From assembly GCA_965195355.1 (NCBI GenBank), contig OZ239627.1, positions 73,185 to 137,184 of the forward strand: DNA of 64,000 nt. Direction: 5' to 3'. Below are positions 1 through 64,000 of the stretch, piece by piece. The stretch is from Rickettsiales bacterium. Its GTDB lineage: Bacteria; Pseudomonadota; Alphaproteobacteria; Rickettsiales; G965195355. Numbering within the stretch: position 1 is the first letter of the stretch; every line of letters starts with the position of its first letter. Under the pieces are notes generated by a model. It saw nothing but the letters and a program-made list of their open reading frames with translations, did no database searches and was not told where the DNA came from. The translations under genes were made by a program, and so were the position numbers.

Positions 1-1
1 T

Positions 2-334
2 AATGGCTTCTATCTCGCGAACTCTAATAGTGTTGGTGTATATGGAAGTGATGCTGGATACGATTTATACTCATATCTCCAAGATAAGCAACAATGGCTT
101 CGCACCACAAATACTCGCGCTAATGGGATTGAACAATTTCTCAAAAATCCCGACACTGGCAATTACGATGCTCCATATCGCACTAATATACATCCAGCAA
201 TATCACCGTTGCCACAAACAAAGCTTAAACAAGCAAAAGCATATAGAGGCACTATCGCTGCAGGGATCTTGATTTTTACTGCTGTTGCACTTATTGCAAC
301 ATTAGGCGCACTTGGTGGTACTCATAATCTCTAA
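2..334 (+). CDS. 3' fragment of a CDS starting upstream of the window; hypothetical protein ending in a hydrophobic tail anchor
   Basis: Frame 2 is open from the window edge to TAA at 332-334. It ends ...AYRGTIAAGILIFTAVALIATLGALGGTHNL*. It has no Met, so it is absent from the ORF track. Track ORF 3..272 is a different frame and looks like noise. Confidence 0.5.
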   Translation, partial: NGFYLANSNSVGVYGSDAGYDLYSYLQDKQQWLRTTNTRANGIEQFLKNPDTGNYDAPYRTNIHPAISPLPQTKLKQAKAYRGTIAAGILIFTAVALIATLGALGGTHNL

Positions 335-388
335 TTAGTAGATATCTACGCAATTTTGATCTAGAATCCTGCATATCTATTATGTTAT

Positions 389-1327
389 ATGAAGAAGGCA
401 GCGATATTGCTCTCGATTATTGACCCAGGAGTCGCACAAACGATTCTAGAAGAGCTCAAACTCAGTAAAAGTCAATTGCAATCCTTGAGTGATGCAATGG
501 ATAATTATGACACATCCTCGAAAGAAGAGGTAGAAGAGGTCTGCTCTATCGTAATACGTGAGAGTGAAAGTCGAATGCAAGGTATTGATAATAGCTCCGC
601 TAAATCCATGCTACATAACATGCTGAATCAAGATAATTGCACCTGGCAACAGGTCAATACCTTATCACCCAAAGCAATTGCTTCTTATCTCGATCAAGAG
701 AGGCCTGAAATAATCTCTGCGATAATTACAAATTTAGATCGCAATCTATGTACAGAGGTGATCTCTTTATTGTCCCCGGATCTAGCGAATTCTGTTATTA
801 TCTCTCTACTGGATAATCGTAGATTGCATCACAAGATATCTAGCGAGATAGGAAAAGGCATGGCGCAGAAAATAACCAGCGATGAAACACAACAGGATAA
901 TACTCACAATGAACTTATCTCTATTCTATTTGATACAATATCGGAGAATGAGCAATCTAATTTAATTAAGCAAATCGAACCTAAAGATCAAAAATTGGCA
1001 GAAAATTTGAAAAAATGCATACTATCCTTTGAAGATATAGAAACACTCGAATCCAAGGATATGCAAAAATTAATCAGCGCAATAGATAAGAATGACATTC
1101 CGATGGCTCTCAAAGGATGCTCTGAGTCTCTCCAGGGTCAATTTTTCAATAATATATCTGAGCGCGCGACACGAATATTAAAAGAAGATATGGACATCAT
1201 TGGTTCTGTCTCAACAAAGGATGTAGCATCTGTACAAAAGAAAATCCTATCATCATTGAAATCTTTAATACGCGAAGGTGCAATTAAGATTGGCAATCAG
1301 AATGAACAAGAGGACATGATCTCATAA
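389..1327 (+). CDS. fliG: Flagellar motor switch protein FliG
   Basis: N-terminal KAAILLSI... and C-terminal MALKGCSESLQGQFFNNISERATRILKEDMDIIGSVSTKDVASVQKKIL match the FliG N- and C-domain signatures (ALKGA...NMS.RA...ED.E.LGPV...DVE.AQ). Confidence 0.8.
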   Translation: MKKAAILLSIIDPGVAQTILEELKLSKSQLQSLSDAMDNYDTSSKEEVEEVCSIVIRESESRMQGIDNSSAKSMLHNMLNQDNCTWQQVNTLSPKAIASYLDQERPEIISAIITNLDRNLCTEVISLLSPDLANSVIISLLDNRRLHHKISSEIGKGMAQKITSDETQQDNTHNELISILFDTISENEQSNLIKQIEPKDQKLAENLKKCILSFEDIETLESKDMQKLISAIDKNDIPMALKGCSESLQGQFFNNISERATRILKEDMDIIGSVSTKDVASVQKKILSSLKSLIREGAIKIGNQNEQEDMIS

Positions 1328-1333
1328 CATGCA

Positions 1334-2848
1334 TTGTGCTATTTGCAATCATACTGTATAAACCCAATCTATCACTGTAAACTTCATAAGATGTGTATTT
1401 TATTAAATCTCTTCCTTTGTCATATCGTTTTGTCTCTGTGGCCCATACGGATTCTCTTTACACAAGAATATCATCGCAGCACAAATTTAGGATGGCTCAT
1501 ATCAATCGTTTTGATTCCATATATTGGCTCTATGAGTTTCTTGCTTTTAAGGTTAGATTTTAACAAAACCACACTTCGCTCTCAGCAATTAGATTCTGTA
1601 TTCACAGAATGCGCAAAAAGAATGAGTAAAAGTGAATACATCACCACTCAGAATGCTACAGATAACATTGAAAAATCCGGTTCTGGCATAGGTTTGAACA
1701 AATACATGGGTATTAATAACATTGATTATTTAGTGGATGATGAATTCCTTTCATCTGTTATAGATGGAATTAACAACGCAGAGAAATATATTTGTATCTT
1801 AACATATATGTTTAACGGCAGCGTTCGTAAGCAAATTTTAGATGCATTAGAGCAAGCAGGAAAAAGAGGTGTGCAAGTATATACAATCCTAGATCTCCCA
1901 ATATATAGGAGTATTGTTGCAAAAAAGATCAAGTTCCTCGAAGATCCAGAGATCACTTCTGTATTCGAACAGGATAATATGCATCTTGCATTTTTCAATC
2001 AAGCAAATCTCATCAGAAGGATAATACAAGTGAATTCAATGATGCATTCCAAAATGATGATAGTGGACAGCAAAGAAATGTGGATTGGATCCCATAATAT
2101 GGAAGAAGTTATTTTAGTGAACAAATATATACACGAGCACAAAGAAGGTGGTGTAAATAATTTCACTGCAGTTGTGAAAGGAGAAGTGATATCACAAGGA
2201 GTATTGTATTTTTCTTCATTATGGAGATACGCAAAGGGAGAGTATTTAGAATTATTAAGTCATGCAAATATCCCATCATCATATCATGAGAATCACATCG
2301 CAAAAGCAAGACTGGTACATAAACATACAGAAAAATATAGCAGTGCGATGAATGAAACTATCATATCCGCTCTTACCGCTGCAGAACATGAATGCATAGT
2401 GATGGTACCTTACTTCATGCCATCAGATTCGATTATGTCTGCATTCTTGATCGCACTTAACAAAGGCATAAATGTGAAAATATTAATTCCCGAAACAAGC
2501 GACACAAAACCCGATTTCCATTCTGCAAGAGTGTTTTTTAAGCTTTTATCAGATTGTGGAGCAGAGATTAGACTTGGCGGACAAACACTTGGTGCTGCTT
2601 ATATTCACACGAAAATCATTAAAATAGATCATAATTGGTCGTTCTTCGGATCCATGAATTTAGATATACGTAGTGTAATCATAAATGAGGAATTAGATTT
2701 CGATATCATAAGTGAAGATGTGGCAAAGCGCGTGGATTCTTACTTCAATGAAATGTGGGAAAGAGCAACGCCAGCGCCCACACGCGCATTGACTACATGG
2801 GAAAAAATGTACTCCAATTTCTTCGGATTATTCTATAGCATTACTTAA
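1334..2848 (+). CDS. cls: Cardiolipin synthase (PLD family); true start may be an internal Met
   Basis: Two HKD motifs are present: HSKMMIVDSKEMWIGSHN and HTKIIKIDHNWSFFGSMN. The N-terminus has two TM segments typical of Cls. Confidence 0.8.
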   Translation: MCYLQSYCINPIYHCKLHKMCILLNLFLCHIVLSLWPIRILFTQEYHRSTNLGWLISIVLIPYIGSMSFLLLRLDFNKTTLRSQQLDSVFTECAKRMSKSEYITTQNATDNIEKSGSGIGLNKYMGINNIDYLVDDEFLSSVIDGINNAEKYICILTYMFNGSVRKQILDALEQAGKRGVQVYTILDLPIYRSIVAKKIKFLEDPEITSVFEQDNMHLAFFNQANLIRRIIQVNSMMHSKMMIVDSKEMWIGSHNMEEVILVNKYIHEHKEGGVNNFTAVVKGEVISQGVLYFSSLWRYAKGEYLELLSHANIPSSYHENHIAKARLVHKHTEKYSSAMNETIISALTAAEHECIVMVPYFMPSDSIMSAFLIALNKGINVKILIPETSDTKPDFHSARVFFKLLSDCGAEIRLGGQTLGAAYIHTKIIKIDHNWSFFGSMNLDIRSVIINEELDFDIISEDVAKRVDSYFNEMWERATPAPTRALTTWEKMYSNFFGLFYSIT

Positions 2849-3799
2849 ATGAACGTTTATAACTTCTCATTCTCAGAGGAACAATCCAATATAAGAGTTG
2901 ATTCATTTCTTAGTAGTAAAATCGAATCAATGTCTCGGACTATGATACAGAAAGCAATTCGTGAAGGAAATCTACATATAGATAATAGAATTATTACGCA
3001 AGTAGATCATAAGATGCAATCGCATTCCACAATCTCACTTAAAATACCGAAACAGCAAGCTCTCAGTAATGTCCGAGTATCAAGTTCACTTGATATAAGA
3101 TATGAAGATGATGATCTGATTATACTCAATAAAGCTCCCGGTATAACCGTGCATGCGGGAGCTGGTACGCACAATGATACGTTGGTAGATATATTACAAA
3201 ATGACAAAAAAATCTCAGGAACAGGCATCCGCCCTGGAATAGTTCATAGACTTGATAAGTGGACAAGTGGATTGATGATAGTAGCAAAAAATCCTACATC
3301 ACAATATAAACTCGGTGAACAAATCTCAAAGCGAGAAGTCAACAGAAAATACCTTGCACTTGCTTGGAAGATTCCACAAGAACAAGGTGAAATCTCATCT
3401 AATATAGCATACGATAGATATAACAAGCGCATGCAAGTAAGTAAATATGATGGGAAAACAGCATTAACATATTACAAATTGCTTGAAACATTCAACAATG
3501 TGTGTAGTTTAATTGAATGTACATTACATACGGGACGCACACATCAGATACGAGTGCACATGTCCTCAATTGGGCACTCTATAGTGGGAGATCAAATCTA
3601 TGGGAAAAATGCGCGCAACATAACACAAGCATCTATATATAAGGACGAATTATCATCCATCAAACGACAAGCGCTTCATGCCTATGCATTGGACTTCATT
3701 CATCCAATCAGCGGTGAAAAATTAGAGTTCATAAGTGAATTCCCATATGACATTCAACATGCAATAGATAATATGAGAGAAATATGTATCAAAATATAA
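2849..3799 (+). CDS. rluD: 23S rRNA pseudouridine synthase, RluA/RluD family
   Basis: S4-like N-terminus (RVDSFLSSKI...SRTMIQKAIREGNLHIDN). Catalytic motif HRLDKWTSGLMIVAK and HTGRTHQIRVHM are present. Confidence 0.85.
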   Translation: MNVYNFSFSEEQSNIRVDSFLSSKIESMSRTMIQKAIREGNLHIDNRIITQVDHKMQSHSTISLKIPKQQALSNVRVSSSLDIRYEDDDLIILNKAPGITVHAGAGTHNDTLVDILQNDKKISGTGIRPGIVHRLDKWTSGLMIVAKNPTSQYKLGEQISKREVNRKYLALAWKIPQEQGEISSNIAYDRYNKRMQVSKYDGKTALTYYKLLETFNNVCSLIECTLHTGRTHQIRVHMSSIGHSIVGDQIYGKNARNITQASIYKDELSSIKRQALHAYALDFIHPISGEKLEFISEFPYDIQHAIDNMREICIKI

Positions 3800-4593
3800 G
3801 TGGTTTTTTTCAGAAATTACAACTTGAAATCTGTGATTGCTGTCTGAAGATAGAAAAAATTGCAAACCAAGATGTACAGCATGAATTTCATGAACATACA
3901 TGGAAGCGCGATAACAATCCATCAAATGGAGGCGGTACTAGTATGGTGTTACGCGGTAATGTTTTTGAGAAAGCGGGAATAAATTTTTCTGATGTTTGTG
4001 GTAAATTCCAAGATGCATTCTCCAATGAGATCCCAGGTGCAAAAGAAAATAATGGAGTTTTTCAAGCCACTGGAATATCCCTTGTAATGCATCCAAGAAA
4101 TCCTCACATACCTATAATACACATGAATCTAAGACATATATGCACATCAAAAGCATGGTTTGGCGGAGGAATTGACCTTACACCTTCAATAGAATATCAA
4201 GAAGATACTGAATATTTCCATCATGAATTAGAAATAATATGCGGTGATCGCTATATGGAATTCAAAAAATGGTGCGATAAATACTTCTATATACAACATA
4301 GACAAGAAGCACGAGGTATCGGAGGTGTTTTCTTTGATTATCTTGATGCTAATGAAGATAATTTGCATTTCGTGCAATCATTAGGACGCAAATTCATGAA
4401 TATATATTCAGAGATAGTACAGAGACACATAAATACAACTTGGGACGACAATGACTTGATATCTCAAAAGAACAAGCGAGCTAAATACGTTGAATTTAAT
4501 CTTCTATATGACAGAGGAACAAGATTCGGTCTCAAAACCGGAGCAAATCTTGATGCATTATTCGTATCTCTTCCCCCATCAACTGGATGGTGA
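3784..4593 (+). CDS. hemF: Oxygen-dependent coproporphyrinogen III oxidase
   Basis: Motifs GGGTSMVLRGNVFEKAGINFS, HPRNPHIPIIHMNLR, WFGGGIDLTP, RGIGGVFFDY and YVEFNLLYDRGTRFGL. Overlaps the rluD 3' end by 16 nt. Confidence 0.9.
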   Translation: MYQNISGFFQKLQLEICDCCLKIEKIANQDVQHEFHEHTWKRDNNPSNGGGTSMVLRGNVFEKAGINFSDVCGKFQDAFSNEIPGAKENNGVFQATGISLVMHPRNPHIPIIHMNLRHICTSKAWFGGGIDLTPSIEYQEDTEYFHHELEIICGDRYMEFKKWCDKYFYIQHRQEARGIGGVFFDYLDANEDNLHFVQSLGRKFMNIYSEIVQRHINTTWDDNDLISQKNKRAKYVEFNLLYDRGTRFGLKTGANLDALFVSLPPSTGW

Positions 4594-4595
4594 TT

Positions 4596-5276
4596 TTACA
4601 TCAGATTGTTGCTCTTAAAACTAAAATGACCAGTCTGTGATACAATAACGTGATCCACCAATTCAACTCCAACTGTTTCACATGCAGATATTAATTGCTG
4701 AGTTATCACCGCATCAGCCTTAGATGGTTCATGATCACCACTTGGATGATTGTGAGCAATCACAATTTTAGATGCTTTCAATTGCAAAGCACGAGCCACA
4801 ATTTCTCGTATATATACTCGCGTCTCATCAATTGTGCCATACTCATGCAAATCATCTTGAATCAGAGCGTATTTCGTATTTAGATACAATATCCTATGAC
4901 ATTCTGTATCACGATGTCCCATGCTAATGCGTAAATAATCCACCAAGGAATGCCAGTTATTCAGCACAGTGCTATTTGTGAATTTACTTTTTAAAATACG
5001 CTCTACACTCTCTTGAATGCACATAATCAAAGAAACTGCCTGATCATTCAATTCTTCTACTTCTTTCAGATCATGCACAGAAGCACTCAGAAGCTTTGCA
5101 TAACTACCAAATCTACCAATTAATTTTTTGGCCAACGGCTTCACATCGCGACGCGGTATAGCAGAAAACAGCAAAACCTCGCATATCTCAACATCTGTCA
5201 ATATACTCCTTCCAGATTTGAACAATTTGTCCCTAACTCTCTTTCTATGACCTTGCTCCATAACGACAATATTCAT
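4596..5276 (-). CDS. radC: RadC-family JAB/MPN domain protein
   Basis: C-terminal HNHPSGDHEPSKAD JAMM motif and a helix-hairpin-helix-like N-terminal half. Confidence 0.85.
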   Translation of the reverse strand: MNIVVMEQGHRKRVRDKLFKSGRSILTDVEICEVLLFSAIPRRDVKPLAKKLIGRFGSYAKLLSASVHDLKEVEELNDQAVSLIMCIQESVERILKSKFTNSTVLNNWHSLVDYLRISMGHRDTECHRILYLNTKYALIQDDLHEYGTIDETRVYIREIVARALQLKASKIVIAHNHPSGDHEPSKADAVITQQLISACETVGVELVDHVIVSQTGHFSFKSNNLM

Positions 5277-5369
5277 CCCTCAAAGATTATCTATTGCATA
5301 TACAAAAAAATTATTACGATGTATCACGCAACCATAGAGTGTACTGAATACCAGATACACACCATACAT

Positions 5370-5873
5370 TCATCTTGGCACAAAAATAGCAACCACAACA
5401 TTACCTTCTTGCTTCGGCCTAAAATCTGTTGTAGCACAATCAGAGACAGCTTCTACAATCTCGTCCATCACTTTATGTGCAATATCGGGCCTTCCTATTT
5501 CTCTACCTCTTAACTTAACACTTATTTTCACTTTATCTCCCGCGCTCACAAATTTGGAAATTTGTGAGATCTTCACCTTCAAATCTCCTGATCCGATGTT
5601 TGCTTTGAAGTTCAATTCCTTCATTATATTCTTTGCCTGCTTTTTCCTAGCTTGCGCAAGCTTCTTGTTGTGATGGTATTTGAATTTACCATAATTCATC
5701 AACTTACATACAACTGGATTACTATTTGGTGATATCTCAACCAAATCCAATCCAGCAGATCGAGCCATATCGATTGCATTATTGCGCAGCATCACACCAT
5801 GCTTCTCTCCATCTTCTCCAATCAGAAGCACATTACGTGCTTTAATCTCAAAATTACATTTGAACAAATTCAT
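5370..5873 (-). CDS. infC: Translation initiation factor IF-3
   Basis: IKARNVLLIGEDGEKHGVM...A...A...GLDLVEISPNSNPVVCKLMNYGKFKY and a C-domain resembling ...KVKISVKLRGRE. Lies directly downstream of thrS, the conserved arrangement. Confidence 0.9.
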   Translation of the reverse strand: MNLFKCNFEIKARNVLLIGEDGEKHGVMLRNNAIDMARSAGLDLVEISPNSNPVVCKLMNYGKFKYHHNKKLAQARKKQAKNIMKELNFKANIGSGDLKVKISQISKFVSAGDKVKISVKLRGREIGRPDIAHKVMDEIVEAVSDCATTDFRPKQEGNVVVAIFVPR

Positions 5874-5876
5874 ACC

Positions 5877-7799
5877 TTATACATTGCTTATTTCGTCCAT
5901 CATACATTCAATGAAATCATCAAATGCTTGAACACAACTCTCATTATTACCCATCTTTCTAACAGATAAAGTATTGTCATCTCTTTCTTTTTCACCAATC
6001 ACAATAGAATATGGAATTTTTAACAACATAGATCTTTTAAGCTTCTGTTGTATTCTCTCATTATCTAGATTTGATATTACCTTCATACCCTTTGATTGGA
6101 GAGCGCATCTCACTTCATCAGCGTATGAATTCACCTCAGAAGTAACAGTCAACACAGCTATTTGTATAGGAGCAATCCAAAGTGGCAATACACCATTGTA
6201 ATGCTCAAGTAAAATTCCCGCAAATCTCTCTAGAGATCCAAGTATAGCTCTATGTATCATAACTGGCACTTTCTTCTCTCCGTTCTTGTCTACATATTCC
6301 GCCTTAAGTCTCGCGGGAAGAACGTAATCCAACTGCAAAGTGCCACATTGCCAATCTCTTCCCATACAATCTGTCAATACGAACTCAATCTTTGGACCGT
6401 AGAATGCACCCTCACCTGGATTCAGATCATATTCCAGACCAGCCTCATCCATAGCATTCTTCAGAGATTTCTCTGCAAGATCCCACGTCTCATCTGAACC
6501 TGCGCGAACCTTGGGTCTATCAGACAACTTAACTTTGATATTCTCAAAACCAAATTTCCTATAAACAGATCTCAATAATTCACAAAATTTCTTCGTCTCC
6601 GACACAATGTGCTCCTCAGTACAAAATATGTGAGCATCATCCTGAGTAAAGCCACGTACTCTCATCAACCCCTGCAATGAACCTGATGGTTCATATCTAT
6701 GACATGATCCGAATTCAGACAATCTAATCGGGAGATCCTTATAACTCACCGGCTTTTTATTGAAGATCTGCACATGACATGGGCAATTCATCGGCTTAAT
6801 GGCAACATGTCTCTCTTTTCTACCATCTTCAGATTCTTTATGCAAAAAGCTGAACATGTTATCCTGAAATTTCTCCCAATGCCCAGAATCCTCCCAAAGT
6901 TGGCGCCCAACAAGAATCGGAGTTTTCACTTCTTGATAATCATCAGCAAGGACACTCCTAATATAGGATTCGAGATTCTGCATTAAAGTCCATCCGTTTG
7001 GATGCCAGAAAATTTGACCTGGGGCATCATCCTGGATATGAAAAAGCTCCATCTGCTTAGCTAAATTCCGATGATCTCGCTTCTTTGCTTCTTCTCTTTG
7101 CTTAAGATGCTTCTTAAGATCTTTCTCAGATTGCCAAGCTGTGCCATATATTCTCTGCAATCTCTTGCCAGATGAATCACCTCTCCAATATGACGCAGAT
7201 ACATGAGTCAATTTGAAATTCTTAACATATTTCGTAGACGGAAAATGCGGTCCTCTACATAAGTCAATAAAATCTCCTTGCTGATATACTGTTATCTCTA
7301 CATCAGATCTCTCAGAAATAAGATCTCTTATCAATTCAACCTTTAAATTCTCTCCAATTTCTGAGAAGAATTCTATCGCTTTGTCACTACTCCACACCTG
7401 CCGCTCAATCGTGAGATCCATATTAACAATCTCATGCATCTTTTCTTCTATTGCAGCAAAATCCTCTGTTGAAAATGCTCGCTCACTGTCAATATCGTAA
7501 TAAAATCCATCTCTTATCACGGGACCAATCGCAAGGCCTGCACTTGGATATAGCTCTTTAACAGCTTGAGCTAATACATGAGCAGCATCATGTCTTAACA
7601 CCTCTAGTGCATCAGGGGAATTCTCATATATAAACTCCAACGTGCAATCTTGATCTATTGCACGATCCAAATCTCTCAATTCATCATCAATTTTCACTAG
7701 AATAGGATTGCGAGATGTGTTATCTGATACCAGCCCTGCAGGCAATATAGATTCGTTGCAAGAATATGAATCATACTTTGTAGTAACAGTAAAACTCAT
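5877..7799 (-). CDS. thrS: Threonyl-tRNA synthetase
   Basis: 640 aa. TGS and second-additional-domain region (HDAAHVLAQAV), class II motifs (RVRGFTQDDAHIF, EGAFYGPKIEF) and a C-terminal anticodon-binding domain. Confidence 0.95.
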   Translation of the reverse strand: MSFTVTTKYDSYSCNESILPAGLVSDNTSRNPILVKIDDELRDLDRAIDQDCTLEFIYENSPDALEVLRHDAAHVLAQAVKELYPSAGLAIGPVIRDGFYYDIDSERAFSTEDFAAIEEKMHEIVNMDLTIERQVWSSDKAIEFFSEIGENLKVELIRDLISERSDVEITVYQQGDFIDLCRGPHFPSTKYVKNFKLTHVSASYWRGDSSGKRLQRIYGTAWQSEKDLKKHLKQREEAKKRDHRNLAKQMELFHIQDDAPGQIFWHPNGWTLMQNLESYIRSVLADDYQEVKTPILVGRQLWEDSGHWEKFQDNMFSFLHKESEDGRKERHVAIKPMNCPCHVQIFNKKPVSYKDLPIRLSEFGSCHRYEPSGSLQGLMRVRGFTQDDAHIFCTEEHIVSETKKFCELLRSVYRKFGFENIKVKLSDRPKVRAGSDETWDLAEKSLKNAMDEAGLEYDLNPGEGAFYGPKIEFVLTDCMGRDWQCGTLQLDYVLPARLKAEYVDKNGEKKVPVMIHRAILGSLERFAGILLEHYNGVLPLWIAPIQIAVLTVTSEVNSYADEVRCALQSKGMKVISNLDNERIQQKLKRSMLLKIPYSIVIGEKERDDNTLSVRKMGNNESCVQAFDDFIECMMDEISNV

Positions 7800-8509
7800 G
7801 ATGCTTTCTTTTTAGAAAAGCCACCAATCATTCTACCAAGAACTTTCATAACGTTCTCTGATGAAGGCTCATTAATGATCTTAATGCCAGTATTATCACA
7901 ATTCCCTGCACACTCAGAAGTATTAGCACTCCAGAGAAATACCACTGGAGCAGAAAATTCTTTCTTGTTTATCATTTCATTAAGAGCAACCATATTATCA
8001 GATATTATCTTATTATAAGGTGTACTATCTTTGCATTTGTCTATTATATTTTGATCAATATCAATTGCTTGTCTATCAACGAGAGATGTCAAAGTGACAC
8101 CCACTCCAGAATCCTTTTTATACGCACTAAACATTTCATTCTGATGAGAAAAAATATTGTTTATAAACATTCTGAGATGCCGATGCGTGGCCTTGTTGTG
8201 TCTGTAACAAGCTACTTTGCTAGCAACATGAAATGCAACTCGATCCAAAGGATAATGACAAATCCCAACTGCAACTTTCTTTTGCTTAATTAGATTGGAC
8301 AAAACAGAATTTTCTTGTTCTTCTTTGATTAATTTGGCACAATGGAAACATGTATAGGATACATAATTGTATATAGCAACATGCGCACTTTTAGATCCGT
8401 ACATCACACAGTATTTAGTATCAATTGGACTATCAATTGGATCAACGTCTGCGTATACAGCATTGAGAATAAACAAAAATATGAGGAATGAAAAATATCT
8501 GAAATACAT
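7796..8509 (-). CDS. Periplasmic DsbA-like thiol:disulfide oxidoreductase
   Basis: N-terminal signal peptide (FLIFLFILNAVYA) and thioredoxin-fold CxxC motif YTCFHCAKL. Confidence 0.65.
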   Translation of the reverse strand: MYFRYFSFLIFLFILNAVYADVDPIDSPIDTKYCVMYGSKSAHVAIYNYVSYTCFHCAKLIKEEQENSVLSNLIKQKKVAVGICHYPLDRVAFHVASKVACYRHNKATHRHLRMFINNIFSHQNEMFSAYKKDSGVGVTLTSLVDRQAIDIDQNIIDKCKDSTPYNKIISDNMVALNEMINKKEFSAPVVFLWSANTSECAGNCDNTGIKIINEPSSENVMKVLGRMIGGFSKKKAS

Positions 8510-8596
8510 ATTAAATAGTCAAACACTAGCAGATAGTACAGATATTTGAGCCATTTGGAAATGATAAAATATACAGATTGATCCTGTCATGCAGGA

Positions 8597-9295
8597 GTGG
8601 TACAATGTTTCTTATATTTGTTTCATCTTTGCAATATGTTGTCTAGTGCGCGAATACTTATTCTTGGTATTTCATGTGATATCGGTAGCATCTTAAATCA
8701 ATTACTCAATAAAAAAGCAAGTGTAGTAGTCATCAGCAATAGCGCAGGGGATTTGGATAAATTGTTTGAACATAAAGAATTGAATTCATATTCTGAGCAG
8801 CAATTGACTCTCATCAATGTCTCTGATGCACCAACTGGTGAGGAATTGTTACAAATTAAAGGCGCAATACAGGGACAAGATGAGAGAGAGATTAATGCAA
8901 TTGTGAACTTCAATGCGCTGTGTGAATCGGACATAAGATTCTCAGATATGAGCTATAATGACATTCATAATCTCTTTTCAAATTCCATAGTGCACAGTTG
9001 CGCTATTATCAATGCATTTAGAAGCGATCTCTTGCTCGAGTGCACTAATATGATCTCAATGACGAAAGATAATATCGAAAAGACATCTATAATATGCAAA
9101 TGCTGTAGAGTGGTATTTGAGAATATAGAGCTAAATCACAAAAATACAAAACGAAACATAATAGAAATACAATCAGAATGTGATTTAAATGATGAGAACA
9201 TTGCGAAGTCTGTATGCATGCAGATATCTTCATTATTATCTAGTGATAATAATGGAAAAACATATTTCATTGGTAATCAAGATCATGAAGAATGA
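8597..9295 (+). CDS. Hypothetical protein with a degenerate SDR-like Rossmann N-terminus; start probably Met at 8636
   Basis: ILILGISCDIGSIL...VVVISN resembles the TGxxxGIG nucleotide-binding turn. No YxxxK catalytic motif was seen. Confidence 0.35.
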   Translation: MVQCFLYLFHLCNMLSSARILILGISCDIGSILNQLLNKKASVVVISNSAGDLDKLFEHKELNSYSEQQLTLINVSDAPTGEELLQIKGAIQGQDEREINAIVNFNALCESDIRFSDMSYNDIHNLFSNSIVHSCAIINAFRSDLLLECTNMISMTKDNIEKTSIICKCCRVVFENIELNHKNTKRNIIEIQSECDLNDENIAKSVCMQISSLLSSDNNGKTYFIGNQDHEE

Positions 9296-9437
9296 AATTA
9301 CGCTTTCGTGCTCCGGCAAAGAGAGTGAAACTCCTCATCCAAAAGTGTATTTTGTTGCACAAATAGGAGAGCAAGTTAAATGCACGTATTGTGGAATCAC
9401 ATTACAATACTCAAATACAGAAGACAAATCGTCTTAA
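9285..9437 (+). CDS. Small zinc-finger (zf-CHCC type) protein
   Basis: MKNEITLSCSG..ETPHPKVYFVAQIGEQVKCTYCGITLQY matches the HP.V...........C.YCG signature. The internal Met of track ORF 9189..9437 is taken as the start; it overlaps the previous stop by 11 nt. Confidence 0.6.
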   Translation: MKNEITLSCSGKESETPHPKVYFVAQIGEQVKCTYCGITLQYSNTEDKSS

Positions 9438-9799
9438 ACGTCCTTTCTATTATTAAATAAACTCATGCTTTGCATGAGCTCCTTGAGCACATCCGCAGAA
9501 TCAGTATTAATTTTCCCTCTAGCATCATTATACGCAGCCTTAATAAGATCACTAAACACGACAAGACGCTCTATTTCCATTGTTTTTTTCTTCGAGTTCT
9601 CATCACCAATATAGCACGCTATATTTTTAGTATCGATCTCAAGATCCATCATTTCACCGATACCATTCAATGTTATCTTCACTGCACCAGCACCAGAAGA
9701 TCCATGATGTAATCTCTGAGAATTCTCCTTCTGAGAATCTACAACTCTCCCATGCGCATCTTTTATACGATTAACAATATCATCAAAAATCATATCCAT
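9434..9799 (-). CDS. ybaB: Nucleoid-associated protein YbaB/EbfC
   Basis: GSSGAGAVKITLNGIGEMMDLEIDTKNI core. Sits in the conserved position immediately downstream of dnaX. Confidence 0.7.
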   Translation of the reverse strand: MDMIFDDIVNRIKDAHGRVVDSQKENSQRLHHGSSGAGAVKITLNGIGEMMDLEIDTKNIACYIGDENSKKKTMEIERLVVFSDLIKAAYNDARGKINTDSADVLKELMQSMSLFNNRKDV

Positions 9800-9809
9800 A
9801 CTCCAAGAT

Positions 9810-18203: not shown

Positions 18204-18464
18204 TCATATTTTACTTACCTTGTTGAAGCGCAAAAAATCCATCACTTTTGAATTTAGCACAGCACCAGAGGGTAGATCTTGCTCTGTGGAAACTTGCTCT
18301 TTTGAGATTCTCGCATCACTACCATGCAAACGCTTGTAATCTTGCACAGACATAGATTCTTCATTAATCTTAATCGTGCTATCTTTTTGATTAGAATTAT
18401 GTACACAGAGGTAATTCACCAAATTACCTCTCTCATTAATTCTCACAGAACAAATAAAAACCAC
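18204..18464 (-). CDS. Hypothetical small protein
   Basis: 86-aa ORF with no recognisable motif. Confidence 0.25.
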   Translation of the reverse strand: MVFICSVRINERGNLVNYLCVHNSNQKDSTIKINEESMSVQDYKRLHGSDARISKEQVSTEQDLPSGAVLNSKVMDFLRFNKVSKI

Positions 18465-18614
18465 AGGAGGAAAATTTCCAAAAGTGACATTATGTCTACA
18501 TATATTCCAACGTAATTCTATACCAGAGTAGAATCATTCTCATCATATGTCAATTCATTACATCCAAGCATCTATACTGATGTACTTTATAATATGACAA
18601 GAAGCTTGGCACTC

Positions 18615-19094
18615 TCAGTTTTGAGAATTCATGACCCACTCTCCAAGACGATAATTCATACCACAAAATGCACGCTTCAGAACACCATTGTACATCACTG
18701 TTGCACAAGTATTTTTATATTTTTTGAAATCTTCTTCATATTCCTGTAGTGCACATTGCCGTTTCTTTACAGCTATATCAAAATAATGTTGTTTTTTGTA
18801 AAGAAGTCTTTACTCATTGCAATATACGCCTTCTAAAGCATTTGTGGCATAACCGCAGAATTCAGCATGTTGTGCTTCTGAAATATTCTGACGATCCTCG
18901 TTTGTTGCAATACGAGTTATATGTATTGGTTGAAAATATACATCTTCTTCCCTATGGGAACACGTTATTTTAAATTCAATCTCCTGCAATCATGGTATAT
19001 TTTTATTATCATCACGATATGTGCGAAAACATTTGTCATCATTGGATAAACAACGATCTCTGAATAAATGATGCTCAGAATAAAGCACTCTCAT
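18615..19094 (-). pseudogene. Decayed ORF: 160 codons in one frame with two internal stops (TGA after codon 34, TAA after codon 94)
   Basis: Manual translation of the minus strand gives MRVLYSEHHLFRDRCLSNDDKCFRTYRDDNKNIP*LQEIEFKITCSHREEDVYFQPIHITRIATNEDRQNISEAQHAEFCGYATNALEGVYCNE*RLLYKKQHYFDIAVKKRQCALQEYEEDFKKYKNTCATVMYNGVLKRAFCGMNYRLGEWVMNSQN*. Open runs of 34, 59 and 64 codons in one frame are unusual for such AT-rich DNA. Confidence 0.4.
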
Positions 19095-19174
19095 TGTTGA
19101 AATATCTTCGCTATTACGTTATTACGCATAATTGTATATTAATTAATATATTAAATCAATATTACATCAAAGCA

Positions 19175-19203
19175 TTTACACAATATATATCGCATAATAT
19201 AGT
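19175..19203 (+). promoter_or_regulatory. Candidate sigma70 promoter TTTACA-17-TATAGT upstream of putA
   Basis: -35 at 19175-19180 and -10 at 19198-19203. The putA ATG is at 19225. Confidence 0.3.
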
Positions 19204-19224
19204 CGCTGTTATTTCTAAATAAAA

Positions 19225-22200
19225 ATGTTCTATTTTTCTGAATGTACTTCACAACATGGTGAAAAACTTGATGCTTTACGACAGCAAATCACTCTGCATT
19301 ATAGAGCATCAGAGCAAGATGCTGTGCATATATGTACAGAGATTGCTGAATTAGATTCCGATGTTAAACAGCGTATAAAGAAAAGAGCATCATCACTTGT
19401 TGAGGGAATACGCGATAAGCGTGATGATATGTCATTCGTAGATAAATTAATCTCAGAATATGGATTGGACATCAAAGAAGGAATTACCTTGATGTGTCTT
19501 GCAGAATGTCTTCTTCGAGTGCCAGATGCTGATACACAAGATAAGCTCATATCCGATAAGATAGGAGGAATGGAATGGACAAAATACCTCGGGAGTTCTG
19601 ACTCATGGTTTGTAAATGCATCTACTTTCGGATTAATGATAACTGGCAAATTGACAGATGAATCTGGACATAAACAAAGTTATTTTACTTCGATATTAGG
19701 GGGCATGGTTTCAAAAATGAGCGAACCTGTCATAAGAAAAGCAATGAAATTCGCAATGAGCTCAATGGGAAATCACTTCATACTCGGAACATCAATACAG
19801 GACGCATTAAAACGCGCAAAAGTAAAAGAGAAAAATGGCTATACATACTCATATGATATGTTGGGAGAGGCAGCAATGACGCAAGAAGATGCTATTCGTT
19901 ATTTTGACATGTATATGACCGCAATAGAAGAAATTGGCAAAACAGAAACAACAAGTTCAGATATACATAAAAGACCAAATATATCAATCAAGCTTTCAGC
20001 TTTACATCCGAGATATGAAGTTCTTCAGTATAATAGATTGCCAGAATTAATCGATACCACTCGCAAGTTGGCATATAGAGCAGCAGAATTGAATATAGGA
20101 CTTTGCATTGATGCAGAAGAAGCAAGAAGATTGGATCTCTCATTAGATGTGATCTATGAAATCGCAATGGATCCGAAGCTCAAAGAATGGCAAGGTCTAG
20201 GATTAGCATTGCAGACATATCAAAAACGAGCGATCCACACAATAGATTGGCTTATTGAATTGCACAAACAAAGCGGAAAACAATTCATGGTAAGGCTTGT
20301 CAAGGGAGCGTACTGGGATACGGAAATCAAGCTTTCGCAAGAAGCAGGAGTGAGTGATTATCCGGTATACACCAGAAAAGCCAATACAGATGTATCATAT
20401 GCCGCATGCACAGAAAAATTACTTGAGCACCCCGAAGCATTTTTCCCATGCTTCGCTACGCATAATGCATATAGCATTGCTAGCATCATTGAGCGCGAGA
20501 AAAAGCACGGAAATTCCAATTTTGAATTCCAGAAACTACACGGTATGGGCGATGCGTTGCATAATCTCATTATATCTGATCACAAGTGCCGCATATATGC
20601 TCCAGTAGGAAAGCATGACACATTGCTACCTTATCTCGTACGACGGTTGTTAGAAAATGGATCAAATAATTCATTTGTAAATAAAATTGCAAAGAAGAGT
20701 TTTGATCCTGAAGAACTAATAAGAAGTCCTCTGGATATCTTAGGAATGACTACAAGCGCAAAGCATGATGGTATACCTCTACCAATTGATATATTTTCTG
20801 ATACTAAGAATTCAATCGGAGTAGATCTGGACGATCTCCATAGTCTAAGAGCAAGGTTCACTAACGCAGAGATATCAAAGAATTTAGTTTCATGTCCGAT
20901 AGTTGATGGAAAGAGAATCATGAAGGATTTACAGATACATGAAATAGTATCTCCAATAGACAATAGAAGTATTGGGAAATGCCATTATGCAGATACAAAA
21001 ATCATAAACATAGCATTTGAATCTGCTCTCAAACATCAGAAAGCATGGAGCAATAAAGATGTTGAATACAGAGCAGAAATTTTGGAAAAAACAGCAGATG
21101 AATATGAAAAAAATACAGACAGATTTATTGAGTTATTAATTAATGAAGCTGGAAAAATATTATCAGATGCAATAAGCGAGATACGCGAAGCAGTTGATTT
21201 CCTGAGATATTATGCTTCACAAGCACGAAAAATCTGCAGAAAGATTATTCTAGAAGGAATCACAGGTGAGGATAATACATTGCATATCAGCGGAAGAGGG
21301 ATATTCTTGTGTATTAGTCCGTGGAATTTCCCATTTGCGATTTTCATAGGTCAAGTTGCAGCAGCACTCGTAACCGGAAATGCAGTATTGGCAAAACCCG
21401 CAGAGCAGACCTCTGCAGTTGGATCATTAGCAGTAGAGATAATGCATAAATGTGGAATGCCAAAAGAAATATTGCAATACATACCAGGACCTGGGCCAAC
21501 AATCGGAAATACAATTCTACCAAAACAAAAACTTGGCGGAGTGTGCTTCACAGGATCAACTGCAACAGCCCAATTGATCAATAAAAAGCTCGCATCACGT
21601 GATGCCCCAATAATACCCCTCATAGCTGAGACTGGAGGAATAAATGCTATGATTGTCGACTCAACTGCATTGCCAGAGCATTTCATTCGTGATGTTGTGC
21701 GATCCGCATTCCAAAGTGCCGGTCAAAGATGCTCAGCCTTGAGGGTATTGTTCTTGCAAAGTGAAATCTATGATGATTTCATGCATGGATTGAAAGGTGC
21801 AATGCAGGAGCTCGTGATCGGAAATCCGAGAGACATCAAGACAGATGTTGGACCAATCATTGACAATGAAGCACTTGAAATGCTGAATAAATATAGAAAA
21901 AGCGTCCAAGATAAGATCCTTTTCGAATGCGAAATGAAAAATCAGACTGGTAATTATTTTGCACCCATTATCATAGAATTGAATTCACTTACTGAACTCA
22001 AGAAAGAAATCTTTGGACCATGTTTACATGTAATAAAATACAAATCCTCCGAGATGAATTCAGTGATAGACAGCATCAATGCTACGGGATATGGATTAAC
22101 TTTCGGATTACAGACAAGACTTAACAAATTCGCACAAGAGGTGGCAAATAAGATTCACGCAGGGAATGTATATATCAACCGCAACCAGATTGGAGCAGTG

Positions 22201-22356
22201 GTTCGCAGCCAACCATTCGGAGGTGAAGGATTATCAGGAACAGGACCGAAAGCCGGCGGACCACATTACTTATATAGATTTATCCAGGAAAAAACAGTCA
22301 GCATTGACCTCACAGTCTCTGGTGGAAACACGCAACTTGTTACAATGGAGAGCTAA
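19225..22356 (+). CDS. putA: Bifunctional proline dehydrogenase / delta-1-pyrroline-5-carboxylate dehydrogenase
   Basis: 1043 aa. PRODH barrel (SIKLSALHPRYE, VRLVKGAYWD, ATHNA) followed by an ALDH domain (SPWNFPFAIF, ETGGINAMIVD, GQRCSALR, FGGEGLSGTGPKAGGP). No ribbon-helix-helix N-terminus. Confidence 0.95.
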   Translation: MFYFSECTSQHGEKLDALRQQITLHYRASEQDAVHICTEIAELDSDVKQRIKKRASSLVEGIRDKRDDMSFVDKLISEYGLDIKEGITLMCLAECLLRVPDADTQDKLISDKIGGMEWTKYLGSSDSWFVNASTFGLMITGKLTDESGHKQSYFTSILGGMVSKMSEPVIRKAMKFAMSSMGNHFILGTSIQDALKRAKVKEKNGYTYSYDMLGEAAMTQEDAIRYFDMYMTAIEEIGKTETTSSDIHKRPNISIKLSALHPRYEVLQYNRLPELIDTTRKLAYRAAELNIGLCIDAEEARRLDLSLDVIYEIAMDPKLKEWQGLGLALQTYQKRAIHTIDWLIELHKQSGKQFMVRLVKGAYWDTEIKLSQEAGVSDYPVYTRKANTDVSYAACTEKLLEHPEAFFPCFATHNAYSIASIIEREKKHGNSNFEFQKLHGMGDALHNLIISDHKCRIYAPVGKHDTLLPYLVRRLLENGSNNSFVNKIAKKSFDPEELIRSPLDILGMTTSAKHDGIPLPIDIFSDTKNSIGVDLDDLHSLRARFTNAEISKNLVSCPIVDGKRIMKDLQIHEIVSPIDNRSIGKCHYADTKIINIAFESALKHQKAWSNKDVEYRAEILEKTADEYEKNTDRFIELLINEAGKILSDAISEIREAVDFLRYYASQARKICRKIILEGITGEDNTLHISGRGIFLCISPWNFPFAIFIGQVAAALVTGNAVLAKPAEQTSAVGSLAVEIMHKCGMPKEILQYIPGPGPTIGNTILPKQKLGGVCFTGSTATAQLINKKLASRDAPIIPLIAETGGINAMIVDSTALPEHFIRDVVRSAFQSAGQRCSALRVLFLQSEIYDDFMHGLKGAMQELVIGNPRDIKTDVGPIIDNEALEMLNKYRKSVQDKILFECEMKNQTGNYFAPIIIELNSLTELKKEIFGPCLHVIKYKSSEMNSVIDSINATGYGLTFGLQTRLNKFAQEVANKIHAGNVYINRNQIGAVVRSQPFGGEGLSGTGPKAGGPHYLYRFIQEKTVSIDLTVSGGNTQLVTMES

Positions 22357-22359
22357 AAC

Positions 22360-22389
22360 TTGACAAGCTATGATGATTTGATGTATAAT
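22360..22389 (+). promoter_or_regulatory. Candidate sigma70 promoter with perfect hexamers TTGACA-18-TATAAT
   Basis: -35 at 22360-22365 and -10 at 22384-22389, just after the putA stop and about 110 nt upstream of ORF 22498. Confidence 0.45.
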
Positions 22390-22497
22390 GCCTACGAATT
22401 TTTATATATAATTTATGACTAACGAATATCAATTGTTCAGGTCACAGCTCATGCAAATAATGCATCAGATATAAAATTACTTAATCGTTTTAAGGAT

Positions 22498-22773
22498 ATG
22501 TGCATGTCGTGCGGAGGAGCTCGTAATGGTGTATTACTTGGCAACAACGGATACGATGCCATTCGTCAATTCATTGAAAATGCTGCGGTATTTGCAATTG
22601 AAGAAATAGAAGAGCGAGTAATAGGTAATACCCAGAGAAGAATAAACTTCCAGATGAAAAATCGAACAAAAAACACACCAGCCACAGAAGTTTCATCTAA
22701 AGCAGAAACTTACAAAAGCGCACTTGCAACAGCACAACACATGGGTGCATCAAAAGCTAGTGATGAGAACTAA
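22498..22773 (+). CDS. Hypothetical small protein
   Basis: 91-aa ORF downstream of the consensus promoter. Its 3' end overlaps the mgtE stop by 4 nt (convergent). Confidence 0.35.
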   Translation: MCMSCGGARNGVLLGNNGYDAIRQFIENAAVFAIEEIEERVIGNTQRRINFQMKNRTKNTPATEVSSKAETYKSALATAQHMGASKASDEN

Positions 22774-24146
22774 ATAAAAAACCTCCAAACCAGCCACAGA
22801 AAAATGAAGTACGCAAATGAATCTGTGGCTGCGGTCAACAAAATGCCTGACCCAATTGCTGGATCCAATTTCAATTTTCGAAGCAAAATCGGGATCCCGG
22901 CTCCTATGAAATTTGACATCGTCAATGACAATATGATCGATACCAGGAAAGTCACTGACATCTTCACAATTTCCCCCTGAGGAATTGTATGATGCAACCT
23001 TGCAAACATAAATGCTGTTGCGAAAGTAGCGAGAATCACTCCAGTAATTGCTCCCACCAAAAGCTCCTTAGTTAGGAGTCGGGAAGAGTTAATGCTTGTC
23101 AATTCACCAGTAGCCATAGCCCGAACTGCAATTGCAATTGATTGCGTACCGGCATTACCGCTCATGGAAGCCGCAATCGGCATTAGAATCGATACCGCAA
23201 TGGAAAAACTCAAAGTATTTCCGAATAATTGTATTATGAATGAAGATGCATTAGACGTCACTAGAGTCGCCAAAAGCCAAGGTAATCTCTGTTTTGTAGT
23301 CTGTAAAATACTCAAATTGACATCTCCATCAGATACACCACTGATCAAGAAAGTATCTTCTTCTGTCTCTTGTCGTACGATCTCTACAACATCTTCAAAT
23401 GGCATTACACCTATCATCCTCCCTTCATCCACGATAGGAGCCAAACTTAGATTATTATTCTGAAAGATATTAGCTGCCTCTTCTTGATCAGTCTTAACAT
23501 CTATGGCATGAAACTCAGTATCCATGATATCATGAATAGCAATGTTTGGCTTATTAAGAACTAATTTTTCCAAAGAGATCGTACCAACAAGTTGCATATC
23601 ATCCCCAACAATGAAGATTTGCTGTATATGCTCAGGCAATTTGCTATAAAGTCGCAATAAGTCCACTGCTTGCCCAATTTTCCAATACTTCGGCACCATA
23701 ATGAAATCCTTGTGTACCCATCTACCCGCGCTTTCTTCTGGATAGGATAGTATTTCAATAAGCACCTCTCTTCTTGTATCTGGAAGTAGATCTAGAAATT
23801 CCTGCCTCTCTTCTTCACATAGAACCTCAGCAATGCTCAAAACCTCATCTACATCCAATTTTGATGTAATTTCTACTAAACGCTCTAATCCCAAGTAATT
23901 TATCACATCAACTAAGACATCTTCATTGAGATTTACCAATACTTCTGGATTCAGAAATCTATTTAACATTAGAATTAATCTCTCTCTCTGATCAGCACTT
24001 GCAGTAGTAATGAATTGCACAGTATCATTCACATTCAGCTCTTTCACCACAGCAAGAGCATCTGAGATATTCCCATAATCTAATGCACTTGAGAGATTCT
24101 GTGCAATGATATTGTATTCTTCGCCAGTCATGCTCCGATAATACAC
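22770..24146 (-). CDS. mgtE: Magnesium transporter MgtE
   Basis: N-domain, CBS pair (VGTISLEKLV..., MIGVMPFEDVV) and a 5-TM channel domain containing MSGNAGTQSIAIAVRAMATGE. Confidence 0.9.
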   Translation of the reverse strand: MYYRSMTGEEYNIIAQNLSSALDYGNISDALAVVKELNVNDTVQFITTASADQRERLILMLNRFLNPEVLVNLNEDVLVDVINYLGLERLVEITSKLDVDEVLSIAEVLCEEERQEFLDLLPDTRREVLIEILSYPEESAGRWVHKDFIMVPKYWKIGQAVDLLRLYSKLPEHIQQIFIVGDDMQLVGTISLEKLVLNKPNIAIHDIMDTEFHAIDVKTDQEEAANIFQNNNLSLAPIVDEGRMIGVMPFEDVVEIVRQETEEDTFLISGVSDGDVNLSILQTTKQRLPWLLATLVTSNASSFIIQLFGNTLSFSIAVSILMPIAASMSGNAGTQSIAIAVRAMATGELTSINSSRLLTKELLVGAITGVILATFATAFMFARLHHTIPQGEIVKMSVTFLVSIILSLTMSNFIGAGIPILLRKLKLDPAIGSGILLTAATDSFAYFIFLWLVWRFFI

Positions 24147-24182
24147 AAATGAGCATACATATCTATATTCTTAATCCATCTC

Positions 24183-24210
24183 TTGACAGATTTTTTAATC
24201 TTGATACAAT
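24183..24210 (+). promoter_or_regulatory. Candidate sigma70 promoter TTGACA-16-TACAAT
   Basis: -35 at 24183-24188 and -10 at 24205-24210, 28 nt upstream of the ATG at 24238. Confidence 0.4.
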
Positions 24211-24237
24211 TTACCCAGGAAATAAGACTAGTAATAG

Positions 24238-25476
24238 ATGCCGAGCAAAAGCAACACAACCTCTAATACTCAACAAACTTCATCTCATGAAGTATCGAAT
24301 GAAGAAGATTACTTACAATTGATACATATTCCAGGAGGCATTTCCAATGCAACAAAATTTACTTCAAAAGTAAAAGGGCACGATTGGGAATTTACTGTTA
24401 TGCAATTATTTAATGAATTTAATAAATCGAATGAGACTGAGGAAACTGGTAAATATGCGAATATATACAGATCAGAATTTGATGCAACAGCAACATCTAA
24501 TATTGATCCTCTGGGTAATATGAATGGAACGTCTCTTTATCTAACAGCATCAGGTACTAACGATGACATGTATATATGCTCCACAATGCTACCCAAATCA
24601 AGATATGATACATTGAGGCATCTCGATATATTAAGACAAGCAAAAAAAATACGAGATCTCCGCGAGATAGAATCACAGCATGAGATAGCACCATCATTAT
24701 CAAGAGATGTTCTCGATGAACCAAGCAATAGTAAGAAAATATATCACAATGATCCGAGGTTTTTCCTTCAAGCAGCAGCTGGGAAATTTAACAGTCAATC
24801 TACACAAGCAAATCGAAATATGCATCAGCTATGTGCAATTGGACAAAACACATTCCTATATAATTTATCAATTTATACTAATATATTGTTATCTCCAGTA
24901 TTGGGAATATTGTGCGCAATAGCACATCGTGATTTTCGCAGAAAATATAAAATTGCATCACAAGATAATGCTACTGATGAAGAAACAAATCAAATGATAT
25001 TCTCTATGAAGAGATATTGTGTATTAAAAATAGCATCTGATGTGATGTTTTATAGCGTCGCAGGAATTGGGTTGTATTTTATCCAAAAAAAATATCATTG
25101 CGAAGGTGCTGTGATATTAACATCAATTATGCTCGGATTAATGGCATTCATTGGAATTCTAAGTGCAGCAGTGCAATTTATATTTCATAGTAGACAATAT
25201 TCCATTTCTGTTAGTAAACAACACTCCATTACTGCGCGTTGCAGTACGCTTTACTCAGAATGCTGGAAAAGTGATATAAATGATCGCATCATGCAAAACA
25301 GAGGCACTTCAGCACGTTGGATGATGACAACTATCGCAATCTCTGCTGCAAATCCCTTCACTATGGTATCAGCTATACCTGGTGCTCTAAATAAGAAATT
25401 AGATTGTTTATTTCCAAGCAGCAAACTTATAAGCACCTCAATACGATCTGAATCAACAGCAATAGGTAAAATGTGA
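24238..25476 (+). CDS. Hypothetical membrane protein (soluble N-terminal about 200 aa, then hydrophobic hairpins)
   Basis: 412-aa ORF. Closely paired hydrophobic segments, e.g. VMFYSVAGIGLYFIQKKYHCEGAVILTSIMLGLMAFIGILSAAVQFIF. No recognisable enzyme motif. Confidence 0.5.
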   Translation: MPSKSNTTSNTQQTSSHEVSNEEDYLQLIHIPGGISNATKFTSKVKGHDWEFTVMQLFNEFNKSNETEETGKYANIYRSEFDATATSNIDPLGNMNGTSLYLTASGTNDDMYICSTMLPKSRYDTLRHLDILRQAKKIRDLREIESQHEIAPSLSRDVLDEPSNSKKIYHNDPRFFLQAAAGKFNSQSTQANRNMHQLCAIGQNTFLYNLSIYTNILLSPVLGILCAIAHRDFRRKYKIASQDNATDEETNQMIFSMKRYCVLKIASDVMFYSVAGIGLYFIQKKYHCEGAVILTSIMLGLMAFIGILSAAVQFIFHSRQYSISVSKQHSITARCSTLYSECWKSDINDRIMQNRGTSARWMMTTIAISAANPFTMVSAIPGALNKKLDCLFPSSKLISTSIRSESTAIGKM

Positions 25477-25478
25477 TT

Positions 25479-26795
25479 TCATTTTTTTAAAAATCCGTGG
25501 TGCTTTGTTTTATCCCAGTAATAAGGATTCTTCAAAAGTTGATATATCGCTCGATATGATGCAAAGGGATGCAATATCCAATATAATGGGAAAATAAACG
25601 TCAATGGTATCATTGAATACCATTTATTTCGCATCACAGCTATCATTCCTGATATGACAGTGATTATATATCCTAGATCAAGATCAAAAAGAGATAAATC
25701 GTATACAAAATGATCTATCTGTACACCATTGCATGCACATATGATATATATCATCACGGCTATAGGACCTATAAGAAAAACCAATACTGGCAAACCTATA
25801 AAGAGATTTAGTGTAATAGCACTCTTTATAGAAGAAATATTGCATATATGCACAAAATATGTCTGAATATATCCCTTAATCCATCTACTTCTCTGTTTCA
25901 TCCAAGCAGATATTGAATTCACAGATTCTTCCATAGTAATGGAATCCAATATTTTGGCGTTATATCCAAAATAATGCAATCGAAATCCCAGATCTGCATC
26001 TTCAGCGAGATTATATGGATCCCAACCTCCAATCTTTCTTAATATATCAGTTTTGATGTGATTGCTCGTACCCCCAAGAGGAATTGGCATTTTCATATTC
26101 TGCAATCCAGGCAACATGTAACCAAACAAACATTCGTACTCCAGGGTAAAAAATCGAGTCAATAAATTCTGAGTACGATTATATATTCTCAATCTTGCTT
26201 GCGAACAATCAATCCCAACATTCTCCCTCAATTGCATGGGATCTGGTATATCCTCTGCATCATAAATTGTCACGTATTCACCACGCGCAAAAAACAAACC
26301 GTAATTACATGCTTTAGCCTTAGTCATGGGATTACATTTTGGAACAATAATAACATCGAAATCACCGTTATTTCTACAATTTACCTCTTCAATTGTCTCA
26401 ATATCATCTTCCTCAAGTAATATCTTGACATCCAAACTAGGATAATCAATCGCTCGTATTGATAAAAATAATTGCGATATGATCTCTTTTTCATGTAATA
26501 ATGGAACTAATATTGTATATAGTGGCAATTCGTACTCTTCAGATCGCACTACTATGGGTTGGTTTAATCCAGAAATTGTGATGATTAATTTAAAAATTAA
26601 TACTAATAGATATAAATAATCTATGGTATAAAAAAACCCAGATATACCAAATATTAATGCAATTATACAAAAAAACAGTATAATACATAGGAATTTAGAA
26701 GAATATTTTATTCCAAAAGAAGAGAATCTAGCAAGATTATCATATAAAGATCTAATAGCAAATAATAGAGCAGATCTCTTCAAATTTTCATCCAT
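25479..26795 (-). CDS. Membrane-embedded processive family-2 glycosyltransferase (PgaC/BcsA/NodC-like synthase)
   Basis: N-terminal 2 TM, catalytic core with YDAEDIPDP and the processive-GT2 signature QRSRWIKG, and C-terminal multi-TM region. Confidence 0.7.
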   Translation of the reverse strand: MDENLKRSALLFAIRSLYDNLARFSSFGIKYSSKFLCIILFFCIIALIFGISGFFYTIDYLYLLVLIFKLIITISGLNQPIVVRSEEYELPLYTILVPLLHEKEIISQLFLSIRAIDYPSLDVKILLEEDDIETIEEVNCRNNGDFDVIIVPKCNPMTKAKACNYGLFFARGEYVTIYDAEDIPDPMQLRENVGIDCSQARLRIYNRTQNLLTRFFTLEYECLFGYMLPGLQNMKMPIPLGGTSNHIKTDILRKIGGWDPYNLAEDADLGFRLHYFGYNAKILDSITMEESVNSISAWMKQRSRWIKGYIQTYFVHICNISSIKSAITLNLFIGLPVLVFLIGPIAVMIYIICACNGVQIDHFVYDLSLFDLDLGYIITVISGMIAVMRNKWYSMIPLTFIFPLYWILHPFASYRAIYQLLKNPYYWDKTKHHGFLKK

Positions 26796-27421
26796 AACGA
26801 TACAAAAAATTGATTATCATAATCCTTGGAGCTTCCATTAATTCCTACACCAGCTTCTGCAGACAAATATCCGTTGATCTCTCTAACAAGAGAGATTGAT
26901 GAATTCGCATTGCTTTCCGTATCGAGCGTCAATGACGTTATCACTTGATATTTATTCATAAATTTCAATCCTGCATTGACAGAAGATATTATATTGCGAT
27001 TGTGGAATTTAAATTCTGTCACAAAAAAGAATCCATTGTGAGAATATCCATATGATATAATACCCAATATACTCGCATTGAGATTGGGCATAGCACTAAC
27101 ACCAGCACCAGCTGATAAAACATGATCTTCATTTTGCTCAATCATGCGCATGAAATATGCATACACATGCCGTGTCACATATTGATACCCTCCAGATAAC
27201 ACCAACGCCAGATTTTTATTCACTCCTACTTCAGAATACATACTGAGATAATTCGCAGAGTCATTCGTTCGATCAACATTCATGTATTGTCTAAATATAA
27301 GATTGACATGCCCAACGGGCTCCACCCAGGGTGAAGCAAACACACATTCCGCTACATAAATGTATAACAAAAAACTAAGAAGAAATTTTCTTAAGAAAAC
27401 GATCACAGAAATTACTCTCAT
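26780..27421 (-). CDS. Putative small outer-membrane beta-barrel protein
   Basis: Signal peptide (RKFLLSFLLYIYVAECVFA/SP), then alternating hydrophobic/polar beta-strand-like segments rich in G, S, N and Y. Overlaps the GT2 start by 16 nt and the atpF 3' end by 47 nt. The ATG at 27421 is preferred over the TTG at 27454. Confidence 0.4.
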   Translation of the reverse strand: MRVISVIVFLRKFLLSFLLYIYVAECVFASPWVEPVGHVNLIFRQYMNVDRTNDSANYLSMYSEVGVNKNLALVLSGGYQYVTRHVYAYFMRMIEQNEDHVLSAGAGVSAMPNLNASILGIISYGYSHNGFFFVTEFKFHNRNIISSVNAGLKFMNKYQVITSLTLDTESNANSSISLVREINGYLSAEAGVGINGSSKDYDNQFFVSLWMKI

Positions 27422-27821
27422 TAGCAAGAATATAATCACAACATATATTCTCAATTTGAGTGCGTATTCTTTTCTCGCGCTCTAGAATCATTTCATTGAA
27501 CTTCGCTCTTGTCGATTCTTCTGCAAGTTTGATTGCTAATTCTCTTTCTTTTTCGGATTTTTTCATTGCATCTTGTATGATTCTTTTTGCTCTTGCTTGC
27601 GCATCAGAAATAATATCATTTATTCTCGAATCATGATCTTTACTAGAATAGAAATCTAGATCATGCTGTGATCTCTTCAAGTTGGATTCACTGATCTCAA
27701 TTCTAGAGATGCTGTATTGTATCTTATCATCGATCACCTTCAATATAACATGAGATACTCGTTTCCTTAATATCAAGCATAGAGATACCATTGCTGATAC
27801 TAATACAATAACAATCGACAT
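27375..27821 (-). CDS. atpF: ATP synthase F0 subunit b
   Basis: Single N-terminal TM followed by a long charged helix. Fourth gene of the a-c-b'-b operon. Confidence 0.7.
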   Translation of the reverse strand: MSIVIVLVSAMVSLCLILRKRVSHVILKVIDDKIQYSISRIEISESNLKRSQHDLDFYSSKDHDSRINDIISDAQARAKRIIQDAMKKSEKERELAIKLAEESTRAKFNEMILEREKRIRTQIENICCDYILANESNFCDRFLKKISS

Positions 27822-27822
27822 A

Positions 27823-36060: not shown

Positions 36061-36990
36061 TTAACTTAAACAACATGACATGCCGCCACAACATATAGCA
36101 GCATTCGTAGCATTCGAACTACATATGCTAGTGCAACAACAATATCCAATACATGCTTTATCACCCGTTCTTGCAGTCGCTACAATACTTGCGATAATTA
36201 CAGCAACAGCTGCAAATATTCCAATAGCACAAATTGCAATATTGCACTTCACAGCAGATTCATCAATAACACCAGGAGCACCATGGATGATAGATCTGCT
36301 CAATTCTCCAATTGGACGCAGCATAAAACTCATAAAGCTATGACCACGTGCTTTCATTATTGCAGATGTCATGGAAAGTACACAAAAAACAGTGGCACCA
36401 ACAGCAAACATCATCATAGTAGCATTAATTGCTCCAACACATATTGACGAGTTCAATTTTTTTTCACCTTTCTCTTTAGTACCAGAAATCTTATGCATCA
36501 AGGCAATTTGTAAAATTGCAAACAGCGATATACCAATAATAATACCAGCAACTGCCATTGTGAAACCAAAATGATTAGAACCACCAGATTCAATGTGTTT
36601 ACCAACACCCACCTCTTTCAATATTCCATCAGTAGAAGAGTGCAAATCTTGCAAAGCAAGATAATGATGACGAACGATCACAGGTGCATGGTATATTGGG
36701 CGACGATATATCGGATGATATCCACCAAGATGAACATGACCAAACGCACCACATCCATACGCAATCCCACATCCAGCACCAGAAATCACTATCAATCCGA
36801 TTAATATCGCAAGCGCAATTGCACCCGAATTCACATCACTGGAGCTTGTGCTTCTGTATCTTCTTGATCTAGGACCAGTGTGAACAATATCTACTACTGT
36901 AGGTGCAAAAGGATCCAACACACTATCTGAGTAATAACCATCATCCACAATCAATTGATCACCATACTCCAATTCATCATACGAAAGCAT
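36061..36990 (-). CDS. Hypothetical polytopic membrane protein with a Cys-rich tail ending in a CaaX-like box (CCLS)
   Basis: 309 aa, about 4 TM segments. C-terminus reads CIGYCCCTSICSSNATNAAICCGGMSCCLS*. Confidence 0.6.
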   Translation of the reverse strand: MLSYDELEYGDQLIVDDGYYSDSVLDPFAPTVVDIVHTGPRSRRYRSTSSSDVNSGAIALAILIGLIVISGAGCGIAYGCGAFGHVHLGGYHPIYRRPIYHAPVIVRHHYLALQDLHSSTDGILKEVGVGKHIESGGSNHFGFTMAVAGIIIGISLFAILQIALMHKISGTKEKGEKKLNSSICVGAINATMMMFAVGATVFCVLSMTSAIMKARGHSFMSFMLRPIGELSRSIIHGAPGVIDESAVKCNIAICAIGIFAAVAVIIASIVATARTGDKACIGYCCCTSICSSNATNAAICCGGMSCCLS

Positions 36991-37042
36991 AAATCACCTT
37001 ATCACATCCATTCATAAGCATATTAATGCATATTCAACATAT

Positions 37043-37243
37043 TTAGAATCCAAATACACTATCAAATCTCGCAGATTCCGATACAGCATAGTCAGTATCA
37101 GAATTTATAGAGTTATCCATTCTCGAATATATATACTCCCCGTCTGCATCCGGACTCGTAGGTCGCAGATCTGTAGGAGAACCTGGAGCACTGCCACCAA
37201 GGTTATGCAAAACGCATTCGTATTTAAATTCACCATTATTCAT
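37043..37243 (-). CDS. Hypothetical small acidic protein
   Basis: 66-aa ORF heading the three-gene minus-strand cluster. No recognisable motif. Confidence 0.3.
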   Translation of the reverse strand: MNNGEFKYECVLHNLGGSAPGSPTDLRPTSPDADGEYIYSRMDNSINSDTDYAVSESARFDSVFGF

Positions 37244-37569
37244 TGAATACCAACTTAAATCATGTTCTATGTATAATTTTATTATTGTAGTCTGTCAACT
37301 ATTTTATTAAAAAGATCTTTTATATAGATGATATATGCTCAATTTTGCATATTAAATTGCATTGCAATAATCCAATATTATGTATAATAGAGGGATACTG
37401 GTTTGTTAGTTAGGTTTTTTACGTCCTCCGAGGTATAATTTTTTTCCTTAGGGAGCGGTTCCTGCCCAAGATAACTTGAGAAAACTGGGTATACTGCACC
37501 CACCTTGTTAGCGAAACTTGGTGGAATATTCTTCCGACTTCAAAACGGTATCTATTTAATTCTTTATTT

Positions 37570-38199
37570 ATGGAATATAAAATATCAGATTCACCTGTAG
37601 AATACAGAGAGGCTATAAGTTTCATGGAAGATAGAGTGATGAAAATATCCAATGGTGATACTGATGAAATGATCTGGCTCCTGGAACATCCATCGATTTA
37701 TACCGCTGGCCTTGGTTCAAGTGATTCTGAGATCTTAGACAAAAACAAGTTCCCAATATATAAAACAGGTAGAGGAGGAAAATTAACATATCATGGACCC
37801 GGTCAAAAGATAGTATATATAATGCTTAATCTCAAAGCGCGACAAGGAAAAATAGATCTAAGGAAATACATTTCAGTTTTAGGAGAATGGATTGTAACCA
37901 TCATTTCTGAACTTGGCATTAAAAGTTATTTTAATAAAGATAGAATTGGTGTATGGATAAAAAATCCTACTCAAGAAAACAAGATAGCTGCAATAGGAAT
38001 AAGAGTGCGAAAATGGATCACATATCATGGAATTGCACTTAATGTTAATGTGAATCTTAATGATTTCTCTGGAATAATACCTTGTGGAATCAACAATTAT
38101 GGAATCACTTCTATACACAAATATGTACCAAGCATAGAAATGAAAGTAATTGACGATCTTATATTCAAGACCCTAGATAAAGCCTTTTGCGAGTTCTGA
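37570..38199 (+). CDS. lipB: Octanoyltransferase LipB
   Basis: LLEHPSIYTAG, GRGGKLTYHGPGQ, KIAAIGIRVRKWITYHG and IIPCG motifs. Confidence 0.9.
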   Translation: MEYKISDSPVEYREAISFMEDRVMKISNGDTDEMIWLLEHPSIYTAGLGSSDSEILDKNKFPIYKTGRGGKLTYHGPGQKIVYIMLNLKARQGKIDLRKYISVLGEWIVTIISELGIKSYFNKDRIGVWIKNPTQENKIAAIGIRVRKWITYHGIALNVNVNLNDFSGIIPCGINNYGITSIHKYVPSIEMKVIDDLIFKTLDKAFCEF

Positions 38200-38211
38200 A
38201 ACTACGATTAA

Positions 38212-38240
38212 TTGACATTTCTGTATATATAATATACGAT
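38212..38240 (+). promoter_or_regulatory. Candidate sigma70 promoter TTGACA-17-TACGAT
   Basis: -35 at 38212-38217 and -10 at 38235-38240. The ATG at 38271 follows. Confidence 0.3.
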
Positions 38241-38270
38241 CGTAGATGAACTTATAAGAAATTTAGATCA

Positions 38271-41200
38271 ATGCAAGAGTCACGTGTCAGTAACTTAATT
38301 CAGATAACACAAGCGCAAGAAGATGGCACTAAAAAGATATTGGCAGATACAACTCCAATATTAGCATTAATAAATAGAATTATTGGAATTCCATTTTCTA
38401 GCGCTACACCACCTCCAGAAGTAGAATTTGCTGATATAGATAATTTTGTTGAAGAGCGCTTCATAAGAAATATTGCTGTGTCACGACAAGCATTCATAGA
38501 CACAATAAGAAGAATTAAACCAGATCACATATTTAGAATTCAAAAATTGCTGAATGACAAGAAACCTCATCTAGATCATTTATTCAATATCACTAAACAA
38601 CGCAACAATAAAGAGATCGATAGCACATTTCTACTGAGGTTATGCACAGAGAATCCAAATTCAATTCTCTTAAAGCTAGAAGAATTAATCCAAGACACTT
38701 CTATAAAGACAAAATATAGAAAAATTTTAAAAGACTTAAAAGATTCAGTGAAAAACTTCACTTCCGCATATATAAATCTAGAAGAACATAGCGTTAGTGA
38801 TGAACGTCTTATACAAAATGCATCAAGAGAAATCTTGAAATTAGAAGATTCGGGTTTTGCAACAATTGGAAATGCACAATTTGTAGAAGATATCAAATCC
38901 CTTAAAAGGGAATTAACACAATTACAATGTGCAATTATTACAGGAACAGAAGAAGACATATCAGGAACATTGAGTTGTATACAACACAAAAGAGTTAAAT
39001 TAGAGAGAGAGACTTTAAAGATCTCGCGAAGTGATTCTTTACAAATACACGTACTGGATTCTGCTATTAATAAATTGGAAAAATTACAATGCATTCACAA
39101 GAATCATTTAAAAATCAAAGCTCAAATAGATGAATTGCTCTTCGAATTAAGAAAACTTAAGCACGAAATATCTAATATAAAAGATCCAAAACAATTAATA
39201 GCATTAAGGAATGTTGTTTCAGATCTTATCTTAGATCCTGTGTTAGAAAATGGTGATAAACTCAGTCTTGAAAGTACAGAGTATCAATCTAAGACATGCT
39301 CAGTCTCGAATGAACGTCTCATTGAAAACAACCTAATATACACTACAAACATTCTTAGATCTTTATCTTCCAAAGAAAAAAAATTTTTTGATCATAGTAA
39401 GGAAAAATTCTGCAATAGAAAGAAGAATGTTATTCGAATTCTCCTAAATGAGAAAACAGGAGCACTAGAACTTGGGATTGATACTAGTACTAAAGAGAGA
39501 AAAACTGATCTTGTGAACGCATTAACAATGTGTAGGAATATAGAGACAGAGCGTGATTCACATTATTATTCCTTTGATTATTTTAGAAAAATATTAGAAA
39601 TAGCTAGAAATCCACGGGATGGAGCTACTTTGAATTCTAGAGTGTGCAATTTCATCAAGACTCAATTCTATAAGATAGAAGAATATCATGCACCAAATAC
39701 AAGAGAAATAGAAAATTTCACTATCCCAGAACAACTTAGAACAATAGAGGGATTTGTTACTCCTGATACTGAAGTACTGAGAGAAATTGTCAGAAATCTA
39801 GAAGAAAGAATAAAAGAAAGAATTGAGAACATTAGGAAATTTATTGAAAATGATCATGAATCACCCATAAAACTAAAAGATCTTATTGATATAGGAAAAG
39901 ATCTTGTTTTTATAAAACAGGCACATAATTTCATTCATGAAATAACAAGAATTGGTGGAATTTATGATGAGATTTCCGAAAGATCAAAGGAGTATGCGAG
40001 AAGATGCGAAGAAATAGAAAAATTAAAAGCTAGGATATCAGCTCTCAAAAGAAGCGAAAGATGGTTCAATGGAGAGAAAAGAAGAGAATTAGATGCAGAA
40101 ATAAGAGCACTAGAAGAGAGAAATGAGAAACTTAAATCAGATCTGAAAGAGATAAAAGGAGAATATGATATAGAGAATGGTGTGTGTGATACTTTTCGTA
40201 GACACATATCTATGTTAACTCACGTTGAAGCTGCAATCACTGGTATTGCATCGCGCACACAAGATACAGAACTCAATTCCGAAACACTGAGTGATCTAGA
40301 ATCATTGATATTTAGTAGCATTAAGAATCTATTTCTTGGTGCTACTAGATCTATTGGTACAATGCATACAAAAAAACACAAAACACCGAAATCATCAAGT
40401 ACACAACATGGATCTTTTTCAATGAATCGCATAGTTAGGAAGATCACAAAAATACATGCAAGCGCTACAAGAAGTGTATTAATTCCAGGACAAGATGAAG
40501 CAAAATCATTAGTGAAGCGCGATTTTACACAATATTTCCTTGATTCAGTCATCCAAATGCCACAGTGTGATGCTAGAAAACAAATTGAGCAAGGAATTGT
40601 CACAATACATCAAACATCAAAACACATAGGAGCTAATGTCGCTGGAAAACTTGCAAAATTTGCAACTAATTCCACTACTTTGGGAGTAGATAAAATTCTA
40701 GATCCGATTTTATCATTATTAGATCAATTAGAATCAGAAGGAGAAATAGATGGAATAGAATTGATCTTCTCAAGTCATGAATCTATACAAGAGCATATAA
40801 AGAAATTTTTTGACTCCAAAGGACACATAGATCCAAACAAGATGACATTTGATGATGCAACAGAGTTTGCACTAAATAGTAAAATTGGATTACTAGGAAT
40901 CGAAGGAATATCTATATACACAAGAAAGGAAAATGAACCACGAACTACACATAGAATTCTCGATTTCAAAAAAATATCGCAAATGAGATCCACGAAACCC
41001 AGCAGATCTGGATTAAAGAATGCTCTTAAAACTGGAGAACTAAGTGAATTTATACATCTCAATCCTATTGTTGATTTTGTACATAAAACGCTCGTAATAA
41101 AAATACTTGAAGAGTTAAAATTAATAAAAGAGCATCAAAATTCTCTAGATCAAGGGTTTATTGCAAGACAACTTTTGAAAAAAGATCCTAAACATTATGG

Positions 41201-41507
41201 TTTTGTAAAGCATGATTATGACTTGGAGAAGGTGTATCCAGATATTTATGGTCTTGCAAGAATTTTGAACATGGTAGATCAAGCGGCTCACACAATACCA
41301 GAAGTTGCATCTGTTATCTCCACTATAGTGGGAGATACAACGCAATACACTGAAGGACGCAAAAAATACCAAGATCTTAGAATAGCAGAAACACAACCGA
41401 CTGAATCAAAAAACTCATCAAGATGCAAACCTGGAACTATAATATGTGGAGCTCTTGTGGTAACGACTTTCACGATTATGGGTGCAGTAATAGGAAAATA
41501 TGCATAA
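38271..41507 (+). CDS. Large (1078 aa) hypothetical coiled-coil protein with a C-terminal tail-anchor TM
   Basis: Long Lys/Glu/Leu/Ile-rich helical stretches, e.g. RCEEIEKLKARISALKRSERWFNGEKRRELDAEIRALEERNEKLKSDLKEIKGEY. Ends ...GTIICGALVVTTFTIMGAVIGKYA*. Confidence 0.65.
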   Translation: MQESRVSNLIQITQAQEDGTKKILADTTPILALINRIIGIPFSSATPPPEVEFADIDNFVEERFIRNIAVSRQAFIDTIRRIKPDHIFRIQKLLNDKKPHLDHLFNITKQRNNKEIDSTFLLRLCTENPNSILLKLEELIQDTSIKTKYRKILKDLKDSVKNFTSAYINLEEHSVSDERLIQNASREILKLEDSGFATIGNAQFVEDIKSLKRELTQLQCAIITGTEEDISGTLSCIQHKRVKLERETLKISRSDSLQIHVLDSAINKLEKLQCIHKNHLKIKAQIDELLFELRKLKHEISNIKDPKQLIALRNVVSDLILDPVLENGDKLSLESTEYQSKTCSVSNERLIENNLIYTTNILRSLSSKEKKFFDHSKEKFCNRKKNVIRILLNEKTGALELGIDTSTKERKTDLVNALTMCRNIETERDSHYYSFDYFRKILEIARNPRDGATLNSRVCNFIKTQFYKIEEYHAPNTREIENFTIPEQLRTIEGFVTPDTEVLREIVRNLEERIKERIENIRKFIENDHESPIKLKDLIDIGKDLVFIKQAHNFIHEITRIGGIYDEISERSKEYARRCEEIEKLKARISALKRSERWFNGEKRRELDAEIRALEERNEKLKSDLKEIKGEYDIENGVCDTFRRHISMLTHVEAAITGIASRTQDTELNSETLSDLESLIFSSIKNLFLGATRSIGTMHTKKHKTPKSSSTQHGSFSMNRIVRKITKIHASATRSVLIPGQDEAKSLVKRDFTQYFLDSVIQMPQCDARKQIEQGIVTIHQTSKHIGANVAGKLAKFATNSTTLGVDKILDPILSLLDQLESEGEIDGIELIFSSHESIQEHIKKFFDSKGHIDPNKMTFDDATEFALNSKIGLLGIEGISIYTRKENEPRTTHRILDFKKISQMRSTKPSRSGLKNALKTGELSEFIHLNPIVDFVHKTLVIKILEELKLIKEHQNSLDQGFIARQLLKKDPKHYGFVKHDYDLEKVYPDIYGLARILNMVDQAAHTIPEVASVISTIVGDTTQYTEGRKKYQDLRIAETQPTESKNSSRCKPGTIICGALVVTTFTIMGAVIGKYA

Positions 41508-41540
41508 TTCAATATCCTTCTGATAATTCAAAGACAAATA

Positions 41541-42152
41541 TCAAACGCTGTTTATTTGATGTATAGCTTTACCCATAACAGATACACTTTCAATCGAATC
41601 TTTTATGCTACTGTAGCGCGCATTTTCTGGAATAATTCTTATTTCATTTTCTAAATGTAATATCTCTATTCTACCAAATATCATTCTACCTCTATATTTA
41701 AACAAAAATATTCCATTTTCATTTGGATAACTATCTGATTCAATCAGTATAACTGAATCAGAACGCTTAAATAATGGGAACATATAATCATCTGATATTT
41801 TATATACGAATAGCTGTTTTGAATGATCATAACTGTAGTTTATCACATTATAAAACAACTGAGGATTTGAAAATGTTCCATCATCCTTCACCCTCGATAT
41901 CATAATGTATGAATTTCTCGCATCATCATATTCAATCCCATCTTCAACCAAACATGATATCGGTATATTAAGTATCTGAGAAATTGCTACCATTCTTCCA
42001 AATGTAGGGTTCGAGGATTTTCCATTGAGAATATCATACACAAATGATCTACCCACTTTAGCGCGATGTGCAAGTTGCTTTGCGTTTATACCCATTGCAC
42101 CCATATATATTCTTATCTTATCCGCTATTGTTTTACTTAATACATCCGACAT
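41541..42152 (-). CDS. XRE-family HTH regulator with a C-terminal S24 (LexA/CI-like) domain lacking the Ser/Lys dyad
   Basis: HTH is INAKQLAHRAKVGRSFVYDILNGKS. The S24-like core ISDDYMFPLFKRSDSVILIE...MIFGRIE aligns by eye to GDSM.P...GD.v.v...vKRl, with Ser changed to Tyr and Lys to Gly. Confidence 0.6.
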   Translation of the reverse strand: MSDVLSKTIADKIRIYMGAMGINAKQLAHRAKVGRSFVYDILNGKSSNPTFGRMVAISQILNIPISCLVEDGIEYDDARNSYIMISRVKDDGTFSNPQLFYNVINYSYDHSKQLFVYKISDDYMFPLFKRSDSVILIESDSYPNENGIFLFKYRGRMIFGRIEILHLENEIRIIPENARYSSIKDSIESVSVMGKAIHQINSV

Positions 42153-42277
42153 CTCTTATGAAATAAAATATACCTCATGGTATATAACCTTCGGAACTAA
42201 CACAACCTATTGGTGTGCTATCCTAAAACAACTCGCTGTATCATTCAAACAATGCATAGCATATAACCAATAACACG

Positions 42278-42352
42278 GGCGGATGACCAGAATCGAACTG
42301 GCGACCTCCAGTTCCACAAACTGGCGCTCTAACCAACTGAGCTACAACCGCC
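42278..42352 (-). tRNA. tRNA-His (anticodon GUG), with encoded G-1; no encoded CCA
   Basis: Minus strand reads G-GCGGUUG-UA-GCUC-AGUUGGUU-AGAGC-G-CCAGU-UUGUGGA-ACUGG-AGGUC-GCCAG-UUCGAUU-CUGGU-CAUCCGC-C. This is a cloverleaf with one U-U mismatch in the acceptor stem. Confidence 0.9.
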
Positions 42353-42721
42353 ATTGGCATTGCATGGTAACCATTTATTCTTTTTCTTGCAAGCGCTCTC
42401 TATATATGAAGTAAATTTATTATTGTAATATATCTTTGATTCATATTTTCTACATATCAAACCTGCATCTTCATTGTATGTGATAGAATGTGGCATTACA
42501 TAACCATGGCCACCAGTATCAATATTTGACCAATATATCTTCGCACCATCATTTCCATATTCTAGTGCATTATATATCGTCTTAGCATGTTTTTTCGTAT
42601 CTCTATCATCTATCTTTGTAACATTTGATCTTCTCGATACATTTGAATTCCTTCCAACTCCTTCATAATCACCAGAACAACAAGCTAAAAATAATGCACA
42701 TATTAATGTAATATACTTCAT
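42329..42721 (-). CDS. Lipoprotein, 17-kDa surface-antigen-like family
   Basis: Lipobox-type signal peptide MKYITLICALFLACCSG. Core IYWSNIDTGGHGYVMPHSITYNEDAGLICRKYESKI...ACKKKNKW resembles the surface-antigen domain. The last 8 codons overlap tRNA-His. Confidence 0.5.
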   Translation of the reverse strand: MKYITLICALFLACCSGDYEGVGRNSNVSRRSNVTKIDDRDTKKHAKTIYNALEYGNDGAKIYWSNIDTGGHGYVMPHSITYNEDAGLICRKYESKIYYNNKFTSYIESACKKKNKWLPCNANGGCSSVG

Positions 42722-42780
42722 AATAAACTCAACAAATAAACTGTACAGATTCTACATATTGTTTATTAATAAATCTTTAT

Positions 42781-43233
42781 ATGAAAATCATCACATTTAT
42801 ATCTATATGCTATGTATTATTGGAATTCGATCACTATACATACGCAAACAATATAAAAAGATTTTTATACACAAAATCTAATAAAGTTAATCTTAGATAC
42901 GGACCTGAAATCAACAGAAAAATAAAACTTGTATATACACAAAGAAATATACCACTAATAATAGTGGATGAGCAGCATGGTTGGATCAAAATCCAAGATT
43001 ATAAAAAAAATACTGGCTGGATAGATAGCCATCTATTAAAGAATGGAAAATATGCAATTGTAACAAATGTAAAAAAACACCACGCAATAAAAAATGGATC
43101 AAAAACTTTATTCTATATAGATCCAGGAATTATAGTGAAAGTACAGCGCTGTAAAACTGATTCATGTAAAATATCAATACACAAAAAATCCGGTTTTATC
43201 AAAAAATATAACCTATTTGGAGATGTAAATTAA
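42781..43233 (+). CDS. Secreted bacterial SH3-like domain protein
   Basis: Signal peptide, then VNLRYGPEINRKIKLVYTQRNIPLIIVDEQHGWIKIQDYKKNTGWIDSHLL and a second similar half (tandem SH3b pattern). Confidence 0.5.
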   Translation: MKIITFISICYVLLEFDHYTYANNIKRFLYTKSNKVNLRYGPEINRKIKLVYTQRNIPLIIVDEQHGWIKIQDYKKNTGWIDSHLLKNGKYAIVTNVKKHHAIKNGSKTLFYIDPGIIVKVQRCKTDSCKISIHKKSGFIKKYNLFGDVN

Positions 43234-43235
43234 CA

Positions 43236-44063
43236 TCAAGAAATTACATCCATCATTTCAACAAATTCTCTTTTCGAGAGATCACTATCTTCTTGCTGTA
43301 TATTCATTCCAGAAATCATTTTTCTTATCACATCAAGTTGCTTACTAGAAAAATTCACAGATTCTTCCTTATACATCTTGAATGCATTATAAGTTTCAGG
43401 TACCCATTTTTTTATCAAATTCAATATCACAGTTGCATACTCTCTAATTTCATACTGAGCATGAGAATCTGCACGCAGTAATACAAAATGTAATAGATTA
43501 TGCAAATCAATTTTCCAATACCATTCAGTATAAACGTTCACAGGTAATATCATTCGTGCTATCTCTCTCGAAACACCATCTTCAAGCATCTCTTCATATA
43601 TTTTATAGCACTCAGAGCTTTTTTCACGAAATATATTTATAATTTCCTCTTTTTTTTTGTCACTCACACAACCAGATCTACCCTGTTTGTTTGTTTCAGA
43701 TTGCAATTCAATATCCTTCGGGATATAAAATTTGTCCTTCAGAATCGAATACCGCGCAGAATACTCATTTACATTTGCAGTTCTATGACGCAACCATTGC
43801 CTAGCAACAAACATCGGAGCTCTTATATGAAATTTAATTTCACACATCTCAAATGGAGTCGTATGACTATGTCTCATCAAATATCTAATCAATCCTGCGT
43901 CGCTCCTCTTTGTTGTTGTTCCATCCCCATAAGACACTCTTGCAGACTGCACTATTGCATTATCATTTCCCATATAATCAACAACTCTGACAAAACCATG
44001 ATCCAATACTAAAATCTCTTCTCCTATACAATTTTCTAACTCTTTAGAACAAGCTCTAATCAC
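43236..44063 (-). CDS. thyX: FAD-dependent thymidylate synthase ThyX
   Basis: ThyX signature RHRTANVNEYSARYS. 275 aa. Confidence 0.9.
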   Translation of the reverse strand: MIRACSKELENCIGEEILVLDHGFVRVVDYMGNDNAIVQSARVSYGDGTTTKRSDAGLIRYLMRHSHTTPFEMCEIKFHIRAPMFVARQWLRHRTANVNEYSARYSILKDKFYIPKDIELQSETNKQGRSGCVSDKKKEEIINIFREKSSECYKIYEEMLEDGVSREIARMILPVNVYTEWYWKIDLHNLLHFVLLRADSHAQYEIREYATVILNLIKKWVPETYNAFKMYKEESVNFSSKQLDVIRKMISGMNIQQEDSDLSKREFVEMMDVIS

Positions 44064-44070
44064 TTAAAAC

Positions 44071-45450
44071 CTATGAATGTATAGATTTATCATATGCCGC
44101 CATAGCTGCTTCCTTAATCGCTTCTCCAAAATCAGGATGAGGATGACATATACGAGCCAAATCTTCTGCAGATGCTTTATATTCCATTGCAACAACCGCC
44201 TCCGGTATCATAGCTCCAGCAGCAGAACCAATTATATGAACACCAAGTATTTTAGTATCACACTTTCCGGTTATCACTTTCACAAATCCATCAGTTTCAC
44301 CAACTGCAATGGATCTACTATTGGCTCCCATACTAAATTTTCCAACTTGATATTCTACTCCACTATCTTTCAATTCTTGCTCCGTTTTTCCAACAGAAGC
44401 AATCTCCGGATGAGTATATACTACTGAAGGTATCAAATTATAATCTATATGCGGCTTTTGACCTGCAAACATCTCTGCAACGTAAACACCTTCTTCTTCC
44501 GCTTTATGAGCTAACATAGGACCATGAACAACATCACCTATCGCATATATACCAGGAATTTTTGTCTCAAAATTATCATTTATAATTACTTGACCTTTCT
44601 CATTTACAATTTTATCACCCAACGAATCAATTCCCAACCCATCTGTACATGGCTTCCTTCCAGTAGATATCAGAACTTTATCATACTCAAGAGAGCTATC
44701 GATATCAGATTTTATATTATGAAATTTAATTACTCCATCTGATGCATTCACAACTTTGCACCCAAGTTCAAATTTCATGCCTTGTTTCTTCAAAAGTTTT
44801 AGCATTTCTTTACTAACATCCTTATCCATAGTAGATAAAATGGAATCACAGTATTCAATCACTGTTACATCAGATCCTAATCTGTTCCACATGGAACCAA
44901 TCTCAAGACCTATAACTCCAGCACCAACTATTGCAAATTTTTTTGGTACTTCTGAAAAACTAAGTGCCTCATCTGAAGAAACTATATCGTTACCATTAAA
45001 ATCAATATCAGGAACAGAAGAAGGTACAGAACCAGTTGCTATAACTATCCTATTACATTCAAGCACTTCATCATTCACTCTAACTTTGTCTCTTGACTCT
45101 ATTATTCCTATTCCACTTATTATATCTATTTTGTTTTTCTTCATCAATGAATCAATACCAGAACCGAGTTTATTAATGACATCATTTTTCTTCTCCATCA
45201 TCTTCTTAAAGAAATCATTGAAATTACAATCAAACCCCATTTCTTTTGCAGTTTCGTATTTATAAGTTCCATCAAGTAAATTTTTCGAAGGTATACACCC
45301 AACATTAAGACAAGTTCCACCTAGAATACACTTATTAGTGAAAGTTCTTTTTTCGATAATCGCAACTTTCATACCCAGATGAGCGCACTTGATTGCACAA
45401 ACATAACCACCTGGTCCACCACCAATAACTATAACATCATACATAAACAT
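44071..45450 (-). CDS. lpdA: Dihydrolipoyl dehydrogenase (E3)
   Basis: VIVIGGGPGGY, redox-active GGTCLNVGCIPSK, second Rossmann motif IVGAGVIGLE, and interface CHPHPDFGEAIKEA. Confidence 0.95.
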   Translation of the reverse strand: MFMYDVIVIGGGPGGYVCAIKCAHLGMKVAIIEKRTFTNKCILGGTCLNVGCIPSKNLLDGTYKYETAKEMGFDCNFNDFFKKMMEKKNDVINKLGSGIDSLMKKNKIDIISGIGIIESRDKVRVNDEVLECNRIVIATGSVPSSVPDIDFNGNDIVSSDEALSFSEVPKKFAIVGAGVIGLEIGSMWNRLGSDVTVIEYCDSILSTMDKDVSKEMLKLLKKQGMKFELGCKVVNASDGVIKFHNIKSDIDSSLEYDKVLISTGRKPCTDGLGIDSLGDKIVNEKGQVIINDNFETKIPGIYAIGDVVHGPMLAHKAEEEGVYVAEMFAGQKPHIDYNLIPSVVYTHPEIASVGKTEQELKDSGVEYQVGKFSMGANSRSIAVGETDGFVKVITGKCDTKILGVHIIGSAAGAMIPEAVVAMEYKASAEDLARICHPHPDFGEAIKEAAMAAYDKSIHS

Positions 45451-45517
45451 ACACCCAAACCAGGATTACACTAATCCAATGAAACATCCTGGTAAAGATG
45501 CGAAACTTTTTACGGAA

Positions 45518-45736
45518 CTAGAAATTAAAATCTCCACTTATAGGAATAGGTGAGTTTTCTACTGGTCCATGATCAATATGCATATTGTAATCTTTACAAA
45601 CATTATAAACATGCGCATCTACCAAATGCTGATTATCATCTCCAGTAGAACGCTCCTTTACGTGATGACCCTTCTTAGGAATAACACCAGGAATTAGAGG
45701 AATTAACCAAAAAAAATCTGCGTGAACATCATTCAT
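45518..45736 (-). CDS. Hypothetical His/Asp-rich small protein, short paralogue of 45819..46304
   Basis: 72 aa ending ...GDFNF. The segment IPKKGHHVKERSTGDDN parallels IPSFKVDEKGHATGDVN of the neighbour. Confidence 0.35.
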   Translation of the reverse strand: MNDVHADFFWLIPLIPGVIPKKGHHVKERSTGDDNQHLVDAHVYNVCKDYNMHIDHGPVENSPIPISGDFNF

Positions 45737-45818
45737 ACAAAACCTATATTCAAAGTTAAACAGGCAAAAAATACCTATTCAACTTTAGATTGAAGATTAA
45801 ATATAGTCAATAGATAAA

Positions 45819-46304
45819 TTAAAAATTGAAATCAGTATTCAAATGACCGTTTTCATATTTGAAATCAAAATGATCATGACTAGAAAAAACATTATTCTGC
45901 AAATCATGATGAGAAGGCAATTTTCCACTCCATATAACTTCAGTCACAGCATCATCTACAAACTTCTCTGTAATTGAAGGACGAGAATACAAATCAACTT
46001 CTACCCCTTTGTCATTCAAATGGAAAAATATATCTGAAGAACTTCCATCATTGTGATGAATGTGCTCTATAAAATTCACATCTCCAGTTGCATGTCCTTT
46101 TTCATCAACCTTAAAACTAGGTATATCTTCAACTACGCTATCGCCATCTCTATCGATGTAATGATGACCATCCTTCAAATCATTATCCATGTGTGCGTGA
46201 ATTCCTTTAAAACCACTATTCTTGAAAAAACTAGCAGCTTCTTCAATATTAATTTTTACTCTATGTAAATCAAAATCTCTGTTGTTACTCATATAAAACC
46301 TCAT
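45819..46304 (-). CDS. Hypothetical His/Asp-rich protein
   Basis: 161 aa with many H, D and HH/HxH clusters. Ends ...TDFNF. Confidence 0.45.
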   Translation of the reverse strand: MRFYMSNNRDFDLHRVKINIEEAASFFKNSGFKGIHAHMDNDLKDGHHYIDRDGDSVVEDIPSFKVDEKGHATGDVNFIEHIHHNDGSSSDIFFHLNDKGVEVDLYSRPSITEKFVDDAVTEVIWSGKLPSHHDLQNNVFSSHDHFDFKYENGHLNTDFNF

Positions 46305-46386
46305 TTGAATCTATTAATTTACGACATTGATGTCAAAATAATTATATCAGTAATTGAGTTATAATGTCAAGAGATCTTAATAATTA

Positions 46387-47085
46387 CTAAGAATTACTAC
46401 GATAAAAACTTTTAAATCTACTCACAAGCGCTCTATCAGAACTTATATTACCAATTAAAGGTCCTGATGGTTTATTTAATCCATATTTCTCTCTAATTTG
46501 GTTATTTTTTTTTTTTCTTTCAGAATCATCTATATTTCTCCTCACGGGAGTTCTTATTGGATTTGAAGTAACACCAGGAAGTTGTCTAGTAAATGCGACA
46601 AATTCGCCTGCACTTTCAGATAATAAACCAGTTTTTTTGTTTACTTCAGATAATCCTTTTTCTCTATTTGATAATGCTTCTTTTAATCTAGAATCAGCAA
46701 TTCTATCTCTCTTTGCTTTCTTAGGATAGAGACTCACTGGAGGATTTGTACTATCACTACAAGAATCACCATTGCGCAAACGAGATTGAATAATTGATCT
46801 AAGATCTGATGGAAATTTGTCAAGTTTATCATTTAAACTAAATCCTTGATCTATGCTATTATTGTGATTTTTAATACTTTCTTCAATTTCAACTGGTAAA
46901 TCATAAACTTTTCCATATCTAAATTTGTTATAAATCGCAAATATACCAATCCCAATTAATGAAAAAGGGATTGTTATTATCAGAATACAAGAATATAAAA
47001 AATAATAATACTTTTTCTTTAAAGAACTCTTATATTTAGAACGAATTTCTTCCAAATCTAACTTTTTATTAGAACAATCATTCAC
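46387..47085 (-). CDS. Hypothetical protein with an N-proximal TM anchor; contains an A12 tract
   Basis: 232 aa. TM is FLYSCILIITIPFSLIGIGIFAIY. The coding-strand poly(A)12 (46505-46516) encodes KKKK. Confidence 0.45.
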   Translation of the reverse strand: MNDCSNKKLDLEEIRSKYKSSLKKKYYYFLYSCILIITIPFSLIGIGIFAIYNKFRYGKVYDLPVEIEESIKNHNNSIDQGFSLNDKLDKFPSDLRSIIQSRLRNGDSCSDSTNPPVSLYPKKAKRDRIADSRLKEALSNREKGLSEVNKKTGLLSESAGEFVAFTRQLPGVTSNPIRTPVRRNIDDSERKKKNNQIREKYGLNKPSGPLIGNISSDRALVSRFKSFYRSNS

Positions 47086-47141
47086 AATACTCCAAAAACA
47101 ACAGATAACACTAAACTAATTAAATTAACAATTCGTATTAT

Positions 47142-48314
47142 TTACATTTTTCCCTTAATCAATCCAATTTTTTTTTTTCCAACAGAAATCTTTGCAGGAG
47201 ATATTATCATATGTCCTTTGTCTCTTGTAATAACATCATTAATCATACATCCACCACCAATTATCAATCTTTTAGCATCTGCACCTGAAGACACAAAATT
47301 CAATTCTTTCAATGCATTAATAATTGATATTTCATTATGAAAAATTACTGGTAACTCATCTACATCACCATTTTCAAATATAGATTCAGCTTTTTTCATT
47401 GAAGTATTTGCATTTTCCTCACCATGACATATTTTTGTTGCCTCAAATGCAAGTCTTTTCTTTGCTATATTTATATCATTCCCTTTCAAATTTTCATATT
47501 CTTCAACATGTTCAATCTCAGTAAAAAGATTCATATATTTCACAACGTCTCTATCATCTATGTTTCTGAAAAATTGCCAATAATCATACGGATCTAACAA
47601 ATCTTCTGATAACCATACAGCACCTTTTTCAGTTTTTCCCATCTTTGATCCATTTGAATTTGTAATCAATGGAGTAGTTATACCATATAAATCAATTCCA
47701 AATTTCTTCCCAAGTCCAATCCCAGAAATTATATTTCCCCATTGATCAGATCCACCAATCTGCAATCTACAACATCCATTAGTTCTTTTATTTAATTCAA
47801 CAAAATCATATGCCTGTAAAATTGAATAATTAAACTCCAAAAAACTCATGTTCTGTTTCCTTTCTAATCTTAATTTTACACTTTCAAGATTAACCATCTG
47901 ATTTACTGAAAACTTACTACCATAATCCCTGATAAAATCTACGTAATTTAGATTCATTATCCATTCCGAATTTGACATAAATATCGCATCTGGAAGGAAT
48001 CTCTCAAGAATTTTTCTAATACCAACTTTATTTTCCTCAATTTTCTCCTTATTCAACATAGATCTAGTTGAATCTTTGCCAGACGGATCACCAATCATAG
48101 ATGTTCCATCTCCAAACAATACAATGCATCTATATCCAAATCTCATGAAAGATCGAAGAATCATTATCTGAACAAGACTACCAATATGAAGACTTTCAGC
48201 AGTACAGTCAAAGCCAATGTAAGCAATCGTACTTTTGTCGATTAAAATGTCTTCAGTATAATTTGTACAATTACTAAAACATCCTCTCTTCTTAATATAA
48301 TCAAGAAATTCCAA
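47142..48314 (-). CDS. tyrS: Tyrosyl-tRNA synthetase
   Basis: Class I HIGH-type motif (LHIGSL), KMSKS-type motif (KMGKT) and a C-terminal S4-like domain. Confidence 0.9.
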   Translation of the reverse strand: MEFLDYIKKRGCFSNCTNYTEDILIDKSTIAYIGFDCTAESLHIGSLVQIMILRSFMRFGYRCIVLFGDGTSMIGDPSGKDSTRSMLNKEKIEENKVGIRKILERFLPDAIFMSNSEWIMNLNYVDFIRDYGSKFSVNQMVNLESVKLRLERKQNMSFLEFNYSILQAYDFVELNKRTNGCCRLQIGGSDQWGNIISGIGLGKKFGIDLYGITTPLITNSNGSKMGKTEKGAVWLSEDLLDPYDYWQFFRNIDDRDVVKYMNLFTEIEHVEEYENLKGNDINIAKKRLAFEATKICHGEENANTSMKKAESIFENGDVDELPVIFHNEISIINALKELNFVSSGADAKRLIIGGGCMINDVITRDKGHMIISPAKISVGKKKIGLIKGKM

Positions 48315-48535
48315 CTTCTTTACCCTTGTTAGAATTCATATACCTAATAAAAAACATAAATACAATTCTATTTTTTACAGAATAAACACAGATGAACATC
48401 TCTACACAAAAACTCTCCTGCAGAAGGACCGCAAGAAGACAAAGAAACGTAGCATAAGATGATAAATGCAGAAACAATAAAATAATTTATATAAAATTAT
48501 ATCTTATTTAAGATAATATTACTAAATCAAACAAA

Positions 48536-49546
48536 TCAATGATCTAGTAAAAAATTACATAACTTTTTCATGTTTTTCTCAGGAGTCTCAGGAATAACGC
48601 CATGACCAAGGTTAAAAATCAATCTTCGATCATGAAATTTATCTAAAATATTCTCAGATTCATAAATAGCAGAATCAATATCAAATGCCAACAATTGAGG
48701 ATGTAAATTACCTTGAACAGGGATATCTATATTTTCGTACACCCAATCCATTGACACTGTATAATCAATTCCAATACAATCCACATTCGCATTATTCGAG
48801 TATAATTGTAACATTCTTTCTTGGGATCCTCTTGGAAACCCTATCATTGACACATCTTTGTGTTTCTTCCTGATGATATCAGAAATCCTTCTTGTTGGAG
48901 AAATCACATACTCATTATACAAATCATCAGGCAAAATACCTGCATTTGAATCAAAAATCTGCACTACATCAGCACCTGCTTCAATTTGATTTGATAAATG
49001 TTCAACAATAACATTTATAACAATATTAAAAATCTCATCAAATTTTCTTCTATCTTTATATAATTCTTTAAAAACTAAGGAGTTTTTCTTATCCTGGAAC
49101 ATATATGTCATTAACGTCCAAGGACCTCCAGCAAATCCGATCAAAGATTTATCATTTTCTATATCTCTTCTTACAAGACTTATAGCATCATAAACAGGAG
49201 ATAAAAATTCAGATATATCAGACATATTATTGAATAATATATTTGATTTATCTGTTTGTATAACGGGTCCTATTCCCTTTATAAATTCAACATCACATCC
49301 AATAGCGTCAAGAATAACAAGTATATCAGAAAATATAATTGCACAATCCATATTAAACTCATTGATTGGCATCATGGTTATTTCTTTTGCAACTTCTGAC
49401 TCATAACACATGTCTTTAAGGAAATTTTTATCTTTCGAGAGTTTCATGTAGCTATTCATGTATCTACCAGCTTGCCTCATAAACCAAAAAGGATTTCTGC
49501 ACTTGTATGTAATATCTTTTAGATATCTATTAATAGAGATAGACAT
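48536..49546 (-). CDS. hemE: Uroporphyrinogen decarboxylase
   Basis: PFWFMRQAGRYM N-terminal signature, FAGGPWT and LGHG motifs. Confidence 0.9.
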   Translation of the reverse strand: MSISINRYLKDITYKCRNPFWFMRQAGRYMNSYMKLSKDKNFLKDMCYESEVAKEITMMPINEFNMDCAIIFSDILVILDAIGCDVEFIKGIGPVIQTDKSNILFNNMSDISEFLSPVYDAISLVRRDIENDKSLIGFAGGPWTLMTYMFQDKKNSLVFKELYKDRRKFDEIFNIVINVIVEHLSNQIEAGADVVQIFDSNAGILPDDLYNEYVISPTRRISDIIRKKHKDVSMIGFPRGSQERMLQLYSNNANVDCIGIDYTVSMDWVYENIDIPVQGNLHPQLLAFDIDSAIYESENILDKFHDRRLIFNLGHGVIPETPEKNMKKLCNFLLDH

Positions 49547-49869
49547 AATGATAGGATGTGAAATGCGTTAGTATATCAGTTATAGTAGTTTATACTATAT
49601 ATTACTCACATAGCGATTCTTTAATTTCATCTATTTAATCTGATGTTTTTCTGAGTTACACACATGATGTGAATAACTGTTAGTTACGAAGTGTGAGTAT
49701 GAATTTCTTATAGAGAATCAATGTGAAAATTGTCAGTAAAAATAAAGATCCTAATTTAACACATTTATATTCATACTCTTACTTACGTGTTTCTCATCAG
49801 TTTGTCAGTTTGTGTTTTGTAGAAAAATATGATATCGTTACAACGCAAAGATATTTAATTAAATAAAAA

Positions 49870-50742
49870 ATGGAGAGTAAATTGAATAAATTTTCATCTG
49901 GTCTTCCAGGTGCTATATCGGGAATTTCTGATGAGAGGAGTATATCTTTAAATTTAATTCTTGGGTCTGTATCATCATTTGTGATTATAGGTCTTGTTTT
50001 AAAGGAAACCCATCATGAATTTTCTATCTTGTCTCATAAAAATGCATGGTTTGATTCTCTTATAATAAATAGCGCATTATTTGTGTCTATATTGCTAGTT
50101 TCTTTTCTTTGTTTAGTGTCAAGCTATTTTAATAGGAAGGTAGCAGATCATGCTTTATGGGGGATTGATCAACGTAGTAAATATATTGATAAGGCGCAGA
50201 ATGTTCATATTATAATGCAACTCATATTACTTCCCGTAAGCTTAGTTTCTTTTATAATTTATTTTCCACTTACAATTGCTATTTATTGCATAAAAATGAT
50301 AGCAAACAAAAGACATGAAAATGATGCGCACAAAGAGAGATTACGAAATAAAGATGGATATCTGGATTCTGAAAACAAACGTCTTATGAATGAAAATAGA
50401 GATCTGAAATGTGAAAAAGAAAATCTACAAGATGTAAACAGAGATTTAAAAATGAGAATGAAACATTGTGATAATAGATTGGGTGTGTTGCAATCTGATT
50501 TGCGTTATGTGAACGAGAGGCTTTATATGATTCGACACGAGGAGAGATTTCGTAAATTGAAGAAGGGGTTTAATTATCGAGATAAACCCATTAGTAATTC
50601 TCATTCTATAGAGACAGAAGTTGGTGATGCTATTGATAGAATTAATGAATCTATAAGACGTGTGGATCGCGATATTGGAATGCTTGGTGAAACGAGACAT
50701 AGTAAAGCTTTTTGTACTTTGTGTCATGATTATCATTTGTAA
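49870..50742 (+). CDS. Hypothetical protein: three N-terminal TM segments plus a coiled coil; architectural paralogue of 34647..36017
   Basis: GYLDSENKRLMNENRDLKCEKENLQDVNRDLKMRM follows the TM block. The equivalent in 34647..36017 is DYLEDQNRDLRSDL...DIRDLK. Confidence 0.55.
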   Translation: MESKLNKFSSGLPGAISGISDERSISLNLILGSVSSFVIIGLVLKETHHEFSILSHKNAWFDSLIINSALFVSILLVSFLCLVSSYFNRKVADHALWGIDQRSKYIDKAQNVHIIMQLILLPVSLVSFIIYFPLTIAIYCIKMIANKRHENDAHKERLRNKDGYLDSENKRLMNENRDLKCEKENLQDVNRDLKMRMKHCDNRLGVLQSDLRYVNERLYMIRHEERFRKLKKGFNYRDKPISNSHSIETEVGDAIDRINESIRRVDRDIGMLGETRHSKAFCTLCHDYHL

Positions 50743-50819
50743 TAATTATCATCGTTATTAATTAATGATTGAATTTTGAGTTTCTTGATGCACAATTGTA
50801 TTGTTGCATTTTTTGTGCT

Positions 50820-51368
50820 ATGTACATTCAAATAGAAGAAACACCAAATCCTCATGCTCTGAAATTTTTTCCGGGTTGTGTTGTATTAAATGGTGTTGGA
50901 ACATTGGACATTTCATCTGAAAAAGATGCAGAAGTGTCTCAAATTGCGAAAGATATTTTTAGTATTCCGAATGTCTCTAGAGTATTCTTTGCAAGAGATT
51001 TTATATCAGTAACAAAATCAGATGCTGCTGATTGGAGTATTGTGAAAGTTGAGATTTTGACAATCATATCTGAATTTTTTTCTGGTGGTGGTAGAATTAA
51101 TCTAGATGATGAAGATGATGCTGATGAAAATGATTCTGAAGTAGTTAAAACAATAAAGGAATTAATAAATCAACAAGTGCGTCCTGCAGTACAGCAAGAT
51201 GGTGGAGATATAAAATTTAATTCTTTCTCGGGTGGTATACTTTATCTTAAACTTCAGGGTGCCTGTTCAGGATGTCCAAGTTCAACTTATACTCTCAAAG
51301 AAGGTATAGAGAATATGATGAAATATTACGTTCCCGAAGTGAAATCAGTTGAGGCGATACCTGAATGA
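50820..51368 (+). CDS. Nfu/NifU-type iron-sulfur cluster scaffold protein
   Basis: Nfu N-domain MYIQIEETPNPHALKF and NifU C-domain with CSGCPSS. An internal Met is preferred over the track start at 50769. Confidence 0.85.
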   Translation: MYIQIEETPNPHALKFFPGCVVLNGVGTLDISSEKDAEVSQIAKDIFSIPNVSRVFFARDFISVTKSDAADWSIVKVEILTIISEFFSGGGRINLDDEDDADENDSEVVKTIKELINQQVRPAVQQDGGDIKFNSFSGGILYLKLQGACSGCPSSTYTLKEGIENMMKYYVPEVKSVEAIPE

Positions 51369-51369
51369 G

Positions 51370-51398
51370 TTGACATTATCATAATATTAAGTTAATAT
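51370..51398 (+). promoter_or_regulatory. Candidate sigma70 promoter TTGACA-17-TAATAT
   Basis: -35 at 51370-51375 and -10 at 51393-51398. The ATG at 51425 follows. Confidence 0.4.
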
Positions 51399-51424
51399 TG
51401 TTTTAATTATTAAGTGGTAATGAT

Positions 51425-52303
51425 ATGGAAATGGTGAGAGGTGCAGCAGGTGCTGTTGGAAATGGATTTTCACGTGCGGTGGATGCTGCTGGTAATGCAT
51501 TGGGTTTTGGTACTGCAACTGGAGTGTCAAATCCAGCATATGATAATGAAGCGGAGAATATGGAGGTAAGTGGAGCAACAAGAACTCATGTAACTGCTCC
51601 TGGAGCTGATCCACCTCCAGCATATTCTGATTCAACAGCTTTTACAATTAAATCAGGATCTTCTCTTGCACCAAGTGCTCCTCTAGCAGAAGGAACTACT
51701 CCTAGTATACCAAGTAGTATGTCAACAAATGCAACTGAGAATGGTATAGTTAAAAGCGAATTTCTAAAGAAAATTGGAATTACACATTATGGTAAAGTAG
51801 GAAGAGAAAAATTCGCTACTGATGCGAAAAGCAAAATGAACTTGGTGGTAATACCAATGTTTACTGGATTTTGCACTTCAGTTCTATATGCAATTGGAAT
51901 AGGAATTGACAAAACGGGATCAGATAAAATTAAAAAAGCAAGGAACATTCATCATGTAGAACAAGGAATTAATAGATTTTCTTCTTGGTTTATTCTTTTA
52001 GCTATAGCTTTGTGTTCCGATTATAGTAGACATCATAGGTTTCCATTTTCTCATAGTATTAATTCATGTAAAAATGCTATTGCTGTAGCATTTATAGTTG
52101 CAGTATTTTTGACATTGGCTCTATTTATAATAGATAAAGTGAATCATGAGAAATTTCACAATAAAACAATTAACAATATAACTCATTTTATATTTTCCAT
52201 TCCCGGAAATGTACTACTCGCTCCTGTAACTGTTCCTGTTGTAGCGCTTGGTTGCGCTCATCAAAGAGGTATGATTGGTAAATCAGATGAAACAGCTAAA
52301 TGA
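51425..52303 (+). CDS. Hypothetical membrane protein with a Gly/Ala-rich N-terminal region carrying NPAY and PPPAY motifs
   Basis: 292 aa. NPAY at 51530-51541, PPPAY at 51611-51625, then about 4-5 TM segments. ATGA overlap with the ccmH start. Confidence 0.55.
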   Translation: MEMVRGAAGAVGNGFSRAVDAAGNALGFGTATGVSNPAYDNEAENMEVSGATRTHVTAPGADPPPAYSDSTAFTIKSGSSLAPSAPLAEGTTPSIPSSMSTNATENGIVKSEFLKKIGITHYGKVGREKFATDAKSKMNLVVIPMFTGFCTSVLYAIGIGIDKTGSDKIKKARNIHHVEQGINRFSSWFILLAIALCSDYSRHHRFPFSHSINSCKNAIAVAFIVAVFLTLALFIIDKVNHEKFHNKTINNITHFIFSIPGNVLLAPVTVPVVALGCAHQRGMIGKSDETAK

Positions 52304-52647
52304 TAAGAATGCTCGTTATTATACTGCTTGTTTTTTTCGAGAAGGCAGAAGCAATAGAGAATAAAGAGTTAATTTTAATATATAAAACCGTCCGTTGTGC
52401 TGTATGTCAAGGCGAATCTGTATACGATTCCAGATCCGGTTTTGCTGAAATGCTTCGTGATGAGATTAGGAATCAATATAAGAGTGGAAAAACACGAGAC
52501 TTGATTCTGCGAGATTTGGTAAAAAATTATGGTGAGAAGATATTAAACGAACCATCTAATACAATTTTATGGGAGATACCAATTATTGCTTTTTTTGCGA
52601 TCTTGATACTCATGTATTCGGTATTTTTTCATAAAAAAGACAGATAA
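52300..52647 (+). CDS. ccmH: Cytochrome c-type biogenesis protein CcmH
   Basis: Signal peptide, RCAVCQGESVYDS (the CxxC motif of CcmH/CycL) and a C-terminal TM. Confidence 0.85.
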   Translation: MIRMLVIILLVFFEKAEAIENKELILIYKTVRCAVCQGESVYDSRSGFAEMLRDEIRNQYKSGKTRDLILRDLVKNYGEKILNEPSNTILWEIPIIAFFAILILMYSVFFHKKDR

Positions 52648-52649
52648 TA

Positions 52650-53030
52650 TTATGTATTTGAAAGTAATATTCTAAATGCACCGGATTCACGATTTTTATC
52701 GTATATTTTTTCTATCTTGAGTATTTTTTCTTTGAATTCAGATGCTAATAGCCATTGTGTAATGCTATTTTTTATTAATCCTTCTCCTCTTTGTCCTTTT
52801 CCAGTGATAATTACAACATTTTTTCTTCCAAATCTGATTGAATTTCTAATGAAATTCATTGTGATGTTGTATGCATTTTCAAGATTTTGATTATGAAGAT
52901 CGATCTCTGCTTCTTGTGATGAGTGTTTTTGTTGTTGTATTTTGTTTGTAACTTTTGATTTTTTTGATGCAACATAATTCTCTCTATTGATTTGTGTAAC
53001 ATCTTTTAAGAATTCTTCCCATTCATTCAT
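52650..53030 (-). CDS. Smr domain protein
   Basis: IDLHNQNLENAY...VVIITGKGQRG...L pattern of the Smr domain. Confidence 0.7.
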   Translation of the reverse strand: MNEWEEFLKDVTQINRENYVASKKSKVTNKIQQQKHSSQEAEIDLHNQNLENAYNITMNFIRNSIRFGRKNVVIITGKGQRGEGLIKNSITQWLLASEFKEKILKIEKIYDKNRESGAFRILLSNT

Positions 53031-53092
53031 AATAATTGACAGTATTTAAATATGAATTACCATACCATGAATGAGATTCATATAAATAAAAG

Positions 53093-53506
53093 ATGCATAT
53101 ATTCACAAGAATTCGTACTCCCAGTACAGTGTTTTATAGAGCATTATATACATCTAGACTTGGAATATCATCAAGATTGAATCAATCTCAGAGAATGGCA
53201 AAGAGCTATATTCTACCAGAAGATATTCGTATAACGCAAAATAGATTAGCTCTTATAGGAGATGATATAGATGAACAAATTGGATATCTTCTTTCGTATA
53301 ATCCAGATAGATATCTTGAATTAATAATTGAAAGAAGGGATGCTGAAGCAAAGAGAAAAGAATCTGAAGAAAAGATAAGAAATGTACCATCAACATCGTT
53401 GATGAGTACGAGTACAGATACAAATCAATCACTTGTTCAGTATGAACAAAACCAAGGAGAGAATTTGAGTGATTTCCAAAGAACAATGCAAATTGTTATG
53501 AGATAA
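53093..53506 (+). CDS. Hypothetical protein
   Basis: 137-aa ORF with no recognisable motif. Confidence 0.35.
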   Translation: MHIFTRIRTPSTVFYRALYTSRLGISSRLNQSQRMAKSYILPEDIRITQNRLALIGDDIDEQIGYLLSYNPDRYLELIIERRDAEAKRKESEEKIRNVPSTSLMSTSTDTNQSLVQYEQNQGENLSDFQRTMQIVMR

Positions 53507-53515
53507 TACTATAAC

Positions 53516-53544
53516 TTGACATATGATGTTGTATATTGTCTAAT
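53516..53544 (+). promoter_or_regulatory. Candidate sigma70 promoter TTGACA-17-TCTAAT
   Basis: -35 at 53516-53521 and -10 at 53539-53544, upstream of the ATG at 53568. Confidence 0.3.
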
Positions 53545-53567
53545 GGATGCAATATTTAGGTGAAGTT

Positions 53568-53828
53568 ATGGGTGATGTTTCTTCTAATAGAAGATTTAGA
53601 GCGAAAAGTGATAATGAACCGGCGTTTCAATATCATAATCATGCTGATGGTAAGACCGGGATGTAAGTTGTTGGAAATGGAAAAGTTCGTTCATCTACGA
53701 AGTCAGATTGTGATCGTGATTCAGGATCACTCAGTACAATGATGAGGTCTCTTACAAAACCAATAAGAGTAGCTAGGGCCTTTGGCAGGCATTTTGGTGG
53801 TCAGGGATATAGCAGATTTGAAGATTAA
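53568..53828 (+). pseudogene. Small ORF (86 codons) split by an in-frame TAA at 53664-53666
   Basis: Frame 3 reads MGDVSSNRRFRAKSDNEPAFQYHNHADGKTGM*VVGNGKVRSSTKSDCDRDSGSLSTMMRSLTKPIRVARAFGRHFGGQGYSRFED*. Track ORF 53560..53742 is a different frame. Confidence 0.3.
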
Positions 53829-54034
53829 TGAGATAAAAATAATGCAGAGAGCTTTCTGTAATGACAAATCTTAGATAAAAATTTAAAAAAGGATTTATGA
53901 ATAAAGAAGATGATGTAAGACAAGATTCCGCAGAGGATTCAGATGTAAACGATTGCTGTGGCGGTGTTATGATGTGCGTTCGTTTTGTATTTCAAAGTGT
54001 GTTTGGATGTGGAAAATGCAGAAAAAGTAAGTGA

Positions 54035-54445
54035 TCAGTGATTTTTCATGAGAAATTCAATTGCAAATTTATATCCCATGATTCCCAAACCCGAGATTGT
54101 ACCAGTTGCGATGTCTGAGATATAGGATTTATGTCTGAAATCCTCTCTCTTTTGTATGTTTGATATGTGAATCTCCACAGTGGGAATTCCAATTGAAAGA
54201 ATAGCATCTCTTATTGCAATTGATGTATGTGTATATGCTCCTGGATTTATAACAATGCCATATCCATCAAAATCCTGTATTATAGAAACCATTTCACCTT
54301 CGTGATTAGTTTGTCTGAATTTTATATCTTGTTTTGTATGTTTGCACAAATTTTCTATATCTTTCAATGTGCAGTTTCCATAGATATTAGGTTCTCTTTT
54401 ACCAAGCATATTGAGATTTGGTCCATTTAAAACCAGAATTTTCAT
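54035..54445 (-). CDS. aroQ: Type II 3-dehydroquinate dehydratase
   Basis: ILVLNGPNLNMLGKREPNIYG, NHEGE, INPGAYTHTSIA and EIHISN motifs. Confidence 0.95.
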   Translation of the reverse strand: MKILVLNGPNLNMLGKREPNIYGNCTLKDIENLCKHTKQDIKFRQTNHEGEMVSIIQDFDGYGIVINPGAYTHTSIAIRDAILSIGIPTVEIHISNIQKREDFRHKSYISDIATGTISGLGIMGYKFAIEFLMKNH

Positions 54446-55170
54446 TCTTTACACAAGAAATTTGCGAGAGTTATAGCAGCTATAACTGCAGTGTCAACTC
54501 TCAATATTGTATTACCTAGGCTTATTCTTTTTCCAGTGAAAGAATCAAGTTCTCTTTGAGTGAATCCGCCCTCTGGACCTATTACTATATTCACATCTGA
54601 TTTTTTTGTATTTGAGAGCGAATCACTATTGTTGCTTGTTGTATCGCATAAGAATGTATTTTTTTGTGGAATTTTAGAGAAATTTATAATTTCTCTGATT
54701 TTTGGTATATTTATGCGCGTACATTGTTCTGATGCTTCTTTTATTTGTAAATACATACGCTGCATATTCATTTCTCGAACTATGGTTCTTTCTGTTATTA
54801 TGGGATTAATAGATGATACTCCTAATTCGGTTGCTTGGCGTATTATATTGCTGTTTTTATTTTTTACTGGTGCGAAATATAAATTAGGTCCATGTTGTTG
54901 TGTTTCTGATTTTCTTATTTGCGTTGTTGGAATGATTTCAATTGATTTTTTATTTATATCCAATATTTCAGAATTCCATTCACCATCTCTTTCGTTAAAA
55001 ATACTCAATGAATCTCCTTTTCTTATACGAACAACATTCTTGAGATAATGAACATCATCATTCTTGAGAGAGAAAATCATACCATTATGTATGTTTTCTA
55101 CGACATATATCCTATATCTTTGTACCATTCTTGAAGAAGTGCTTGAGTCTAGAGTATATTTGCATAGCAT
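54442..55170 (-). CDS. rsmE: 16S rRNA (uracil1498-N3)-methyltransferase RsmE
   Basis: PUA-like N-terminus (H.LKNVVRIRKGD) and SPOUT C-terminus with VIGPEGGFTQRE and ILRVDTA. Confidence 0.85.
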   Translation of the reverse strand: MLCKYTLDSSTSSRMVQRYRIYVVENIHNGMIFSLKNDDVHYLKNVVRIRKGDSLSIFNERDGEWNSEILDINKKSIEIIPTTQIRKSETQQHGPNLYFAPVKNKNSNIIRQATELGVSSINPIITERTIVREMNMQRMYLQIKEASEQCTRINIPKIREIINFSKIPQKNTFLCDTTSNNSDSLSNTKKSDVNIVIGPEGGFTQRELDSFTGKRISLGNTILRVDTAVIAAITLANFLCKE

Positions 55171-55193
55171 TGTTGTCTATTGAGAGTTTTCTA

Positions 55194-56069
55194 ATGAGAT
55201 TTATACGTGATGACGCGAACATAAATTTTGTTGCAATGTTTCCCTTTACGGGAGTGTTATCTTTGTTTGTTCCAGTGATTATGGTTTTTATGTTGCTTCA
55301 CAGCGGATTAAATCTTGGAATAGATTTTGTTGGTGGTGCTTCTGTTCATATTCTTCATAAGGAGAAGCTTTTGGATATACAGAATGCTTTGAAAAAATCA
55401 GGATCCGAAGTTACGGAATATAAAAGTGTTGGCAAATCTGATGAAATGCTAATAAGAATAAAGACAAATGGTGCTAAAATTTTGGATATTGTTAGTGCAC
55501 TGAAAAGCATAAAAAAAATCAGCATTGAGAGCTCATCTTATGTTGGTCCTCAGATTGGTGTAAAGGAAATAAGAAAGAGTTTTATTGCTGTGATCTGTGC
55601 TATTATTGGAATTTTTTTGTATCTCTATTCTAGATTTAGAATAGAATTCGCGATTGGTGGTATACTTGCATTGTTACATGATGTTGCGTTTGTGATGTTG
55701 TGTTTTCCTGTGAGTGGAGCTGAATTTAGCAAGAGCTCTGTTATTGCTATCCTCATAGTTCTAGGTTATTCAATCAATGATTCCGTTGTGATATTTGAGA
55801 AACTGAAACTCAATTATCATAGAATAAAGCTAGATGGAGTTAAAGAAGTCATTAATTATGTAATTAATTCAACATTACCGAGAACCATGATTACATCTAT
55901 TACAACAATAATTCCACTTGGAGTTGTAATGTGTTTTTCTGATGGTAACATATTTAAGTTTGCATCTATCATGTTCTGCGGTATTGCGATCGGTACGTAT
56001 TCATCAATTTTTATATCAGTATATGTGGTATATCTGAAGAATATTTGGTTTAAAAAACCAGAGGTGTAA
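55194..56069 (+). CDS. secF: Protein-export membrane protein SecF
   Basis: LNLGIDFVGG, a six-TM pattern, and YSINDSVVIFE in the SecD/F signature region. An internal Met is preferred over the track start at 55131. Confidence 0.85.
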   Translation: MRFIRDDANINFVAMFPFTGVLSLFVPVIMVFMLLHSGLNLGIDFVGGASVHILHKEKLLDIQNALKKSGSEVTEYKSVGKSDEMLIRIKTNGAKILDIVSALKSIKKISIESSSYVGPQIGVKEIRKSFIAVICAIIGIFLYLYSRFRIEFAIGGILALLHDVAFVMLCFPVSGAEFSKSSVIAILIVLGYSINDSVVIFEKLKLNYHRIKLDGVKEVINYVINSTLPRTMITSITTIIPLGVVMCFSDGNIFKFASIMFCGIAIGTYSSIFISVYVVYLKNIWFKKPEV

Positions 56070-56070
56070 A

Positions 56071-57051
56071 TTGACCTTGATCATTGAAATTACTGAGGCG
56101 ATAACTGATAAATTGGATTCTGCACTTTCTAATCTCGGTAAAATGGAAGAAACAGGATTTTGTTTTAGAAAGATAGAATGTTCAGATATTGACACTGTAA
56201 GGGAAATTTGCCAGAACTCAAAGATTATAGACATAAGAGATGAAGAATGGAATAATAATTTAAGTGCGTTTTGTATGCATAAATTTTGTTCTATAAACAA
56301 TGGAGATGTTGTGCATTATCACGAAGAAGATAAGAAAAATATACAACAAAATCTTGTTGAAATGGTTAGCAAATTAAAGAAAAAAAAAGATACTTTGATT
56401 TTACATTATCAACCTATATTCAGATGTGTTGGCGATTATAGGGATTGTATATACAAAGAATGTTTATTGAGAATGTATGATAATAATAAATATGTATCAG
56501 CAGGGCCTCATATAGATGCTGCTGAAAAGTTACAAGATACACTATGGATAGATAAGATGGTTCTTGATCTTGCAATTAAAGATCTATATCGCGATATGAA
56601 TCAAGTTTTTGGTATTAATATATCAATGAATAGCGCTCAAGATGAAGTTTTTTTGGATTACGTTATAAGTAGGATCTATGGATTTGGAGATAGATTGATA
56701 TTTGAGATCACAGAATATAATCCAATTGTGCGTCCTGCACAGATAAGGAAATTTATGTCTAAAGTTAGATCATTGGGTTGTAGAGTTGCATGTGATGATT
56801 ATGGATCAGGATTTACTCTTGAGTCATATCTTGATGATTTCGATTGGGATTTTGTTAAGATAGATGGGAGTTATATAAAAAACATCGAAAGTCAAAGATC
56901 AAAGGTTTTTATGAAGAGAATAACATCAAGATATGACTCAAGTAAAATGATTGCAGAGATGGTTCAATGTGATGCTGATATTGGATTTTTATCCAATGAG
57001 TATGATATTGAATGTTTTCAAGGATTTTGTTTAGAAGCACCAAATTGTTAA
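56071..57051 (+). CDS. EAL-domain protein (putative c-di-GMP phosphodiesterase) with an unknown N-terminal domain of about 100 aa
   Basis: YQPIF...KECLLRM (the EAL motif as ECL), NISMNS, FEITE, CDDYGSGFT, VKIDGSY and FQGF. TTG start in the track; no GGDEF domain. Confidence 0.75.
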   Translation: MTLIIEITEAITDKLDSALSNLGKMEETGFCFRKIECSDIDTVREICQNSKIIDIRDEEWNNNLSAFCMHKFCSINNGDVVHYHEEDKKNIQQNLVEMVSKLKKKKDTLILHYQPIFRCVGDYRDCIYKECLLRMYDNNKYVSAGPHIDAAEKLQDTLWIDKMVLDLAIKDLYRDMNQVFGINISMNSAQDEVFLDYVISRIYGFGDRLIFEITEYNPIVRPAQIRKFMSKVRSLGCRVACDDYGSGFTLESYLDDFDWDFVKIDGSYIKNIESQRSKVFMKRITSRYDSSKMIAEMVQCDADIGFLSNEYDIECFQGFCLEAPNC

Positions 57052-57062
57052 TTTGATATATT

Positions 57063-57827
57063 ATGGATCAAAAAATAGTGTTAATTACAAATGATGATGG
57101 AATAGATGCTGAGGGTATAAAAGCTCTAGAATCTTCTATTAGTGACATGTTTGATCATGTGTATGTTATTGCACCAGATATAAATCAGAGTGGCAGTGGA
57201 CATTCTATACATATGGATGAAGGTTGTCACAATGAGTTAAAATTGGAGAAACGAGATAATAAGAAATGGAGCGTGAAAGGATACCCATGCGATTGTTCTG
57301 TATTAGGTGTAAAATACCGTGGTATTATGCCAAAAAAACCAGATATAGTGCTTTCTGGAATCAATTATGGAGCGAATGTTGGTTTAGACATGTGGTATTC
57401 TGGTACTGTAAATGCAGCCCTAGATAGTGCGTTTTATGATGTTCCTATTGCAATTGCATTCAGTCAATTATTTGAGAATGGACAGAATTGTAAATTTCAT
57501 ACTGCTGAGTATTATATACCAAAGATAATTCGTTACATCGTGAAGAATTACGATCGTGTTTGTATGAATGTTAACTTTCCAAATGCTGAGATAAATGAAG
57601 TAAAAGGAGTGAAATTTGTAGAACAAGGAAGATACTTGTCCAATAGTGAGATTATTAAGGTAAGAGATGATGCTGTGATTCGTGAAGTTTCTCATAAGCG
57701 TGATGAAGATTGTACTGGTGATTTGTATTCTGGATATATAACCTTGACACCTGTGAGTTCCGATATTACGGATTATGATATTTTAAGAAAAATGCAAGAA
57801 ACAAATTCTGATGATGTAATAAAATGA
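57063..57827 (+). CDS. surE: 5'/3'-nucleotidase SurE
   Basis: VLITNDDGIDAEGIKAL, SGINYGAN and YSGTV motifs. Confidence 0.9.
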   Translation: MDQKIVLITNDDGIDAEGIKALESSISDMFDHVYVIAPDINQSGSGHSIHMDEGCHNELKLEKRDNKKWSVKGYPCDCSVLGVKYRGIMPKKPDIVLSGINYGANVGLDMWYSGTVNAALDSAFYDVPIAIAFSQLFENGQNCKFHTAEYYIPKIIRYIVKNYDRVCMNVNFPNAEINEVKGVKFVEQGRYLSNSEIIKVRDDAVIREVSHKRDEDCTGDLYSGYITLTPVSSDITDYDILRKMQETNSDDVIK

Positions 57828-59089
57828 TTGCTGTTTTAGGATTGGGGGTGACGGGAATTTCCGTATTAGATCAATTTCCGAATGCAAAATTTGCTTGGGA
57901 TGATAATGAAGAACGAGTTGAAGAATTGAAAATAAAATACCCCAACGTTGAATTTACGCATGATATTCCGTGGGGTGATATTGAGAGCTTAGTTGTTAGT
58001 CCTGGTGTACCGTTGTATTATCCAGCACCTCATAGAGTTATTAAATCTGCAATGAACAATGGGGTGAAGATCACATGTGATGTAGATTTGTTTTATAATT
58101 TGAATAGGAATTCCAAATTTATCGGTATTACAGGTACGAATGGCAAATCTACGACTGTATCTTTGATATATTTAATCTTGAGGAATTTAGGCTTTGATGT
58201 TGAGATTGGTGGAAATATAGGTGTTCCAATATTAAATTTAAGACATAATGCTGATATATATATTCTTGAGCTTTCATCTTTTCAATTAGATTTGTGCGTG
58301 GATTTGAGAATTAATGGAGCTAGTATTGTGAATATATCTGAGGATCATATTGATAGACATGGTTCTATGGAGAGATATAAAAACGCAAAAAAGAGGATTT
58401 TCAGAAATCAAATGAAGGATGATCTTGCTGTGATGAGTTCTGATTTTGATACAAATGCGCAGGTTATCCGATTTTCCATTCATGCAGATGTGAGAGGAGA
58501 TATAAAAGTCATTAATGGTGTTATATATGATGAGGAGAAGAGCTTTGGGATACCAAATGAATATCTAAGAAGTGCACAGAATTCCGAAAATGTTGCTATT
58601 ACATATACTATATGCAATAGATTGTGGGGAATCCCTGGAGAGCAGATAGTGTTTCATATGAAGGATTTTGTTGGTTTGCGTCACAGATGTGAGTTTGTTC
58701 GGAAAGTTCGGGGAGTGAATTTTGTTAATGATAGTAAAGCAACAAATTCTGCATCTGCAATTGGAGCTTTGGATTCATATAAAAATATATATTGGATTGC
58801 TGGTGGTATTATTAAAGAAAATGATATATCTGAGATGATTGATCACTTCACACATGTGAAGAAAGCATATTTTTTTGGTAAGGATGCAACAAAGTTATCA
58901 TGCATATGCACCGTTCCTTATATGGAGTTTCAAGATATGACACAAGCACTAGAAGCGGCCTGGGAAGATGCAAAAAAAGAGGAGAATTGTACAGTTCTCC
59001 TTTCTCCAGCAGGAGCCTCGCTTGATCAATGGAAAAATTTTGAAGAGCGAGGAAACCACTTTTGTGATTTTGCTGTGAAAATTAACTAA
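57824..59089 (+). CDS. murD: UDP-N-acetylmuramoylalanine--D-glutamate ligase
   Basis: GITGTNGKSTT P-loop, NISEDHIDRHG and DSKATN motifs. Confidence 0.9.
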   Translation: MIAVLGLGVTGISVLDQFPNAKFAWDDNEERVEELKIKYPNVEFTHDIPWGDIESLVVSPGVPLYYPAPHRVIKSAMNNGVKITCDVDLFYNLNRNSKFIGITGTNGKSTTVSLIYLILRNLGFDVEIGGNIGVPILNLRHNADIYILELSSFQLDLCVDLRINGASIVNISEDHIDRHGSMERYKNAKKRIFRNQMKDDLAVMSSDFDTNAQVIRFSIHADVRGDIKVINGVIYDEEKSFGIPNEYLRSAQNSENVAITYTICNRLWGIPGEQIVFHMKDFVGLRHRCEFVRKVRGVNFVNDSKATNSASAIGALDSYKNIYWIAGGIIKENDISEMIDHFTHVKKAYFFGKDATKLSCICTVPYMEFQDMTQALEAAWEDAKKEENCTVLLSPAGASLDQWKNFEERGNHFCDFAVKIN

Positions 59090-59094
59090 GCTTA

Positions 59095-59580
59095 TTATTT
59101 AATAGCGGCAGGTTGGTTTGCTTTGTTGTTTATACATGAAACTGCACCAAGAACCAAACTTCCAGGGAAATTTACAAATGCAGATGTTAGTAAGCATGTT
59201 CCAAGTACTCCATCTTTAATTCCTTTTGATGTATATTCTGATGCTTTTGTGTATACTTTTGTTTCAGCTCCTGTTGTTGTTGTTGTTGTTGTTGTTTGCT
59301 TTGCTTTGATGGTAAATGCAAATGATACAGTTGCAGCTAATAGCAACAAGATTCCAACTGCAATAGCTGAAGACAAACCGATTGATTCTTCCCAAGATTT
59401 ATTAGCTTGTTTGTGTAATACGAAGATAAAAGGAATCATGAGTATTGTTGCATTTAAAGCTGTGCAAGTTACTACTCCGAGTATACCAGCTACTTTTTTT
59501 GCTTTTGGATCTCCTTGAGCATGTTTGATTGAAGTGTTTAGTAATGGGCAAAGCATTTGTACTTTCTTTTCTATGGTCAT
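59095..59580 (-). CDS. Hypothetical membrane protein containing a poly-Thr8 tract
   Basis: 161 aa with about 3-4 TM segments. KQTTTTTTTTGAE is encoded by (ACA)8. Confidence 0.45.
   Translation of the reverse strand: MTIEKKVQMLCPLLNTSIKHAQGDPKAKKVAGILGVVTCTALNATILMIPFIFVLHKQANKSWEESIGLSSAIAVGILLLLAATVSFAFTIKAKQTTTTTTTTGAETKVYTKASEYTSKGIKDGVLGTCLLTSAFVNFPGSLVLGAVSCINNKANQPAAIK
59272..59296. repeat. Trinucleotide microsatellite (TGT)8 / (ACA)8 inside a CDS
   Basis: tgttgttgttgttgttgttgttgtt at 59272-59296. Confidence 0.95.
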
Positions 59581-59709
59581 AACAAATAAAGATTAAATTA
59601 ATATTTAATATATATCATAATCTACATCTGGCGTCAAGCATTGATATTATCTCTTACAAAAGGAGAATTATCATGATATGATTCATGAATGATAGTGTAA
59701 TTTTTTTGT

Positions 59710-61413
59710 ATGGAAGGTACTCATTCTTTGTCAATAGAAGAACTTTTAAAAGTTGGTGCTCATTTTGGACATAGTAAATCTATATGGAACCCTAAAATGG
59801 CTCCATTCATATACGGGCTTGCGCGCAACAATGTGCATATTTTAGATCTCGCTAAAACCGTCCGTCTTTCTCAGGAGATTTGCAAATTCATTGCGGGTCT
59901 TGCATCCTCGAATAGGAATATATTGTTTGTAAGCACAAAACCTCATACTTCTGAGATAGTAAAGAAATATGCTGAAGAATGTGGACAATTTTACGTGAAT
60001 AATAGATGGAGACCTGGTGCCCTTACTAATTGGAAAGAGGGGATAAAATCCATGAAGAAACTCAAGAAATATGATGAATTATTAGATTCAGAAGTGCGAT
60101 CTCAAAGTTATACCAAGAAGGAAATTGCGAAAATTAGAAGGAAATATGATAAATTGCAGAATTCTGTTGGTGGTATACGCGATATGAGATCAATTCCTGA
60201 TTGCTTATTCGTTTTGGATGTCAATAAAGATAGGATTGCTATATCTGAAGCAAATATGTTGGGAATTCCTGTTATAGGTGTATTAGATAGTGATTCTAAT
60301 CCTGATGGCATAGATTACCCTCTCCCTGCAAATGATGATTCCACGAAAACAATTGATATTGTGTGTGCGTTTATTGCGCGTTGTTACAATGCAAACGTTT
60401 CAGAGCGTGGGAGGAGGTCAAGATCTGTGGATGATATTAGAAGTCATTCTAATTCAGAAAGAGGAAATAAGCGCCTTAATAGAGGAGATACACCAAAAGC
60501 AGAATCAGAATCGAAGAAAGTAGTGAAATCAGAAACCATGAATAAAGCGCCAAAAATAAAAGAAAAAGATGCAGATGTGGATTTGATTAAGCGCATTCGT
60601 AGTGTTACTGGTGCTGGCATATTGGATTGTCGCAATGCTGTTAAAGAGTCGAATGGTTCTGAGGAGAAAGCCGTTGAAATTCTAAGAAAGAAAGGAATTG
60701 CTTCTGCGGACAAAAAATCAGAACGAGACACAGATGAAGGATTGGTTTATGTGCACAATATAAGCAATGCTAAATTAGCATTGTTGCAGTTGTCATGTGA
60801 GACAGATTTTGTAGCTAAGGGTGAGAAGATTAGGAATTTTGCAGAATCTCTGTGTGATGAAATGATATCAAAAGATGTGCAGGGTGTTAATCCCAATATA
60901 AGTCCTTTTGAGGATTCATTGAAATCTTGCATATCTTCTGTTGGTGAAAACATAAGGATTCCGTATTTTAGAGTATTTGATACGTCAAAAAGTGGATCAG
61001 TGATATATTACATTCATAATAAATATAGCGGTAGTAATGTTTCTGGAAAAATGGCTTCCATTGTTGTGTTTGATGGGAAATCTGATGAGTTTGGAGAACA
61101 TATAGCAATGCATATAGCAGCTAATGCACCTAAATATTTGGATCGAAAGAGTGTACCTCAGAGAGATATCGATAAAGAAAGAGAGATTCTAATGGCACAG
61201 GTTGCAGAATCTGGAAAAAAGGGAGACGTTATAGATAAGATAGTAGATGGAAGAATGCAGAAATTTTTCGCAAGTAATGTTTTGCTTGAGCAGAAATACT
61301 TGATGGATGATTCTAAGACAGTAGGTAAATTTCTCGAGAGTTCTGGTGTGCATATTGTCAAATATTGTCTTGCAAGGATTGGAATTGACATAATTGAGCA
61401 AGATGCTTCTTAA
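59710..61413 (+). CDS. rpsB: Single 567-aa ORF fusing ribosomal protein S2 (N-terminal about 232 aa) with elongation factor Ts (C-terminal about 285 aa) through a basic/Ser-rich linker
   Basis: S2 part: LLKVGAHFGHSKSIWNPKM, NNRWRPGALTN, VLDVNKDRIAISEANMLGIPVIGVLDSDSNP. EF-Ts part: LIKRIRSVTGAGILDCRNAVKESNGSEEKAVEILRKKGIASADKKSERDTDEG...CETDFVAKG. There is no stop codon between the two. An in-frame ATG at 60538 could start tsf. Confidence 0.85.
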   Translation: MEGTHSLSIEELLKVGAHFGHSKSIWNPKMAPFIYGLARNNVHILDLAKTVRLSQEICKFIAGLASSNRNILFVSTKPHTSEIVKKYAEECGQFYVNNRWRPGALTNWKEGIKSMKKLKKYDELLDSEVRSQSYTKKEIAKIRRKYDKLQNSVGGIRDMRSIPDCLFVLDVNKDRIAISEANMLGIPVIGVLDSDSNPDGIDYPLPANDDSTKTIDIVCAFIARCYNANVSERGRRSRSVDDIRSHSNSERGNKRLNRGDTPKAESESKKVVKSETMNKAPKIKEKDADVDLIKRIRSVTGAGILDCRNAVKESNGSEEKAVEILRKKGIASADKKSERDTDEGLVYVHNISNAKLALLQLSCETDFVAKGEKIRNFAESLCDEMISKDVQGVNPNISPFEDSLKSCISSVGENIRIPYFRVFDTSKSGSVIYYIHNKYSGSNVSGKMASIVVFDGKSDEFGEHIAMHIAANAPKYLDRKSVPQRDIDKEREILMAQVAESGKKGDVIDKIVDGRMQKFFASNVLLEQKYLMDDSKTVGKFLESSGVHIVKYCLARIGIDIIEQDAS

Positions 61414-62119
61414 TGAAAAACTTAATAGAATTCTGATCAAGATATCAGGTGAATTTTTTTCCTCTTCTGACAAGTTGTTGGATATGAGAAAGATATCTTC
61501 TGTTTCTGAGGATTTGTGTTGTATCAATAAGCAGGGAATAGAGACAGGAATTGTAGTTGGGGGTGGAAATATTTGTCGAGGGAGAGATATTTCTGGTATT
61601 GATAAGATAATCGCTGATCAGGCTGGGATGCTTTCTACTGTAATCAATGGCTTGGTATTATCAGATGTATTGAGGCAAAAGAATGTCAAGGTTCGAGTGC
61701 TTTCTTCAGTTCCTATGAGTGGAATATGTGAGCTTTATTGCAGAAGTAGAGCGCTTGAATATATTAATTCAGGTGAAATATTGATATTTGTATGTGGTAC
61801 TGGGAATCCTATTTTTACTACTGACACTGCTGCAGCACTGAGGGCTGTAGAGATGAAATGCGATGTATTTCTTAAAGGAACTCATGTTCCAGGTGTTTTT
61901 TCTAAAGATCCAAGAGAATCTAATGATGCAAAACATCTACATAAGGTTTCTTATCATGATATCATGAAGATGAAATTAGATGTCATTGATATGTCTGCTG
62001 CATCTATATCTGAATGTGGGAATGTTCCAATCGTAATATTTGATATAAATAAGAAGAATTCTATACTAGATGTCATTGCGGGTAAGGGGCAGTATAGCGT
62101 AATATCGGATGGAGGATGA
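61394..62119 (+). CDS. pyrH: UMP kinase
   Basis: RILIKISGE, VVGGGNICRG and GTGNPIFTTDTAAALRA motifs. Start is probably the ATG at 61403. Confidence 0.9.
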   Translation: MSKMLLNEKLNRILIKISGEFFSSSDKLLDMRKISSVSEDLCCINKQGIETGIVVGGGNICRGRDISGIDKIIADQAGMLSTVINGLVLSDVLRQKNVKVRVLSSVPMSGICELYCRSRALEYINSGEILIFVCGTGNPIFTTDTAAALRAVEMKCDVFLKGTHVPGVFSKDPRESNDAKHLHKVSYHDIMKMKLDVIDMSAASISECGNVPIVIFDINKKNSILDVIAGKGQYSVISDGG

Positions 62120-63098
62120 TAAGATCCATCCACCAACGCAAAAAAAATTGCGAGATTCCAGAGAGAAAGGCAAGACATTCTCCTCAAAAGAATTGTCAAA
62201 ATGCGTAGTATTGTCTTGTTTTTGTCTTTGGTTGTGGGTTATTGCTAAGAGTTTTATCCCACAATTCGTTGTGCTTCTCTCTCAGTTTATTTCGCATCGG
62301 CCAATTAATATCCAAAATGGATTGATAGATATATTCATGTTATGTGCTCCTCATTTGTCATTATTTTTTATATTTAATATTTTAAGTATTGCTTTGCAGA
62401 GATATCCTGTTGCAAGTTTGAATAACATAAATCCTGATCCGAAAAGGATAATGCCTTCATTGAAGAAGATTATATCAATGCAAGTGTTATTTAATCTAAT
62501 CAAGACTGTAATTTTACTTGTGGTAGTGATTTTACTTACTGTGAATGTCATTAAAAATCACTTGCATGAGATTTTATACAATCATAATTATAAGATTATA
62601 TGGAGCATCATTTTTTATATCTTTATATATTCTTCCATTTTGGCTTGTTTTATAGGCATTGTGGATTATATGTATCAGAGACATCAGTTTTTGAAAGGCA
62701 TAAGAATGTCTCATAAGGAGATACAAGATGAATTCAAGGAAACAGAAGGAAATCCTGAAATGAGATCTAAATTGAAGAATATACGACGCAGAAAGGCTAA
62801 AGCGATCATGATGGAGGCAGTGAAATCTGCAACTGTTGTGATTCGCAATCCAGAACATTATGCTGTTGCGTTGAAGTATGATTACGACAGTCCACAGCCA
62901 CCAAGAGTAGTGGCAAAGGGTGTTGATGCAATTGCTTTGAAGATAATAGAGGTGGCGCAATATCATAATGTTAAGATCAAAACTGACAGACCCCTTGCTA
63001 GTAACTTATACTATAGCATTGAGATAGACGATTATATTTCGGAGAAGTTTTTTGTTGTAGTTGCAGAAGTGATTAAATTTGCTAACCAGAACTTATGA
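62109..63098 (+). CDS. flhB: Flagellar (type III) export apparatus protein FlhB
   Basis: N-terminal EDDKIHPPTQKKLRDSREKGKTFSSKEL, four TM segments, KMSHKEIQDEFKETEGNPEMRSKLK, and an autocleavage-site region VVIRNPEHYAVALKY (NPTH as NPEH). Confidence 0.85.
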   Translation: MEDDKIHPPTQKKLRDSREKGKTFSSKELSKCVVLSCFCLWLWVIAKSFIPQFVVLLSQFISHRPINIQNGLIDIFMLCAPHLSLFFIFNILSIALQRYPVASLNNINPDPKRIMPSLKKIISMQVLFNLIKTVILLVVVILLTVNVIKNHLHEILYNHNYKIIWSIIFYIFIYSSILACFIGIVDYMYQRHQFLKGIRMSHKEIQDEFKETEGNPEMRSKLKNIRRRKAKAIMMEAVKSATVVIRNPEHYAVALKYDYDSPQPPRVVAKGVDAIALKIIEVAQYHNVKIKTDRPLASNLYYSIEIDDYISEKFFVVVAEVIKFANQNL

Positions 63099-63906
63099 TT
63101 GATATCAATATCAATATTCCTGCAATGCTGTTTGATTTGAAACAGAGCATATATTTTTTAAATCGATGCGCTAGATAAATTTGTAATGACAGGGTCATGA
63201 TGGTTAGCAAATTAATTATATAGAACATAAAACTAAAATTACTCACCATACCAAAAGATCCAAGAAATAATATAGAAATGAAATACAAGCATGAGATAAA
63301 AAACAGAGGATTTTTTCGGAATTTCACTGCAATTGATCCTATTCCAATTCTTGAGTCATCATCTGCATCTTGCATTGCGTAGATTGTATCGTAACCTGCG
63401 ACCCAGAACACTGAACACATATATAACAATATACATCTAGGATCGAATTGATCAGTGAATGCGATTGATCCTATTATTACACCAGAGCTATATGTCAATC
63501 CGAGGAAGAATTGAGGACCCCACATTACGCGCTTTGCTAATGGATATATTATTGCCATTAGAAAGAATCCTAAGCTGCATATAATTGCTTTCATTTTCAC
63601 GCATAATAGGATTTGAGATCCAATTAGTAATAAAATTGCCAACAAAATTAGAGCTCTCGTGATGGAAATCTCTCCATTTGCGATTGGTCGAGATTTTGTT
63701 CTTTCAACTTGTCTATCTATATCGATATCTAGTATATCATTTATGATGCACCCCGCTGATCGCATCACGAAAGCCCCAAGAAGAAAAATTAAACACAATC
63801 TTATATTTTGATGTGCGCTCCACATGCAAGGCAATGCTAGAAGGATTGTACCAGTTGGATTGAAAAATCTAATTAATCTGAGATAAGATAATAATTTTAT
63901 ACTCAT
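63082..63906 (-). CDS. ubiA: 4-hydroxybenzoate polyprenyltransferase
   Basis: NDILDIDIDRQVERTKSRPIANG first Asp-rich motif, YDTIYAMQDADDD second motif, and 8-9 TM segments. Convergent 17-nt overlap with flhB. Confidence 0.85.
   Translation of the reverse strand: MSIKLLSYLRLIRFFNPTGTILLALPCMWSAHQNIRLCLIFLLGAFVMRSAGCIINDILDIDIDRQVERTKSRPIANGEISITRALILLAILLLIGSQILLCVKMKAIICSLGFFLMAIIYPLAKRVMWGPQFFLGLTYSSGVIIGSIAFTDQFDPRCILLYMCSVFWVAGYDTIYAMQDADDDSRIGIGSIAVKFRKNPLFFISCLYFISILFLGSFGMVSNFSFMFYIINLLTIMTLSLQIYLAHRFKKYMLCFKSNSIAGILILISIISSG

Positions 63907-64000: not shown

Follow-up and report, generated by a model that had tools for sequence, protein, structure and literature searches.

Does this locus encode a bacterial membrane protein that ends in a eukaryotic-type prenylation signal, or does its unusually cysteine-rich C-terminus resemble one through composition alone? 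The 309-aa product in question is encoded in a 64-kb stretch of DNA (the window) on a ~991-kb contig from a flagellated member of the Rickettsiales with a small genome (~1 Mb). A first-pass annotation had described a polytopic protein with a cysteine-rich tail that ends in CCLS, and had read these four residues as a CaaX box for farnesyltransferase (FTase). The tail had been read exactly, as the translation of positions 36061-36153 on the reverse strand is CIGYCCCTSICSSNATNAAICCGGMSCCLS, followed by the stop codon. The real anomaly is the string of cysteines and not the CaaX match, and the string is far beyond chance. Our leading but tentative reading places the gene product at the host interface, as a membrane protein whose tail can be S-acylated, a possibility that we weigh below against a function inside the bacterium, a neutral origin of the tail, and the prenylation originally proposed.

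The ORF is a real, native gene, because it is preceded by a Shine-Dalgarno site and its codon usage resembles that of conserved genes (Table 1). Its start codon is unambiguous, since an in-frame stop lies two codons upstream of the ATG. In frame, the codon-usage log-likelihood ratio (LLR) reaches 0.29 per codon, and out of frame it drops to -0.30 and -0.43; the 28 conserved genes of the window that served as a yardstick have values of 0.14-0.35 per codon. It is hardly credible that the ORF arose by chance, is decaying as a pseudogene, or reflects an assembly error. The ORFan status of the protein, an A8 run within the CDS, and a tail devoid of coding signal would fit such an origin, but a 930-nt ORF in DNA of ~39% G+C, with the in-frame codon usage of conserved genes, would not. 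A functional gene is also indicated by the good Shine-Dalgarno site, by the four helices, which are hydrophobic and well formed, and by an independent gene caller, which predicted the same product. A scan for promoters and terminators at the locus returned the same counts as in shuffled sequence, and no meaningful DNA repeats were found around it.

Table 1. Features of the 309-aa gene and its surroundings, with positions in the window.
Feature	Position	Strand	Remarks
Complete ORFan gene, four-helix membrane protein	36061..36990	-	309 aa + stop; ATG start; from ORF list
Shine-Dalgarno-like AAGGTG	36995..37000	-	4 nt 5' of the ATG; upstream sequence ...GATAAGGTGATTT-ATG
Acidic, Tyr-rich, disordered N-terminus, residues 1-55	36826..36990	-	DELEYGD, DDGYYSD, DPF; RSRRYR at its end, just before helix 1
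Transmembrane helix 1, residues ~56-83	36742..36825	-	Gly-rich; C74, C80; KD peak 2.53; AF2 helix 50-88
His-rich loop, residues 84-140	36571..36741	-	9 His/57 aa; HPIYRRPIYH; predicted outward (periplasmic or luminal)
Transmembrane helix 2, residues ~141-166	36493..36570	-	KD peak 2.51; AF2 helix 130-169
Short Lys-rich cytoplasmic loop, residues 167-183	36442..36492	-	5 K/R per 17 aa; coded in part by A8 run 36457-36464
Transmembrane helix 3, residues ~184-212	36355..36441	-	Met/Cys-rich (C184, M193-195, C203, M207); KD peak 1.93; AF2 helix 180-214
Transmembrane helix 4, residues ~249-273	36172..36246	-	C249, C254; KD peak 2.88; AF2 helix 244-274
Cys-string tail, residues 274-309	36064..36171	-	C280, C284-286, C290, C300-301, C306-307; predicted cytoplasm-side
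Terminal CCLS, residues 306-309, CaaX-type match	36064..36075	-	From translation; yeast FTase data; chance 0.30
Adjacent downstream ORFan, 456 aa	34647..36017	-	3-4 N-terminal hydrophobic segments and long coiled coil; ends CIPS
66-aa ORF upstream of the 309-aa gene	37043..37243	-	Acidic/Tyr-rich (GEYIYS, DTDYAVSE); codon-usage LLR 0.23
Nearby lineage-specific protein, 1078 aa	38271..41507	+	Coiled coils; single hydrophobic segment in last 25 residues (tail-anchored)

No relatives of the protein came to light at any search depth. A word-indexed search of 5.8 billion clustered proteins and an exhaustive phmmer search of 1.84 billion representative proteins each returned only the query itself, and a scan of metagenome contigs found no relatives. 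Pfam gave nothing below E = 0.1 and no family even at E up to 10, NCBIfam gave no match, and PDB sequences gave none at E up to 10. By these searches the protein is a strict ORFan, and the protein, representative, and metagenome searches thus yielded no orthologue or paralogue in which conservation of the cysteine at position -4 could be compared. The conserved genes of the window are themselves distant from known sequences, with the nearest NrdR 44-48% identical and the nearest LipB about 52%; judged by sequence, the lineage has no close relative. One of the top NrdR matches lies on a contig of 614 bp. At LipB-anchored loci the best LipB matches belong to Wolbachia (~50% identity), and at 42 such loci from GTDB, tblastn found no neighbouring gene except lipB itself in the loci of Wolbachia and other Rickettsiales, so that synteny gave no lead to positional orthologues. 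The presence of a strict ORFan in a genome of ~1 Mb suggests a fast-evolving, lineage-specific role rather than a housekeeping one.

The polytopic character described by the first-pass annotation was borne out by four Kyte-Doolittle (KD) peaks, and a single-sequence AlphaFold model (AF2) likewise predicts four long helices, at a mean pLDDT of only 47.7 (Table 1). The acidic tyrosine motifs noted earlier near the N-terminus are also present as described, in the sequence MLSYDELEYGDQLIVDDGYYSD. Residues 1-55 contain 10 D/E and 4 K/R, with the four basic residues confined to positions 40-46, and residues 1-52 have a pLDDT <50. The positive-inside count of the four-helix protein, with ~11 flanking K/R inside versus 6-7 outside, favours an N-in/C-in arrangement, and the even number of helices, the RSRRYR motif before helix 1, and the Lys-rich loop at residues 167-183 agree with it. 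By the positive-inside rule the N-terminal 55 residues are thus probably cytoplasmic, and both termini are predicted to lie on the cytoplasmic side, with outward loops that measure 57 and 35 aa and a C-tail of 36 aa. On the KD scale, the helices equal in hydrophobicity those of housekeeping inner-membrane proteins encoded in the same window, which favours ordinary bacterial inner-membrane insertion and counts against a location at the host interface.

The tail beyond helix 4 is exceptional in composition. It contains 9 Cys in 30 aa, compared to a Cys frequency of 1.8% in the proteome of the window (P = 2e-9 per 30-aa window, ~4e-5 corrected for all windows), and the runner-up among the proteins encoded there has 5 Cys in 30 aa. 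C280, C284-286, and C290 lie 6-16 residues from helix 4, followed by four further cysteines at 300-307. Residues 276-309 have a pLDDT <50, so that the tail is predicted to be disordered in this low-confidence model, and the positive-inside count favours its placement on the cytoplasmic side. The codon-usage LLR of codons 275-309 is -0.01 in frame and +0.06 in the +1 frame, compared to 0.24-0.35 for residues 1-274, and the Cys codons occur in short runs (TGT TGT TGC, TGT TGT, and TGT TGT).

These features raise the possibility that the tail is a young extension of an otherwise functional, lineage-specific gene, formed by loss of a stop codon and/or by TGT slippage, and that the cysteines and CCLS alike lack any specific function. 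Such a neutral origin would account for the lack of a codon-usage signal in codons 275-309, unlike in residues 1-274, for the clustering of Cys codons as short TGT/TGC runs, for the predicted disorder, and for the absence of any homologue that shows maintenance of the tail. Still, we consider it unlikely: by our estimate, 9 Cys in 30 residues would arise with a probability of ~1e-7 or less in random sequence of the same base composition (~3% Cys codons), Tandem Repeats Finder reported nothing at the tail, where there is no real microsatellite, and neither a homopolymer nor a frameshift signature lies close to it. Furthermore, reduced genomes probably tend to purge useless, potentially reactive sequence. 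A frameshift or assembly artefact as the origin of the tail was also considered and rejected; the +1 frame would give VLDIVVALAYVVRMLRMLLYVVAACHVV followed by a stop, and the surroundings of the tail bear no signature of such an event.

The claim that CCLS is an FTase motif held at the level of the motif, as it is competent in published yeast screens. In a Ydj1-based CXXX screen, CCLS reached a heat-map score of 3.90 at an authors' cutoff of 3, and its enrichment factor in the Ydj1 assay was 0.75 versus 0.49 for CVLS of H-Ras (PMC10320760), while a machine-learning classifier assigned it to the canonical CaaX class (prenylated p = 0.90, cleaved p = 0.88; PMC9231725), all of these scores describing yeast enzymes, from which those of the host may differ. 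FTase reacts with most CXXX sequences (PMC10320760), and CCLS therefore adds little information beyond the cysteine at -4. In shuffles of the 30-residue tail, a Cys was found at -4 in 29.8% of the trials, and the CaaX match is thus not beyond chance expectation given the composition of the tail. The simplest account of the terminal CCLS is that it arose incidentally from this Cys-rich composition. Among the 52 ORFs of the window, four have a Cys at -4 compared to 0.94 expected (P = 0.016), the others being a pseudouridine synthase ending in CIKI, the adjacent ORFan ending in CIPS, and one ORF ending in CGPR; of these four, three have no family match and one has. In CXXX sequences, Lys is restricted at a2, as is Arg at X (PMC10320760).

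The original proposal was that CCLS is functional, with host FTase modifying C306 and the upstream cysteines then being palmitoylated as in H-Ras, so that lipidation targets a translocated effector. We regard this as distinctly improbable, even though CCLS scores as a canonical prenylated and cleaved motif, the C-terminus of Salmonella SifA is both prenylated and S-acylated (PMC4951486), and the effector predictor S4TE counts CaaX among type IV effector features. The CxxS ending shared with the adjacent ORFan and the excess of -4 cysteines in the window also point towards it. Against this, composition alone predicts the -4 Cys in 30% of cases, and two of the four ORFs with such a residue would be poor or unlikely substrates (the housekeeping CIKI, and CGPR). 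With four membrane helices, the protein has no need of a prenyl anchor, the cited papers do not describe the known CaaX effectors as polytopic membrane proteins, and neither an export signal nor orthologues were found. A CaaX match within a Cys-rich tail carries almost no information alone, and predictors that score this feature, S4TE among them, should take local composition into account.

The C-terminus offers indirect evidence against export. C-terminal basicity and hydrophilicity are type IV effector features in S4TE (PMC3814349). H, R, and K are absent from the last 25 residues, which have zero net charge and a GRAVY of +0.98 (+0.55 for the whole protein), and the C-terminus thus lacks both features and has no recognisable type IV-like signal. 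As statistical tendencies rather than absolute rules, type IV membrane effectors have 1-2 segments (~80%), outward loops <30 aa (~80%), and a C-tail >70 aa (>60%) (PMC12981334). The 309-aa protein departs from this simple topology in the number of its segments, in both outward loops, and in its tail. Membrane segments are nevertheless found in ~30% of the predicted type IVA substrates of Brucella and Rickettsia, and very hydrophobic type IVA substrates can be secreted via an inner-membrane intermediate (PMC12981334, PMC11602083). Neither virB nor virD4 genes for type IV secretion are present in the window, where the only export genes are flagellar; FliG, FliD, flagellin, and FlhB are encoded there. 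A literature search for palmitoylated Rickettsiales effectors returned nothing relevant.

The protein may instead be a resident of the bacterial inner membrane that never meets host enzymes. Its Cys string, the Cys and Met residues of helices 1, 3, and 4, and the His-rich loop would then bind soft metal ions such as Cu, Zn, or Fe or carry out thiol chemistry, and CCLS would be a coincidence. By analogy, the layout would resemble that of a Ctr-type copper importer, in which metal captured on the outside moves along thioethers and thiols within the membrane and reaches a cytoplasmic tail rich in Cys. Adjacent-Cys clusters are metal sites in the extensions of bacterial and plant P1B-ATPases. All six cysteines outside the tail (74, 80, 184, 203, 249, and 254) lie in or at helices, helix 3 has an MMM motif and two more Met, and the outward loop is rich in His. 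KD peaks of 2.5-2.9, as in housekeeping membrane proteins, together with long outward loops, match the default profile of SRP/Sec insertion, and both the C-terminus, which does not resemble a secretion signal, and the expected frequency of the -4 Cys given the tail fit a protein that stays in the bacterium. We hold this function to be only slightly less likely than a role at the host interface, but several points count against it. Searches of Pfam, NCBIfam, and PDB sequences linked the protein to no transporter or metal-binding family, even at E = 10, the adjacent genes have no relation to metals, and the His enrichment of loop 84-140 is only marginal once corrected (P = 8.5e-6 per window, 0.15 corrected). 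One would also expect a role in core metal homeostasis to show conservation, which does not fit a strict ORFan. If the tail does bind metal inside the bacterium, the protein would represent an unclassified kind of membrane metal-handling protein.

The neighbourhood supports the host-interface reading, as the gene is grouped with other lineage-specific ORFans that encode membrane and coiled-coil proteins (Table 1). The adjacent 456-aa ORFan, separated by a gap of 43 nt, may be co-transcribed with it, and a homology search with this CIPS-ending protein returned only a self match. Within the window, the 309-aa protein is unrelated to the 456-aa ORFan, the 66-aa ORF, and the other membrane ORFans. 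The 66-aa ORF in particular has no significant similarity to its N-terminus, and the grouping of the two is uncertain. Elsewhere in the window, polyproline FH1-like repeats and a PPPAY motif mark further ORFans.

The analysis shows the gene, its helices, the Cys string, the ORFan status, and the FTase competence of CCLS; for the 309-aa protein as a host-interface membrane protein, we infer topology, export, location, and every lipid modification. It would be one of several host-interface membrane ORFans clustered at this locus and would end up in the host-derived membrane round the bacterium, exposing both termini to the host cytosol. If host enzymes reach the tail, S-acylation is the first candidate modification, given the juxtamembrane position of the Cys string. 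Host DHHC enzymes would S-acylate the juxtamembrane cysteines, and this modification would pin the tail to the bilayer and direct the protein to particular membrane domains. Host FTase could plausibly farnesylate C306 on chemical grounds, but this step would be optional, and membrane anchoring would not depend on it. The presence of genes of the same kind in the cluster, i.e. the CIPS-ending membrane/coiled-coil ORFan and the tail-anchored 1078-aa ORFan, favours this interpretation, against which stand the lack of a basic C-terminus and of a type IV gene in the window, the atypical topology, and the tail without codon-usage signal. A bolder version appears very unlikely, namely a polytopic effector in the host-derived membrane that is both farnesylated at C306 and S-acylated along the Cys string. 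Such an effector would be the first known of its kind. Its gene would lie in an Inc-like island for lineage-specific membrane and coiled-coil proteins that extends beyond nrdR and flanks lipB on both sides, with a neighbour that also ends in CxxS. If the tail is lipidated by the host, mimicry of host lipidation would extend from the soluble effectors of Legionella and Salmonella to a multi-pass membrane protein and would reach a poorly known flagellated branch of the Rickettsiales in which no effector has been characterised, and the locus would mark a small island of candidate host-interface proteins.

Several known systems share parts of this design. Like Legionella AnkB and the Pel proteins, and Salmonella SifA and GtgE, the protein comes from a host-associated lineage and has an FTase-competent CxxX end, and, as in SifA, the cysteines just upstream of CxxX are candidates for S-acylation. 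AnkB, Pel, SifA, and GtgE differ in that their secretion signals and translocation have been demonstrated and the lipid is their main membrane anchor, whereas the protein described here has four helices, no type IV-like C-terminal signal, no orthologues, and a -4 Cys expected by chance in 30% of cases. Another parallel is the Batten disease protein CLN3, a polytopic protein with a cytosolic CQLS end, which can be farnesylated in vitro and influences sorting (PMC6900386). The 309-aa protein is likewise polytopic, ends in C-x-L-S, and has a predicted cytosolic C-terminus, so that the precedent of CLN3 makes a CaaX box on a multi-pass protein not absurd. CLN3 differs in its 6 helices, in its conservation from yeast to human, and in lacking a Cys string, and the two proteins have no sequence relationship.

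Chlamydia Inc proteins and the membrane effectors of Legionella, Coxiella, Brucella, and Rickettsia resemble the 309-aa protein in being lineage-specific, in their predicted N-in/C-in arrangement with disordered termini, and in having membrane and coiled-coil ORFans as neighbours. Unlike these type III and type IV membrane effectors, it has four segments, long outward loops (57 and 35 aa), and a tail of 36 aa. Juxtamembrane Cys strings that are S-acylated are found in viral and eukaryotic membrane proteins, for example in the coronavirus spike endodomain and in cysteine-string protein. With these the 309-aa protein shares a dense Cys run (CC, CCC) that begins within ~10 residues of the point where a membrane helix ends on the cytosolic side. 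The spike and cysteine-string type of protein is made in the eukaryotic secretory pathway beside the DHHC enzymes, whereas the protein described here is made in a bacterium, from which it would have to be exported. Finally, metal transporters carry Cys/His-rich extensions, as in the termini of P1B-ATPases and in the Ctr1-type layout. The outward His-rich segment, the Met and Cys residues of the helices, and the adjacent cysteines of the cytoplasmic tail follow the same layout, in a protein that differs from P1B-ATPases and Ctr1 in having neither transporter homology nor metal-related neighbours nor conservation.

The 309-aa, four-helix membrane protein whose cysteine-rich tail ends in CCLS is encoded by a real gene, as indicated by its start site, its codon usage and an independent gene call. 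The reading frame is the sole ORF at its locus (ORF finder, window), and re-translation matched exactly the coordinates, tail and acidic tyrosine motifs of the first-pass annotation: the N-terminal sequence is MLSYDELEYGDQLIVDDGYYSD, and positions 36061-36153 (minus strand) translate to CIGYCCCTSICSSNATNAAICCGGMSCCLS followed by the stop. The ATG is preceded by AAGGTG at a distance of 4 nt and by an in-frame stop two codons upstream, which makes the start unambiguous. A codon model trained on the window's 28 conserved genes gives the ORF an in-frame score of 0.29 per codon (conserved genes, 0.14-0.35); its out-of-frame scores are -0.30 and -0.43. The same 309-aa product was called independently (P0001) on the contig of 991,359 bp. 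A non-gene or artefact is thus scarcely credible, with the caveat that codon usage gives no signal over the final 35 codons (in-frame score -0.01; +1 frame, +0.06). This lack of signal and the short TGT runs in the tail would fit a young neutral extension, a reading that we consider unlikely.

No search retrieved anything but the protein itself, whether against 5.8 billion clusters (word-indexed), 1.84 billion representatives (exhaustive phmmer), metagenome contigs, Pfam or PDB sequences (both at E up to 10), or NCBIfam; judged by sequence, it is unclassified as a protein family. Kyte-Doolittle peaks of 2.53, 2.51, 1.93, and 2.88 at residues ~56-83, 141-166, 184-212, and 249-273 correspond to long helices at 50-88, 130-169, 180-214, and 244-274 in a single-sequence AlphaFold model, which has a mean pLDDT of 47.7 and stays below 50 everywhere outside the four helices. 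Residues 1-55 are acidic and predicted to be disordered (10 D/E; DELEYGD, DDGYYSD, and DPF, with RSRRYR at the end). The Gly-rich helix 1 (C74, C80) is followed by a 57-aa loop with nine His, including HPIYRRPIYH, and helix 2 by a 17-aa loop with five K/R. Helix 3 (C184, MMM at 193-195, C203, M207) and helix 4 (C249, C254) are separated by 35 aa, and the 36-aa tail has Cys at 280, 284-286, 290, 300-301, and 306-307. By the rule of thumb of counting helix-flanking K/R (~11 vs. 6-7), an N-in/C-in orientation is favoured, which would place both termini in the cytoplasm and the His-rich loop outward.

Cysteine makes up 1.8% of residues across the window's 52 proteins, and nine Cys within 30 residues of the tail (P = 2e-9 per window, ~4e-5 corrected; five per 30 residues in the second-richest protein) are therefore a real anomaly. 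In contrast, the CaaX match does not exceed chance, as Cys falls at position -4 in 29.8% of shuffles of the tail. Among the window's ORFs, the excess of Cys at -4 is mild (4 of 52 vs. 0.94 expected, P = 0.016), comprising an RluD-type pseudouridine synthase (CIKI), a 174-aa protein of unassigned function (CGPR), the adjoining 456-aa ORFan (CIPS), and the CCLS protein. One of the four is a housekeeping enzyme, and two of the endings carry residues disfavoured by farnesyltransferase (FTase). The first-pass annotation had read CCLS as a box farnesylated by the host, and as an FTase substrate it is indeed plausible: in the complete yeast Ydj1-CXXX screen, it has an enrichment factor of 0.746 (H-Ras CVLS, 0.494; cleaved canonical motifs score poorly in this assay) and a heat-map score of 3.90 against the authors' cutoff of 3 (PMC10320760), and a machine-learning classifier for yeast motifs gives 0.90 for prenylated and 0.88 for cleaved (PMC9231725). 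However, the majority of CXXX sequences were FTase-reactive in the same work, so the motif adds little beyond a Cys at -4. On its own, the CaaX match is weak evidence, and that a functional CaaX drives targeting of the protein is improbable; the Cys string is the feature that deserves a test.

On the minus strand, a 66-aa ORF, the CCLS gene, the 456-aa ORFan, and nrdR follow each other with gaps of 52, 43, and 74 nt; the opposite flank is occupied by divergent lipB and a tail-anchored ORFan of 1078 aa. The 66-aa product has no significant similarity to the N-terminus of the CCLS protein, and the reading frames differ. The 456-aa ORFan, which found only itself among 5.8 billion proteins, has an Inc-like architecture. 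The 45-nt repeats of a 606-aa ORFan encode GAAGSVAPPAPPPPP, an FH1-like polyproline, in blocks flanking a non-repeat core; possible binding partners of this protein are profilin, actin, and SH3 or WW domains. Of two further membrane proteins (Table), one has an Ala/Gly/Pro-rich N-terminus with a PPxY-like PPPAY, and the other, with a coiled coil after its hydrophobic segments, resembles the 456-aa ORFan. Membrane ORFans with short eukaryote-like motifs thus seem to be numerous in this lineage, making a host-facing role of the CCLS protein more likely a priori without establishing it.

Table. Features in the window
Feature	Position	Strand	Description
FliG	389-1327		flagellar
FliD	13397-14689		flagellar
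Flagellin	14742-15716		flagellar
606-aa ORFan	29335-31155	+	N-terminal membrane segment; perfect tandem repeats of 45 nt in two blocks
Repeat block	29676-29895		4.9 copies, 100% identical
Repeat block	30890-31056		3.7 copies
NrdR ORF	34111-34572	-	153 aa including zinc ribbon; database version is only 106 aa long and begins at an internal Met, so that gene call appears N-terminally truncated
456-aa ORFan	34647-36017	-	3-4 N-terminal hydrophobic segments, then long coiled coil; C-terminus CIPS
CCLS protein	36061-36990	-	309 aa
A8 homopolymer	36457-36464		T8 on plus strand; in Lys-rich loop joining helix 2 to helix 3 of CCLS protein; potential slippage site, ORF intact across it
66-aa ORF	37043-37243	-	directly upstream of CCLS gene; codon score 0.23, gene-like; acidic Tyr motifs GEYIYS, DTDYAVSE
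1078-aa ORFan	38271-41507	+	just past lipB; coiled coils, one hydrophobic segment in last 25 residues; no family match
161-aa protein	45819-46304	-	no family match; 9.3% His, no Cys
Membrane protein	49870-50742	+	no family match
Membrane protein	51425-52303	+	no family match
rpsB-tsf	59710-61413	+	S2 (residues ~12-225) and EF-Ts (residues ~357-558) in one 567-aa ORF; basic linker, no stop between domains; genuine fusion or lost stop codon
FlhB	62109-63098		flagellar

LipB shares at most ~52% identity with Wolbachia and other Rickettsiales (closest, Wolbachia, ~50%), and no gene order around it is shared with the loci compared from these organisms; the closest NrdR is 44%-48% identical. Besides flagellar genes, the window (G+C ~35%) encodes PutA, enolase, an EAL protein, SecF, and an ECH_1013-like regulator scoring below that family's cutoff. 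These features suggest a flagellated lineage of Rickettsiales that has a ~1-Mb genome and no close sequenced relative. Rickettsiales live in obligate association with eukaryotic hosts, and host prenyl- and acyl-transferases are therefore present in their environment.

Several features count against export. No type IV secretion genes were found in the 64-kb window. The last 25 residues are hydrophobic, free of H, R, and K and without net charge, and thus lack the C-terminal basicity used by the type IV effector predictor S4TE (PMC3814349). According to a 2026 review, ~80% of type IV membrane effectors have one or two segments, ~80% of their outward loops are shorter than 30 aa, and the C-tail exceeds 70 aa in over 60% (PMC12981334), whereas the CCLS protein has four segments, outward loops of 57 and 35 aa, and a 36-aa tail. 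Its helices match the window's housekeeping inner-membrane proteins in hydrophobicity. Export would still be compatible with an inner-membrane intermediate, as highly hydrophobic effectors may enter the inner membrane before the secretion system extracts them (PMC11602083), and with the predicted N-in/C-in orientation, which dominates among type IV membrane effectors. The protein may instead, though this is doubtful, reside in the inner membrane and bind metal or thiols through its tail: the hydrophobic helices, long outward loops, missing export signal, His-rich loop predicted to face outward, and Cys and Met within the helices speak for it, but the protein belongs to no family (Pfam, NCBIfam, PDB sequences), is not conserved and has no metal-related neighbours.

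We tentatively prefer, with limited confidence, a host-interface membrane protein that host DHHC enzymes would S-acylate along its juxtamembrane Cys string, with farnesylation of C306 (position -4) as an option. This reading draws on the protein's ORFan status in a reduced genome, its ORFan neighbours, the competence of CCLS, and a tail built in the manner typical of S-acylated membrane proteins from eukaryotes and viruses. Host-prenylated CaaX effectors are an established idea already used by effector predictors, and a lipidated tail would be at most an unproven variation on it. If true, its novelty would lie in the multi-pass protein, the full Cys string and a lineage of Rickettsiales without characterised effectors; our literature search found no palmitoylated Rickettsiales effectors. 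A precedent for a CaaX box on a multi-pass protein is the polytopic CLN3, whose CQLS accepts farnesyl in vitro (PMC6900386), and SifA is a bacterial effector that combines prenylation with S-acylation (PMC4951486).
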